This document shows positions 1 to 64,000 of a stretch of 64,000 nt of DNA, piece by piece. Numbering within the stretch: the stretch's first letter is position 1; each line of letters starts with the position of its first letter. The stretch comes from Anthoceros angustus. Lineage: Eukaryota > Plantae > Anthocerotophyta. The DNA lies in NCBI GenBank assembly GCA_010909165.1, contig MU008202.1, forward strand, positions 310,001 to 374,000, in the 5' to 3' direction. Both the position numbers and the translations under genes were made by a program. The notes beneath the pieces were generated by a model. The model was not told the DNA's origin and made no database searches. It saw only the letters and a program-made list of their open reading frames with translations.

Positions 1-841
1 GTATCACATTCATACACGATCGTAGGTTTCAACCAAGAATCTATTATAAGGTTGCATTTGTCACATCATATTTGTATGTCTTCTTGAAAATTATTAAAAA
101 TATATTTTTTTAGAAAATAACTAATTTTATTTAAAGATAAATATATAAAAATAACAACATAATAATATTAATTTTGATAGACTGGGTATCTCATACCTAA
201 TTAATTTTTTTAATATATAAAAAGTTATGAACAACTTTTCATGTTCACTGGAATACTAAAGAAGCTTTGGCATTTGCAATGTCTTGGGCGCCTGGGCCAT
301 ATCTTGGGCACGCGAGACTTTCAAGGGGAGTTCTAAAGCGCGAGAGTCTATTCTCCTCAATGATAATGGTCATATAACTTGTAATAAACTTCATGTCAAT
401 TAAGAACGACTAGCATCAAGCAGTCTAATTCTACTAGAGAAAAATGTCCTATACATACAATCTTTGTTTCATAACGTTTTTTGTTCAATAAATAAAAATA
501 AATTATTTTAATCTCATATTAAATCACTTAAAATATTATTTAGAATCTTAGTTGTGTAAAATTATTTCTAACTGATATAAGGGAAAATTAGATGATCTTA
601 TAATATTTTACATATCACAAAATATACGCTATTTCTATAAAATTAATTTTATGAGAAAAAATTAAATTAATATCCGTACATCATTACTAAAATCCAAAAT
701 TTGGTGTACAAGCTTTTAAATTATTATTTTTCTCAATCAAATCGTCTCTAATCACCTTGTGTCCTCCTAAACAAAGATCTTAAGGAATAAGGATGACATT
801 TCCTCGCTATGGGTCTATTTTCTCACATACTTTCAAAAAAC

Positions 842-3446
842 CTAAGTTGGTGCTAAAAAGTTGTAGTCGAGATATAATGGATCCCAAACAGTTGACATAG
901 CCATGGCAACTGGAAGAGCTAAAATAGCACACATTGTGCCACCAACAAGTATTTCCATGCAACTCCACATGCGTGTCCAATTCTTTTTCTGGAGAAAAAA
1001 AAAAGCTGAGTATGAACAATATTTATATTTCCATCTCGTTCCTTTCCCTTTTTTGTGGATGGTAACGCCATTGAAAGTATTCCAACGATCCATGTGCGAA
1101 GATCTTTTTGAAAATCTTTTTGTCAATGAAGAAAATTCGGTAATACGGTTGTCTATATCCTTATGATCAGATGTAGCATGTAAGTTTGTTCTCGATGATT
1201 CCACTATCTCATTGCTTCCATTTTCTTGATCATGTAAATTACTTCCAGATGATGAATAGTCTATCTCGGCTCCATGATCTTGATGAATTGCTTTAGATCC
1301 TTTACTATTACAATGTAAATTCACCACACTACTTTCAGGCTCCTCGTGCTCAAATGTTGCATCCGAAGCAATTGGATTATCATGAACACTCCAGCCGTTT
1401 TCACTTGAAGTCTGTAAGTCAATTTCTTCTACATCATGTCTTACTTCATCCGAGGGAATGATATGATCAAGCACACTTGGTTGTGATTCGACATGTTGTG
1501 CTTCCTTACTAATTGCCACAGAAGTAGAATCAAATTTTGATGGTAAAGAATGTTGATCTGTGTTTCGGTTCTACATGGAAAAAAAAACAACATTTTCAAA
1601 TTCTGAGAAGAAAGAGAGATTTCATTCTTGAATTATTAAGCTATGGAGCTAGAGATAAAATTGAATGTACCTTGGCAATACAAAAATCATTGTCATGTGT
1701 TGTGGATTTGTCTCTTAAGCAACCATCAAACAAATTCCTGCTTGTGGGATCTGTAAGAAAAAAAGATTCTTTCTCCATCAAACTCATGCTACACATAGTA
1801 GTTTGGTCTAAGTTAACTAATTTGGATGAACACTTCTCTCCTATCCTTTCCTTTTGTATCATGCTATCCAAACTCCTTCGATCATCAAAATCTTCAATCG
1901 AGGTGAATTCAGCCCGTTCATTACCATTATCACCACCATCCTCATCACACTCCGATGCATCACCATCAAATATTGGTAGTATCGTATTATCAAAAAGACT
2001 TAATAACCCATTTGTTTTCTCTAAAGTGGCTGCACTTTCCTCCCTTTCCGCTTCTAAACTTCGCCTCATATTTGTAGGACTGTTTGCACATGATGTATCA
2101 GGAAGTAAAGTGTGTTTTTTCAATTTGGAAAATAAGTCTCTTTTATTTCGTTGCTCCTTTCTTTGCATCTTTTGAGAAGTTTGGATAAATTGCTCATCTA
2201 GTTCAGAAGTGTTGACCAGCATGCCATCCTTATCCAACTTACCTTCCTCAGCTAAGCTCACCGAAGAAGTCCATTTGGATGGCTCATATCTGGCTGAAAA
2301 CCGAGAGTTCCTCCTTTGTTTTGCACTTGATTCGGATGGCGTGGATGAGGAAGGAGAGGGGGAGAAGGAAACTGCTTGAGATTCTTGAGATAAGTGAGAT
2401 TCTTTTTGTGCTTGAAACATTGCGCCTTCCGTTTTACTGCAAGTGGAAAGGCTGCAAGTAGTGCTATTCCACATGTTTGTGGGTCTCTTGTAGTAATCCA
2501 AATCCATGAATGCCGACGGTCCGGGAATAGGTTGCTCTCCCCTAGTACTCCTTCGCGAATTTTCTTCCGAAACCAGAAATTTAGCTGTTTGCAAAGTGTC
2601 CGCTACAGCCGACCGGACGTGGGGTATCCTGTCATGACGAAAGCCCTCCAACACCTGCATAGTATAACTCACTTCAGCTGCCAAGGTCATAGTGTCTAGC
2701 TTGGCGAGAACGGCCTGGATCAAACGAGCGGCAGACACACGATGATGCCATGTGCCATTCCCAATAGATGCGCGCAAAGCTTGACATGCAGATCGGAGTA
2801 GGGCAAGCCCATAGGCACCCAACACATCTCCATTTTTCAACGCTAGGGCACGAGCAAGCTGCATATGTCCAACCGTCCTCGTTGCCTTATCTCCCAAAGC
2901 TATGGTGCACCTCAAGCATGTCTCTTGGATCAAGTCCATGGATGCAAACTTCCATCTCTCCGACTCTACGAGTGCCTGGAGACAAATTGCAGCCCCCGCC
3001 GCTAGAGGCTCAAACGTGCCCGCTAACACCTCCAACAAGGGCTCACAAACATCATTCACAAGAGCATGAGCTTGCGCGGGAGGACTCAGCGGGTCAATTG
3101 TATGTTGCACAATAGCTACCACCACATGCGCACATGCCTGGTGCAATTGCAACGAGCTCCCGCTCGCCGAGAGGAACCTTACGATGGTGGACAACATACG
3201 AGGCACATGCTGGATGATGAACTTGCCATGTATCCGCGCAACATCCTCGAAGAGGGAGATGGCATAACAGCGGGTGGTACCTTCGTCTCGACACTCCGAA
3301 ACTTGGGCCAGGAATCGTGGCATAGAGCCGGCATCTAACTGGCCCACAAACGACTTGAGGGAATGCATTGCCAGACGCCTAGAGTCTCCATCCTCGCTGA
3401 GTTTGGCTAGATCCTGCTTCACGAGGGGGCTCATGTACCTCCCCAT
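842..3446 (-). CDS. SINE1: SINE1/SINE2-like plant KASH protein (N-terminal ARM/HEAT region, C-terminal TM + KASH); exons 3446-1671 and 1570-842
   Basis: The N-terminus MGRYMSPLVKQDLAKLSEDGDSRRLAMHSLKSFV...ISLFEDVARIHG...GAAICLQALVESERWKFAS follows Arabidopsis SINE1 as I recall it. A phase-0 GT..AG intron at 1670-1571 joins ORFs 1641..3494 and 842..1519. The protein ends in a hydrophobic segment followed by ...YNFLAPT-stop (plant KASH xxPT). Confidence 0.82.
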
Positions 3447-3656
3447 GGCCGCTCCGCGACACCCGATCGCGAGAAGGTCGCCTGCAGGCTTCACATCACA
3501 TGCCCATGACGCTCACGCTCACACGCATCCACTCTCTACCGCTCTTAGGGTTATTGCAGCATGAGCCGGGCGCGTGCATGGAGGTGGTGGGACGAGAGAG
3601 TGAAAGGCGGCTCGGTTTGAATCTTAGCACCAGCAGGAGCTCCCGGGAGCCGGGCC

Positions 3657-3705
3657 AACCTAACCTAACCTAACCTAACCTGTCCTGTCCTGCCCTAACC
3701 TAACC
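3657..3705. repeat. (AACCT)n / (TTAGG)n pentamer microsatellite, interrupted by GTCCT units
   Basis: aacctaacctaacctaacctaacctgtcctgtcctgccctaacctaacc seen directly. Confidence 0.85.
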
Positions 3706-4749
3706 GCCTCCGCTCCGGCCGCTACCGGCTGCAGCCGGCGGCGGCCACCGGGCCGGCCGGTGGGGCCGAACGCGCTTAGCGTGATCCGCAACACGACAAA
3801 ACGGGCCAGTGGGGGGACGCCAGCGCAGCGGTGCGGATGGCATCATCGATGGACGAGAGCGTCCGCGCCAGCACCACCGCCACGCCTCCCTGACAGGCCC
3901 CGGCCCCGCCGCAGTGGTGGTAGGTGACCGACCACGCAGGTCGGGAAACCGCCTGATGCCAGTTCTCCCGGTGGCTCCCGTCATCGGGGCGCGGGCCGCG
4001 GTTGCAGGACGTGCGGGCCTCATCAGCGGTTCAGCAGGTTGTCCATACGTCCGTTTCCAGGCGCGACAAGTTGCGCACGCCAACCATGGTTGGCCAGCGT
4101 GACAGGGTTCGTGTTCGCCTAACCTCGGGTCGGGAACGTCCGGCCCAGCGCGCTTGGCGCGGCGCGACGAGCGCATCGGCGCCCGGATTGCGTGTGGGCC
4201 CGCGTCTGAGTCACCGCCCTATCCCATTTCCGCGCCCTAATTGCGGGCCCAATTAAGTTCCCGCCTCCAGGCTCCAGGCTGCAGGCCGCAGGTTCCAACC
4301 CAACCACTAACCGGAAACGGGGCGGGCCGCGTCCTCCCAGATCCCGTTCCGCCCCGCCATTGGGGCCTCAGATCGACGCACACAAGGCCCGGCGTGCTTT
4401 CCAAATCTGCGTCTGCTGGGCTGCCAGGCCCATTGGCCGGCTGCACTGTTATGAGACTCATCTCCATCCGCCAGGGCCATACAAAATTCATGTCATTGTC
4501 GTCATTGCAATCATGTGCTCCCATGGCTCTCACAGGTACAGTCCAAGCGTGTAGAGGCAAAGCACAAGGCAGAGGCTCAGGGCGTTTGTCATGGGACTCC
4601 ATCCAGGCCCCAGATGAGTGCTCCGGTTTCTGATTGGGCAAACAAAACAGTGCCTTTGTACATACATTCCAGCACAGCTTATTACAACAGAAGCAGGAGC
4701 AGGAACAGGAGCTGGAGCTGGAGCTGCAGCTGGAGCAGGTCCGTTCTAG

Positions 4750-7568
4750 TCAAATCAGGTATGGACTATCCAACACGCCGTAGCCAGCCACGACTCCTCC
4801 CTCGGAAGAGGAGGACACTTTGGTTCGCACCAGGTGACCTGTTTGCCGGTTCAGAAGGACTCTCTCTCCTTGTCTGCGCGTCACAACAGCCCACTGTTAA
4901 TGCTCCAGTAATCAGGCAGCATGGTGCCCCGAGGGTCATGGACAACGCTTACCGGAGGTATGCACCGTATATCCCCACTTCCGACACCGTCTCGTACATG
5001 TTCCATGTACCTTGTCGTACCAAGTACGTCATGTGCACAGGGGGAGAAATTCTTTGCTGAAGGATGTATGCTGCCAATCCGCTGCCGCCAGCCGCTTTGA
5101 GCTCCAGTAGCTTCGTCCTCACATCCTCGCCGTATAGGTTGTTTCCTGCCAGACATCAGGTTAAAATGTGGGAAAACTTGCAAGGCTCAAAGTCGAGTCG
5201 TAATTCAAAAAACAGCAAGGGAGCGCACCTCCTCCCTCTCGCTGAGGCTTCAGAACAAGTTTGTCTGGATCAGAGATTGCTTGCTCAATAATTGCCTCGG
5301 AGCCTTCTTCTTCCAGACCCCAGAGGCCAGCGAAACATCTCCGTAGTTTCCTCGCATCAGAACTTGGCAAAAATCTGAACGGGACCGTAACCATGAAATG
5401 ATATCAGTTCATACGTCAGAAGGTGATGCACGTCCCCATGGCAGCGCGCAGAACTATACCTCTTACCTTTCAACAACACCAGGCTTTGCTAACTCCTGCT
5501 GGACCTTCTTGGTTCCAGCTAGATGATAAGCGATGGAGGGGCACTTGATGGCTCTTGATCTTTCCAGCAGCAACCTAGCAACCCATTCCTGCACTCAAGA
5601 CATACTGTACGTCTCAACCCAAATGCTGCGATGCGGCTGACAATGTCACCTTTCCTGATCAAAACTGAGAGGACGACACTTGGGCAAAAAGAAGACATCT
5701 AGCGAGCAGGAATGAACGCCCAGATAGTCACCGATTCAGACGGGTAGTCAGTGGGAGTGTATCCAGCTCTAAAATAAACCACAGACACAGCTTGCTCCTC
5801 ACTGCAAGCACGCCCACAGTGGTGTTAGGGTTTCACAGGTGTATGGAGACTTGCGTACTGGAAACGGACCTGAAGAATCATACATGAGCAGAGTGCCATC
5901 ATCGTCGATCGTCCCATGCTCATATATCTCCGCTAGGGTCCTCCGGATGGATCGCACTCCATATGTTCTTATCTGTCAAGGTGTAACCTCTATGGGGCTG
6001 GTCATCTTGAATATGCGCACCCTCACCCAAACTTCAGGGCCCATCTCGAGAGTAACAGAAACAACTTAAGGACATTCAAAGCTCAAAGAAAAGAGGATAT
6101 GAGTCATATAGCCGGAAAGCCAGCCAATGTTGATCATACATGTTCTTTTCGTCCGGCTGCACAACGAAAAGCACCGCTGCACTGACAGTGGAACTTCGGT
6201 GTCAGTAAACTGTAAAACGTCCAGGCTGGCCCTTAATGCAAGCATCCATCAAGAAAATATCCTTATGAGTGAAAGGCAAGCACCTCTTGTGGCCATATGC
6301 ATCCCAAGCTAACGCCAATGCTTCTGCATATCCACGATCGGCCTTGTTATCAGGAACCTTACTGCATTCCAAGATGCTGCGGTCTCCAAGCTGGCCAACC
6401 AGGTATCTGAGATCAAGTATCACAAGTGAGAAGACAGGGATTTGGAGGTGCTCATCCAAATAGATCAGTCAGGGAGGTTGGTCACTACTTGTGCAGAGAA
6501 CTGATGAGAGGAGCAAGACCAGCAAACGAGGAAGATATGGTATTGATCTCCACTTGCAGAAGTAGTCCAGTTGGCATGTCAAGCATATAATCTGAACGGT
6601 TCAACCCCAAAACAGCCTCCTGGAACCACGTACGTGCCGTAGAAGAATCAGGGAGGGCATCCGACTCGTCCCATAAGCATCCCAAGCAGAGAGCATGAAC
6701 CACAAAACACATACCGGCTTCAACCCCTCACTTATTACATTGGCATGGATGTCGAGTAGTCTGTCCGTGAAGGGATCAGCCAATCGTGTTCTGCAACATT
6801 GAATCCTCCAACACATTGTCAACAAGGTGGCTGTTTAAACTTCGAATGCCATGAATGCTCACGGCTGGAAGAAGGGCAACAAACCTGGCATGTACTTGTT
6901 CCAAGAACTCTCCGTCGGCGGCCACCCTATCCACAAGGGTGTTGAAAAGAGGTGCCAGCTCCACAGCCTCGAGGAAAGCATCTTTCGTTATAGGAGCAGG
7001 CAGTAGCGACAATGGTGCATGTCCAAGGCCAACACCTGGAATCTTGCCAGAATTCTGCCTTCCAAGAACAGTCCCAAAAATGCAGCATTAGACACCCAAC
7101 AATTCGACGTCCCACAAATTCCACACATAAACTCATACACAACCATTCCAATACCTCCACATTCTTGTCTCCCACCAGAAGCCCGTGCAGTGAAGCCCAC
7201 ACCAAGGCATCTTCCACAAGACTAGCAGCAACCTCCGGAGGAACCAATCCTGACGACTCCAGATTCACATCCGCGGCGACAGGCGGGCCACCATGCCCTT
7301 CAGAGCCGGAGGCAGGCGTGCGGGGAGCTGCGTCAGCTGCGGCCTCCATTGCCTTCCCTAGAGCTCCGCTTCTCAAATGCAAGTTCCGCCCAAAACGCCG
7401 GGGAACAAAGTCCTGAACCAAATGCACTCCGTTCCAGGCATCTACCTCCACATCTCCGGCTTGGAGCGGCACAAGACCTCGCCTCAGTCTGCAAGATCGG
7501 CTGCTGAGAGCCGGAAGAGCATAGGACAGAGCAGGGCTGGCGATTCCGGGTGCTGCGTCCAGTCTCAT
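4750..7568 (-). CDS. GSH2: Glutathione synthetase, multi-exon, with N-terminal transit-peptide-like extension
   Basis: Exon translations include [78 protein letters not shown] and [25 protein letters not shown]-stop, separated by GT-AG introns. ATG at 7568, second ATG near 7349. Confidence 0.93.
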
Positions 7569-8518
7569 GACTCGACTCGACTGGACTTCCACCTCTGAAC
7601 TCCTGGACTCCACCCAACCCAGCTCGACTCGTGCTTGCCGGCCAGTCACATGCGATAATCACGGCATTTGAGCACAGAGATCAGCTCGCACTTGCCTTTG
7701 CTGGACCACTCAGTGGCTCCACGGAAGGCTTGCCACATGTAGGAATCTGCAGTGCATCGGACAAAGTGTTCCGGACCGGAGTCGAAGTTGCTCAAGGGAC
7801 ACATCTAACAGGTCAGTTGGGTGTTTCCGGTTTACATACTATTACAAACAACTGATGAAAGACGCTTCCCCTTACGATGGAGCAGCTTTGTTTATGCTGG
7901 TTTGTTGAAAGATCGAGCTGTGCGTATGCGGCAAAGCCATAAAGCTCATGGGCTTTCAGCCTTGCATGCCTCCTTGCCCTTGGCGATAACTTGGGGGCTG
8001 TAGCCACCTCAAAGTCTTCAGTACTCTTGGAACTTAGTTCCCCATCTCCTGACATTCGTGGTCTGTTTCCAGCTTGCATCTCAGGGAAAAATCACACTCT
8101 TGACGACCCTGACGATAGAACCTGCATCGACAACAATTAACTCTTACGTTGCGAGGGGCTGATGGCCGACCCGGTGTTAGGCAGTCTCTGTCGAAGATCC
8201 TTGAGGGGGGCGGCGTAGGGCGCCGGTACAGGCAAAGAGAACATCCATGCTTGTTGGGAATTCCATGGTCTTGTTTTAATAGTGCTCAGTACCATGGAGG
8301 AAGAGGTCTTTCCGTTGCTACCAGAAGTGGGGATTTCCTGGATGGATCAACGACTGGATACATCCTGTCTCCCATGGTCTCTTCATCTTGGTGGCGTGCC
8401 TGGGCTTGCTGGGAGGTCCTGCTTGACGAGGCCACTGGAAACGCTGGCTCCAGGGTAGGAATGGATTTTCCGTCGGCGGCGGTCTTATGGTGCCGACTTG
8501 GATAAATTTGGCGGTCCG

Positions 8519-9040
8519 ATGAGGTTTATGTGGGTCCTTTTGCAGAGATGTGTCAAGCGGGCAGCCCTGGCAATGGGCAAGCAGCGTGCATGTGATGTTG
8601 ACTCTGGCTGCTATGCCAACATGTCCGTGAGCTTTCGGTCCATGTCTGATGCAGTTCAGGGGAAAGGTAGATTACGTCAAGGAAACGTTCAGTCATGGTC
8701 CACGTTGATATCAAGGTACGTCAAGGACGGGAAGCTGCGGGAGAGCATCACAAGTTAGAAGCAGATGGTGGACCAGGGTGAGAAGCCAGACAAATACACT
8801 TTTCTGAGCTTACTCAAAGCCTGTGGCAGCTTGGCAGACCTGAGACTTGCAAGATGGATGCACAAAGAAGTTGCGAAGTACAAATGGGATTCAGATTTGT
8901 TTGTGGGGAATTCCGTGGTTGCGATGTATGCAAAATGTGGGAGTATGGCTGATGCTCACCATGTGTTTGATACGTTGTGTCACCGCAATGTGGTGTCGTG
9001 GAATGCTCTGATTGCAGGTTACGCTAATCAGGAAGAAGGG
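8519..9040 (+). pseudogene. 5' fragment of the PLS-class PPR gene (probable original position), truncated at a template-switch junction
   Basis: Nearly identical to 12449-12970 except TAC>TAG at 8756-8758. The sequence jumps to GSH2 at GGAAGAAGGG (9031-9040). Confidence 0.85.
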
Positions 9041-9966
9041 CAACAAACCTGGCATGTACTTGTTCCAAGAACTCTCCGTCGGCGGCCACCCTATCCACAA
9101 GGGTGTTGAAAAGAGGTGCCAGCTCCACAGCCTCGAGGAAAGCATCTTTCGTTATAGGAGCAGGCAGTAGCGACAATGGTGCATGTCCAAGGCCAACACC
9201 TGGAATCTTGCCAGAATTCTGCCTTCCAAGAACAGTCCCAAAATGCAGCATTAGACACCCAACAATTCGACGTCCCACAAATTCCACACATAAACTCATA
9301 CACAACCATTCCAATACCTCCACATTCTTGTCTCCCACCAGAAGCCCGTGCAGTGAAGCCCACACCAAGGCATCTTCCACAAGACTAGCAGCAACCTCCG
9401 GAGGAACCAATCCTGACGACTCCAGATTCACATCCGCGGCGACAGGCGGGCCACCATGCCCTTCAGAGCCGGAGGCAGGCGTGCGGGGAGCTGCGTCAGC
9501 TGCGGCCTCCATTGCCTTCCCTAGAGCTCCGCTTCTCAAATGCAAGTTCCGCCCAAAACGCCGGGGAACAAAGTCCTGAACCAAATGCACTCCGTTCCAG
9601 GCATCTACCGGTCGATAATTATGGGCAATACTCGTCTACATGTATGCCAACTGTGGAAATCTGGTGGAAGCGGTGACTGTTTTGAGACCTTGTCTCATCG
9701 TGATGCAGTGTCATGGACAATATTGATGGCGATGTATGCTCAGCAAGGTCAAGGCGAGAAGGCTCTGCAGTATGCCCGAATGCAAGATGAAGGTGTGAGA
9801 CCACAATCTCGTACTTTTGTTAGTGCGTTGAAAGCTTGTAGTAACCTTGCGGCTTCTGAAGAGGCTATGAAGGTGAATGGAAAACTTGTAAAAGCGCAGT
9901 GCCTAAAAAGGGAAGAGCATAGGACAGAGCAGGGCTGGCGATTCCGGGTGCTGCGTCCAGTCTCAT
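9031..9966 (-). pseudogene. Partial duplicate of GSH2 exons 1-2 and intron 1, interrupted by a PPR-derived segment (9610-9910)
   Basis: 9031-9609 copies 6867-7446 and 9911 onward copies 7513 onward. The intron is retained, so the copy was made at the DNA level. Confidence 0.9.
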
Positions 9967-10915
9967 GACTCGACTCGACTGGACTTCCACCTCTGAACTC
10001 CTGGACTCCACCCAACCCAGCTCGACTCGTGCTTGCCGGCCAGTCACATGCGATAATCACGGCATTTGAGCACAGAGATCAGCTCGCACTTGCCTTTGCT
10101 GGACCACTCAGTGGCTCCACGGAAGGCTTGCCACATGTAGGAATCTGCAGTGCATCGGACAAAGTGTTCCGGACCGGAGTCGAAGTTGCTCAAGGGACAC
10201 ATCTAACAGGTCAGTTGGGTGTTTCCGGTTTACATACTATTACAAACAACTGATGAAAGACGCTTCCCCTTACGATGGAGCAGCTTTGTTTATGCTGGTT
10301 TGTTGAAAGATCGAGCTGTGCGTATGCGGCAAAGCCATAAAGCTCATGGGCTTTCAGCCTTGCATGCCTCCTTGCCCTTGGCGATAACTTGGGGGCTGTA
10401 GCCACCTCAAAGTCTTCAGTACTCTTGGAACTTAGTTCCCCATCTCCTGACATTCGTGGTCTGTTTCCAGCTTGCATCTCAGGGAAAAATCACACTCTTG
10501 ACGACCCTGACGATAGAACCTGCATCGACAACAATTAACTCTTACGTTGCGAGGGGCTGATGGCCGACCCGGTGTTAGGCAGTCTCTGTCGAAGATCCTT
10601 GAGGGGGGCGGCGTAGGGCGCCGGTACAGGCAAAGAGAACATCCATGCTTGTTGGGAATTCCATGGTCTTGTTTTAATAGTGCTCAGTACCATGGAGGAA
10701 GAGGTCTTTCCGTTGCTACCAGAAGTGGGGATTTCCTGGATGGATCAACGACTGGATACATCCTGTCTCCATGGTCTCTTCATCTTGGTGGCGTGCCTGG
10801 GCTTGCTGGGAGGTCCTGCTTGACGAGGCCACTGGAAACGCTGGCTCCAGGGTAGGAATGGATTTTCCGTCGGCGGCGGTCTTATGGTGCCGACTTGGAT
10901 AAATTTGGCGGTCCG

Positions 10916-12233
10916 ATGAGGTTTATGTGGGTCCTTTTGCAGAGATGTGTCAAGCGGGCAGCCCTGGCAATGGGCAAGCAGCGTGCATGTGATGTTGACT
11001 CTGGCTGCTATGCCAACTGTGGAAATCTGGTGGAAGCGGTGACTGTTTTGAGACCTTGTCTCATCGTGATGCAGTGTCATGGACAATATTGATGGCGATG
11101 TATGCTCAGCAAGGTCAAGGCGAGAAGGCTCTGCAGTTGTATGCCCGAATGCAAGATGAAGGTGTGAGACCACAATCTCGTACTTTTGTTAGTGCGTTGA
11201 AAGCTTGTAGTAACCTTGCGGCTTCTGAAGAGGCTATGAAGGTGAATGGAAAACTTGTAAAAGCGCAGTGCCTAAAAAGGGAAGAGCATCCATGCCGATT
11301 TCCTTCGGACTGGCTCTGAAATAGATATCTATGTTGGCACCACTCTAGTCGACATGTATGCAATGTGTGGGAGCATGGTGGATGCACAAAGGTTTTTGAT
11401 TCCATGCCTCGACATGACGTGTTGTCATGGACTGCACTGATTCGTGGATATGCTCAGCAACAGCAGGGAGGAGTCATTGCTGTGCAACTATTTGCCGACA
11501 TGGTCAAAGAAGGTGTGAAACCCAATGCCCGGACATTTCTTTGTGTGCTCAAAGCCTTGGGAAGCATGGCATCCATGGGCACGGCTTCTCAGCTAACAGG
11601 ACAGTCCCGAAAATTAGAGTGTCTGCAGGAAGGCAGGCAAATCCATGCCAAACTAGTGGAGGCGGGGCTTGGAGTCGATGTTTTTCTGTGCAACACTCTT
11701 ATTGACATGTATGCTAACTGTGGCAGCATGGAGGAGGCTAAACACGTCTTTGATGCCATGCCAAACATGATGTTGTGTCATGGAATGCAATGATGACAGG
11801 ATACGCACAATGTGAAGAAGGTGCAAAGTCGATGCAGATATATTTTCAGATGAAGAAGGAAGGCTTGAAACCAAACGAGGCGACCTTTCTGTGCGCTCTG
11901 AAGGCCTGCAGCTTGACGGGAACCCTGGAAAGCTGCTCACAGATCCATCAAGACATCACAGAATCGGACTCCATTGGAGCAGTGATTTGGCCACCACCCT
12001 TGTCCACGCCTATGGGAAGTGCGGGGACATGGCACGTGCTCGCACAGTGTTCAACACCGCTGCGGATCAGAATGTTGCTCTATGGAACGCCCTGATAACA
12101 GGATACGCCGCGCAAGGAGAGTGCCAACAGTGCTTCCAATCCCTGCATGACATGCAGGCGGGACTGCATCCAAACGGAGCCACGTTCGCTCCCATCCTTG
12201 CTGCATGCAGCCACGCAGGCCTGGTGGAGGAAG
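10916..12233 (+). pseudogene. Chimeric PPR fragment (leader + internal repeats + late repeats)
   Basis: The leader is fused at YAN (11009-11017) to an S motif, then at VSW (11778-11784) to late repeats. Several 1-2 nt indels interrupt the frame. Confidence 0.8.
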
Positions 12234-12448
12234 AGGTCTTTCCGTTGCTACCAGAAGTGGGGATTTCCTGGATGGATCAACGACTGGATACATCCTGTCT
12301 CCCATGGTCTCTTCATCTTGGTGGCGTGCCTGGGCTTGCTGGGAGGTCCTGCTTGACGAGGCCACTGGAAACGCTGGCTCCAGGGTAGGAATGGATTTTC
12401 CGTCGGCGGCGGTCTTATGGTGCCGACTTGGATAAATTTGGCGGTCCG

Positions 12449-13838
12449 ATGAGGTTTATGTGGGTCCTTTTGCAGAGATGTGTCAAGCGGGCAGCCCTGG
12501 CAATGGGCAAGCAGCGTGCATGTGATGTTGACTCTGGCTGCTATGCCAACATGTCCGTGAGCTTTCGGTCCATGTCTGATGCAGTTCAGGGGAAAGGTAG
12601 ATTACGTCAAGGAAACGTTCAGTCATGGTCCACGTTGATATCAAGGTACGTCAAGGACGGGAAGCTGCGGGAGAGCATCACAAGTTACAAGCAGATGGTG
12701 GACCAGGGTGAGAAGCCAGACAAATACACTTTTCTGAGCTTACTCAAAGCCTGTGGCAGCTTGGCAGACCTGAGACTTGCAAGATGGATGCACAAAGAAG
12801 TTGCGAAGTACAAATGGGATTCAGATTTGTTTGTGGGGAATTCCGTGGTTGCGATGTATGCAAAATGTGGGAGTATGGCTGATGCTCACCATGTGTTTGA
12901 TACGTTGTGTCACCGCAATGTGGTGTCGTGGAATGCTCTGATTGCAGGTTACGCTAATCAGGAAGAAGGGAAGAAGGCGCTGGAGCTCTACTCCCATATG
13001 CAACAGGAAGGGGTGAGAGCAAGCATTCGGACGTTTGTCTCAGTGCTGCAAGCTTGTGGCAGCTTAGCAGCTACACAGCATGGCATTGGGGGGGATGTGA
13101 ATGTGGTGAAAGGAGAGTGCTTAAAACTGGGGACAGAAATTCATAATGAAGTTGTAAGGAGGCATCTACCGGTCGATAATTATGTGGGCAATACTCTCGT
13201 CTACATGTATGCCAACTGTGGAAATCTGGTGGAAGCGGTGACTGTTTTTGAGACCTTGTCTCATCGTGATGCAGTGTCATGGACAATATTGATGGCGATG
13301 TATGCTCAGCAAGGTCAAGGCGAGAAGGCTCTGCAGTTGTATGCCCGAATGCAAGATGAAGGTGTGAGACCACAATCTCGTACTTTTGTTAGTGCGTTGA
13401 AAGCTTGTAGTAACCTTGCGGCTTCTGAAGAGGCTATGAAGGTGAATGGAAAACTTGTAAAAGCGCAGTGCCTAAAAAAGGGGAAGAGCATCCATGCCGA
13501 TTTCCTTCGGACTGGCTCTGAAATAGATATCTATGTTGGCACCACTCTAGTCGACATGTATGCAATGTGTGGGAGCATGGTGGATGCACAAAAGGTTTTT
13601 GATTCCATGCCTCGACATGACGTGTTGTCATGGACTGCACTGATTCGTGGATATGCTCAGCAACAGCAGGGAGGAGTCATTGCTGTGCAACTATTTGCCG
13701 ACATGGTCAAAGAAGGTGTGAAACCCAATGCCCGGACATTTCTTTGTGTGCTCAAAGCCTTGGGAAGCATGGCATCCATGGGCACGGCTTCTCAGCTAAC
13801 AGGACAGTCCTGAAAATTAGAGTGTCTGCAGGAAGGCA
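12449..13838 (+). pseudogene. N-terminal part of the PLS-class PPR protein
   Basis: The 461-aa ORF carries P-L-S triplets (VVSWNALIAGY, TFVSVLQACG, MYAKCGS). TGA at 13811 corresponds to CGA in two other copies. The true start is uncertain and an upstream exon is possible. Confidence 0.85.
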
Positions 13839-15144
13839 CTAATATTGGGATATGCGCAGCAAATGGATGGCTCTAGGGGCTTGGAACTGTATGCAGAGAT
13901 GCAGGCAGAGGGTGTGAGACCAGACGGCTGGACGTTTGTGAGTGTGCTCAAAGCATGTGGTAGCCTTTCAGACATGGAGACAGCCACGGGCAGAAAGTTG
14001 TTGAAATCAAAGTCTTTGCAGAAAGTTTGAAACTCGAGTGCCTGCGAAAGGGAAGAGCATCCATGCCGATTTCCTTCGGACTGGCTCTGAAATAGATATC
14101 TATGTTGGCACCACTCTAGTCGACATGTATGCAATGTGTGGGAGCATGGTGGATGCACAAAGGTTTTTGATTCCATGCCTCGACATGACGTGTTGTCATG
14201 GACTGCACTGATTCGTGGATATGCTCAGCAACAGCAGGGAGGAGTCATTGCTGTGCAACTATTTGCCGACATGGTCAAAGAAGGTGTGAAACCCAATGCC
14301 CGGACATTTCTTTGTGTGCTCAAAGCCTTGGGAAGCATGGCATCCATGGCACGGCTTCTCAGCTAACAGGACAGTCCCGAAAATTAGAGTGTCTGCAGGA
14401 AGGCAGGCAAATCCATGCCAAACTAGTGGAGGCGGGGCTTGGAGTCGATGTTTTTCTGTGCAACACTCTTATTGACATGTATGCTAACTGTGGCAGCATG
14501 GAGGAGGCTAAACACGTCTTTGATGCCATGCCCAAACATGATGTTGTGTCATGGACAACAATGATTGGAGGCTATGCCCAGCAGGGACAAGGCGAGACGG
14601 CCCTGCGGTTCTTTGCCAAAATGGGGAGGAAGGCCGCAACCACTTCCAGTCCATGACGCAGGATCACGGCATTACTCCAACCATCGAGCACTACGGCAGC
14701 ATGGTCGACCTCTTTGCCCGCGCCGGGCTCTTCGATGACGCCGAAGCCCTGCTCTCCACCATGCCCTTACAGCCCGACCTCCCGATGTGGTCATCCCTCC
14801 TCGCCGCTTGTCGCATGTTCGGCAACATCCCTCTCGCCCGACGCGCATTCCAACGTGCGGTTAGCCTTGCTCCCTCCTCCAGCTCCCCGTATATCCTAAT
14901 GTCCCAGATTTACGCCCAGGCCGACATGCGGGAAGAAGCCGACAAGGTGGAACGCCTCAGGCAGCGCGCCGGCGCCTGGAAGGAGCCCGGGACGAGCTGG
15001 TTGGAGAACGCCGGTTCTATGCATGTGTTTGTCGTCGACGATCGCCGGCATCCCGATTCCGGCGACCTGCGCGCCGTGCTATGCAGACTTACAAAGGAAA
15101 CGTCACGCATAGCTCTGAAAGCCGCCGCACGAAACGTTTCGTGA
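13839..15144 (+). pseudogene. Shuffled PPR fragments ending in intact E1-E2-E+ domains
   Basis: Internal repeats are joined to L2-S2-E1-E2 and a PG box (EPGTSWLENAGSMHVFVVDDRRHP), with a stop at 15142-15144. Confidence 0.8.
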
Positions 15145-15659
15145 AGTTCTGACGATTGAAAACGTGGATGAGTGATAAAGCGCCTGTAGTATTTCCGCTC
15201 GAAAGGATTGTTCCGGTTTTTTTTCGGGTTTCACGACTGGCTGCGGTTTGTATAATATCTCCCTGCCGTGCACACTGTACGTCCCTGGCACGACAACTAG
15301 AAATCGGAAGGATGGAAGCCTGAAAAGGATAATGCGGCGATGGTAGGCTGCGAGCCGCCTTGCTGGCGTGGTGCATTTTTGCCACCCAAAGAAGGCTCAT
15401 CCACTTCAGGCGGCGGGTGAATCGTGACGTGGTGCGTAAATATCTCATCCTGTGGGATGTTATTTGTTTATATTGTGCCAGATTCCGAGCCCGCCCTGCA
15501 AGGTCGGCCACATTTTCAATGATTGACTGGTCTCGGATGTTCTATGTAGCAAAGGTGGAGGAGGAGGACGAGGAGATGGATGGGCCCCATGGCCGATAGT
15601 AACGAGCTCACGATCGGGCTTACCAGAGGCTGCCCACAACCTGCGCCTTCTCCTGTAGC

Positions 15660-16329
15660 ACGCTCTGCCATATCGAGATGTGGTTTCATGGACAACAATG
15701 ATTGGAGGCTATGCCCAGCAGGGACAAGGCGAGACGGCCCTGCGGTTCTTTGCCAAAATGGGGGAGGAAGGTGTACAACCAAATAGTCGTACTTTTGTCA
15801 GCCTGCTCAAAGCATGTGGGAGCCTGGCAGACTTTGAGCAAGCCGCCCTTGTAGATGGCCTGTTTGTGAAGCTGGGCTCCCTGCGAATGTTGAAGGCGAT
15901 TCATGAGCAAGTCATAACAAGCGGCTTTGAATCTGACATCTTTGTTGGTACTAGTCTTGTTGGCATGTATGTGAACTGTGGATCCATGGTGGATGCAGTT
16001 CGCATGTTCGGCAACATCCCTCTCGCCCGACGCGCATTCCAACGTGCGGTTAGCCTTGCTCCCTCCTCCAGCTCCCCGTATATCCTAATGTCCCAGATTT
16101 ACGCCCAGGCCGACATGCGGGAAGAAGCCGACAAGGTGGAACGCCTCAGGCAGCGCGCCGGCGCCTGGAAGGAGCCAGGACGAGCTGGTTGGAGAACGCC
16201 GGTTCTATGCATGTGTTTGTCGTCGACGATCGCCGGCATCCCGATTCCGGCGACCTGCGCGTGCTATGCAGACTTACAAAGGAAACGTCACGCATAGCTC
16301 TGAAAGCCGCCGCACGAAACGTTTCGTGA
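15660..16329 (+). pseudogene. PPR fragment (one P-L-S triplet, partly unique in the window) fused in frame to E1-E2-E+
   Basis: ORF 15680..16297 reads ...GSMVDAV-RMFGNIPLARR. Positions 15772-15999 occur only here. Confidence 0.8.
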
Positions 16330-16845
16330 AGTTCTGACGATTGAAAACGTGGATGAGTGATAAAGCGCCTGTAGTATTTCCGCTCGAAAGGATTGTTCCG
16401 GTTTTTTCGGGTTTCACGACTGGCTGCGGTTTGTATAATATCTCCTGCCGTGCACACTGTACGTCCCTGGCACGACAACTAGAAATCGGAAGGATGGAAG
16501 CCTGAAAAGGATAATGCGGCGATGGTAGGCTGCGAGCCGCCTTGCTGGCGGCGTGGTGCATTTTGCCACCCAAAGAAGGCTCATCCACTTCAGGCGGCGG
16601 GTGAATCGTGACGTGCGTAAATATCTCATCCTGTGGGATGTTATTTGTTTATATTGTGCCAGATTCCGAGCCCGCCCTGCAAGGTCGGCCACATTTTCAA
16701 TGATTGACTGGTCTCGGATGTTCTATGTAGCAAAGGTGGAGGAGGAGGACGAGGAGATGGATGGGCCCCATGGCCGATAGTAACGAGCTCACGATCGGGC
16801 TTACCAGAGGCTGCCCACAACCTGGCCTGCGCCTTCTCCTGTAGC

Positions 16846-18889
16846 ACGCTCTGCCATATCGAGATGTGGTTTCATGGACAGCAATGATTTCTGGGTATGG
16901 GCAGCAGGGACAAGCTGAGACGGCCTTGAAACTCTTTTCTCGCATGAAGGAGTCAGGAGTGACACCAGACAGATGGACTTTCATGACCGTGCTAAAAGTG
17001 TGTGGAAGTGAGGCAACGAAGGAGCAAGCTATGGCTGTGGATGGGCAATCAGTCAAAGTGGTGTGCCTGAGCAAGGGCAAGATGATTCACGCTGAAGTCC
17101 TGAAGAGAAGTCACGGATTGGATACGTTGGTTGGCAGCGCTCTTGTTACGATGTATGTCAATTGTGGGAGCATGTCAGATGCTCGGCTTGTGTTTGAATC
17201 TTTGCCTGAACATAATGTGGTTTCATGGAATGCGATGTTAGCTGGATATGCTCAACAAGAGCAGGGTCTTAATACTCTGACCCTATTCAACCAGATGCTA
17301 GAGGCCGATGTCAGGCCTGATAAGTGGAGCTTCGTCAGTACTTTAAGCGCATGTAGCAGCCTGGCTGCCACGGAACAAGCTACTATTGTCAAGGGGAAAA
17401 GTTTGAAACTCGAGTGCCTGCGAAAGGGAAGGTGGGTTCACTCTGAAGCTGTCAACAGGGGCTTCGAGAGGGATATGTTTGTGGGCACAGCTCTGATTGA
17501 CATGTACGCAAAATGTGGGAGCATGAGAGATGCGCAGCATGTGTTTGACGGATTGCCGCACCGTGATGTGGTCTCCTGGAATGCACTAATATTGGGATAT
17601 GCGCAGCAAATGGATGGCTCTAGGGGCTTGGAACTGTATGCAGAGATGCAGGCAGAGGGTGTGAGACCAGACGGCTGGACGTTTGTGAGTGTGCTCAAAG
17701 CATGTGGTAGCCTTTCAGACATGGAGACAGCCACGGGCAGAAAGTTGTTGAAATCAAAGTCTTTGCAGAAAGTGAAGGAGATACATGCTGAGGCCGTCAG
17801 AAGAGGACTTGGAAGTGACATCCATGTGGCCAACACTCTGATCGACACATACGCTTGTTGCGGAGAAATGGCAGATGCGGAGCATGTCTTCGGGTCACTG
17901 GCCCGACGTGACGTGGTCTCATGGAATGCAATGATGACAGGATACGCACAATGTGAAGAAGGTGCAAAGTCGATGCAGATATATTTTCAGATGAAGAAGG
18001 AAGGCTTGAAACCAAACGAGGCGACCTTTCTGTGCGCTCTGAAGGCCTGCAGCTTGACGGGAACCCTGGAAAGCTGCTCACAGATCCATCAAGACATCAC
18101 AGAATCGGGACTCCATTGGAGCAGTGATTTGGCCACCACCCTTGTCCACGCCTATGGGAAGTGCGGGGACATGGCACGTGCTCGCACAGTGTTCAACACC
18201 GCTGCGGATCAGAATGTTGCTCTATGGAACGCCCTGATAACAGGATACGCCGCGCAAGGAGAGTGCCAACAGTGCTTCCAATCCCTGCATGACATGAGGC
18301 AGGCGGGACTGCATCCAAACGGAGCCACGTTCGCTCCCATCCTTGCTGCATGCAGCCACGCAGGCCTGGTGGAGGAAGGCCGCAACCACTTCCAGTCCAT
18401 GACGCAGGATCACGGCATTACTCCAACCATCGAGCACTACGGCAGCATGGTCGACCTCTTTGCCCGCGCCGGGCTCTTCGATGACGCCGAAGCCCTGCTC
18501 TCCACCATGCCCTTACAGCCCGACCTCCCGATGTGGTCATCCCTCCTCGCCGCTTGTCGCATGTTCGGCAACATCCCTCTCGCCCGACGCGCATTCCAAC
18601 GTGCGGTTAGCCTTGCTCCCTCCTCCAGCTCCCCGTATATCCTAATGTCCCAGATTTACGCCCAGGCCGACATGCGGGAAGAAGCCGACAAGGTGGAACG
18701 CCTCAGGCAGCGCGCCGGCGCCTGGAAGGAGCCAGGACGAGCTGGTTGGAGAACGCCGGTTCTATGCATGTGTTTGTCGTCGACGATCGCCGGCATCCCG
18801 ATTCCGGCGACCTGCGCGCGCCGCTATGCAGACTTACAAAGGAAACGTCACGCATAGCTCTGAAAGCCGCCGCACGAAACGTTTCGTGA
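16846..18889 (+). CDS. C-terminal half of a PLS-E+ PPR RNA-editing factor, lacking its N-terminus in cis
   Basis: The 663-aa ORF has 4 PLS triplets, P2-L2-S2 (ACSHAGLVEEG, EHYGSMVDLFARAG), E1 and E2. The PG box carries a 1-nt frameshift relative to the 14990 copy. No DYW domain follows. Confidence 0.8.
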
Positions 18890-19956
18890 AGTTCTGACGA
18901 TTGAAAACGTGGATGAGTGATAAAGCGCCTGTAGTATTTCCGCTCGAAAGGATTGTTCCGGTTTTTTTTCGGGTTTCACGACTGGCTGCGGTTTGTATAA
19001 TATCTCCCTGCCGTGCACACTGTACGTCCCTGGCACGACAACTAGAAATCGGAAGGATGGAAGCCTGAAAAGGATAATGCGGCGATGGTAGGCTGCGAGC
19101 CGCCTTGCTGGCGGCGTGGTGCATTTTTTGCCACCCAAAGAAGGCTCATCCACTTCAGGCGGCGGGTGAATCGTGACGTGGTGCGTAAATATCTCATCCT
19201 GTGGGATGTTATTTGTTTTATATTGTGCCAGATTCCGAGCCCGCCCTGCAAGGTCGGCCACATTTTCAATGATTGACTGGTCTCGGATGTTCTATGTAGC
19301 AAAGGTGGAGGAGGAGGACGAGGAGATGGATGGGCCCCATGGCCGATAGTAACGAGCTCACGATCGGGCTTACCAGAGGCTGCCCACAACCTGGCCTGCG
19401 CCTTCTCCTGTAGCACGCTCTGCCCTGCTGCCGTTAAACTCGCACCTCCGGGGCTGGGGAGTCGCCTGCAGCTGCCGCCGTCCAGTCCAGCAGCTGCCGC
19501 CATCCCACCCAGCAGCAGCTGCCGCAGCCGAGCCATGGCGCTCAGGCAATGCTGCAGTGGGTGCAGCACTTCGCTCTTTAGTAAGCGCAGCTTGGCAGGA
19601 GGCACGGGCGGCCGGGGCAGGTAATGCTATACAATGTGGTGGGTTGTGGTGCGTATGCGTGCTTGTTGTTTCTGTTTCGGTGTTGGGTGTTGTTGTAGCG
19701 GTGGATTTAGGAATGGGTGGTGCGGGAGGTGTGCATTTGGGTCGGGAGCTGATCCTGGTGGGACGGTGGGTGTTTAGATTTGGGAGCTTATCGGATGGCC
19801 GGACCCAGTCCTGGGTGAACGTCGAGTGAGCGAGTGTTGTGGGAGTGTGAGTGGGTGTACATTTCATGAAAACCAAAAAAAAGGAGTCCTTGGATGGATG
19901 CGGAATTTCCTTCCAGTAGGTGAAGCATTGGGAGATTGTGGTGAGGAAGGGAGGTG

Positions 19957-22900
19957 ATGGCAAGCGGGGCGTCGTTTTTGGGGGAGGCTTCGTTTCCGAC
20001 TGCTTCTGTTACAGGGGGGGCCACTGTTCATGGACCCTTGCCTACTCGGTCGGGGAGTAGCAGGGGGCGGCGGGGGGGAAGGATTCACTCCGGGCCTCGT
20101 GCTGCGCACGAAACGCAGGAGCAGGCGTGGGGCACAGCTGTGCAGAGGGTTGCGCTCCCGGGGTCTGGAAGGGGAGGTGCATGCGTGGGAGGAGGGGTGT
20201 ATGTGAGGCCGGGGCCGGGGGCTGGAGTGGCCACCGCTCTGCACCAGAACGAGCATTTGCAAGGAGGGCTCAGTGCTGAGTTTTGTGGGCGGAGGTCGAC
20301 CAGGCTTGTGTCCAAGTTTCACCATGGCCGCCAAAAGCTGTATCTGGGGAAGCATTCGACCGAAGCTGATGCGGCTTTGCAGGAGGTTTTCAGCCTGCCG
20401 TCTTCAGCTGGGACAGGGCCCTTGCTTAACAGGTGGTCTCACAAGCTTGTTGGGCTGGAGGACTTTCCTTACATGTTGCGGGAGCTTGGGAATAAAGGGG
20501 AGTGGGAGAAGGCGCTCAAGAGTTTCGACTGGATGGTGTCGCAGCAGAGTATCAGGGGTGAGTGGAGTAAGTTGGCTAGCATTATGATCTCCACTCTTGG
20601 GAGGTTGGGGAAGGTGGATCTGGCTCAGAAGGTGTTTGATAAGGCTGTGGCAGCGGGATTCGGGAAGAATGTGTATGCCTTTTCTGCGCTTGTGAGTGCG
20701 TACGGTCGGAGTGGGAGGTGTAGGGAAGCTTTGGATGTGTTTCAGGCCATGAAGAAGGCTGGGTGTCCTCCAAATTTGATCACCTATAACTCAATTATTG
20801 ATGCCTGTGGGAAGGGTGGTGTGGATCTGAACAAGGCCCTTGAGATCTTTGATGAGATGCAGAGGGAGGGTGTTGAACCTGATCGCATCACCTTCAATTC
20901 TTTGATTGCTGTTTGCAGCCGAGGCAGTCTCTGGGAGGAGTCGCAAAGAGTCTTCGCCGAGATGCAACGACGAGGGATTGAACAAGACATTTTCACTTAC
21001 AATACGTTGGTAGATGCTGTTTGCAAGGGTGGCCAGATGGACATCGCAGCCTCCATAGTAGCAACCATGCGGCAGAAGGGTATTATGCCGAATGTCGTTA
21101 CCTACAGTACTATGATAGATGGGTATGGGAAAATTGGGTGTTTTGACGAGGCTATAAGGGTGTATCATGAGATGAAAGATGCTGGGATACGCCCTGATCG
21201 TGTTTCATACAATACTCTGCTTGACATCTACGCCAAGTTGGGCATGTTTGAGGAAGCTCTCACTATTTGCAAAGAGATGGAGAGAGCAGGCTGGAAAACT
21301 GACGTTGTAACTTATAATGCCCTCATTGATGCGTACGGGAAGCAGGGCAAGTATAGGGAGGCAGCCAGTCTCTTTAGCAGAATGAAGGACGAAGGCCTCG
21401 TCCCGAATGTGCTGACATATTCAGCTTTGATTTATGCATTCTCTAAAGGAGGCCTTCACCAAGAGGCCAGGCAGGTGTTCGAAGAATTCAGAGATGCAGG
21501 GTTGAAGCCAGATGTTGTACTCTATAGTGCCTTGATAGACGCTTTCTGTAAAAGCGGGTTAGTGGAGGAAGCAGTGCAGTTGCTTGAGGAGATGATGGCC
21601 GAGGGTATACAGCCCAATATTGTGACGTACAATTCCTTGATCGATGCGTATGGGCGAAGGGGCCAGGTAAGTGATTGCTTTGAGCATATTGGCTGACGTG
21701 GAATTAGGATGTGGTACAAGTGAGCCTCCTGCTCGTCATTTTAGCACTTCCCTGAAGTTCCAGTTAGCAGTCACTAGCTTTGTCAGAGATTCACGAAATA
21801 CCAGACAAGCATTCCTGTGACCAATGAGTCCATGCCTTTGGGACGTGCAGGTTGATTATGCATTGAGCACAATGGAGAGGATGAAAGGTGTTGGCATTGT
21901 TCCAGATTGTCGGACGTACAATTCAGTCATTTACGCATTTGGCAATGAATGTCGTGGTGAGCAACCTCTTCAAACACCCGAGCAGGTGCGGGCTAGGAGT
22001 ATAGAATTTGATATCCCACCGGTTCCAAGACCATTGGATGCACAAGGTGGCCAAGGGGATATCCTGGCAGCTGTTCGAGTTTTCCATGAGATGCAAGAGC
22101 TGGGCGTGAAGCCAAATGTAGTGACTTTTTCAGCTATTCTCAATGCGTGCAGGTGAGTTCACACTATCCTTTTGTTATGTGTTGGGTGCAACACGTTAGC
22201 TGCAAAGTCATCTGACCTGTGACAAATCGCTTCTCCACTCCCTGTCTCTGCAGCCGGTGTGCATCATTTGAGGAGGCATCCCTCTTGCTTGAAGAAATGC
22301 GCCTCTTTGACAGCCGTGTCTATGGAGTAGCCCATGGCTTGTTGATGGGAATGCGGGAGCAGGTTTGGCAAGAGGCTGAGGCCTTGTTTGATCAGATGTT
22401 CTTCATGGATCTCGCTACTGCCGGGGCGTTCTACAACGCCCTAACAGATGTGCTGTGGCATTTTGGTCAGGTATGTGGCTCGGTCTTTGCAACTTTGTAT
22501 ATTTCGTTACTGCAACTGACCTTTCTTCTAGAGATCCTTATGTTCCCCTGTGTCATGCAGAGAGAGGGAGCCCAAAAAGTAGTGGTAGCAGCTAAACGAC
22601 GTCAAGTGTGGGCCAATGCATGGTGGAGGTCCGAGCAGCAATTTTGTCTAGATTTGCATCTGATGTCTGTGGGAGCAGCTCAAGCCATGCTCCATGTTTG
22701 GCTCCTGCACATCCGAGGTCTGTTGTATGAGGGGCATGAGCTACCGAGACTGTTGAGGTACGTGTTGACACCTCTTAATTGTTCGGCTTGTCGAAGTTGA
22801 TTTCCAACCGACATGGTGGTAGATTGACGTTCATGACATCTGGCATGGCAGCATTCTGACAGGGTGGGGTAAGCACAGCAAAGTAGCGGGTGACAGCTCG

Positions 22901-23119
22901 GTGAAGCGAGCTGTTGAGGCTCATCTGGTAGACATCGGAGCGCCATTCCATGTCGCCAGACACAACGAAGGCAGACTAGTATCCGCAGGCCATGTAGTGG
23001 GAGCCTGGCTTCGCGAAGGTCGGACTGATCAATTTTTGCGCCTGCGAGACCAGGTCTGCAGAGTCAACAATAGGAGGGATTCCATGACCGATCCTCGGCT
23101 ACTATTGGCTACCGGGTGA
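19957..23119 (+). CDS. GUN1: GENOMES UNCOUPLED 1-like P-class PPR-SMR protein; exons 19957-21666, 21851-22152, 22254-22470, 22561-22757, 22852-23119
   Basis: Recognisable motifs: [82 protein letters not shown] and [12 protein letters not shown] (SMR domain). Splice sites are canonical. Confidence 0.93.
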
Positions 23120-23357
23120 ACGACGAGGCGACGACGAGTCAGCACGCCTTTCTCTAATCTTCCCCCTCGAAGCTGTGTATATATATATAATATCTCACCT
23201 TTAAATTTTGTATGTGACACCTGGGAAGCTGTGTGCCACAAATTCTACTTATTTTCTGCTCCGGGTACCTCTACTCTTCATGTGTACATGTGGATGGGTA
23301 AATTTTGCAGTCTCTACCAGGTGTACATTCGGTGAGAACTAATCTTCTTGACTGAGG

Positions 23358-23590
23358 AAGAAAGATGTCAAGGATTTGGTTGGTTTGGTTCCCATGGGAA
23401 GCCTTCTCTGCTGTACCCTTTCATAGATAAGAGAGCTGAAGAAAGATACCAAGGATATGGTTGGTTTGGTTCCATGGGAGGCCTTCTCTACTACACTCTT
23501 TCATAGATAGGAGAGCTGATGAAAGATATCAAGGATATGGTTGGTTTGGTTCCCATGGGAGACCTCCCCTACTAGACCCTTAGAGCTGAA
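23358..23590. repeat. Tandem repeat, ~80 bp unit, ~3 copies
   Basis: The unit gaaagat..caaggat.tggttggtttggttcc(c)atggga...tttcatagata.gagagctga recurs near 23360, 23441 and 23521. Confidence 0.85.
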
Positions 23591-24859
23591 GTCCCGAGAA
23601 CGCTTAATCTACTCGTGCTGCGTAGTTCAACTCACACTGTGAATGTCTGTGTATTTCTTTCACACACGGGTTGCACTTGAGACCTTTGAGTGTCCGCGAA
23701 TGTGGTGGGAAACATGTCAGATTTTACAACACCAAAAACAGACATGTCCCCGCATTAGGTGGCAGCATGTCAGATTTTTCAATACAAAAACAGACATCTG
23801 TAGGCACATCCAAGAGCACAAAGATTCTACAATATGCCTCTCTACCACGGCGTCTACCTATGGTTCTGTTGAATTAGAGGCGCTCACGCTGAGCTTCCTC
23901 TCCACGACCTCGGCCAATGCGAGGTCCCGTGGACTCCTATCCACCAGCCGTTCTGTCACTGACCGCCTCACTGAGACCAGGCAATGTACAGCGTATTCTC
24001 CGAATATCCAAGCTTCTGGCCGGCAGCATTGGCAGCAGGCCAATTTTGAAGACTGCTCAAATAGTTTGGCCTACCGCTTCATAGTTATGGAGCTGTTATT
24101 TTTCGTTTGAAAATTTGTTGCGGCCACTATGAAAGTCTTCTGTTCCAAACTTGGTGAGCAAGTGCTTTGTGTTGTGCTGTTGAGCAAGCAAGTGCTTTGT
24201 GTTGTGCTGTTTTGGCGATGATGTTTCGCCTCACAACAACTCACATTGTGAGGCGACCACACCGAGCATAGATGCTCTTCTCCGGGCACATAGCTGTAGA
24301 GTTCGTGCGAGACATTGAAAAATATGACCGAAAGGAATGAGGGCCCACATTTTTCCATAACACGAGAGAGTAGAGCAAGACATAGTAGCAATTGTGAAAT
24401 TGAGAACAGGTCCCAGATTTTTCCTGATCGCTAAAGACCGGTAATTGCAACAAAAAAAGCCCTTCGGCGTTCTGGGGTGAAGTGCAAGGTCGGTAGTAAT
24501 CACTGCCCTAACGTCAGTCAGTCTCTGATAATTTCCCCCAATTATTTCACCGCGAAATCTCGTGAATAATTCCCAATTCGCAGAGCATCGCATACCGCTG
24601 TCCGCAGCGTCCCACCAAAATGTGATTCCTGTCTTATCCTCCTATGAAAATCCCGGAAATAGAGTGACCGTTCTACGGTGATTATCACGGTCTATGTGTA
24701 AGCCCTTTTTGTCAAATCGCAAAAAAATGTTGATTTTCGTTCTATTTAAATTAGACAGGACATGTAAGAATCTCACCCCCCGTAACAGCCTGTTCATTAC
24801 AACTCTTCGTCCCACCCTTCTAAGCTTTCTTTACTCGCATGTTTTCATTAGAAGCCTTA

Positions 24860-26600
24860 CCTGTGAGCTTGCCCTCTGATGAAATATCACCATATGGATA
24901 TGAGTCAAGAGGCCCATCAGGAATATTTGCGGGAGGCTTCTCAGCTGCAGCTCCAAGCAAATTAATATCCCCAACATTAAAGCCCATTGCACCCAAACCA
25001 TTTAGCTGCGACTTTGAACCGATGGTCGGAACGTGGCTCCATGCTGCGTGGAGGCAATCTGTTTCGCAACTACCGAATCGCTCTTTCACCTCAGGTCCTG
25101 TGGCATCAACACCAGTAGTAACTTTGTCAAGGTCCACCTTATAAATGGAATTGGCCTCTTCAACTCCCAAGGAAACCTTCGTGGATGAGTTAGATCCATT
25201 AGCACCATTCTCACCGGACTCAGCTTTCACTTTCAGAAGCTCCTTACCCTCATCAGCAATTGTTGCAACTACTTCAAATAAGAGCAAGGGCCTGTTACTC
25301 TCACTCTGTGCCAGATCACGGAAGGGCGAGTGTTGAGACTCGATGTTGATCGCAAGTCACTGGACAGATAGGATTGGAGTAGCAAGACGTGCATGATGGT
25401 GGCTGATCACCCTCAGGAGATCCAGTATTATCACCTCCTCCAAATGTCACGTGATGATATAAGAGACTGCAAGGGAGAAGCTAGAGTCTCTCACAGCGAG
25501 GAGATTTTAGGACAGGCTTCCATTGAGTTTCCACCTTCACCTGAAGATACTCCTCAGTGTGGTGTCTTCACAAAGCAGGACACCAAAATCTGTCATCAAA
25601 TGAGGCTCAGGAGGACCTGTGGTAGCTTACAGAGATAAAGAAAACAATGGCAATAAGAGGAACATGTGAAGATTTAAAGGCCACCAACCAGAAGTCCCTG
25701 ATTTTTCGGATCAATGGCATCAAAAAACACTCTGCGATGCAGTCTGTGCTGCTCAACACTGGGGTTTTTGGCCAAGACTTTGCACATATTAGCTACGATA
25801 TGCTGCACATCACAGGAACCAGACATGGATAATCAGAGACCATTGCAAATCTTCACAGCTAGTTTCCATGCTTCAATGAGCAATTCCCTCAGGACTTTGA
25901 GCTACAGCATGGCAAACACTGACCTTTATTTTCTTGACATCCAAATGGCTGATGCCAAAATGACTTTGAATTCGCCATTGGCTTTTTTGAGTCAAATTGC
26001 GAAAAACACTAACAGTGTACTTGTAATTCAAGACGTGCACGGCCTCCCGATCAACTCCCCTGATAACAGTGGGAGACCACAATCCAACATGCTGCAAGAA
26101 ACAGACAAGTTAGGATGTATGCATCTGCCTCCCCACCCCAAGAGTATAAAGTAAAGCAATTGCATTCAGACACCCAGAGAAGAGATAAGAAACAATATTG
26201 ATGTACCAGTACAACACAACTAGTGACACCCTCAATACAAGACATGGCACACACCTCTACGGTACCAGAAACGTCAGAGAAAATTTGTAAAAATCTGCAT
26301 CCTTTAACACCAGAAGTTAGAACACCAGTCCATCTCTGCTAATCATGCCAGTTCCTGCCTCTGGAGATCGATTACTGCTACTCCACATCCCCTTTCAAGA
26401 AGGGGAACTGGAACCCACAATCAACTTACACAATTCAAGAGAGAAAATTACCTCTCGACCATGAAGTGTCAGCATGACAATTCCAAATCCACCAGCAATG
26501 ATCCACTTCTGAGTGGAAAATCCGAGCAGCTCCATGAACACGCAAATAGCTGAACCCAAACTGACGTATAAACTGTGTTCCCTATGAACTGCACTCCAAC
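24860..26600 (-). pseudogene. 3' portion of a multi-exon gene of unknown function, with in-frame stops
   Basis: AG/GT-bounded exons splice into ...[54 protein letters not shown]..., HIVANMCKVLAKN...HRRVFFDAIDPKNQGLL, PPEPHLMTDFGVLLCEDTTLRSIF and LLYHHVTFGGG. No 5' exons are seen beyond the element at 26.7 kb. Confidence 0.55.
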
Positions 26601-26744
26601 CTGTAAAAGAAATCAGAGGGACACAAGTCGGTAAGGCTTGACACTTTTGAGCCCACGAATTGCCAAGTAAAAGAAGGATAAAATGGCCAGACTAATCAAA
26701 TGGGATGCACGAACATTTCTAGTTTCTTGGCACCCTTGACGCTT

Positions 26745-29700
26745 GTGGACCGTAAGCTCTCCCCCTTAGAAGGTAACGAGCTAGTTTTTTTGTTTTTTTG
26801 TTAGTGTGGAGTGAGAAATAACACGAGAAAAGGGAAATAAGACCGGAACGGGTAAGAAGGGGACGATCGCCCGTAAGGACAGGGGGACTCCGGACCTCAC
26901 TCCGGACTAGACCGGGTGACTCCGGACCACACTCCGGAGCGGCCTGAGGGACTACGGACCGCACTCCGGAGTAGACCTGGGTGAGTCTGGACTCCACTCC
27001 GGAGTAAGTCGCGATAAGTACGCCAGGAAAGGTAACTTTGGGTCGGGGAGCGTATTTTGGCAAGGGGTGCCACGTGGACGGTGCTAAGAGGGGGATGTGC
27101 ATGCACGGACCGTAGGCTGCGCGGCCGTTATGGGTGGTAACCACGCCCGTACATGCGCCGTAGTAAGGCTAGAGTACGCGGCGCCAAGCAAGTAAAAGAT
27201 AAAGCTAGAGGCAATGCGTGACTCGATTGGCAGCGAAGGACGCCTCCCACGCCTTTGCCATTCTCGACGCTGGTGCCGAGAGAAGGCCATTCTCGACTAA
27301 CTTCGGCTTTAGCCGCCGCCCAGCACCCTGCTCTTTGGCGCTATCTCTCTCGGCGTTCAAGCCCAATTACGAGCGGCCATCGCCTCCGAACCGAGCGCTC
27401 TTTACGGCGGAATTTGGCAGAAGTCTTGGCGCCCACCACCTCACAGCAGCACACCAACCAGCGCGAGGGTATGGGACCCAAGAAGGCGGCGGAGGCCTGG
27501 GAGCCGTGGCGCCTGGTGGAGAAGAACATTGTCACCAAGCGCCACCTGTGATGGACTCGTCAAGGCGGAGAGAGTGCAAGAATGGCACCTAGACATTTTC
27601 CAGCGGTGTGCACTGACAACAGGGCTCGTCCGGAGTACGCCCAAGATGTTGGCGGTGGCCAACAAACGGTCCGCCCAAAAGCTTGAGGAGGACCCAGGAG
27701 ATGGACTGGAGGTCCCGAGGGCGGTCTACAACCGCGGAATGGGAGGAGATCGCTATGAGTCGAGCTCTTAAGGTGAAATCAAGATGGAGGCGGCAAGGGC
27801 GGTGTTTGAGGCCGGGACGCCGGGCCCCTCAAATGGGTGGCTAATGCTTGGACTACCGGACAGGGTGAGGGCGGTGGCAAGATCATCGTCCATTGGAACA
27901 TGCTCACCAAGGTGGATCACCTTGGTGACAATTTGCTTGTATTCCTCCACGCCCTGCAGAGAGGGAAGAGGGTCGACTGGGGAAGGATCATCCTCGCCAG
28001 AGTTAATCAGGAGGCGAGGAAGTTGCGAAACGAGCGGCCGCCCCCATCAGCGCTGTCTCCGTTCATCATCCATGTGTGGGGGCACCTTAACCTCCTGAGG
28101 GAGCGAGAAGAGGAGCGAGCGCTCCGAAAGGGGTTGGTGACCCTTCCCGAGACGAAGGGTCGTCCTCCCAAGACCAGGCGGGTCCAGGACGAGGAGGATT
28201 GGGAGGGGATTCCGGACTCCATACGACTGGAACGGACCCCCTCGCCGCCCCGGGAAGTTTGGGAAGAAATTCCCGCTTCCCTTCTCTTAGTCTCCACCGG
28301 AGTACCCTACGCCGGAGGAGACTGCAGCAGGGAGGGAGCTGGTGGTCGCAGTACCAACAAGCGAACTTGATGGCCTCTAGAGCACCGAACCCTCACGGAC
28401 CAGAGGTAAAGAAGAGGAAGACGGCCTCCACCACCATACCCAGGACTGGTTTTGGCCCCTTCCGCCTGCCGAATTGAGAGAGCGTAGGGAGGCAAGTGAG
28501 GAGGGCGGAGCGAGATGCGCCTGTGAGCGGGGACATCGGCAAAGAACCCCACCCCGAGCCTGCTTTGTCACCAAGAACCCTCACCACCTCCGGACCCCAA
28601 GAGAAGGCGGCGAGAAGGAGTTAGCAGCCAAGAGGGCTAAGGAGGTGGAAGCCCCATCAGAATACCTGTGACCCGAGGGTCCCGATTGGGTCCGAGTCCT
28701 AGTCCGCCTCCCGACTGGTTTGGCGGTTCCCACCCGACCGGTGCATTTCAGCCCTTGGCCGGACTTCACGGGATCTCCGCGGCCGTGGAAGAGACCAGGA
28801 GAGTCAAGCACCGTCAGTGGAGCTGGGGTCTCTGGAACCAGCAGAGAAGGCCCAGGAAGTGGAGGCCACCACAAGACGAATGGTGGAGCTTCAAGGCCAG
28901 GCGGAGGCGGCCCAAGTGGCCAAGAGAAAGGCGGAGACCCTGGCTAGAGTCGAGGAGGAGAAGCGCCGGGCGGCCGAATCTGAGGCCAGGTCCGCCCAAC
29001 AAGACTGGGCTAGGGTGCTTCAGCTGTGTGAACAGCTGAAGAACGCGCAGGAGGCACAAGCAAAGGCAGAGGACCTTTGTAGGCGGAGGGGAGCGGCCCA
29101 GGAAGAGACAGAGGAGGCGAGAAGGCAGGCGAAGAGGGCCAAGGCCGAGATGCCTGGCAGAAACACTGTCTGGAGGCCCAAGTGAAGGGGGCGCTGGAGG
29201 CAGGGCCCCGCAAGACGGATAGGGACCACTATCATGGGATCTAACCGGTGGAGGAGGTGGTGGAGTAGCCGCTGCCAACCTCAAGGCCGAGCAAAGGGCG
29301 GAGCAGCACGGCAAGCCGTGAAAGAAGAGAAGGAGGCCAAGCACCCGGGAGATGGAAGATCTCCTGAAATGGCAGCACGGAGGAGCGCGCCAGAGCCGGA
29401 GGACCCATGAGACTCGAGCTACAGTGAAACGGTGGAGCTGGAATGGAATTCTCCAAGGAGAATCATGGACCACGAGCGAGATAGAGCGACTCCACTGCTG
29501 GAGGGTGGAGGAGAGTCGATGGTCGCGTGACATCGCCGAATTGGAGAAGGACTTGAGGAAGCCAGGCCGGAGCCGGATCACCGGAAAGGAGATGGTGGCC
29601 TCCGTGCAAGGATGAATGGTGGGAGAGAGCTCGAGAGAGGAGCAGAATTGCTGGTCCCATCACATGGAAGGGGAACGCCAGCGTCATGGCGAAAGTTGGC

Positions 29701-32185
29701 CGAGCTCCAAGAACAGGCGGAGGAGGAGAACGCAGAGTGCCAGCAGAGGCCGCAGGAAGTGGCGGAGGCAGCCTTGGCCGCCTCGAGAGACTCCAACGGT
29801 CCAACCGGGCGAGCCTTGGCCGAGATTTCGCCATGCAGCCCCCAAAGACGCCTAACCGCCGAGCACCTTTGGAGGAGGGAATACCGGGTGCTCCGGGCCC
29901 ATGTGGAGGAGGCCATCAGGCAAATCGACTCGGACTTCGCCTACTACCATGCGGAGCTCCCTCATAATCGGAGGTCCTTTCTCACCCAAGCAGTTGAAGG
30001 ACCACCGAAGGATCGGAGGAAGGGGCCAGACGGCAAGCCAGGGGATAGCGCCCGCCACCGGAACCCTGGGGGCGCTGTTCGGAGATGAGAGCAGCAATGG
30101 AGAAGGGGAGCACCGGACAGAGGGGCACGTGGTGGACACCACCAGACAAGAGGTAAGTCGCACCACAAGGGAAGAAGGGGAGGAGGCCCCGAGGGGCCGA
30201 GAAGTCAGGGGACCCAAGACGAGTGTGGGGTCCTGGATGAAGTGGACGAGAATGCTTCCGGGCGAGGGTTTTCGAGAACCACAGACCGACTCGAGGTCCC
30301 GATCGGACCGAGGCCGGACCACGAGGTCCTGGGACTCAACGAGACCGGACCACAGGTCCGGACTGAGAGACCGGACCTCGAGGTCCGGACCAATCGACCG
30401 ACCTAAGGTCCGGACTCGGCAAGGCCGGACCCCGAGGTCCACGCAGAGGGGAAAGGGTGAGAGGAGATCCCGTCCGGCCTACCCAGGCTGAGCCTCTGGT
30501 GGACCCCGGGCAGAGGTGGACCCACCACAGTTAGAGAGGACTTGCACTGCGGTCATCAGTCAGGCCGCCTGTAGCTCAACCTACAGAGTCTCGGAAGGGG
30601 AGGAGCCAGCATCGATCATCCGATTAGGCGTGCAATCGCTGTGGCTAGGGATTGGGCCAGCGCTGTAGGAATCATGAGCACTCCACCCCACCGCCTGGAA
30701 AGGAGATGGTGGCCTCCGTGCAAGGATGAATGGTGGGAGAGAGCTCGAGAGAGGAGCAGAATTGCTGGTCCGGGAAGAAGGAAGGGGAACGCCTGGCCAT
30801 GGCTGAAGTTGGCCGAGGCCCAAAGAACGGGCGGGAGGAGGAGAACGCAGAGTGCCAGCAGAGGCCGCAGGAAGTGGCGGAGGCAGCCTTGGCCGCCGAG
30901 AGACTCAGCTGACTCCAACTCGGTGCCTTATGTCAGACGGCCATGCAGCCCCCAAGACGCCTAACCGCCGAGCACCTTTGAGGAGGGAATACCGGTGCCC
31001 GGGCCCATGTGGAGGAGGCCATCAGCAACCGACTCCTGACCACTACCATGGAGCTCCTCAATCGGAGGTCCTTTCTCACCCCCGACAGATTGAAGGACCA
31101 CCGGAAGGATCAGAGGAAGGGGGGCGAGACGAAGGCCCCGGGGATAGCGCCGCCACCGGAACCCTGGGGGCGCTGTTCGGAGATGAGAGCAGCAATGGAG
31201 AAGGGGAGCACCAGGACGAGAGGGATACGGTGGACACCACCAGACAAGAGGTAAGTCCGTCGCACCCCACAAGGGAAGAAGGGGAGGAGGCCCCCGAGGG
31301 GGTCAGAGAAGGAGAAGTCCAGGGGGACCCAAGACAGGCAGGGGGTCCGGTGGATGAAGACGGACCCCCGGAGAATGCTCTGGGCGAGGGTTTTCAGAAC
31401 CGCGAGACCGACTCGAGGTCCGGACTGGACCGAGGCTGACTCGAGGTCCGGACCGGACCGAGACCGGACCGAGGTCCGGACTGACCGAGACCGGACCCTG
31501 AGGTCCGGACTCCGGAATCGAGACTGGACCCTAAGGTCCGGACTCCGGAAGCAAGGCCGGACCCCGAGGTCCAGACGCAGGAGGGGGAAAGGGTGAGAGG
31601 AGATCCCCGTCAGCCTACCCAGGCAGAGCAGCCTCCTGGTGGACCCGCAGAGCAGGGACCCACCAGCGAGTTAAGGGGGGGGAAGAGGAGGACTTGGTGG
31701 TCATCACGGCAGTCATCGTGCCGCCGCCTGTAGCTCAAATCTACAGTAGTCCCTGGAAGGGGAGGAGCCAGATCGCGATCATCCGACATGCGGCCGCAAT
31801 CGCTGTGGCTAGGGATTGGGCCAGCCGCTGTGGCGAATCATGAGCACTCCCAGCCCCACCGCCGTAGACGCAGATAAGCTAGCTAAGGGGAATAGTGGGC
31901 TGGGGCTAGGGCACACTGAGTTGGACATCAGCTCAGAATAGGAGTGTAATAAAGACGCCGCCTTAGGGCGTAGTATAAGAGGGCAGGGGCTGCTCTAGTA
32001 AAGCATCTTTCTTTTGGGGTTGATGCCACATTCTCTTTGCAGACCCTTGTGTCCTTTGCTAACGCGAGTCTGAGTCAGAAAGGTGCAAGACAAATTTCCG
32101 AGATCGATCCAGTCCCGTGGCGGATTCTAACGTGTGGTGGTGTGCAGGGCGGACGACTGTGGACCTCCTTCCGGCGGAGGTCAAT
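26745..32185 (+). mobile_element. LTR-retrotransposon-like remnant: frameshifted accessory ORF (from 27471, coiled-coil rich), GTCCGGAC repeats, purine tract and start of an LTR; no gag-pol
   Basis: ORF pieces MGPKKAAEAWEPW..., LHALQRGKRVDWGRIILARV and an E/A/R/Q-rich coiled coil. Purine tract at 31674-31691 and TATAAGAGGG at 31975. Homologous in inverted orientation to 37.5-41.3 kb. The left boundary is approximate. Confidence 0.6.
29583..31863 (+). repeat. ~1.1 kb tandem duplication within the retroelement
   Basis: ggaaaggagatggtggcctccgtgcaaggatgaatgg starts at 29583 and again at 30696. Both copies run to ...gaatcatgagcactcc..ccccaccgcc. Confidence 0.85.
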
Positions 32186-32189
32186 CTGA

Positions 32190-35100
32190 GGAACATCCAA
32201 TAAGCTAAAAGGCGTACACAGCCTCACACAAACCTCGTGACATAATAATCACCCCATCCACAAAAGGATGGGTCCGGGATGCCGTCGAGTCTTGAAGTGG
32301 CATTTCTCCAAGCTCTCGCTTTTCTAAAGCAACAATCACACCGGGAGTAAGCTCATGAGGACTCACTCCAAAGAAAGCCTTAAAATGCGAAAGTGACATT
32401 AATTTCGGGCTGAGGACGACTTGAAGACCTGCAAAGTCACCTCACAGCGTCCAAGCCCCAAACCAAAAGGCAATCAAGCCCGAGGCGGGGACAATCGCAC
32501 ACAAAAGGTAATCAAGCCAAGAGAGCTGACAAGCTTGACAACCGCAGGATGTGCCTTTGAAATCAAGAGAGACCGCCAATTAGACAGACAAAGTGAGTAT
32601 TCCAAAGAATTCCAAAACAAAGCGAGATAATAAAATCCGGCCTGCACTAACATCCTCCATATACATGGTCGCCCCGACTAGCCAGACTACACTCAAGCCC
32701 TCAATCGCCGTGAGATGCTCGCTTAACTTGTCCTTTCACTATAGGAAGGTATAACTCAAGGACGAGGACTCGAACAAGCGTAGATGCCATCGAGCCGCTT
32801 CCGGTTTGATTTTCCTTTCCACGGTAGCCGGGAGCACCTGGGGGTCTTGAAGCAAGGCGTCCGTGAATCAAGGCCACGCCAGCAGACGCAGCTCAAGACC
32901 AAACCCACCTCCCTCCTTCATGAGACCCGAAAATCCATCAGTAGCGGGTATTAATTACATGCCCGTGCCCCAACTAAACCGGAGGACCTGCATGCATCCT
33001 CGAAACCTCGGCAGCCTATTCTCCCGCACTCAACCCACACAAACTACACTCGGGGCCACAAGATGAGCCAATTAGGAAGCAACAATACCTCCGCCTCCGC
33101 AGCAGAGCGGCAACCTGAACGACAGATCCGCGGGCCGCCCAGCTGCGAGACTTGCATCATGCACTGCCCACCGCTATAGTGAACCGAAAGTGCCGCCATG
33201 ACAGTTGTGCGATGTCATTGACGCCGGTGTAGTATAATCCGGTCGTTGTAGCAAGGTCCGCTCCTTGGAGAATGATAGGCTCCGTTTGGCACGTTTTCAA
33301 CCGATTCTCACCTCAACGTAGTGACCGTCGGTCTCAAGCGCAGCGTCTAGCTTTCGACTAACTACTCTCACGCTCATCAACATGCCCGGTAATGGCCAAA
33401 TGTTAAGGGACCTGCTCGGCCCTGCAGATCCTAATCAGTTCTCCTCAATTCTCTCTACACCATCACCCTTTGGGAAAGAGGGTGGGCTGTGGTGGTCGAC
33501 CTCCTCCGCTGCCACGCCTCGCCCAAGGGCTCTACAGACGCCTCCCGAGTTCCTCCGTCACGTGGTTCGATCCGGCCCAACGCCACCAAGCCCTCTGGAA
33601 GAGTAGAGGTCTCGATCGTCACCGCACACACCACCACACGTTAGGGTCAGTCACGGGACCTCGTCAATCTCTAATAAGCAGTTCGCTGACTCGGACTCAC
33701 GCTAGCAAAAGACGACAAGGGTCTACAAGGGCTTCAGATCCACCCCCAAGAAAAAGATGCTTTACTAGAGCAAAGCCTCGCCCTCTTATACTATGCAAGG
33801 CGGCGCCTTTTATTACCTCCTATTCTCGAGTCAGGCTGGCATTCATGGTGCCCCTAGTCAACCGCCTACTCTCCCCTACTTCTTGCCATCTCCATGGTAG
33901 GAGTGCTTGGTTCCGCCTCAAGACCGGTGGGAGGTCAACGGAGGAACATCCAATAAGCTAAAAGGCGACAGAACAGCCCTCAAGCACAAAACCTGCATAT
34001 AACAATCACTCCCATCCACAAAAGGATGGGTCTGAAGTAGGATGCCGTCAGGTACTGAGTAAGGCTGTTCTCCAAGCTTTTCTGGCTTTTCTACAAAGCA
34101 AACAATCACACTGGAGTAAGCTCATGAGGACTCACTCCAAAGAAAGCCTTCAAAAATGCGAGCAGGACATTAATTTCCTGCTGCGTGAGGACGCACCTTG
34201 AAGACCTTTTTGCAAAGCTGCCTCACAAGCGGTCCAAGCCCCCAAACCAAAAAGGCAATCAAGCCCAGAGCGGGACAGTTTGGACAACTGCACACAAAAG
34301 GCAATCAAGCCAAGAGCTGGGACAGTTTGGACAACTGCAGGATGTGCCTTTGAAATCAAGAGAGACCTGCCCAGCATTAGACAAACAAGTGAGTATTCCA
34401 GTAACTCCAAAACAAAGCCAGAGATAATAAAAATCCGGCTGCGTCCAGACTAACATCCTCCACATACATGGTCGTCCTGACCTAGCCAGCACCACACTCA
34501 AGCCCTCAATCGTTGCCAGAGATGCCTGCTTAACTTGTCCTTTCACTATAGGAAGGTATAACTCCAAGGACGAGGACGGAACAAGCGTAGCATGCCATCG
34601 AGCCCCGGTTTGATTTTCCTTCCACCGAGCCGAGCACCAGGGTCTTGAAGCAAGGGCGTCCGCGAATCGCTATCAAAGCAGCACGCGTTCAAGACCAAAC
34701 CCACCTCCCTCCTTCCGCAGACCCCGAAAATCCATCATAGGCGGCGAGGCAACTTACATGCACTTTAACTAAACTGGAGGGACCTGCAACAGAACTCAAA
34801 CCCCGCGCTATTCCTCCCAGACTCAACGACACAAACTCCACGACTCGGGCCACAAGATGAGCCAATTAGGAAGCAACAATACCTCCAACAGAACAGAGCG
34901 CAACCCCGCAACGACCTAACGCGGCCGCCCACCGCAGACTCCTGCACATGCACCGCCCACCGCTATAGTGAACCGAGGCCGCCACGACAGCAGTGGATCG
35001 CGCCGACGGCCAACAGCGTATAATCCGTGTCGTTGTAGCAAGGGGTCCGCTCGTGAGAATGATAGGCTCCGCTTTGGCACGCTTTTCAACCGATTCTCAC

Positions 35101-38031
35101 TCAACGTAGTGACCGCTCGTCTCTGCCTGCGCGTCCGCAGCTTTTACGACTAACTACTCTCACGCTCACCGAACATGCCCTTGTGGCTAAATGTTTAAGG
35201 ACCTGCTCAGCGTCTGTATCCTATCGCTCGTCTAATGCTTCTCTCACCGCTCTTCTACACTCATCACCTTTGGGAAAGAGTGTGGCCGGTGGTCCGGACC
35301 TCCGCTGCTCCGCCGGCCTCCGTCGCTCTACACGCCTCCCGAGTTCCTCCGGCCACGTGTTCCGATCCGCTCCAACGCCGCCCGCCGCTCTGGAAGAGTA
35401 GAGGTCTCGATCGTCCACCGCACACACCACCACACGTTAGGGTCCGCCACCGTGACCTCGATCAATCTTTCACAGCAGCTCGCCTGCTGACTCAGACTCA
35501 CGTTAGCAAAAGACGACAAGGGTCTACAAGGAAACGCTAGATCCACCCCAAGAAAAAGATGCTTTACTAGAGCAGGCCCTCTTATACTACGCCCAAGGGC
35601 GCGCCTTATTACATTCCTATTCGGTGGCCAGCCACAGCCCTAGTCAACCGCCTACCACCTCCCTCTTCCGCCTATTTCACATCGGGCTGGTAATGGAGTG
35701 CCCTTGGTTCCGCCAAAGATTAGACAAACAAGTGAGTATTCCAAAGAATTCCAAACAAAGCCGAGATAATAAAATCCGGCCTGCATTCTAACATCCTCCA
35801 TATACATGGTCGCCCCGACCTAGCCAGACCACACTCAAGCCCTCAATCGCTGCGAGATGCTCGCTTAACTTGTCCTTTCACTATAGGAAGGTATAACTCC
35901 AAGGACGAGGACGGAACAAGCGTAGCATGCCATCGAGCCGCTCCTGGTTTGATTTTCCCTTTCCACCAGAGCTGGGAGCACCAGGGGTCTTGAAGCAAGG
36001 GCGTCCGCGAATCAAGCTATCCGAAAGCAAAGACGCGCTCAAGACCAAACCCACCTCCTCCTTCCGCAGACTCAAAATCCATCACGCAAAGGAGCGAGTG
36101 TATTAACTTACATGCACTCAACTAAACTGGAGGACCTCGCAACAGAATCTCAAACCCCGCGCCTATTCCTCCGCACTCAACGACACAACCCACGACTCGG
36201 CCACAAGATGAGCCACCAGGAAGCAACAATACCTCCAACAGAACAGAGCGCAACCCCGCAACGCATTTAATCTCGCGGCCGCCCACCGCAGACTTGCATT
36301 CATGCACCGCCCACCGCTATAGTGAACCGAGGCCGCCAGACAGTTAGCGACTCGCCGACGGCCAACAGCGTATAATCCGTGTCGTTGTAGCAAGGGGTCC
36401 GCCTCGCGGAGAATGATAGGCCCGCTTTGGCACGCTTTTCAACCGATTCTCACCTCAACGTAGTGACCGCTCGGCCTGCGCGTCCCATAGCTTTTAACTA
36501 ACTACTTCACGCTCACCGAACATGCCCTTGTGGCTAAATGTTTAAGGACCTGCTCACAGTCTCAGATCCCACGTCCGTCCTAATCCGCTCTCTCACTGCT
36601 CTCTACACTCATCACCTTTGGGAAAGAGTGTGGGTCAGTGGTCCGGACCTCCTGCTCCGCCGCCCCCGCTCTACACGCCTCCCGAGTTCCTCCGGCCACG
36701 TGTTCGATCCGCTCCAACGCCCCCCGCCGAAGAGTAGAGGTCTCGATCGTCCACCGCACACACACCACTACACGCAGGGTCCGCCACCGACCTCGAATAA
36801 TCTCTCAACAGGTCGCCAAGGACTCAGACTCACGTTAGCAAAAGACGACAAGGGTCTATATAAAACGCGCAGATCCACCCCAAGAAAGATGCTTTACTAG
36901 AGCAGCCGCCCTCTTATACTACGCCCAAGGGCAAGGCCTTTATTACATTCCTATTCTCGGAACAGGGTGGCCACCACAGCCCTAGTCAACCGCCTACCAC
37001 CTCCCTCTTCCGCTCACATCGGGCGTGTGGGCCGGAGTGCCCTTTGTCCGCCAAAGATCGGTGGTCTAATCCCTGATAGTTATAGCCAAGATCCAATCGG
37101 ATGATCGCGAGGCGGGCCCCTTCCTTCCCGAGACCTCGCTGTTGCTACCGCGCGGTCCGACAACCGCGGTAGAACACCACATCCTCCTCTCTGCCCCGAG
37201 TGGGTCCTCGCCTGGGACCACGTGTGATCGCCTCCGCCAAGTGTGGTGAGTCCCTCCTCCTCCGAGTCCGGACCTCGGGTCGGTCTCGACTGTGGGTCCG
37301 ATCCTGGTCGGCTTTATTTCTCGGAGTCCTGACTCTCGGCCCCGGCCTGCTCGGGTCTTGACTGGGGTCCGACTATACCGGGTCCCACTCTGGTGTCGAC
37401 TGCGACCTTGACTTCGACTGGGGTCCATCCCCACTCACCGACCCTCCTGCTCGGGTCTTGCTGGTCTTCTCCTCTTCCCTCGAGCCCCTCGTCCCTCTGA
37501 GGGTTGCGCACTTACCCTCGCGGCCTCGCAGTCGGCCTGCTCGCCTCCCGAGTTCCTCCGGCCACGTGTTCCGATCCGCTCCAACGCCACCACGCCTGAA
37601 GAGAGGTCTCGATCGTCCACCCACCGCACACACCACCACACGCGGGTCCGTCATCCGACCTCGACTCCTCTGGGTCAAGCTCGCCAAGGACTCAGACTCA
37701 CGTTAGCAAAAGACGACAAGGGTCTATAAGGAAACGCCAGATCCACCCCAAGAAAAAGATGCTTTACTAGGCCCTCTTATACTACGCCTCATGGCGGCCT
37801 TATTACACTCCGCCATTCTGAAATGGTGGCCTACATGGTGCCCTAGTCAACCGCCTACTACCTCCCCTTCCGCTTATTTACATCCATGGTAATGGAGGCC
37901 CTTGGTTCCACAAGATCGGTGGTCTAATCCCTCAGATTGCAAGATCCAATCGATGATCCGCGAGGCGGCCCTTCCTTCCCTCGAGACCTCGCTGTTACAT
38001 CACGGGTCCGACAACCGCGGTAACCACCACA
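32190..38031 (-). repeat. Tandem, partly truncated copies of an LTR-like sequence (units ~32190-33941, 33942-35718, 35719-37181, 37540-38031)
   Basis: aggaacatccaataagctaaaaggcg occurs at 32190 and 33944. aaagatgctttactag occurs near 33753, 35555, 36885 and 37755. On the minus strand a purine tract GGAGAGGAGGA followed by TGTGGT starts at 38031, with a similar copy at 37181. Confidence 0.75.
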
Positions 38032-41000
38032 TCCTCCTCTCCTGCCCCGAGTGGGTCCCCGCCTGGGACCACCAGACTGCCTCGCCCAAGTGCTTGTGCA
38101 GAGTCTCCTCCTCGAGTCCGGACCTCGGGTCCGCCTCGACTGTGGTCCGATCCTGGTCGGCCTTTACTCGAGTCCGGACCTCTCTGGCCCCTCCGTCTCT
38201 GGTCTCGACCTCGGGTCCGACCTTATTACCGGGTCCCGACCTTAAGTCTCGGACTCATGGACCCTTGACTTCGACTGGGGTCCATCCCCACTCACCGGAC
38301 CCTCCTGCCTCGGCTCCTTGCTGGTCTTCTCCTTCTTCCCCTTTCGAGCCCCTCGTCCTCCTCCCGAGGGTCAGTAATGAAGCCTCAGGCTTGCTGTGCT
38401 CGGCGCTCCGCCCTCCCCGAGCTTTCTCCACGCCGTCCCCTCGAACAACGTTACCAAGGCCCGGTGTGTATCCTCGGCCCTTCTTCTCCTCCTCCTTCCT
38501 CGACCTCCCGAGGTTCCACACTGTCGTGGTTGACGCAGGACCTCCAAGGCTTGAGGAGCTCGGGGCGGTAAAGCAAAGTCCCAGCCGACTTGTTGGATTG
38601 CCCTTCCATACGCGCCGAGCACCCGATACCTTTGCCAGGCTCCCAAGAAGAAGGTGGCCGCTTGCAGTCGCCTGCCTTCATCGACTCGCCAACTAGAGCC
38701 GGGCGGAATCCTGTGAGGCCACCAAGGAGGCTCACACTTCCTGTACCTCCGCCGTCTCCGCCATCTCCTCCGCTCGCACTCACCAACCATACCGCCATGG
38801 CGCTAACGCCCTCCGCCTTCTCTCAATCGGACTTTCTTCTCTGCCTGTGGCCTCGCCTCCATCCATCCTCAGCCTCAAGCTCCGCCATCTCTTCCTGTGC
38901 GGTCCGCACCCGCCTCGGTCCTTGCTTCATCCAGTCCTTTTGCCGACGCCTCGCCTCCTTGTTCCGCCGGCACTCCTCCGCCCAACAGCCGAGTCGCTTC
39001 TATCTCGCCAGATCACATTACGCCGAGCCCTGCTCATCACGTGTCTTGAGCCGCAAGGTCTCTGCGTCCTCTCCATCTCCGCCGCTGCCTCCATTCCATG
39101 CAATCGAGTCCCGAGATCCTCCATCTCCGGTTGGCTTCCTCTCCTCCTTCAGACGGGCGTCCTGTGCTCTACGCTTTTCGCTTTGTTGGCTGCATTGCTC
39201 GCTGCCTCTCCACGGCCTTATCTCGCCGAGCAAGTGGTCTCTGGCTTTTTAGCTGCTTTGGCCTCTCAGCCAGCCTCCCAGCCAGGTTGCTCCCGCCGAG
39301 CCTCCTGCCGTGTCTCTTGCCCTCTCACTGCCTTCTGCCTCCAACCCCCGCGCTGCCTCTCCGCCTGCAGAGGTCCTCCGCCTGTTTGGGCCTCCGCTAC
39401 TGTCACTGCTCGCACACCAAGGATCTGGTCCGCCTTGAATCTGACCTGACCTCCTCCGCTTCCTGCCTCCTCGCCGATTCTTGCGAGGGACCGCTTCTTC
39501 GCGCTGGGCCGCCCACCCGCCTCCCGAGTAGCACCATACGCCTCCCTAGTGGCCTCCACATCCGGGTCTTCCGCCCATTCCGCAGACCTGCAGTACACTG
39601 GCCCATGACTTGGCCACACCCGCTGGTTTCCTCCACGGCCACTGGGAGACACCTGTGAAGTCCGTAAGTGGAGCATCTCCTGGTCCGTAAGGATCATGAT
39701 ATCAGCACTGGAGGGAGTCCGGACCGGCCTCTCGGACCCGACCCTGTGTCCTCGGGTACCTGGGTCCGTCCTTCCACCTCCTTGGCCGGCTTGGCCGCTT
39801 AACTCTTCCTTCTCGCTTTGGGCCTCGGGAGGCGGTGAGGGGGTCCTCGAGCTTGCTCGTTGCCCCTACCTCTGGGAGATGTGGACTGCCTGGGATGTTG
39901 CCGGCCTCCCCTCGCGCTTGGGCGGCATCCCGCCTGCCTTTCCGACGGCTTCTCCGCCTCCCGCCACTCCGTAGGTAGGGTAGAGGAACCGGCGCTGCCT
40001 TGACGCCACAGGGAGCTGCCTCGCCTTGACTACTCTCCGCTCGGAGGCCCGCCGGGGTGGTGGGGCCGGGCCGGTGCCACATCAAGGCCCTCCTCAGGCG
40101 CCTTCCGCACAGGAGCCCGCTGCCGAAACTAAAAGAAGGGAGGCGGAATATCTTCCCACGCCTCGGGTGGCTTAGGGGGTCTGCTCCAATCGTATTGAAT
40201 CCGAATTCCTTCCTACTGCCATCCTCCCGGCCCGCTTGGCCTTAGGAGGCCGGTTGACCGCCGGGCGCCTTTCCTTCGCGCCCGCCGGCCGCCAGGTTTT
40301 CCCGAGCGCCTGTCCTCCTCTCCTCCTTCGTGAGGTTAAGGTGCTCCGTGTGAGAGCTTGACGAGGCGGCTTCACCAGAGCTTCCCGCCTGTTGATCCGG
40401 GCGAAGATGATCCGCCCGCCGCTCCTCTTCCCCGCTGCAGAGCGTGAGGAATACTAAAGGTTGTCACCAAGGTGTCCACCTTGGTAAGTATATTCCAATG
40501 GACAATGACTGGCCACCGCCTCACTCCCCGCCTGCCCAAAGAGGTCCGACATCAACTGCTGGACGACTGCTGCATCCATCTCGGCCTCATTAGCGCCGCC
40601 TTCGCCGCTTCCACCTTCCCTCACCTTGAGGGGTTCCGAACTACGCCCCCAATTTCAACCGGGCTAAAAATCCTCGTGACCTCCACGGTCCACCTCCGGG
40701 TCCTCCTCGTGCTCTTGAGCGGACCTCCTTGTTGGCGATCGCCAACATCTTCCGAGCTAATCTCGGACGAGAGTGACGCTGTCCAAAAGTCCAAACCGCC
40801 TCGAAAATGTCCAGTGCTACCTCCACCACTCCTCCGCTCCTGGTGGTCCAAAATGGGGTACCATGGACGAAGTGCGCCCAAGCGCCTGTGGCTCCCACAC
40901 TTCCGGCCGCCTTCTGTCCTATTGCCACGCCTCCTCTTGCTCATTGCTTTGGAGGCTGGCTAAGCAATTTTGTCTTTGCCAAGGTTATCGCCTCCAACCA

Positions 41001-41350
41001 CGAGGGTGAGCCGTGTGAAAAGTAGAGTGCTTACGCGCTTGAAAAGATACCAGAGAGCCGGTGTCCGAGTATGCAGCTGTAGAGATCACAAACCGTCAGC
41101 GAGGTCACTTTGGAAGAATGACTTCTTCGGCCCGCCTCATTGCATGACGCCGAGGCTGTAGCCGCTGAGAGGTGTCTCTTCACCGCCCATAACCGGGCCG
41201 TGAGGCTCCTCGCATGGCTTACTCTAGCCTCACGCGTGCACAGACCGCCTCCTTACGCCGCTGCAGACGAGCCTTACGTCATTGGTCACTGCACTCCGAG
41301 CATGAATTGGCTCACCTATAACTACCGCCACCCTTGGCCCACACAAGTAC
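37540..41350 (-). mobile_element. Second, diverged copy of the same retroelement family in opposite orientation
   Basis: The reverse complement of ~40461-40508 (gtccattggaatatacttaccaaggtggacaccttggtgacaa) matches ~27887-27931. KMLAIANK matches KMLAVANK, and the order ORF - GTCCGGAC repeats - purine tract - LTR is the same. Confidence 0.65.
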
Positions 41351-44300
41351 TCAACCACCATTCATCCCACTGGCGCTGCCTTCCATTAATTGCCAATTTC
41401 CTTCCTAGCCTTCCCCTTTCCCTCCCTTTCGGATGCAACCCCAAGAATGCAACCGGCCAGAAGACACGAAATGCTTTTGGATCCAGCTCCCAATTCCCCC
41501 AACCCACGCTATGAGCGGCGGCTCTAACACGCCTTAGCAGCACATTCTTCCACAGATTTGTCAACCTGAAGAACGATGATGAATCCGTAGTTATGGACGC
41601 CGCCGCTTAATGGTATATACCACCACCGTGGGAGACAACATTAGATACCCCTTTCATGAAATTTTCTACACACGTACTCCTGGCCAGGAGTCAAATTACT
41701 AATCTCAACTACGAAACGGACTAGAAGTTATGGAATGCACTCCTTTCGAGTCCGTTCGGGACTGGAAGAGTACCCCGATTACCTACCTCTCACCAAACCC
41801 CCAAGGCACAAAAGAGTTGAAACCACTCCACTGTGTCTCACCGCGGTCTCAAAGGAGCAGCTTGTCCACAATCCGGCCAAGTCGGGTGATATAAAACACG
41901 CAAGTGTGTCCTCCTCAACAGCATCTTAGCCAACTTCTCCGCAGGTTGGTTCATGCCATTTCTCCGTGAGAGGCCGTGTGGCTCAAGTCAGACCTTCTAA
42001 TTACTGTCTTTGTCTCCTCTCCATCAGTGAGGCCATGCCAAAGATCCATCTAGCATAAATACTCCTTGATGACCTCCACAGGTAACTTCCTCTTCCATTG
42101 AGCACCAGCTTTGAAAATGAACTTCTCAAAGCGAAGTTTTGGAGCCCGGTGAGGGACATCCACCCCATTGCATTATCGGTATCAAATGTCGTTACGCCCT
42201 TCCGCCAGGTAGCGGGCAATGTCGATTAAACTCCACGCGGCTTTCTTCTTCTTCAACGCCTTCAATCCAATGTCGAAATCAAATGCGGAAGGCACTTCAC
42301 GATTTATGAGCCGTGCGGTGCAGCGAGTCAGGGGTTTCGTTTCAAGCCTACTCCTCGGATCAACTTCTTAGGGCACCAGCTGCCCGCAAACCAGCGTGGA
42401 AGCTTGCCTACACAGTGAGGTGCACATCTTGTGAGCATTATCACGCCCTTCCCTGTTGTTGTGGTCTTGTATTCCTTCGGCTGCTACGTGAATTGCATAT
42501 TTGGAGCAAGGGTGGGTACATGACAATAGACAGCTGCAACTTGCCATGATTTCGACAAGGATCTCGTGAGGCTTATGAGGGTGCATGCATGGTTTGAGTA
42601 TCACTAACAAGAGTAATGTATCTAAACAAGGGCAACGTGTCACTTTTGTCACCTTTAGAAGAATTTGAAATATCTCACATGACAATAGTAATAGACTCCC
42701 TTTTTTTGAGTAGTCAAAAAAGTAGTATGTACACATGGACCAAGTTTCATTGTCATTGGATTTTTCATGAAGGAGATATAAAATGACAAACTTCGTAAAT
42801 AGTTTCACTACAAGGATTTGAAAATGAGGACCTTCAAGTCGTGTTTTCACTATACAATGTGAAGCAAAGTTGTAGATAGTGTTGAGGGCTATAGAACTAG
42901 CAAAAGAAAATATGGAAAATGATTCCCTAGTAAAAATTAAAGCTGATTTACTTCTTGAGTAAATTTTGAGCTTAGGATAAAATAATTATGGAAAAAGAAT
43001 ATTTGATGATATTTAATGAAATATAAAATTGATGGAGTTTTAAATATATGGGAATGAATATGAAAAATGTCTACTCTGTAAAAATCCTAGTAGGAAAATT
43101 AATCGCGAGGTGAGAACTAACCTTCGTAGGTGAAAAACGGGCAAGAAAGTGGTCATTGACCGGGTGAGTGGTGATAAAGGGTTCTATTTTGCCACGGTTT
43201 GGCACTTGATTTTGAATCTAGCTTTAGTATGGGGTCACGGCCACAGTCATGTGAAGTGGGATGGGCCTTGACGCGTGGAAGCGCGCGCCGTGCGTTAGTT
43301 CAGTCTGAGTGCGTGCGATGCGGGTTGGGTATAGTTCAAGTGCGAAAGTGGGGTAAATGTGAAGAAGCGGTGCGGGTGCGGGTGCGGTGTGGGTGTGGTG
43401 CGGGTGCAGTGCATGTATCTGGATCTGCCTATACGGTGGTATTAGTTGTCACACCTTGAAGTGGAGCTTTATGTCTTATTCTTCTTGTGTAGTGTGCAGT
43501 TAGCGACCTTCCTTGGTCTTCGTAAGAACTAGTTATTTCAATGTAACCACCGAGCCTTGAGGCAAGCGGTACCGGTCATTTCGATGTGACGATGTGATGT
43601 TTGCTTGCCTCTCAAGGCTGTGTTGCTGCCACCAGCCCTATTAGCATTCCCGGACCAAGACTGGATTTGTTGGCGCCACACACCCACCTTAGGTTTCTCT
43701 ATGCATGCACTGCTTCTTCATCCCATGTGCACGCCCCGGGCATGGGGACTTCAACATGCAAGGTTGTACCTTCCGCTCACTGCGGCTTGGGCGTTGGGCA
43801 CAGCAAGCTCCCAATATTGAAAGCAACGAATGGGGCAGCTGGCACTAGCTTTCTGAGTTGGCTAGTTCCTGAAGTCGAGTCCGCACCTCCTAGGTGCTTG
43901 GCTTTAGGTTCCACGGTTTGACCATGGAAAGAAAGATGACTTCGGACACCTATTCGAATCGCCCTGGATTCATTTTTTGGTTTGAAGGTTCCGAGTTTGA
44001 ATGAATATCATTCAATTCCTGTGTTTGTTGATCCCCACAATAGGTTTTCCATGTGCAAGTGAAGGTGGAGTGGTCGACGTTGCAGCAAAGATGTCGTGAG
44101 GAAGGCGATTCCACTTTCGACAATGAGGCTTTTGTTGGCTTTTGATGCCATTGTCATAGATTGTAAACCGATGATGCCCTTTCCTCGCACCATCTATTTC
44201 CAGATCAAGGAAATGACCATTATCGCCATTTTTGGTATTCAACACTAGGCATAGAACTATGTGTCCTCAAGTTTGTGGCAAGGTCTCCGGATGGCACTAT

Positions 44301-45599
44301 TGAGGAAAAAGGTGCTGCATGAATATGGTGAGTCTATGTAGTTCGGTAGCTTGGTTACAATGGCCTTTTATGCCGTAATTGCACTGCAATGATTAAAATT
44401 GGTTAGAATTGCTCATTCTTCCCCGCCACTTGTGTTGGTTGAAGGGCTATGAGGTCTTGAAGACATGGAAGTCCCTTTGTTTTATGGGTTTGAGTTGACA
44501 AGTCACATGGTTGGGGTCTCTTGACACACAACCCGCTTTCGATCATCCATGTTCCTCCAAAGACAAAGACCAAAATTTGCACATCTTGCACAAGGCGTTC
44601 AGCAGAGACTACAACTACTGCAAAAACAAACATAGCTAAACCGCACATCGTACACAACAAAGCTACATTAACAACCTCTCGGGCACCAGACCGATAGTGG
44701 TCTTACGGATCACAAAAGTCTCTTCCCACTATTGGTAGGAGCGCCACCACACCATCTCTCCTCCATCTTTGCATTCGTGTCTTCAAAACTTCCGTAACAT
44801 TTTCGCCAGGCAGCCTTCCTTGACCTTCCGGCAGTGATCAAGTCCCGCCGTTTGTTTTCTGCACCATGGTGCCCATGCCGCCATTGCGTCAACCGGTGGT
44901 GGCTGGAGTCCATGGGACTCAAGGCGTGAAGGCCACCGGATCATGAACCCTAACCCGCCCTTCCTCCTTGGCTACACCTCTGGTCTGGTGGCACCTCCTT
45001 CGCCCATTGCCGCCAGATGATGACCACCATGTGACCGTTGTTCCTTGTGAGTGTCTTGCATGAAAGAATGACGCATGAGAGATAATTAGTGTCAAGAAGA
45101 AAGGTGAGATGACTTTCAAAGTTTTTAGGGTTCATGGACCCACAACAATAATAGCTTAGTGAGTGTAGGGCATGGTTTTCCATAGTAACCTTGGGAACTC
45201 ACACATGGCGCACCAATCCCCCTGCACAACGCCTCGTGAGAAGGCGGTATCTGGCGTTGAGGCAGAGGAAGACATGCTAAGATGCATCCGAGGCTAGGAT
45301 CGTGGGGCGGTTGCTAGCAAGGAGGATTGCTGCAAGGGCGGTGTCGCAGGGGTGATCCGTCCACACACACCTACTAGAAGAAGTGCCAGTCTGGGGGACG
45401 GTCCGCAAATTGGGGCTTGATGCCGGTTCCCCTTCAAGACATGGAGGCGGAGGTTCCTCCGATCGAGGACCGTGGTTCGACTGGGTACACCGTGGGGAGG
45501 TCCGCTTGGGATTCCTTCGTGAACCCCACGTGGACATGCTCACTCGCTACCTGCAAGTGGTAGTGGCCATCCGCACTTCATCATGTAACGCGCTTCGTT

Positions 45600-48500
45600 G
45601 GCGAGCCCCGAGTCAGATGAAGCCCTTGCAAGCAAATCAACGTGTGGGAAAAGCCGGGCAAGTCAACTTTCTCGAGAGATTGGGCTCGTCTTCTTGGAGC
45701 GGACACAAAAATACACATCAGCTTGTAGAGCAGATATTATGGAACGTATGTTGACCTTGCCCATGCTGAAGGCATGCAAGCCGCCTTCCATTCCGGAGCC
45801 CAAAGAGATGAAGCTGATGTTGTTGTTGTTGAAGAACATGAAGGCCGCACATTCTCGCCTGAAGAATGCAAAGACACACAATTTGCGGGCAAGGAAAACG
45901 TTCTTCAACATAATTTTGTCCAGGGAAGTGCAGGACCTCGGTTTGCAATCTCTCCTTGGTCGTGCCATTGGTGTGGATAGGCATGTGATCCGTTCGACTT
46001 TGACCGATGATTCTCGAGTGCCGGATTCGTGTCGCCTATTTTTGGGGGCGGACGCTGTTGCTCGATGTGTTGCAGCGTGTGATGCCGTGAAGCAATTTTG
46101 GGAGCTCATGCCCTCAAACACCAAGGATGCCAAGCGCATTAGGATTGCCCCAAAGACGTTTGAGAAACACATTGTCCATTTCACGGACATGTCGCGACAC
46201 AACCAATAGTCTCGCTTGCGTGTTGGGGTCTACTTTTCATGTTCGCGAACTGAGCCGTGGTTTGCAACGTGCAAGTGCTTTCCATAAATTGCGTGCCACA
46301 TTGTTTGTTGCACTCTGGTACTTTTGTGTTCAACACTTCCATTGTTGGACAGTTGCCGTAAAGAGTCATTTTCATAGGCTTTCCCTGCATGCAACATTGC
46401 TTCCCAGATTGAGTACTCTGGGTGGAAGGTAGCGCGTGCAGCACTAGGAAAATCTCTGTCCCGCAAGTGTGTGCCCCGTTTTTGTTTGGTCAATTCTTTG
46501 TGGGAAACTGAGTATGGGTACCGCGATCCCGATTGCAAATGGTGGTTTGCCTAACTTACAAGTGGTGCGCGATTGTGGATCGAATGCATCTATCTCGGTA
46601 CCATACTAGTGTGTTTCCGTGGACAAAGGGACGGTGGTTATCTGTGATTGGTGGGCAGCACGGATGATGGTGTGCCTTACATGAGGTTGGGGTTAACCTT
46701 AAGTGGATGGTGGTATGACTCCATGTGTATGGTGGTCTGACTCCATGTGTATGGTGGTGTGCCTCTTACCGTGACTGAGTGGATGGGTCCGCCTTCAAGT
46801 GGTTTGTGGTGTGGTCTTGGTGGATTGTGGTTTGCCACAGTGGTGCTGTGGCCTCATAATGGAGGGAGATGTGGGTCTTAGTGCATGGTGGTTAGCCTCA
46901 CGTGGATGGTGGTGTACCTCATAGTGGCTCTAAGTGCATGGTGGCCTTCCTCATGAATAGAGGATTCTGTCTCTAAAGTGGGTGGCCTCCTCATATAGGG
47001 ATTATGGTCGCCTTAGTGGAAGTCTCACTTACAAGTGCATGGTGCATGGAGTGCCTCTAAGGAAGGTGGTCCTCTAAGTGGACGGTGATGTGCCTCATAG
47101 TGGAGGTGGTGGTGCTGGGGGCCTCCTAGTGTGTGGTGATGGCCCTCATAGTGGAATTTGAACGGCTTGGCCATCGATTGCCTCATTAATGTGTTTTGGG
47201 TCTACATGGGTGGATGGCGAATTTTTCTTGATTCGTAGAACAAGATCCCGGCATCCGCATTGGACAACGTGCATTCGAGAAGCATATTATGTGAAAAGAG
47301 CTGGAGAGGAATATAAGGTCAGGGTATCACGTGGAAATGGATTTTCTAAAGGATGCGCTGAACAGTTTACGACATACCATTTCCAGAATACACCCTCGTG
47401 GAGGTTGCCCATGTGATCGCGGCATTTGCCGCCCCCGCAGTGCCTCAACCTCCGGGTGTTGTGCCCCATTATCGACCTATTCATCGCTGAGAGCATTAGG
47501 ATCGCCTTTGTGAAAAGAGGCGGATTTAATGGCACACTTGGAATGCCTTTCGTGCAAATGTGAGCTTGTGGAGTGCGTATTGTTTTGTCCTGTGGAAACC
47601 AAAGATTGACGTCCTACCAAATGTTACCATCAATTGGAGGTGCTTCCAGTACCAAGTTGTCGGGAAGAAAAGGAGGTGGTGACAAGAAGAATTAAGTTGG
47701 TCTTCATGGAGACACACCAGCGACATGGTTCTACATGAAAGACAAGCTGCAGCTTTTATTTTGCACGACTTGCAAAGGTGGCGGGGCCGGAATTTCGACG
47801 CAATGTGGAATTGTTTCCCAAAGATGTTGTGTACTCGGACTTCTCACGAACTATGGTGTGCGTAACGAAATCCACCCATGCACCGTATAACGACCAAGTT
47901 ACAATTTTGGTCCTTGTTTTCTTTGACATGAGGTAGATGTCCGAACCTGCCGTGTCCACAAGTATTATCACTTTTTGTTAGTGATGACATGCTACACGAT
48001 ACCCTTTTGTGCAAGATTGCTTGGGTCTCCATTGGCGTGGATGCGGTGAACTGGGTTTCCAAGGCCCTGAACACTGGTATGGTCGATGGTGCGTCCGCTT
48101 CAAGGCATGCCGACCATCTTATATGGCGAGGTATCCAAGCATAACAGGTGGGGATGCAACATGTTATGGTCTTATTTTGGTAGTGGCCATGGGAAGGGGG
48201 AACACGGCGGAGCCATTTGAAGCGCGCTTCGCGCAAGAGTCTCACCGAGCACCGCGAATGCGTACGCCGATGTTGTTGCATTCCTTCGCCCACACAATAT
48301 CCGGAGGAGCGCGGTTATCCCGGTGCGGAGTACATCGACGCTCGCTTGGGCCCAATGATGTCAATCCGGGCAAAATGGGCATGTGATGCCATTCCAGGCT
48401 CCAAGAGTTGTCATAGCATTTATGGCTACGATCCGCTAACCCAACAAAACCGAGAATGCGCAACTGGCATGCTTTTGTGCCGCATGCATAGGCGAATCAT

Positions 48501-48950
48501 GCGCGACCGTGAATCACCACATGCCGGTTTGGGAAGACATCGCACACGCCCACATTCGAGGTGCAATTAGTGTGCGCATAAGGCGACAACTCCTGCGAAA
48601 CAACAATTTCAGGTGGAAGCTTTGCACCGATCAAGGGCGTAACAGCTGAAGACGAGTCCCAAGATGTCACCAACATTGCGGACATGCTTTGGAAGTGGGT
48701 GATAACTTCCTTGTGTTTGCAGGTTGATGAGGGTGCCACGTACTACCTCGTCCAATGCGTCCAAGGACCCCACCGCCTTCCTACAGCGACAATGTCCTTG
48801 GAGCGAGAGGTTTGTTCCAGGAGACATAGCAGCCGGGTCGACACGACAAGGAACTGGGAGGCGGTTACCAAGACACACGGACTGGGGCAGGAATGCATCC
48901 TCTCTCACGAGCAGTGGTGACATGCAAGTTTGACTTCATCATCACGCAAA
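45600..48950 (+). mobile_element. Degenerate Sola2-like DDD transposase
   Basis: Frameshifted motifs in the expected order: FILH (~47755), DFS(E)NY (47838), NEI..MH, SDDMLHDT.FVQ (47978), WSDG.AS.FK (48080) and FGSGHGKGEH.G.A.LKR (48176). Confidence 0.6.
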
Positions 48951-51900
48951 GGGTGCGTAGTGGTGTCGTGCCACTTGACCTTGTCCACGCTTTCATGATT
49001 TGGTGAGAGACCATAATAGACATTTTGATGCGAGAGAAGGAATGAAAAAAGATCCTATGACTTTTGGGTGAGCGAGGTAGTGCCCTAATCGGCGTGCTTG
49101 TGCATGTTGCTTGTCGATTGAAAAGTCACGACCGAGATGACATTCCCATTCACCTTGTGTTTTGGTGTGCGCTTTCAAGCATTGGGACACCAAGGTACAA
49201 TGCACAATACATTTAGGTTCCTAGTTCGCCACGCATATATGGATTGGTTGGTTTCATGTGCTATGCACCATTTGAAAGCACGGAAAGCCTTTCTATGCCA
49301 CGCCACCCTAGTGGCCGATGTCGCAGGCATACCTTCCAACAATGCACACACTGCTACAAGCAGTGTTTGCAACCTAATCAGAACTCAAATAGCAAAACAT
49401 CGCTGAAAATACTCTAGCTTGACTTCCTTGAGGTTTCTCGTCCATCTCGGTTTGGTGATCCAACCCCAGTTATCACGATCACCTTCTGCAGAACTCCACC
49501 TTAAAACACAAAATCTACAAGAACTCCATGCCTAATCACTTCACTCGCAGCCAAGAGATTGGCAGCCGCCTCGTGAAAGCACGTGTCAAAAACCATTCTT
49601 CCCACAAGTCCCTTCTCTGCGCCTTGTCTTGATCTCTCAAACCGGTTGGTCACCGCCAATAGGACCTTCAACATGTGAGTCACCAACCTCTTGCTAGTCA
49701 ATGTCCCCCCATGCCTCCCAGGACTCGTGAGGTCATGAAGCTGTCCGGGACATGGGAAGATGAAGCGACAAGCGGTTGGATCTCGTCAAGAACGCGTGAG
49801 CGGATAGTCTTCACTGGATGTCTCGAGCAGACCCGTCCCGGTAGCATCCGTCGTCATCCTCCTGCACAGCTGCTACAACCCACTGCGATACCAGCCAGTC
49901 CACACTGTTGGTTGTAATGACAGCCAACGAAACCCCTTGATAGTCTATTAAAAACCCCACGTCTACTATTCACCACTCCAAGTCCGCTACTCTGCACCGA
50001 CATGTACATGTGCAGGGTTGATACCACTTCTTGGAGCATTAAATCGCACACCACATACGATGACGACACGAGTTCGGGTTAAAGAAACCAAGTGTAGTTT
50101 GAACGCTTTGGGTCATCCATTATTCTTGGCATGAACCACCACTAAACCCAAACACCACTCTCCTCGATAACCTCCCTCCCCTCGCCGGATCCTACTCGCG
50201 TATTGAGTTTTAGCGAAGATCATGCCTTCCTAAGAATCGGCCCAACGGCATCACGAGTCCTCCGCATGCCATCATTATCGGGAACTTACAAGTCGCGATT
50301 GAAGTGGTGGATGGTTCACAACATGCCCCGCTGCATCACCTGTGATCATCCACCCCTGCACCGGCCGAGAGATATGAGGCTGCATAATCGGGAGTGGCGG
50401 AAGAGTGGCCTCATCGGGGCAGAGCACGTGGTAGGGCAAGAACACGGCTTGGAAGATTGGGGAAGAGAACCTTGATGGGCGAGGAATCAAAGGGCACCAA
50501 GGCAACTCCTCCCGGCTTCTCACGAATGTGGCGAAATGCGGGCATCATTGCGTAAAAAGCAAAGCACCCAGTACTATGTCCAGGTGTTGGCAGAGTGGCG
50601 AGAAACGATGAGAACAATCCGAGCGGAAGAAAGAGGCTGTGGACTTGCTTCTATCGTCATAGAGCCCGCCTCCTCATCATGTTCTGGAGTAACAGGTTGA
50701 GAGCTTTGTTCAAACTTGGCTTTGTGTTGTAGGAAGAGGCTGAGCATCCAGCCTTTACGTAATTGAGGAAGGTCCCATCGCCGATGTTTTTGTGTGTAAA
50801 GCGATACATGTTGTGCATTTGCATGATCTCTCGATCCCTAGACAATCTTCTTGACATGACGCTGTTGTTTTTTATCGTCATGGCATGGTTGGAATGCGGG
50901 TTTGGCACCTTTGCGTGTTCACTCATTTTGTGGTGTGACACCGCATTCCCCTGACCGTGTGTGTCGCAACAATCCGATGCGATTTGTGGATCTTTCAAGC
51001 AGTTGGAACCGGTGCATCGTGACAACAGTTTCAACCTTGTGAGTCTTACAAACAATGACAAAGAGTCATCATCACGCTAGATGGGTGGTTCTTCAAGAAG
51101 ATGTCTCGGAGACAAAATGTGGCTACAACAATACGTGGTTTTGGAGTCCGGCCTCACCATAAAGTATGCTCCATTTAGGAAAGAACACAAAACCAACACA
51201 CCAATCTGAAATCAAGACAAATGAAGTCGAACACACTTGGGAGTCACAACGCTTGACTCAAACACAAAACCAAAACCCCGCCACCTCCTCACGATCCTTG
51301 GTCTTCCTCTTCACCTGCTCAGACTTATCATCTTTGGGAGTGTGGGCACGCCACTCGATCATCACCGTAAGATTGGCCACCGACTCAAAGACCGGAGTTG
51401 TCATCTTCAACGGCTCGCAAATAGAAGAAGCGAAATGTCATGGTAATCAACTAACGAGGTGCATGATTTGAACCCACACATGCCAGTCCGAAACTTCTCA
51501 CCTATGTAATGCGTTCTTCAAGTCGTTTCCTTTTGGGCTCCAACCAACATCGATGACCTCCCTTTCTTCCAGCGCATTTCTATGCTTGGGTGGCACCTTC
51601 AATTCAAATCTTGCATGGATAATCATACTCAGGCAAAACAACAAAGGAGGCTTGTCATTCCCGAGTTTGTAAACTCCTTTACTGGTCCCCTTCACGCTCA
51701 TAGTAGATCCCACGGACAACCATTTCGCTGTGTGCCCTTCATACCACCTATCCCAGATAGTGTCTTGTCACCCATGGTGTCTTCTGCATTTGATGATGAA
51801 AAACGACTCACCGCCCATCTTCCATTTCGCCAGCACCGCAAAGTTGTCCCGGCCTTAAGGCAGAGTAGTCCTCTTCAATCTCTTCATCTTCTTCCTCATC

Positions 51901-54900
51901 TTCCTCCTCTTGTCTAGGCATTTTGCAAGGCACCTTCCTCCCTCCGAAGATTTGCGCTTTGCCCCACCAGGTGTTGGAGGTTGCCGACGTACCCTCGTGT
52001 CCATTCTCTGTCTAGCACCACTATATCCTTCATTGTTCAGCATGGGTTCTCCAACATCAGCAGTAGAGGCAAGCGATGGCTGCAGGATGGGAGCCTTCAC
52101 AACATGGACATGTGCACCGACTTCCTCTTTGGGACCAGAGGATGGCAACAGCCCTGCAATAGCACCCTTCTCACAATCAGCAACACAATGATTCGCAGCT
52201 TGCAGCCTTGCTGGCAGATCAGGAGTTGGATGCTCAACAAGTGCGGCCTCACCACCAATTGCTAGTGTATGGTCAACATGGATGCCAAGGGATTGTGGAG
52301 CGACCTTTTCAAGCAACCCATCGCTAGATGCGAGTGGTTCAAGAGATGATGGGCGCTATCATGTCCCTGTTTCATCGAGTAAGTGACACGGTGCACACAG
52401 GACCTGCAGATGGATCCAAGAGGTGCCACCATGTGCCACCACCAGTTTGGAGGTTGGGGCTCGGGCTAGTTGATCCTCCTCGCATGCAACCTCATCCCCG
52501 CACACCCAGATGACTCCGTGGGGCCGGGTTTGTGGCTTCTCCATTACAAGGTCGGTGTCTTTGAGGTATACACTAGGGATACAACCGGCATATGGCGCTG
52601 CACTTGATTACCCCACGGGGTCCATCCGATGTGCCAAGGCGCATTCGCCCATCGAGATTCGACAAATGGTGTACACACCTAAAGCGTGATCATATCCGCC
52701 GCCTTCTCGCCAATAGCCAACACCGGGCTCATCCTAGGGGTAATACGTAGTCTCCCCACTGTGGTTGCTGTCTGCACTCCTCGATCGAGGAGTGCTCCAC
52801 CATCACTACTTCTTGATTACCTGGACATATGGACAGTCGATTTCCCCCAGGCCACGGATTGGCCACCACATTTATGGCAGGAAACTGGCTGCTTAACCTA
52901 GATGGAGCAATTCGTGATGGTGGTGTTCGTGCATTTCCTGGTGTCCCTGTCCCCGGTGTGTCAAGCCCCCGAAATGGTGAAAACCGCAGGGAAGAACCCG
53001 TCCCGCATGGTGAAGAAGGCGAGGCGGAGTTGTTAACATCAAAGAACCTGCACTCTTTCCAGCCGACTTCCTAGTCCACCTAATACTATCATATTGTCAT
53101 AAAATTCAGCACCCCATTCCTCCAACTGATGGCTTCCCGGTCTTGACCATGTTAGAGGACACACTCATAGCACTAGAAGCCCATCCTTTGCCCTCAACCA
53201 CGGGGAACCTCCAAGCCACAAGATCGAAGCATGGACCTTTGCTCTCCCTCAAATGCTGGTAGAGGCAAAAGTCGGAGTGTCCACAAGGAAGAACTGAAAA
53301 ATTATGTGCACCATACCACTGCACAAGTTAAGGTTACTTCAAGTGGTCTTTCACTTCACTCACATTACACTTGATTAAGCTCCACTTCAACCTAGACCAC
53401 TAGCAGGCACCATGACAGATCCACTTGAACAAACCACCATAAGCGGAAGTAGCACCATCAAGTGGAAGGTGCTCCAAAGCACCATACAAAGTGCGGCTAC
53501 ATAAGGAGCACCATCAAGTGGATGGTGGCAAGTGGATGGTGCCATAGTGCGACCATAATTACCACCTCACTTGGAGCACCATCCACTTGAACACACGCAC
53601 CAATATCGACACGAAAACTAGTGGCTCACTTGAGCACCATCCACTTCATATGAACCCTTGGAGAACGCAATGATAAGCACACCACCTAACCACCTACCCC
53701 CAACCACCTAACGATTCGACACAAGTGCACTCTACATGATGTAACTTGCAAAATTCAAATTTAAGAGGAAGACCATTGAAGGAAAAGTGGTGATAGTCAC
53801 TCTTCATCACCCAACATTGAGCAGTGAACACACCTGGTACATAAGGGACAGGCATTCACTTCACCTCCATACCACAAGAGGGGCTTCAATCCAAGCTGGT
53901 GGCCAAAGAGGCCTCATCGCCTCATCAAGGAAGACAATTCACTGCTGCCATGTCTTGCTCATGCACCCCTTTCTCCATATCTCCACACACTAGCCTCGTG
54001 TGCCGGTGTGTTCGAACACCAACCCTCCTCCCTTTCAACCAAAGAACAGCTTGTGTTGTCTTCACCTCTTAGGTTGATGCGCCTCCTCACTCATACTTCT
54101 CCAAAGCCAAGTCTCCCGGACCTTTTTGACTTGTCAACTTCCTCACATACCTCCAAGAGCACTTTCTCTTGGAGCTTCACCGCAACAACAACAAGATCCT
54201 CTAGAGCGTTTCCAAGAAGGTGCCATGACGTGAGACATAGGCCAAGTCCGTGACTTGCTCGAGCCACACACCCCCCGCTGCCGTACCATGTACGAATGGT
54301 TCAGCCACCACCTCATGAGAAGTGGACTCCACGGATCTTTAGTCGCATTGGTTTCCACCGGCCCCCTTTTGTTTGTAGCTCTTCCTTGGCCGAATGGGCT
54401 TTCACCGCTGAATCTGCTCTCCTGGAGATGCTAGCACCTTGGACTCCCGAGCATGAGCGTGTCCGCTGGCTAATACTCTCCTCACCAGGAAGATCCTTGT
54501 GCTTGACACCCATCCGCAAACATATGAACCTCGGATCCCTTTTGTCCTCCACTACAACATCCTCACATTGCGCCTTCTTTTTCGATGTTTACGCTCTTGA
54601 ACCACACCCCCTCGCACAAGGGCCTTTGTTGTCTTGTCATAAGTGAACCAATCAATGGAAACACCTTTCAACTTCTCCACAAGAACTCCAAGTGCCATCT
54701 TCCTAGGAATGAACTTCTCGGAGGCCGCGCTTCCGGTATACAAGAACACAAATCAATGTTTTCCCACTGTGACTGGAAATCACCTTGCGACTTGAAACGC
54801 GTTTGAGACCACTTGAACCCTTCGTCTTCTTTATCCCAAACACACTAACAATAAACTCGTCACCACCAATCGATCCTTGAGAATATCTGCACGAAATATC

Positions 54901-55289
54901 CCTAACATTAAAACCACGAGAGTGTGCCATCTCCTTCTTTCAATCCCAGGACATTCAGGCTTTCCTTGCAACTTCTTCACATGTTCGGTCCTTTCACGCA
55001 CTTCCGGCTTCTTGAAGCGCCTTCGAAACAAACTCAAGCTCCTCTTCAAAGAGCCCATCTTGCGCTATGCGATCTGCAAAGGATTGAAAGAAAGCAGTCG
55101 ACCGGATCGCAAATGTGGTTTACATCAAATCCATGAAACCAGACAAACAATTGTAATAGAAGATGAGCTCCCATCTTGCACGCCCTTCTCTCTAGCAACC
55201 ACAACGAACATCCCTTCATCAATCACTTCCTTCTCTCCAACGGAGGTCCATCTCAGCCCTTTGCTGTTATCTCCGATCCACCACATGAT

Positions 55290-56470
55290 CCGCCCTCCCA
55301 CACCGCCACCGCCCTCCCACACCGCCGCCCTCCCACACACCGCCCCACACCGCCACGCCCTCCCACACCCCGCCTCCCCTACTCCCACGACGCCAACACG
55401 CACCTCCTCTCACCTCCTCCAACATCGCCGCACCCACACCTCCTCACCCGCCACACACCACCTCCTCCCACACCGCCATCATCCCATGCCTTTCCTTCTC
55501 TGTGAAGAATTGACAAACCAAAGTCAAGGCGATGGATGAGCGTAATTTGCAGGACTGCATCCACATTCCCAAGTGAACTCGTACCTTGTCCATAAACCGA
55601 AATTCAACCTTCAAGCATGAGCGGAGCCTTCAAGCTCGCTATGTCCGGATGTCATGTGGAAGTCAAGAAATGTACCACATCTCGCCACATAGGAGGAGAA
55701 GATAAGGGGCCAATGCAAACAAAAGTGTTAGCATTGATCATCAGCAGCTTGGCGAGGTTCTTATGCGGATGTGGCCTACCACTGCTGCTCAAGACAGACA
55801 TATGGAATCAATCACATAAACGGGCGGGTTAAGAACATCCGGGTTTGCGAAGGAGAGCCTTCTCCCTTTGAATGCTAGAAGGTGAAAAGGCAGCCACCGC
55901 CCTCCCACACACCGCCTCCCACACCGCCGCCTCCCACATCGCCACTGCCCCTCCCACACGCCACCCTCCCACACCGCCGCCCCACACCCCGCCATCCCCC
56001 ACCTCCTCCCACGACGCCAACACGCACTCCCATCCCACGCTCGATCCCACAAACCTCTGCCTGCTTGCACCGCCTATTGGCCCAACCATGAGCTCGTGCC
56101 GCATTGAACCCATCAAAACACCGCCTCCTGCCGCCACCACGGCTTGCCATCTTCACTTCTCCCTCAAGTCGTCCTCCCACCTCCTCCAACATCGCCGCAC
56201 ACCCACACCTCTCCACCGCACACCAAGCTCCTCCCACACCGCCATCCTCCTACCTCCTCTCATATCGACCTCCCACCTCCTCCCACACCCCGCCTACACA
56301 CCTCCTCCCACACCGCCACACACCTCCTCCCACACGCCACAAACCGCCTCCCACGGCCGCAAACCACATGCCGCACTCCCCCACATGCCAAACCACCTCC
56401 CACACACAGTGGAAACACCGCCTCCGGATCACCAAGTTCCCATTCACCACCAACTTTCTCATTCTCCCAC
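55290..56470. repeat. C/A-rich low-complexity minisatellite blocks (CCTCCCACACCGCC-like) at 55290-55485 and 55893-56470
   Basis: Many degenerate cctcccacac(cgcc) units. cacctcctccaacatcgccgcac is shared by both blocks. Confidence 0.8.
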
Positions 56471-56739
56471 ACCACCACCGACTTCCCCATTCTCCCACAA
56501 CTTCTCCCATCTACCCTAAACACCCCCACACACAATCAGGCAACCTTACCTTGATCTCGTGCTCCACTTCCACACTATCAAGGACATAAGCCACAACTAA
56601 ACCCACGAACCACACTAAAACCCAACATCGAGATATTTTAATGTGTATGTGAAACAGGTTTTAAAAAAACCCCGTTTTTTCCACCATCTACTTAACAAGT
56701 TATCACTCCCTTTTTTGGATGGAAGTGCTACACCTAACC

Positions 56740-57125
56740 ATGCATACACCCTGTAGGCAGAAGTGGAAATTGATTATAAGGACTACAAGGTGGACAAGGA
56801 TCACGGTGCCATATCAGGCAACGACAGGTCTGAAAAATGTGCGTGGGTTGACAATGTTGATCTCTACATGCATAACCGTGCTCACGTTGTGTGTGAGACT
56901 CATGCCTCTTCACACAAGAGGTCGAGTGTGGACAATTCTTCAATGAGCGGAGTCAGCAATGAAGACATGGCCAAACAGAGGTGGATTGGTCAAGATAATG
57001 CATCTGATGCTATTAGTCTCTTGATTCCCATGTCCCAAAAATTGGAAGCCCTAGAGGAAAAGAAAGTGGCATTGTTAGAGAGTTTAGTGGCCACTATGTC
57101 CACAGGATTCAAAAATCAGTCTTAG
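56740..57125 (+). pseudogene. Truncated Myb/SANT-like ORF of a PIF/Harbinger element
   Basis: CRQKWK (frameshift) DYKVDKDH..SGN...CAWVDNVDLYM..RAH followed by a short coiled coil. Convergent with the Harbinger transposase. Confidence 0.55.
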
Positions 57126-57229
57126 TTTTATTTCTGCCTTACACGATTGAAAATCAGCCTTATATAGAACAGGCTCTCTTGAGGTCTATAAGCGGACTGA
57201 ATGCTGATCACAGTTCATGACGCACCCCA

Positions 57230-58380
57230 TTCAATTCATATAGAGTTTCTTGAGCTGTTCTTGTGGCCTCCTCCTCATCATCCATATCATGAACACATGA
57301 ATATGTTGCCTCTTCTAGCCAAGCTTGGTCAAATGCTTCCTTATGGATGATGCACATGTTGTGTAGAATTAAACATGCCTAAATGACAACAGCGATGTTC
57401 TGCAACTCCATGTCCAATCTTTTTAGCAGACACCTCCATCTCGCTTTCAAGATTCCAAATGCTCTAAAGAGCATTTGGAATCTTGAAAGTTCTGTGCTCC
57501 AAAGAGCAAGTTCTGTGCATTTCCAAAGAGCAAATGGCTGTAGAAATTAAAGTTCTACAGCCATCCTGGTGGAACTTTGAATAAAGTTACAATGTTCTTG
57601 CTCTGGTATCAATCCGTCCTTAGACCCTCTATAAGGAGTCAACATGTAGAGCACAGGCCAGCCAGTCTGCGTCCAGTAGTGAACAATAATGTCCCGGCTT
57701 GCCTGCATCACATTTTGGTCCAAGCTCAGATCTGGTAAAAAGGTTCCAATCATTGAGACTGCCTACGCAATGCCCATCATGCTGGGCGTGCTGCATGCCC
57801 ATCCATAGTCGTAATCCCACACGAGACAATTTGCAGTCATGGTTAACTGAAGAAGTTGAGAGTAGAACCCTTTTCTGCTATAGTAATCCCCCTTGTTTTT
57901 GTGAGGAGCAATAATGGGGATGTGACTCCCATCGACGACTCGAATCACATATAGGATACCTTGCAATTCAAGGAAGTCTGCTATATATGCAGCCATTTTG
58001 CTCTTTCCAGGCCACATGATGTAGGTATCGTGCAATTTGGAAATCAGGGCTTTGCAGAATTCCAAAGTAGCATTAGAAACTGCAGTTATGCCGTATCCAT
58101 AGCAGTCCCTAAGAATTTGAAGAGTGTCTCCAGTGACCAGCCTCCTGAGGGCCATTGCAACTCTTGCATCCATAGGAATGGCTTTCCGAAATGTGGTATC
58201 TTGCCTGAACACCAAAGGGCCAATTTCAGCACACAAGTACTAGAAGGTGGCTTTGCTTACTCGACAACGCTCCCTGAACATCTCATGTGTGGAAGACCCA
58301 AGACATGATTGATCCGCAAACCCTTGGTTTCGTTTCACACACCATGTTGATCGTCGTTTCTTTTTTCTCCCATTGGACTT
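57230..58380 (-). mobile_element. PIF/Harbinger DDE transposase pseudogene (HARBI1-like)
   Basis: Motifs FRERCRVSKATF, DTTFRKAIPMDARVAMALRRL, VDGSHIPI.AP, YYSRKGFYS, GSLND, MLTPY, RMAVE/RAFGILKARW and ACLILHNMC, with stops and frameshifts. Confidence 0.85.
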
Positions 58381-58849
58381 GAACACTTCGTGAGGCAAAG
58401 CCACTACTGCAGCAGCTATGAATGTCCAGAGAGACGATGAGAAAATTCAAGTACACACAACATATCCAAAGCAAGCAAAATTTTCTCCCAACGGCCGTCT
58501 TCTGACATTAATGCCGTCTTCTCCACACCAGAGGAGAGAACGAAATTGCCCGAGGTGCAGTTAAGGAGGACCGCTGTGGGCATGTGGAGGACGATGGTGG
58601 TGTTGCCGAGGACGCGCACCTTCTAGATGGCGGGAGGGAGAATCGGGCTCTTCTAGAAGAGCTTAGGTTTGATGGCCATGGGGAACTCCGAAGGAGTGGG
58701 CAGGAGGCCTGTCATTCTGAAGGGTAGCAAAGTGCTGCCTTTGGGGTTGACATTGCTACAAGGGAGCAGGAGGAAGAGGAGAGAGGCCACGAAATGCCTG
58801 CTCATGAGTCAGAGAGGCACAGACTGGACGAGGACACCACCTGGCCGAG

Positions 58850-59700
58850 ATGGTGAAAGCGGAGGGAGGCAAAGGAAGTGGAATGGCGATGAAGAGGTGG
58901 AGGAGGACCCACCGACAACATTGGATGCAGAGAGATAGGGGAGTGCCAAAAAAATTATTTGGCGGTAAGCCACTTGATGACATCATTGCCGTGTTGTGCA
59001 AGCTGCATGGTCGTGGGGGGGTTTACATGGTTGTGAGTCGGCTGTTTGATGGAGGGTGGGTGGAGAACGAAGATGAGGAGGAAGAGCCAGGCGAGGATGG
59101 ATCGTCCGAAGGCCTTCAGCGCGTGTTGGAGCTAGTGTGCGCGAAGATGCAGTTGATGGTACCATGGTCAAGCCACAACGAGACTTTGAGGGACATATTG
59201 GTGAGAAAGGTAGAGTATGAGTTCCCTGGTATAGATCGCGAGGATATTGTGGCAAGGTTTGCAGGGGCTTCGCGGACAAGAGACCACAACGTTGGGAAGA
59301 AGGTGTGACAAGCTGCGATTATCTGGAGGGAGAAGGGGAAAGATGCGAAATGGCTGCACCCTCCGAACGTCAGCACCAAGGCATGGAAACGGGCTATCGA
59401 GCAAGCTATGGTCATGTTGCAGAAGCACGGCGGTGTGTGGCCAACCCCACAACAAGCAGCATCGCCACTGACTGTTGACGAAAGCATGGGACCAATCCCT
59501 TTGGTCCCATGGGAGCAAAAGAGTTCGAGAGAAGGTATGTCCAACGGTGGGGAGGGAGCGCAGCAGTACAAGAGTTGAAATGGGCTGCGAAACATGGATT
59601 GGAGAGCATGCCGAACTACTGGAGTGGTATGGCAATAGATCGGATCCTTGGTGGAATGGCTAGCTGTGGTCAAAGAAGGTGTGTCATTGGGACATGAAGA
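58850..59700 (+). pseudogene. Degenerate transposon-type ORF, loosely like CACTA TnpA/Ptta proteins
   Basis: A long purine-rich frame with one stop and a frameshift (PWSSHNETLRDILVRKVEYEFPG...PPNVSTKAWK...). The family assignment is only a loose resemblance. Confidence 0.25.
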
Positions 59701-60077
59701 CCGTGAACAGTAATTGTTGTGTGTGCATGGCTGCAGGTCAGAAGGAGAAGGAAAGGTATGTGGCAGGTGAAGGGCACGGAAGATGGAAGGAACAATAGCA
59801 TGTGCCGAGGGGCAAGGGGAAGGGAAGGTGGGAACGAGGAGGGCGTCACACTCAGGTGATGCCGGAGGCAGTGGGGATGGTGTGGAAGATGGAGGTGTGA
59901 GTGCGTTGCCACTCACAAGACGAATCACAAGATGTGAAGTAACAAGTTGAAGACTAGAAAGCTGAAAACTGAGATTGATAAGATAATGTACAATACAAAA
60001 ATGTTTGTCTAATCTACTTCTTAAACTGGCCATAGTGTCGCTTCACTAAATGACCTTTCATAACCCTAACGTATACA

Positions 60078-60747
60078 TGTTATTAATACCAAAGCGAGTT
60101 TTAGGTTATATTTATATATCTTCACACCCCCTCTTAACCTCAACGAGCTTAAACAACTGATCACACAGCAAACCCTAATGTAACAGACATAAGAACGAGC
60201 CGCCACGCAAAAAACGCTATCTCCGTTCCAGTGTGCCTCTGTGCCTTATTCCTCACGTTTTGCTCGCAGTAGCGCAATTCTCGCGTGGCCAACAATGAGG
60301 CGGGCGGAAGTACTGCAGCCGTCTGACGAGTTGCGGCGGCCTAAACCGCTAGAGGAGCAAGGCAGACCAACCACTGTCACGGAATCTGCTGGTGACAGCG
60401 ACCGCCGGGACCAACCAAAGCGTGGATTCGGCCGTCTTGCACCGCTTAGGACCCGTGCGATTTGATGGTGGTGGGATATGGACGGCGCGACCGACCGCGA
60501 GCCGATGATGGCGTCAATCCAGCTTGGAGGGAAGTGAGCTGATTAGGAACCTTCGGAAACTTCTACCGATGTATCGACTTAAGACTCCGAGTAAAGAAGG
60601 TAATCCCTAATGATTGGGTTCGTGAGAGCTTCATCCACCGTGATCCGAGCACTTGTTGTCTTTAACTTGTTGCTCTCCTTGTGCGTGGAGTTAACAACAA
60701 CTTGGTTGGATGTAGGGAGCATCAACCAAAAACAGTACCCCCCCCCC
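60078..60747 (-). repeat. Polypurine tract (G10, 60747-60738) and probable 3' LTR of the copia element starting TG at 60734
   Basis: A G-run just after the RNase H stop is followed by TGTT. The distal end (…AACA at 60078) is a guess because the 5' LTR lies outside the window. Confidence 0.45.
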
Positions 60748-60764
60748 AAATCAGATAAGTATCC

Positions 60765-63700
60765 TCATTGATCGATATGAGCAAAGAAGTCGTGAACACC
60801 TAACCCTCGCATGTGAACATAATGCTTGTGCTTGGGTAGTCCTTTGGTTAAGATGTCAGCGGTATTGTCATCTGTACAAATATATCCCACCTTGATAACA
60901 CCACGAGCAACAACATCACGGATATAATGATGTTGTATCTCGATGTGTTTTGTTCTGGCATGAAAGGTAGGCTTGGCCACTAACTTGAGTGCCGACATGT
61001 TGTCGCAGAGGATTAAAGTAGGGTGATGCTGAGCCTGGCCAAGATCAGCAAGGAAGCTACGCTCCCACTCAGCTTCTTTGGCTGCCTCGGTCATGGACTT
61101 GTATTCTGCCTCACTGGAGCTCAAAGCTATGGAAGGCTGTTTTTTACTACTCCAGTTGACGGCAGCTGAAGCAAGGAGAAAACAGTATGTCGACAAACCA
61201 AACCGGTCGAGTCAGAGGCCCGATCAGTCTGTCAGTCCGGATGTAAGCTCGGATGCACCACGCGTTTATACATGAGACCATATTTATGTGTGCCCTTAAG
61301 ATAGCGGAAGATCCTTTTCACTACCGGTCGCTCTCCTGTGATTCTCAAGAAATTGGGAAACCGTCGACTGCATATTGTATGCGGTCGATTGGCAACGAGT
61401 AGGCTGCCAAGCTCATGTGTCTGTGAGTACGTCTTCCATGTCTTTGATTTCATCCGATGTCTGTGGGCACTGTGAAAGTGTTAGCTTGGTTCCAGTTGCA
61501 TAGGGTGTGGTCGCTAGCCGTGCTTGATCGAGATTGAACTTCTTAAGTATCTCGTTTATATACTTGTAATGGTGTATGAACATCAGGCCTGCTTCCCTGA
61601 CTCGTAGCAACTGTATACCCAAACAAAACTTTAGTTCGCCAATATCTTTCATGTCAAACTTGTCGTTAAGTTTCTGCTTGACTATTGACAGGTGCTTGAT
61701 CGTTTGTGGCAAGGATAACATCGTCACGCTGAGCCAAGCACAATAGAGGATCCTTGGAAAGCTTATAAACATTGGTATCGGTGTGTTACGAACAAAATCT
61801 ATCTTTGAGTAGATACAGATGCATGGTGATATACCACACCTCCCGCTTTGTTTCAAACCATATATGCATTTCAAGAGTTTTAACACCTTGTGGGGATGTG
61901 CGAGAATCCTCATAGGCCTCAGTGAGCATATATAATTCTTCATCAAGAGCTCCATACGTAAAAGCCGCGTACACGTCCATCTCAAGATCGAGATCAAATC
62001 GGCATAGGCAAGTATAAACCGGATGGATTGACCGCGAACTACGGTGAGAATGTCTCCCAGTAGTCGAGCCCCTCACTTGCGTGAACCCTCTAGCCACAAG
62101 TCGAGCTTTAAAGCAACTTCCCTTTGCATTCAACGAGTTTGAACACTTGCAGGATATGGCCTTGCGGCTGGTGGAAGGTCGCAAGAATCCGTGTGGTTCT
62201 TCACAAGAGCGATATTCATCCTCCCTGCCTTCCACCGCACATGTTCGGGGCCATGGAAGGCTTGGGAAAGGCTAGTAGGCTCATCGGGAAGAACAAGGCT
62301 CGTAGCAAGGGCCTGGACAAGATGTGTGTTCTAAAATCCATCGATAGCGGGTTCATCCCATTCGGTGGTGGCGGCGCGAGACCTCCGGAGCTCTAGGTCT
62401 GGTGCAGCTCATCTAGTCAGGGACATCGTGTTCAAGGTCGACGAGGCGGATCGGCGGCGGCAGATCATCTCGCGCACCAGTTAAACACCCCTCTGCATCT
62501 AGAAAGGCCCCTCGTTAGGTAAAAGTGGGGTCCTAATTCGGGGTTGAAGGTGGCGGCGTTTGATCTCTGGAGCAAGTGATCGTGCAAAAGAATGGCTCCA
62601 TGTCGTCCATAGGATAATCACACATCAAGATCTCGAGGCGCAAGGGCATCCACATCTCAAGAAATCAGGGGGTATTGCCATCAATAACGGAATCTTTGAG
62701 CTGCAGTTCGAGGAAGGTCACATGCGTGCGAGCACAATGGACCCGATATCGTATTGACCAGCTTATACGCTTTTGTCCTTTATGCCCCAACAAAAGAAAG
62801 ACCTGCTCGGGGATCAAGCTTCTTCCTTTTTTCAGTGGGGATGTGTGCAAATGCTCGAGATCCAAAGACCTTCAAATGTAGCAGGCTTGGCTTGCGAGAC
62901 CAGAAAACCTCGTAAGGTGTCTTATGTGGGACGGAGCTCGTCAGCACCCTGTTCAAGATGTACGTTGCAGTAACAATGGCCTCTGCCCAATAACCTTGAG
63001 GTAATCCAGCCCAAATGAGCATGCTTCGAGTCATTGCCAGAAGAGTTTGATTTTTCCGTTTTGACACGCCATTTTGCTGTGGCGTGTAGGGGACAGTGAG
63101 TTGGCGTAGAACTCCATGTTCTTGCAGCAAGTCGTCGAAGAACGATTCACAAATTGTCCCGTTGTCGATTCGAGCACCTTCAAGAAGATGCTGCTCCTCT
63201 CTGATAAAGAACCAGCCGCCTTTGAAAAAGGAAAGTGTGTCACTCTTGATTTGCCGGAATGTCCAGTATATCTACTATAGTCATCTGTCAAGGTGAAAAA
63301 GTATTGAGAACCTCCTAGGGATGGTTCCTGGATTTTCCCTGAGATGTCGGCATGAACTAAACCAAGGACTTGTGATGCCCTATGTGCTGGGGCAGTAGGA
63401 AAGGGAGACGCTTTCTGCTTCGCCAATATACAAGACTCGCACACGGGCAGATCTTTGAAACACTTGGGAAGGGGCTCACGATGGCATTCTGTGATAGACA
63501 TGTCTATCAGCTTGGAGCGATTGACATGCCCCAAGCGAGCATGCCACAGCATGGCCTCTTGATGGAGACTAGGTGACCTAGTCCCATTGAATGGGCGCAT
63601 CTTTGAAACACTTGGGAAGGGGCTCACGATGGCATTCGTGGATAGACATGTTCATCGCCTTGAGCGATTGACATGCCCCAAGCGAGCATGCCACAAGATG

Positions 63701-64000
63701 GCCTCTTGATGGAGACTAGGTGACCTAGTCCTCGTTGAATGGGCGATCGATGTGCGCTTGTTACACGTTATGTCTAATTTGTACAGGTCATTGTCTAAAA
63801 TGCCTTTGAAGACACACCTATCAGGAGACTCTTTTCTGTAAAAACAGCAAGTCTGAAAATCTGCACGCATCAGAAAGGTACGTGATCTCATGACCTGACT
63901 CAACGACATGAGGTTCTTGGCCATGCTTGGTACGAAGAGAACATCTTCTAACATGAGGTGTGTGTGATCATGCAGCATAAACACACATGTTCCTCGACCT
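60765..64000 (-). mobile_element. Ty1/copia LTR retrotransposon pol (PR, GAG-pre-integrase, INT, RT, RNase H), frameshifted; continues beyond the window
   Basis: Motifs in copia order: LEDVLFVPSMAKNLMS, LWHARLGH, DDYSRY, TPQQNGV, FKARLVARGFTQ, YGLKQS, ALSSSEAEY and RTKHIEIQHHYIRD. Confidence 0.95.

Follow-up and report, generated by a model that had tools for sequence, protein, structure and literature searches.

Among the documented forms of template switching, human MM-BIR joins its segments at microhomologies with a median length of 3 bp, in both direct and inverted orientation (PMC13065848). Arabidopsis TMEJ makes use of 2.4–3 bp of microhomology, and sequence is lost at the ends (PMC10923293). 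The chimeras which arise during MDA have overlaps with a mode of 3 nt, and inverted joints outnumber direct ones by 9:1 (10.1101/2022.08.13.503872).

In the 64-kb window, i.e., the whole stretch of Anthoceros angustus DNA that was analysed, self-BLAST delineates a patchwork on the forward strand (6867–19424) in which about 6.1 kb of distinct sequence is written out as 12.5 kb. The distinct sequence consists of the upstream region on the GSH2 side, one PPR gene and its 3′ flank. The 14 jumps between segments are all in direct orientation, stay within the 6.1 kb and occur about once per 0.9 kb; there is no inversion. Elsewhere in the window, self-BLAST found no comparable patchwork of near-identical copies, only one palindrome of 46 nt and a small number of short tandem repeats. 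The left-hand segment of the patchwork, duplicated at 6867–7446 and 9031–9609 (minus strand), carries what is seemingly the first coding exon of the minus-strand neighbour, which an earlier reader named as GSH2; the leftmost copy of this exon is still contiguous with the remainder of that gene.

The gene at the centre of the patchwork is an intronless PPR gene of the PLS class, E subclass. This subclass is the type of the organellar RNA-editing factors of plants, and the product is probably such a factor. The Pfam families PPR, PPR_1, PPR_2 and PPR_3 match the ORFs 12428–13810 and 16866–18854 with E values down to 1e-69, and the DNA of the gene repeats with a period of 351 nt. The E motif (PF20431) is complete (3–63 of 63) in the copy 14551–15141; it is cut at 3–58 of 63 in the native end of the gene and in the insert described below, by the same frameshift. 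No DYW domain was found in the gene with Pfam. For translation and statistics only, a de-duplicated model was joined from 12428–13838, 14406–14633, 15772–16010 and 16846 onward, and its pieces were searched separately. This model forms one regular PLS-repeat reading frame, about 1311 codons long and interrupted by one stop and two frameshifts. Each of its adjacencies is seen directly somewhere in the window, with the exception of 16010|16846, which is the position that the sequence-only reading had singled out as crossed by no segment.

The left flank of this position is a single-copy PPR segment (15772–16010, forward strand), recognised from the copy-number profile, the translation and a Pfam PPR match on the ORF 15680–16294; its end (...GSMVDAVRMF) is the opening half of an S motif. 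The PPR reading frame breaks off at 16010, where it ends ...GATGCAGTTCGCATGTTCG, and picks up again at 16846. The letters of the window at this joint run ...GGATGCAGTTCGCATGTTCG up to 16010 and then GCAACATCCC... The bases supplied by the copy alone (16011–16845, 835 bases, forward strand) are near-identical to 18568–19414, the end of the gene and its 3′ flank in their native context on the same strand. Self-comparison of 16000–16855 with 18557–19424 gives 98.5% identity with one mismatch and 12 gap positions, in agreement with the earlier claim of a clean insertion of about 835 bp copied from there. The insert carries the E-motif end of the gene with its stop codon, followed by about 570 nt of the 3′ flank, and has 6–7 indel differences from the other tail copies. 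Its frame continues that of the S motif, to which it is fused, and Pfam detects the E_motif at residues 112–167 of the ORF 15680–16294.

Both junctions of the insert have exact microhomology on the forward strand. At the left one, the 11-nt word TCGCATGTTCG (16000–16010) is common to 18557–18567; at the right one, the 10-nt word ACGCTCTGCC (16846–16855), which is native to the PPR S motif (D-A-L-P), is common to 19415–19424. The two partner words bracket the template. To the right of the insert follows the contiguous 3′ two-thirds of the gene (16856–18857, forward strand), with an ORF of 663 aa at 16866–18857 whose E-motif end is cut by a 1-nt frameshift missing from the copy 14551–15141. At the left joint, the S motif runs into the E motif without a change of frame (…VDAVRMF|GNIPLARRAF…) in 15680–16294 on the forward strand; if this joint were real, the locus would contain a short chimeric PPR-E ORF there.

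When 16010 is abutted to 16846, the sequence reads ...IFVGTSLVGMYVNCGSMVDAVRMFDALPYRDVVSW..., an S motif with the length and register of the neighbouring S motifs. The translated flanks, joined in a script only, give IFVGTSLVGMYVNCGSMVDAVRMFDALPYRD followed by VVSW in frame, which bears out the 31-aa S motif proposed on abutting the two ends with nothing added. The exit at 16010 and the entry at 16846 are adjacent bases of an intact motif, and the insertion removes no target base. The joined 30-mer GTTCGCATGTTCGACGCTCTGCCATATCGA has no match in the 64-kb window even when up to three mismatches are allowed, as the sequence-only reading had stated.

The exit at 16010 and the double entry at 15660 and 16846, also claimed before, could both be located: ACGCTCTGCCATATCGAGAT is present at each of the two entries. 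The first use of the 19424>16846 joint (15660–15694, forward strand) consists of the 10-nt microhomology (15660–15669), 16 bases unique to 16856–16871 and the 9-nt word TCATGGACA (15686–15694), at which the sequence switches back to 14558 onward. This bears out the roughly 25 nt said to be copied past this entry. The same joint is used a second time, so that it occurs in the patchwork at 15669 and at 16855. The earlier account lacked a further tail copy on the forward strand (14622–15669, equal to 18367–19424), which is entered from 14633 via the 9-nt word GGAGGAAGG. Purine-rich words containing GGAAG (GGAAGAGCAT, GGAGGAAGG, TGGAGGAAG, GGAAGAAGGG and AAAGGGAAG) are found at five joints (13482–13491, 18370–18379, 9031–9040), and one such site is both an exit and an entry.

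The 205-aa junction ORF has a single protein match, at 32% identity, and the best protein matches of the 663-aa ORF are at 43–50%. The 110-aa left-flank piece, compared with all representatives, reaches at best 59% over its length. Metagenome scans, with a 22-mer at the left flank and guided by the protein, gave no match. The collections searched hold no orthologue and no sequence of the same species; the species itself is missing from the protein collection, so that these blanks carry no weight. The gene directly downstream of the patchwork (19954–22800, forward strand) encodes a P-type PPR-SMR protein, the orthologue of GUN1 / At2g31400. Its best matches are in Riccia (77%), Marchantia (74%) and Sphagnum (81%, partial), which puts this genome with the bryophytes. 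Since the best matches of this GUN1-like protein, in liverworts and Sphagnum, reach merely 74–81%, neither the species nor any close relative is in the protein collection. Further downstream, past the GUN1-like gene, a unit of about 80 nt is repeated about three times in tandem (63–86% identity) at 23357–23581.

The exact microhomologies at the 14 joints measure 10, 11, 10, 9, 7, 9, 3, 5, 9, 9, 10, 9, 11 and 10 nt (one of the 9-nt values hinges on a homopolymer call), with a median and a mode of 9–10 nt. Three joints fall below 9 nt, with 3, 5 and 7 exact nt, or 8–10 nt if one mismatch is allowed. Availability was defined as the number of direct word pairs in the 6088-nt de-duplicated sequence. 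One junction uses a 7-nt pair (931 available) and none an 8-nt pair (260 available); five use 9 nt (76 available), three 10 nt (31 available) and two 11 nt (15 available), while none of the 17 available pairs of at least 12 nt is used. A step at 9 nt beats a log-linear dependence on length by 11.2 log-likelihood units, and the use of 8-nt pairs differs from that of 9-nt pairs with p = 5e-4 (Fisher's test). The 10 distinct junctions of 9–11 nt are all direct, from an offer of 122 direct and 83 inverted pairs (p = 0.006). The imperfect homology to the left and to the right of the joints gives no clear signal as to the direction of synthesis.

The three tail copies differ from one another at nine sites. 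The differences lie in T, C and A/G runs, in the loss of one unit of GGC-GGC, GTG-GTG or CCTGG-CCTG, and in one GC-rich stretch. The other repeated families of the patchwork have the same pattern of indels in homopolymers and short repeats. About 8 kb of duplicated sequence contain only two clean substitutions, 8758 G/C and 13811 T/C. Each of them turns a codon of one copy into a stop, TAC>TAG at 8758 (compared with 12688) and CGA>TGA at 13811 (compared with 11608 and 14378); the latter is a C>T change at a CpG, typical of methylation-linked basecalling error. CCCGGG in one copy (14997–15003) is CCAGG in the two others (18741–18746 and 16184–16189), which shifts the frame of the E motif. The presence of the same CCAGG error in two copies suggests a systematic consensus error, dependent on the methylation context, rather than a mutation. 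In our own tally, errors are about three times commoner in the extra copies than in the blocks in native context, with marginal significance. The differences between copies are consensus errors of a noisy long-read assembly, because a derived copy cannot repair its template: the copy 14551–15141 has an intact E motif, and the native end and the insert are both frameshifted.

The explanation in which we have moderate confidence, on the letters of the window, is that the insert and the whole patchwork were produced by sequence reconstruction in a noisy long-read assembly, and do not belong to the plant's germline chromosome. The sequence path would have been threaded through exact repeated words of about 9–11 nt, always in the same orientation and within a few kb. 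The words TCGCATGTTCG and ACGCTCTGCC would abut in the true gene, and their partners would bracket an 847-nt tail; a detour from TCGCATGTTCG through the tail to ACGCTCTGCC would then give one clean copy of the tail, with no base lost and no break. The locus offers seven configurations in which repeated words abut and their partners are in order, so that a clean insertion without a break is possible. In the plant, the locus probably comprises a single intact PLS/E-type PPR gene without introns, about 1311 codons long, in which 16846 comes directly after 16010; its transcript would read ...DAVRMFDALPYRD... We infer both that the path is absent from the DNA and what kind of software or consensus step would have written it; the anatomy, the identity of the copies, the noise pattern and the junction spectrum are observed directly.

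Several observations argue for reconstruction. The copies are alike save for indels in homopolymers and short tandem repeats and the two substitutions, and removal of the extra copies leaves one regular PLS-repeat ORF with the single stop and two frameshifts. The use of junctions steps up at 9 nt (0/260 for 8-mers, 5/76 for 9-mers) and is flat thereafter. Junctions of 9–11 nt are exclusively direct despite the 83 inverted pairs on offer, and the overlaps are far longer than in known polymerase-driven switching (about 3 nt). A threshold which is blind to longer matches and to base composition is what is expected of exact-word matching. On the other hand, we can name no assembler or polisher that threads kb-scale paths via words of 9–10 nt, and to our knowledge no standard genome assembler operates on words this short. 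Native long reads are obtained without any polymerase step, and assemblers of the ordinary overlap kind make no microhomology joins. The three junctions with 3, 5 and 7 exact nt are not predicted by a strict word rule, and a threshold of physical annealing with saturation near 9 nt would also be compatible with the local counts. If the patchwork is an artefact, the assembly would contain numerous spurious local duplications by which genes are disrupted, in this case that of a probable RNA-editing factor. Gene families would be inflated and repair scars mimicked, and the gene models, copy numbers and "pseudogenes" of the assembly would need to be checked at the level of the reads.

The sequence-only reading had favoured a molecular event over random mis-assembly. 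It was right in that the joints are not random mis-joins, considering the 10–11 nt of exact microhomology and the absence of any lost base, but a systematic, word-based error of reconstruction gives the same geometry. A doubtful but possible explanation is that the patchwork is real DNA formed in one recent event, in which a DNA end lay between 16010 and 16846. A growing 3′ end would have come off several times and annealed anew, at microhomologies, to a template close by on the same strand, by MMBIR or synthesis-dependent end joining. Synthesis from the left fragment would have run off at 16010, re-primed at 18557–18567 and copied the tail to 19424; this end would then have paired, via ACGCTCTGCC, with the extreme end of the right fragment. 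The same terminus would have been reached in an earlier round, which copied 16 nt and then fell off. Should the patchwork be physical DNA, the most parsimonious reading is a break between 16010 and 16846, since an end at this position would explain why synthesis ran off at 16010 and why the 19424>16846 landing was used twice.

That the sequence exits at 16010 and twice enters at 16846, the next base of the intact motif, with neither loss nor gain, is expected of preserved break ends and would be unlikely for random exits and entries, and the repeated use of the same landing points the same way. The junctions of 3–7 nt, three in number, suit a polymerase better than an exact-word rule. In plants, templated insertions from the opposing flank of a break are a recognised signature (PMC10923293), and in human MM-BIR one locus can supply many insertions (PMC13065848). 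Nevertheless, a median microhomology of 9–10 nt is to be set against about 3 nt in every documented process, the pairs of 12 nt or more stand unused (0/17), none of the 14 jumps is inverted and the copies, in a plant that is presumably haploid, show no divergence. Moreover, the gene would be destroyed.

A real patchwork would mean that a bryophyte PPR gene was broken between two adjacent bases and rebuilt by about 14 same-strand switches needing about 9–11 nt of pairing, as an instance of a genome-wide, direct-only copying with long microhomology, unlike the TMEJ and MMBIR of seed plants and animals. We hold this full account to be unlikely, and a shade more tentative than the event itself. 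If real, the locus would offer a natural example, resolved to the nucleotide, of serial template switching set off by a break in a plant outside the seed plants. Its need for long microhomology would be unusual, and it would illustrate how PPR repeat modules could be shuffled in frame.

Stepwise evolution of the locus appears very improbable. It would require a tandem duplication of 16846–19424, the subsequent loss of the first 16846–18556 between the 11-nt repeats, and about 11 more duplications or deletions in the locus. A junction made once and then copied would account for the fact that the 19424>16846 joint is the same at 15669 as at 16855, and direct orientation is natural to tandem duplications. 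Yet some 13 independent events would have had to occur in 6 kb with practically no substitutions between copies, and the deletion would have to begin exactly at the start of the duplicated unit. We give equally little credit to chimeric molecules made in vitro before sequencing, by MDA or PCR jumping, and carried into the assembly. In their favour, the patchwork is local and has several junctions, each with microhomology. However, MDA joints are inverted in a ratio of about 9:1, have a 3-nt mode and occur about once per 3–11 kb (10.1101/2022.08.13.503872), compared with 14/14 direct joints, 9–11 nt and about one per 0.9 kb here, and PCR jumping should strongly favour words of 13–16 nt, which stand unused. 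Even jointly, stepwise evolution and in vitro chimeras have little probability.

Other candidates were discarded: word matching after homopolymer compression (which, by our own reading of the junction sequences, leaves microhomologies of just about 5 symbols), transposon target-site duplications (no duplicated word is common to the two flanks), copying of an mRNA by reverse transcriptase (the segments take in 1.6 kb upstream of the start codon) and left-to-right generative copying (it is the block furthest to the right that is intact). The argument that an assembly constrained by coverage would explain why no original base is ever lost was dropped, since 29% of the simulated random walks at the observed switch rate cover everything too.

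As for the known systems, the insert resembles plant Pol-theta (TMEJ) filler insertions in that it is copied from the other side of the putative break, 1.7–2.6 kb to the right, with microhomology at both joints and an aborted first round followed by re-annealing. It differs from them in its length (835 nt, versus tens of nt), in the distance of 1.7–2.6 kb to its template, and in its 11 and 10 nt of microhomology with no base lost, when TMEJ relies on about 1–6 nt, usually with loss of the ends (PMC10923293). With MMBIR, FoSTeS and chromoanasynthesis the locus shares many switches in one stretch, a gain of copies (from 6.1 to 12.5 kb), microhomology at the joints and the repeated use of one template locus. 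In documented cases, the median is about 3 bp, orientations are mixed and the segments come from distant loci (PMC13065848), whereas the switches here are direct only, remain within 6.1 kb and use 9–11 nt.

The MDA (phi29) chimeras are likewise local rearrangements with several junctions and overlap at the joints, but about 90% of them are inverted, with a 3-nt mode (10.1101/2022.08.13.503872); here, 14/14 are direct with a mode of 9–10 nt. The comparison with false duplications from the mis-threading of a graph differs in that three junctions of the present locus lie under the bound. In other respects the patchwork seems to be like them: the identity at the junctions appears to have a sharp lower bound, with longer matches ignored, a single orientation is used, the rearrangements are local, and the copies are identical, with the noise concentrated in the extra ones.
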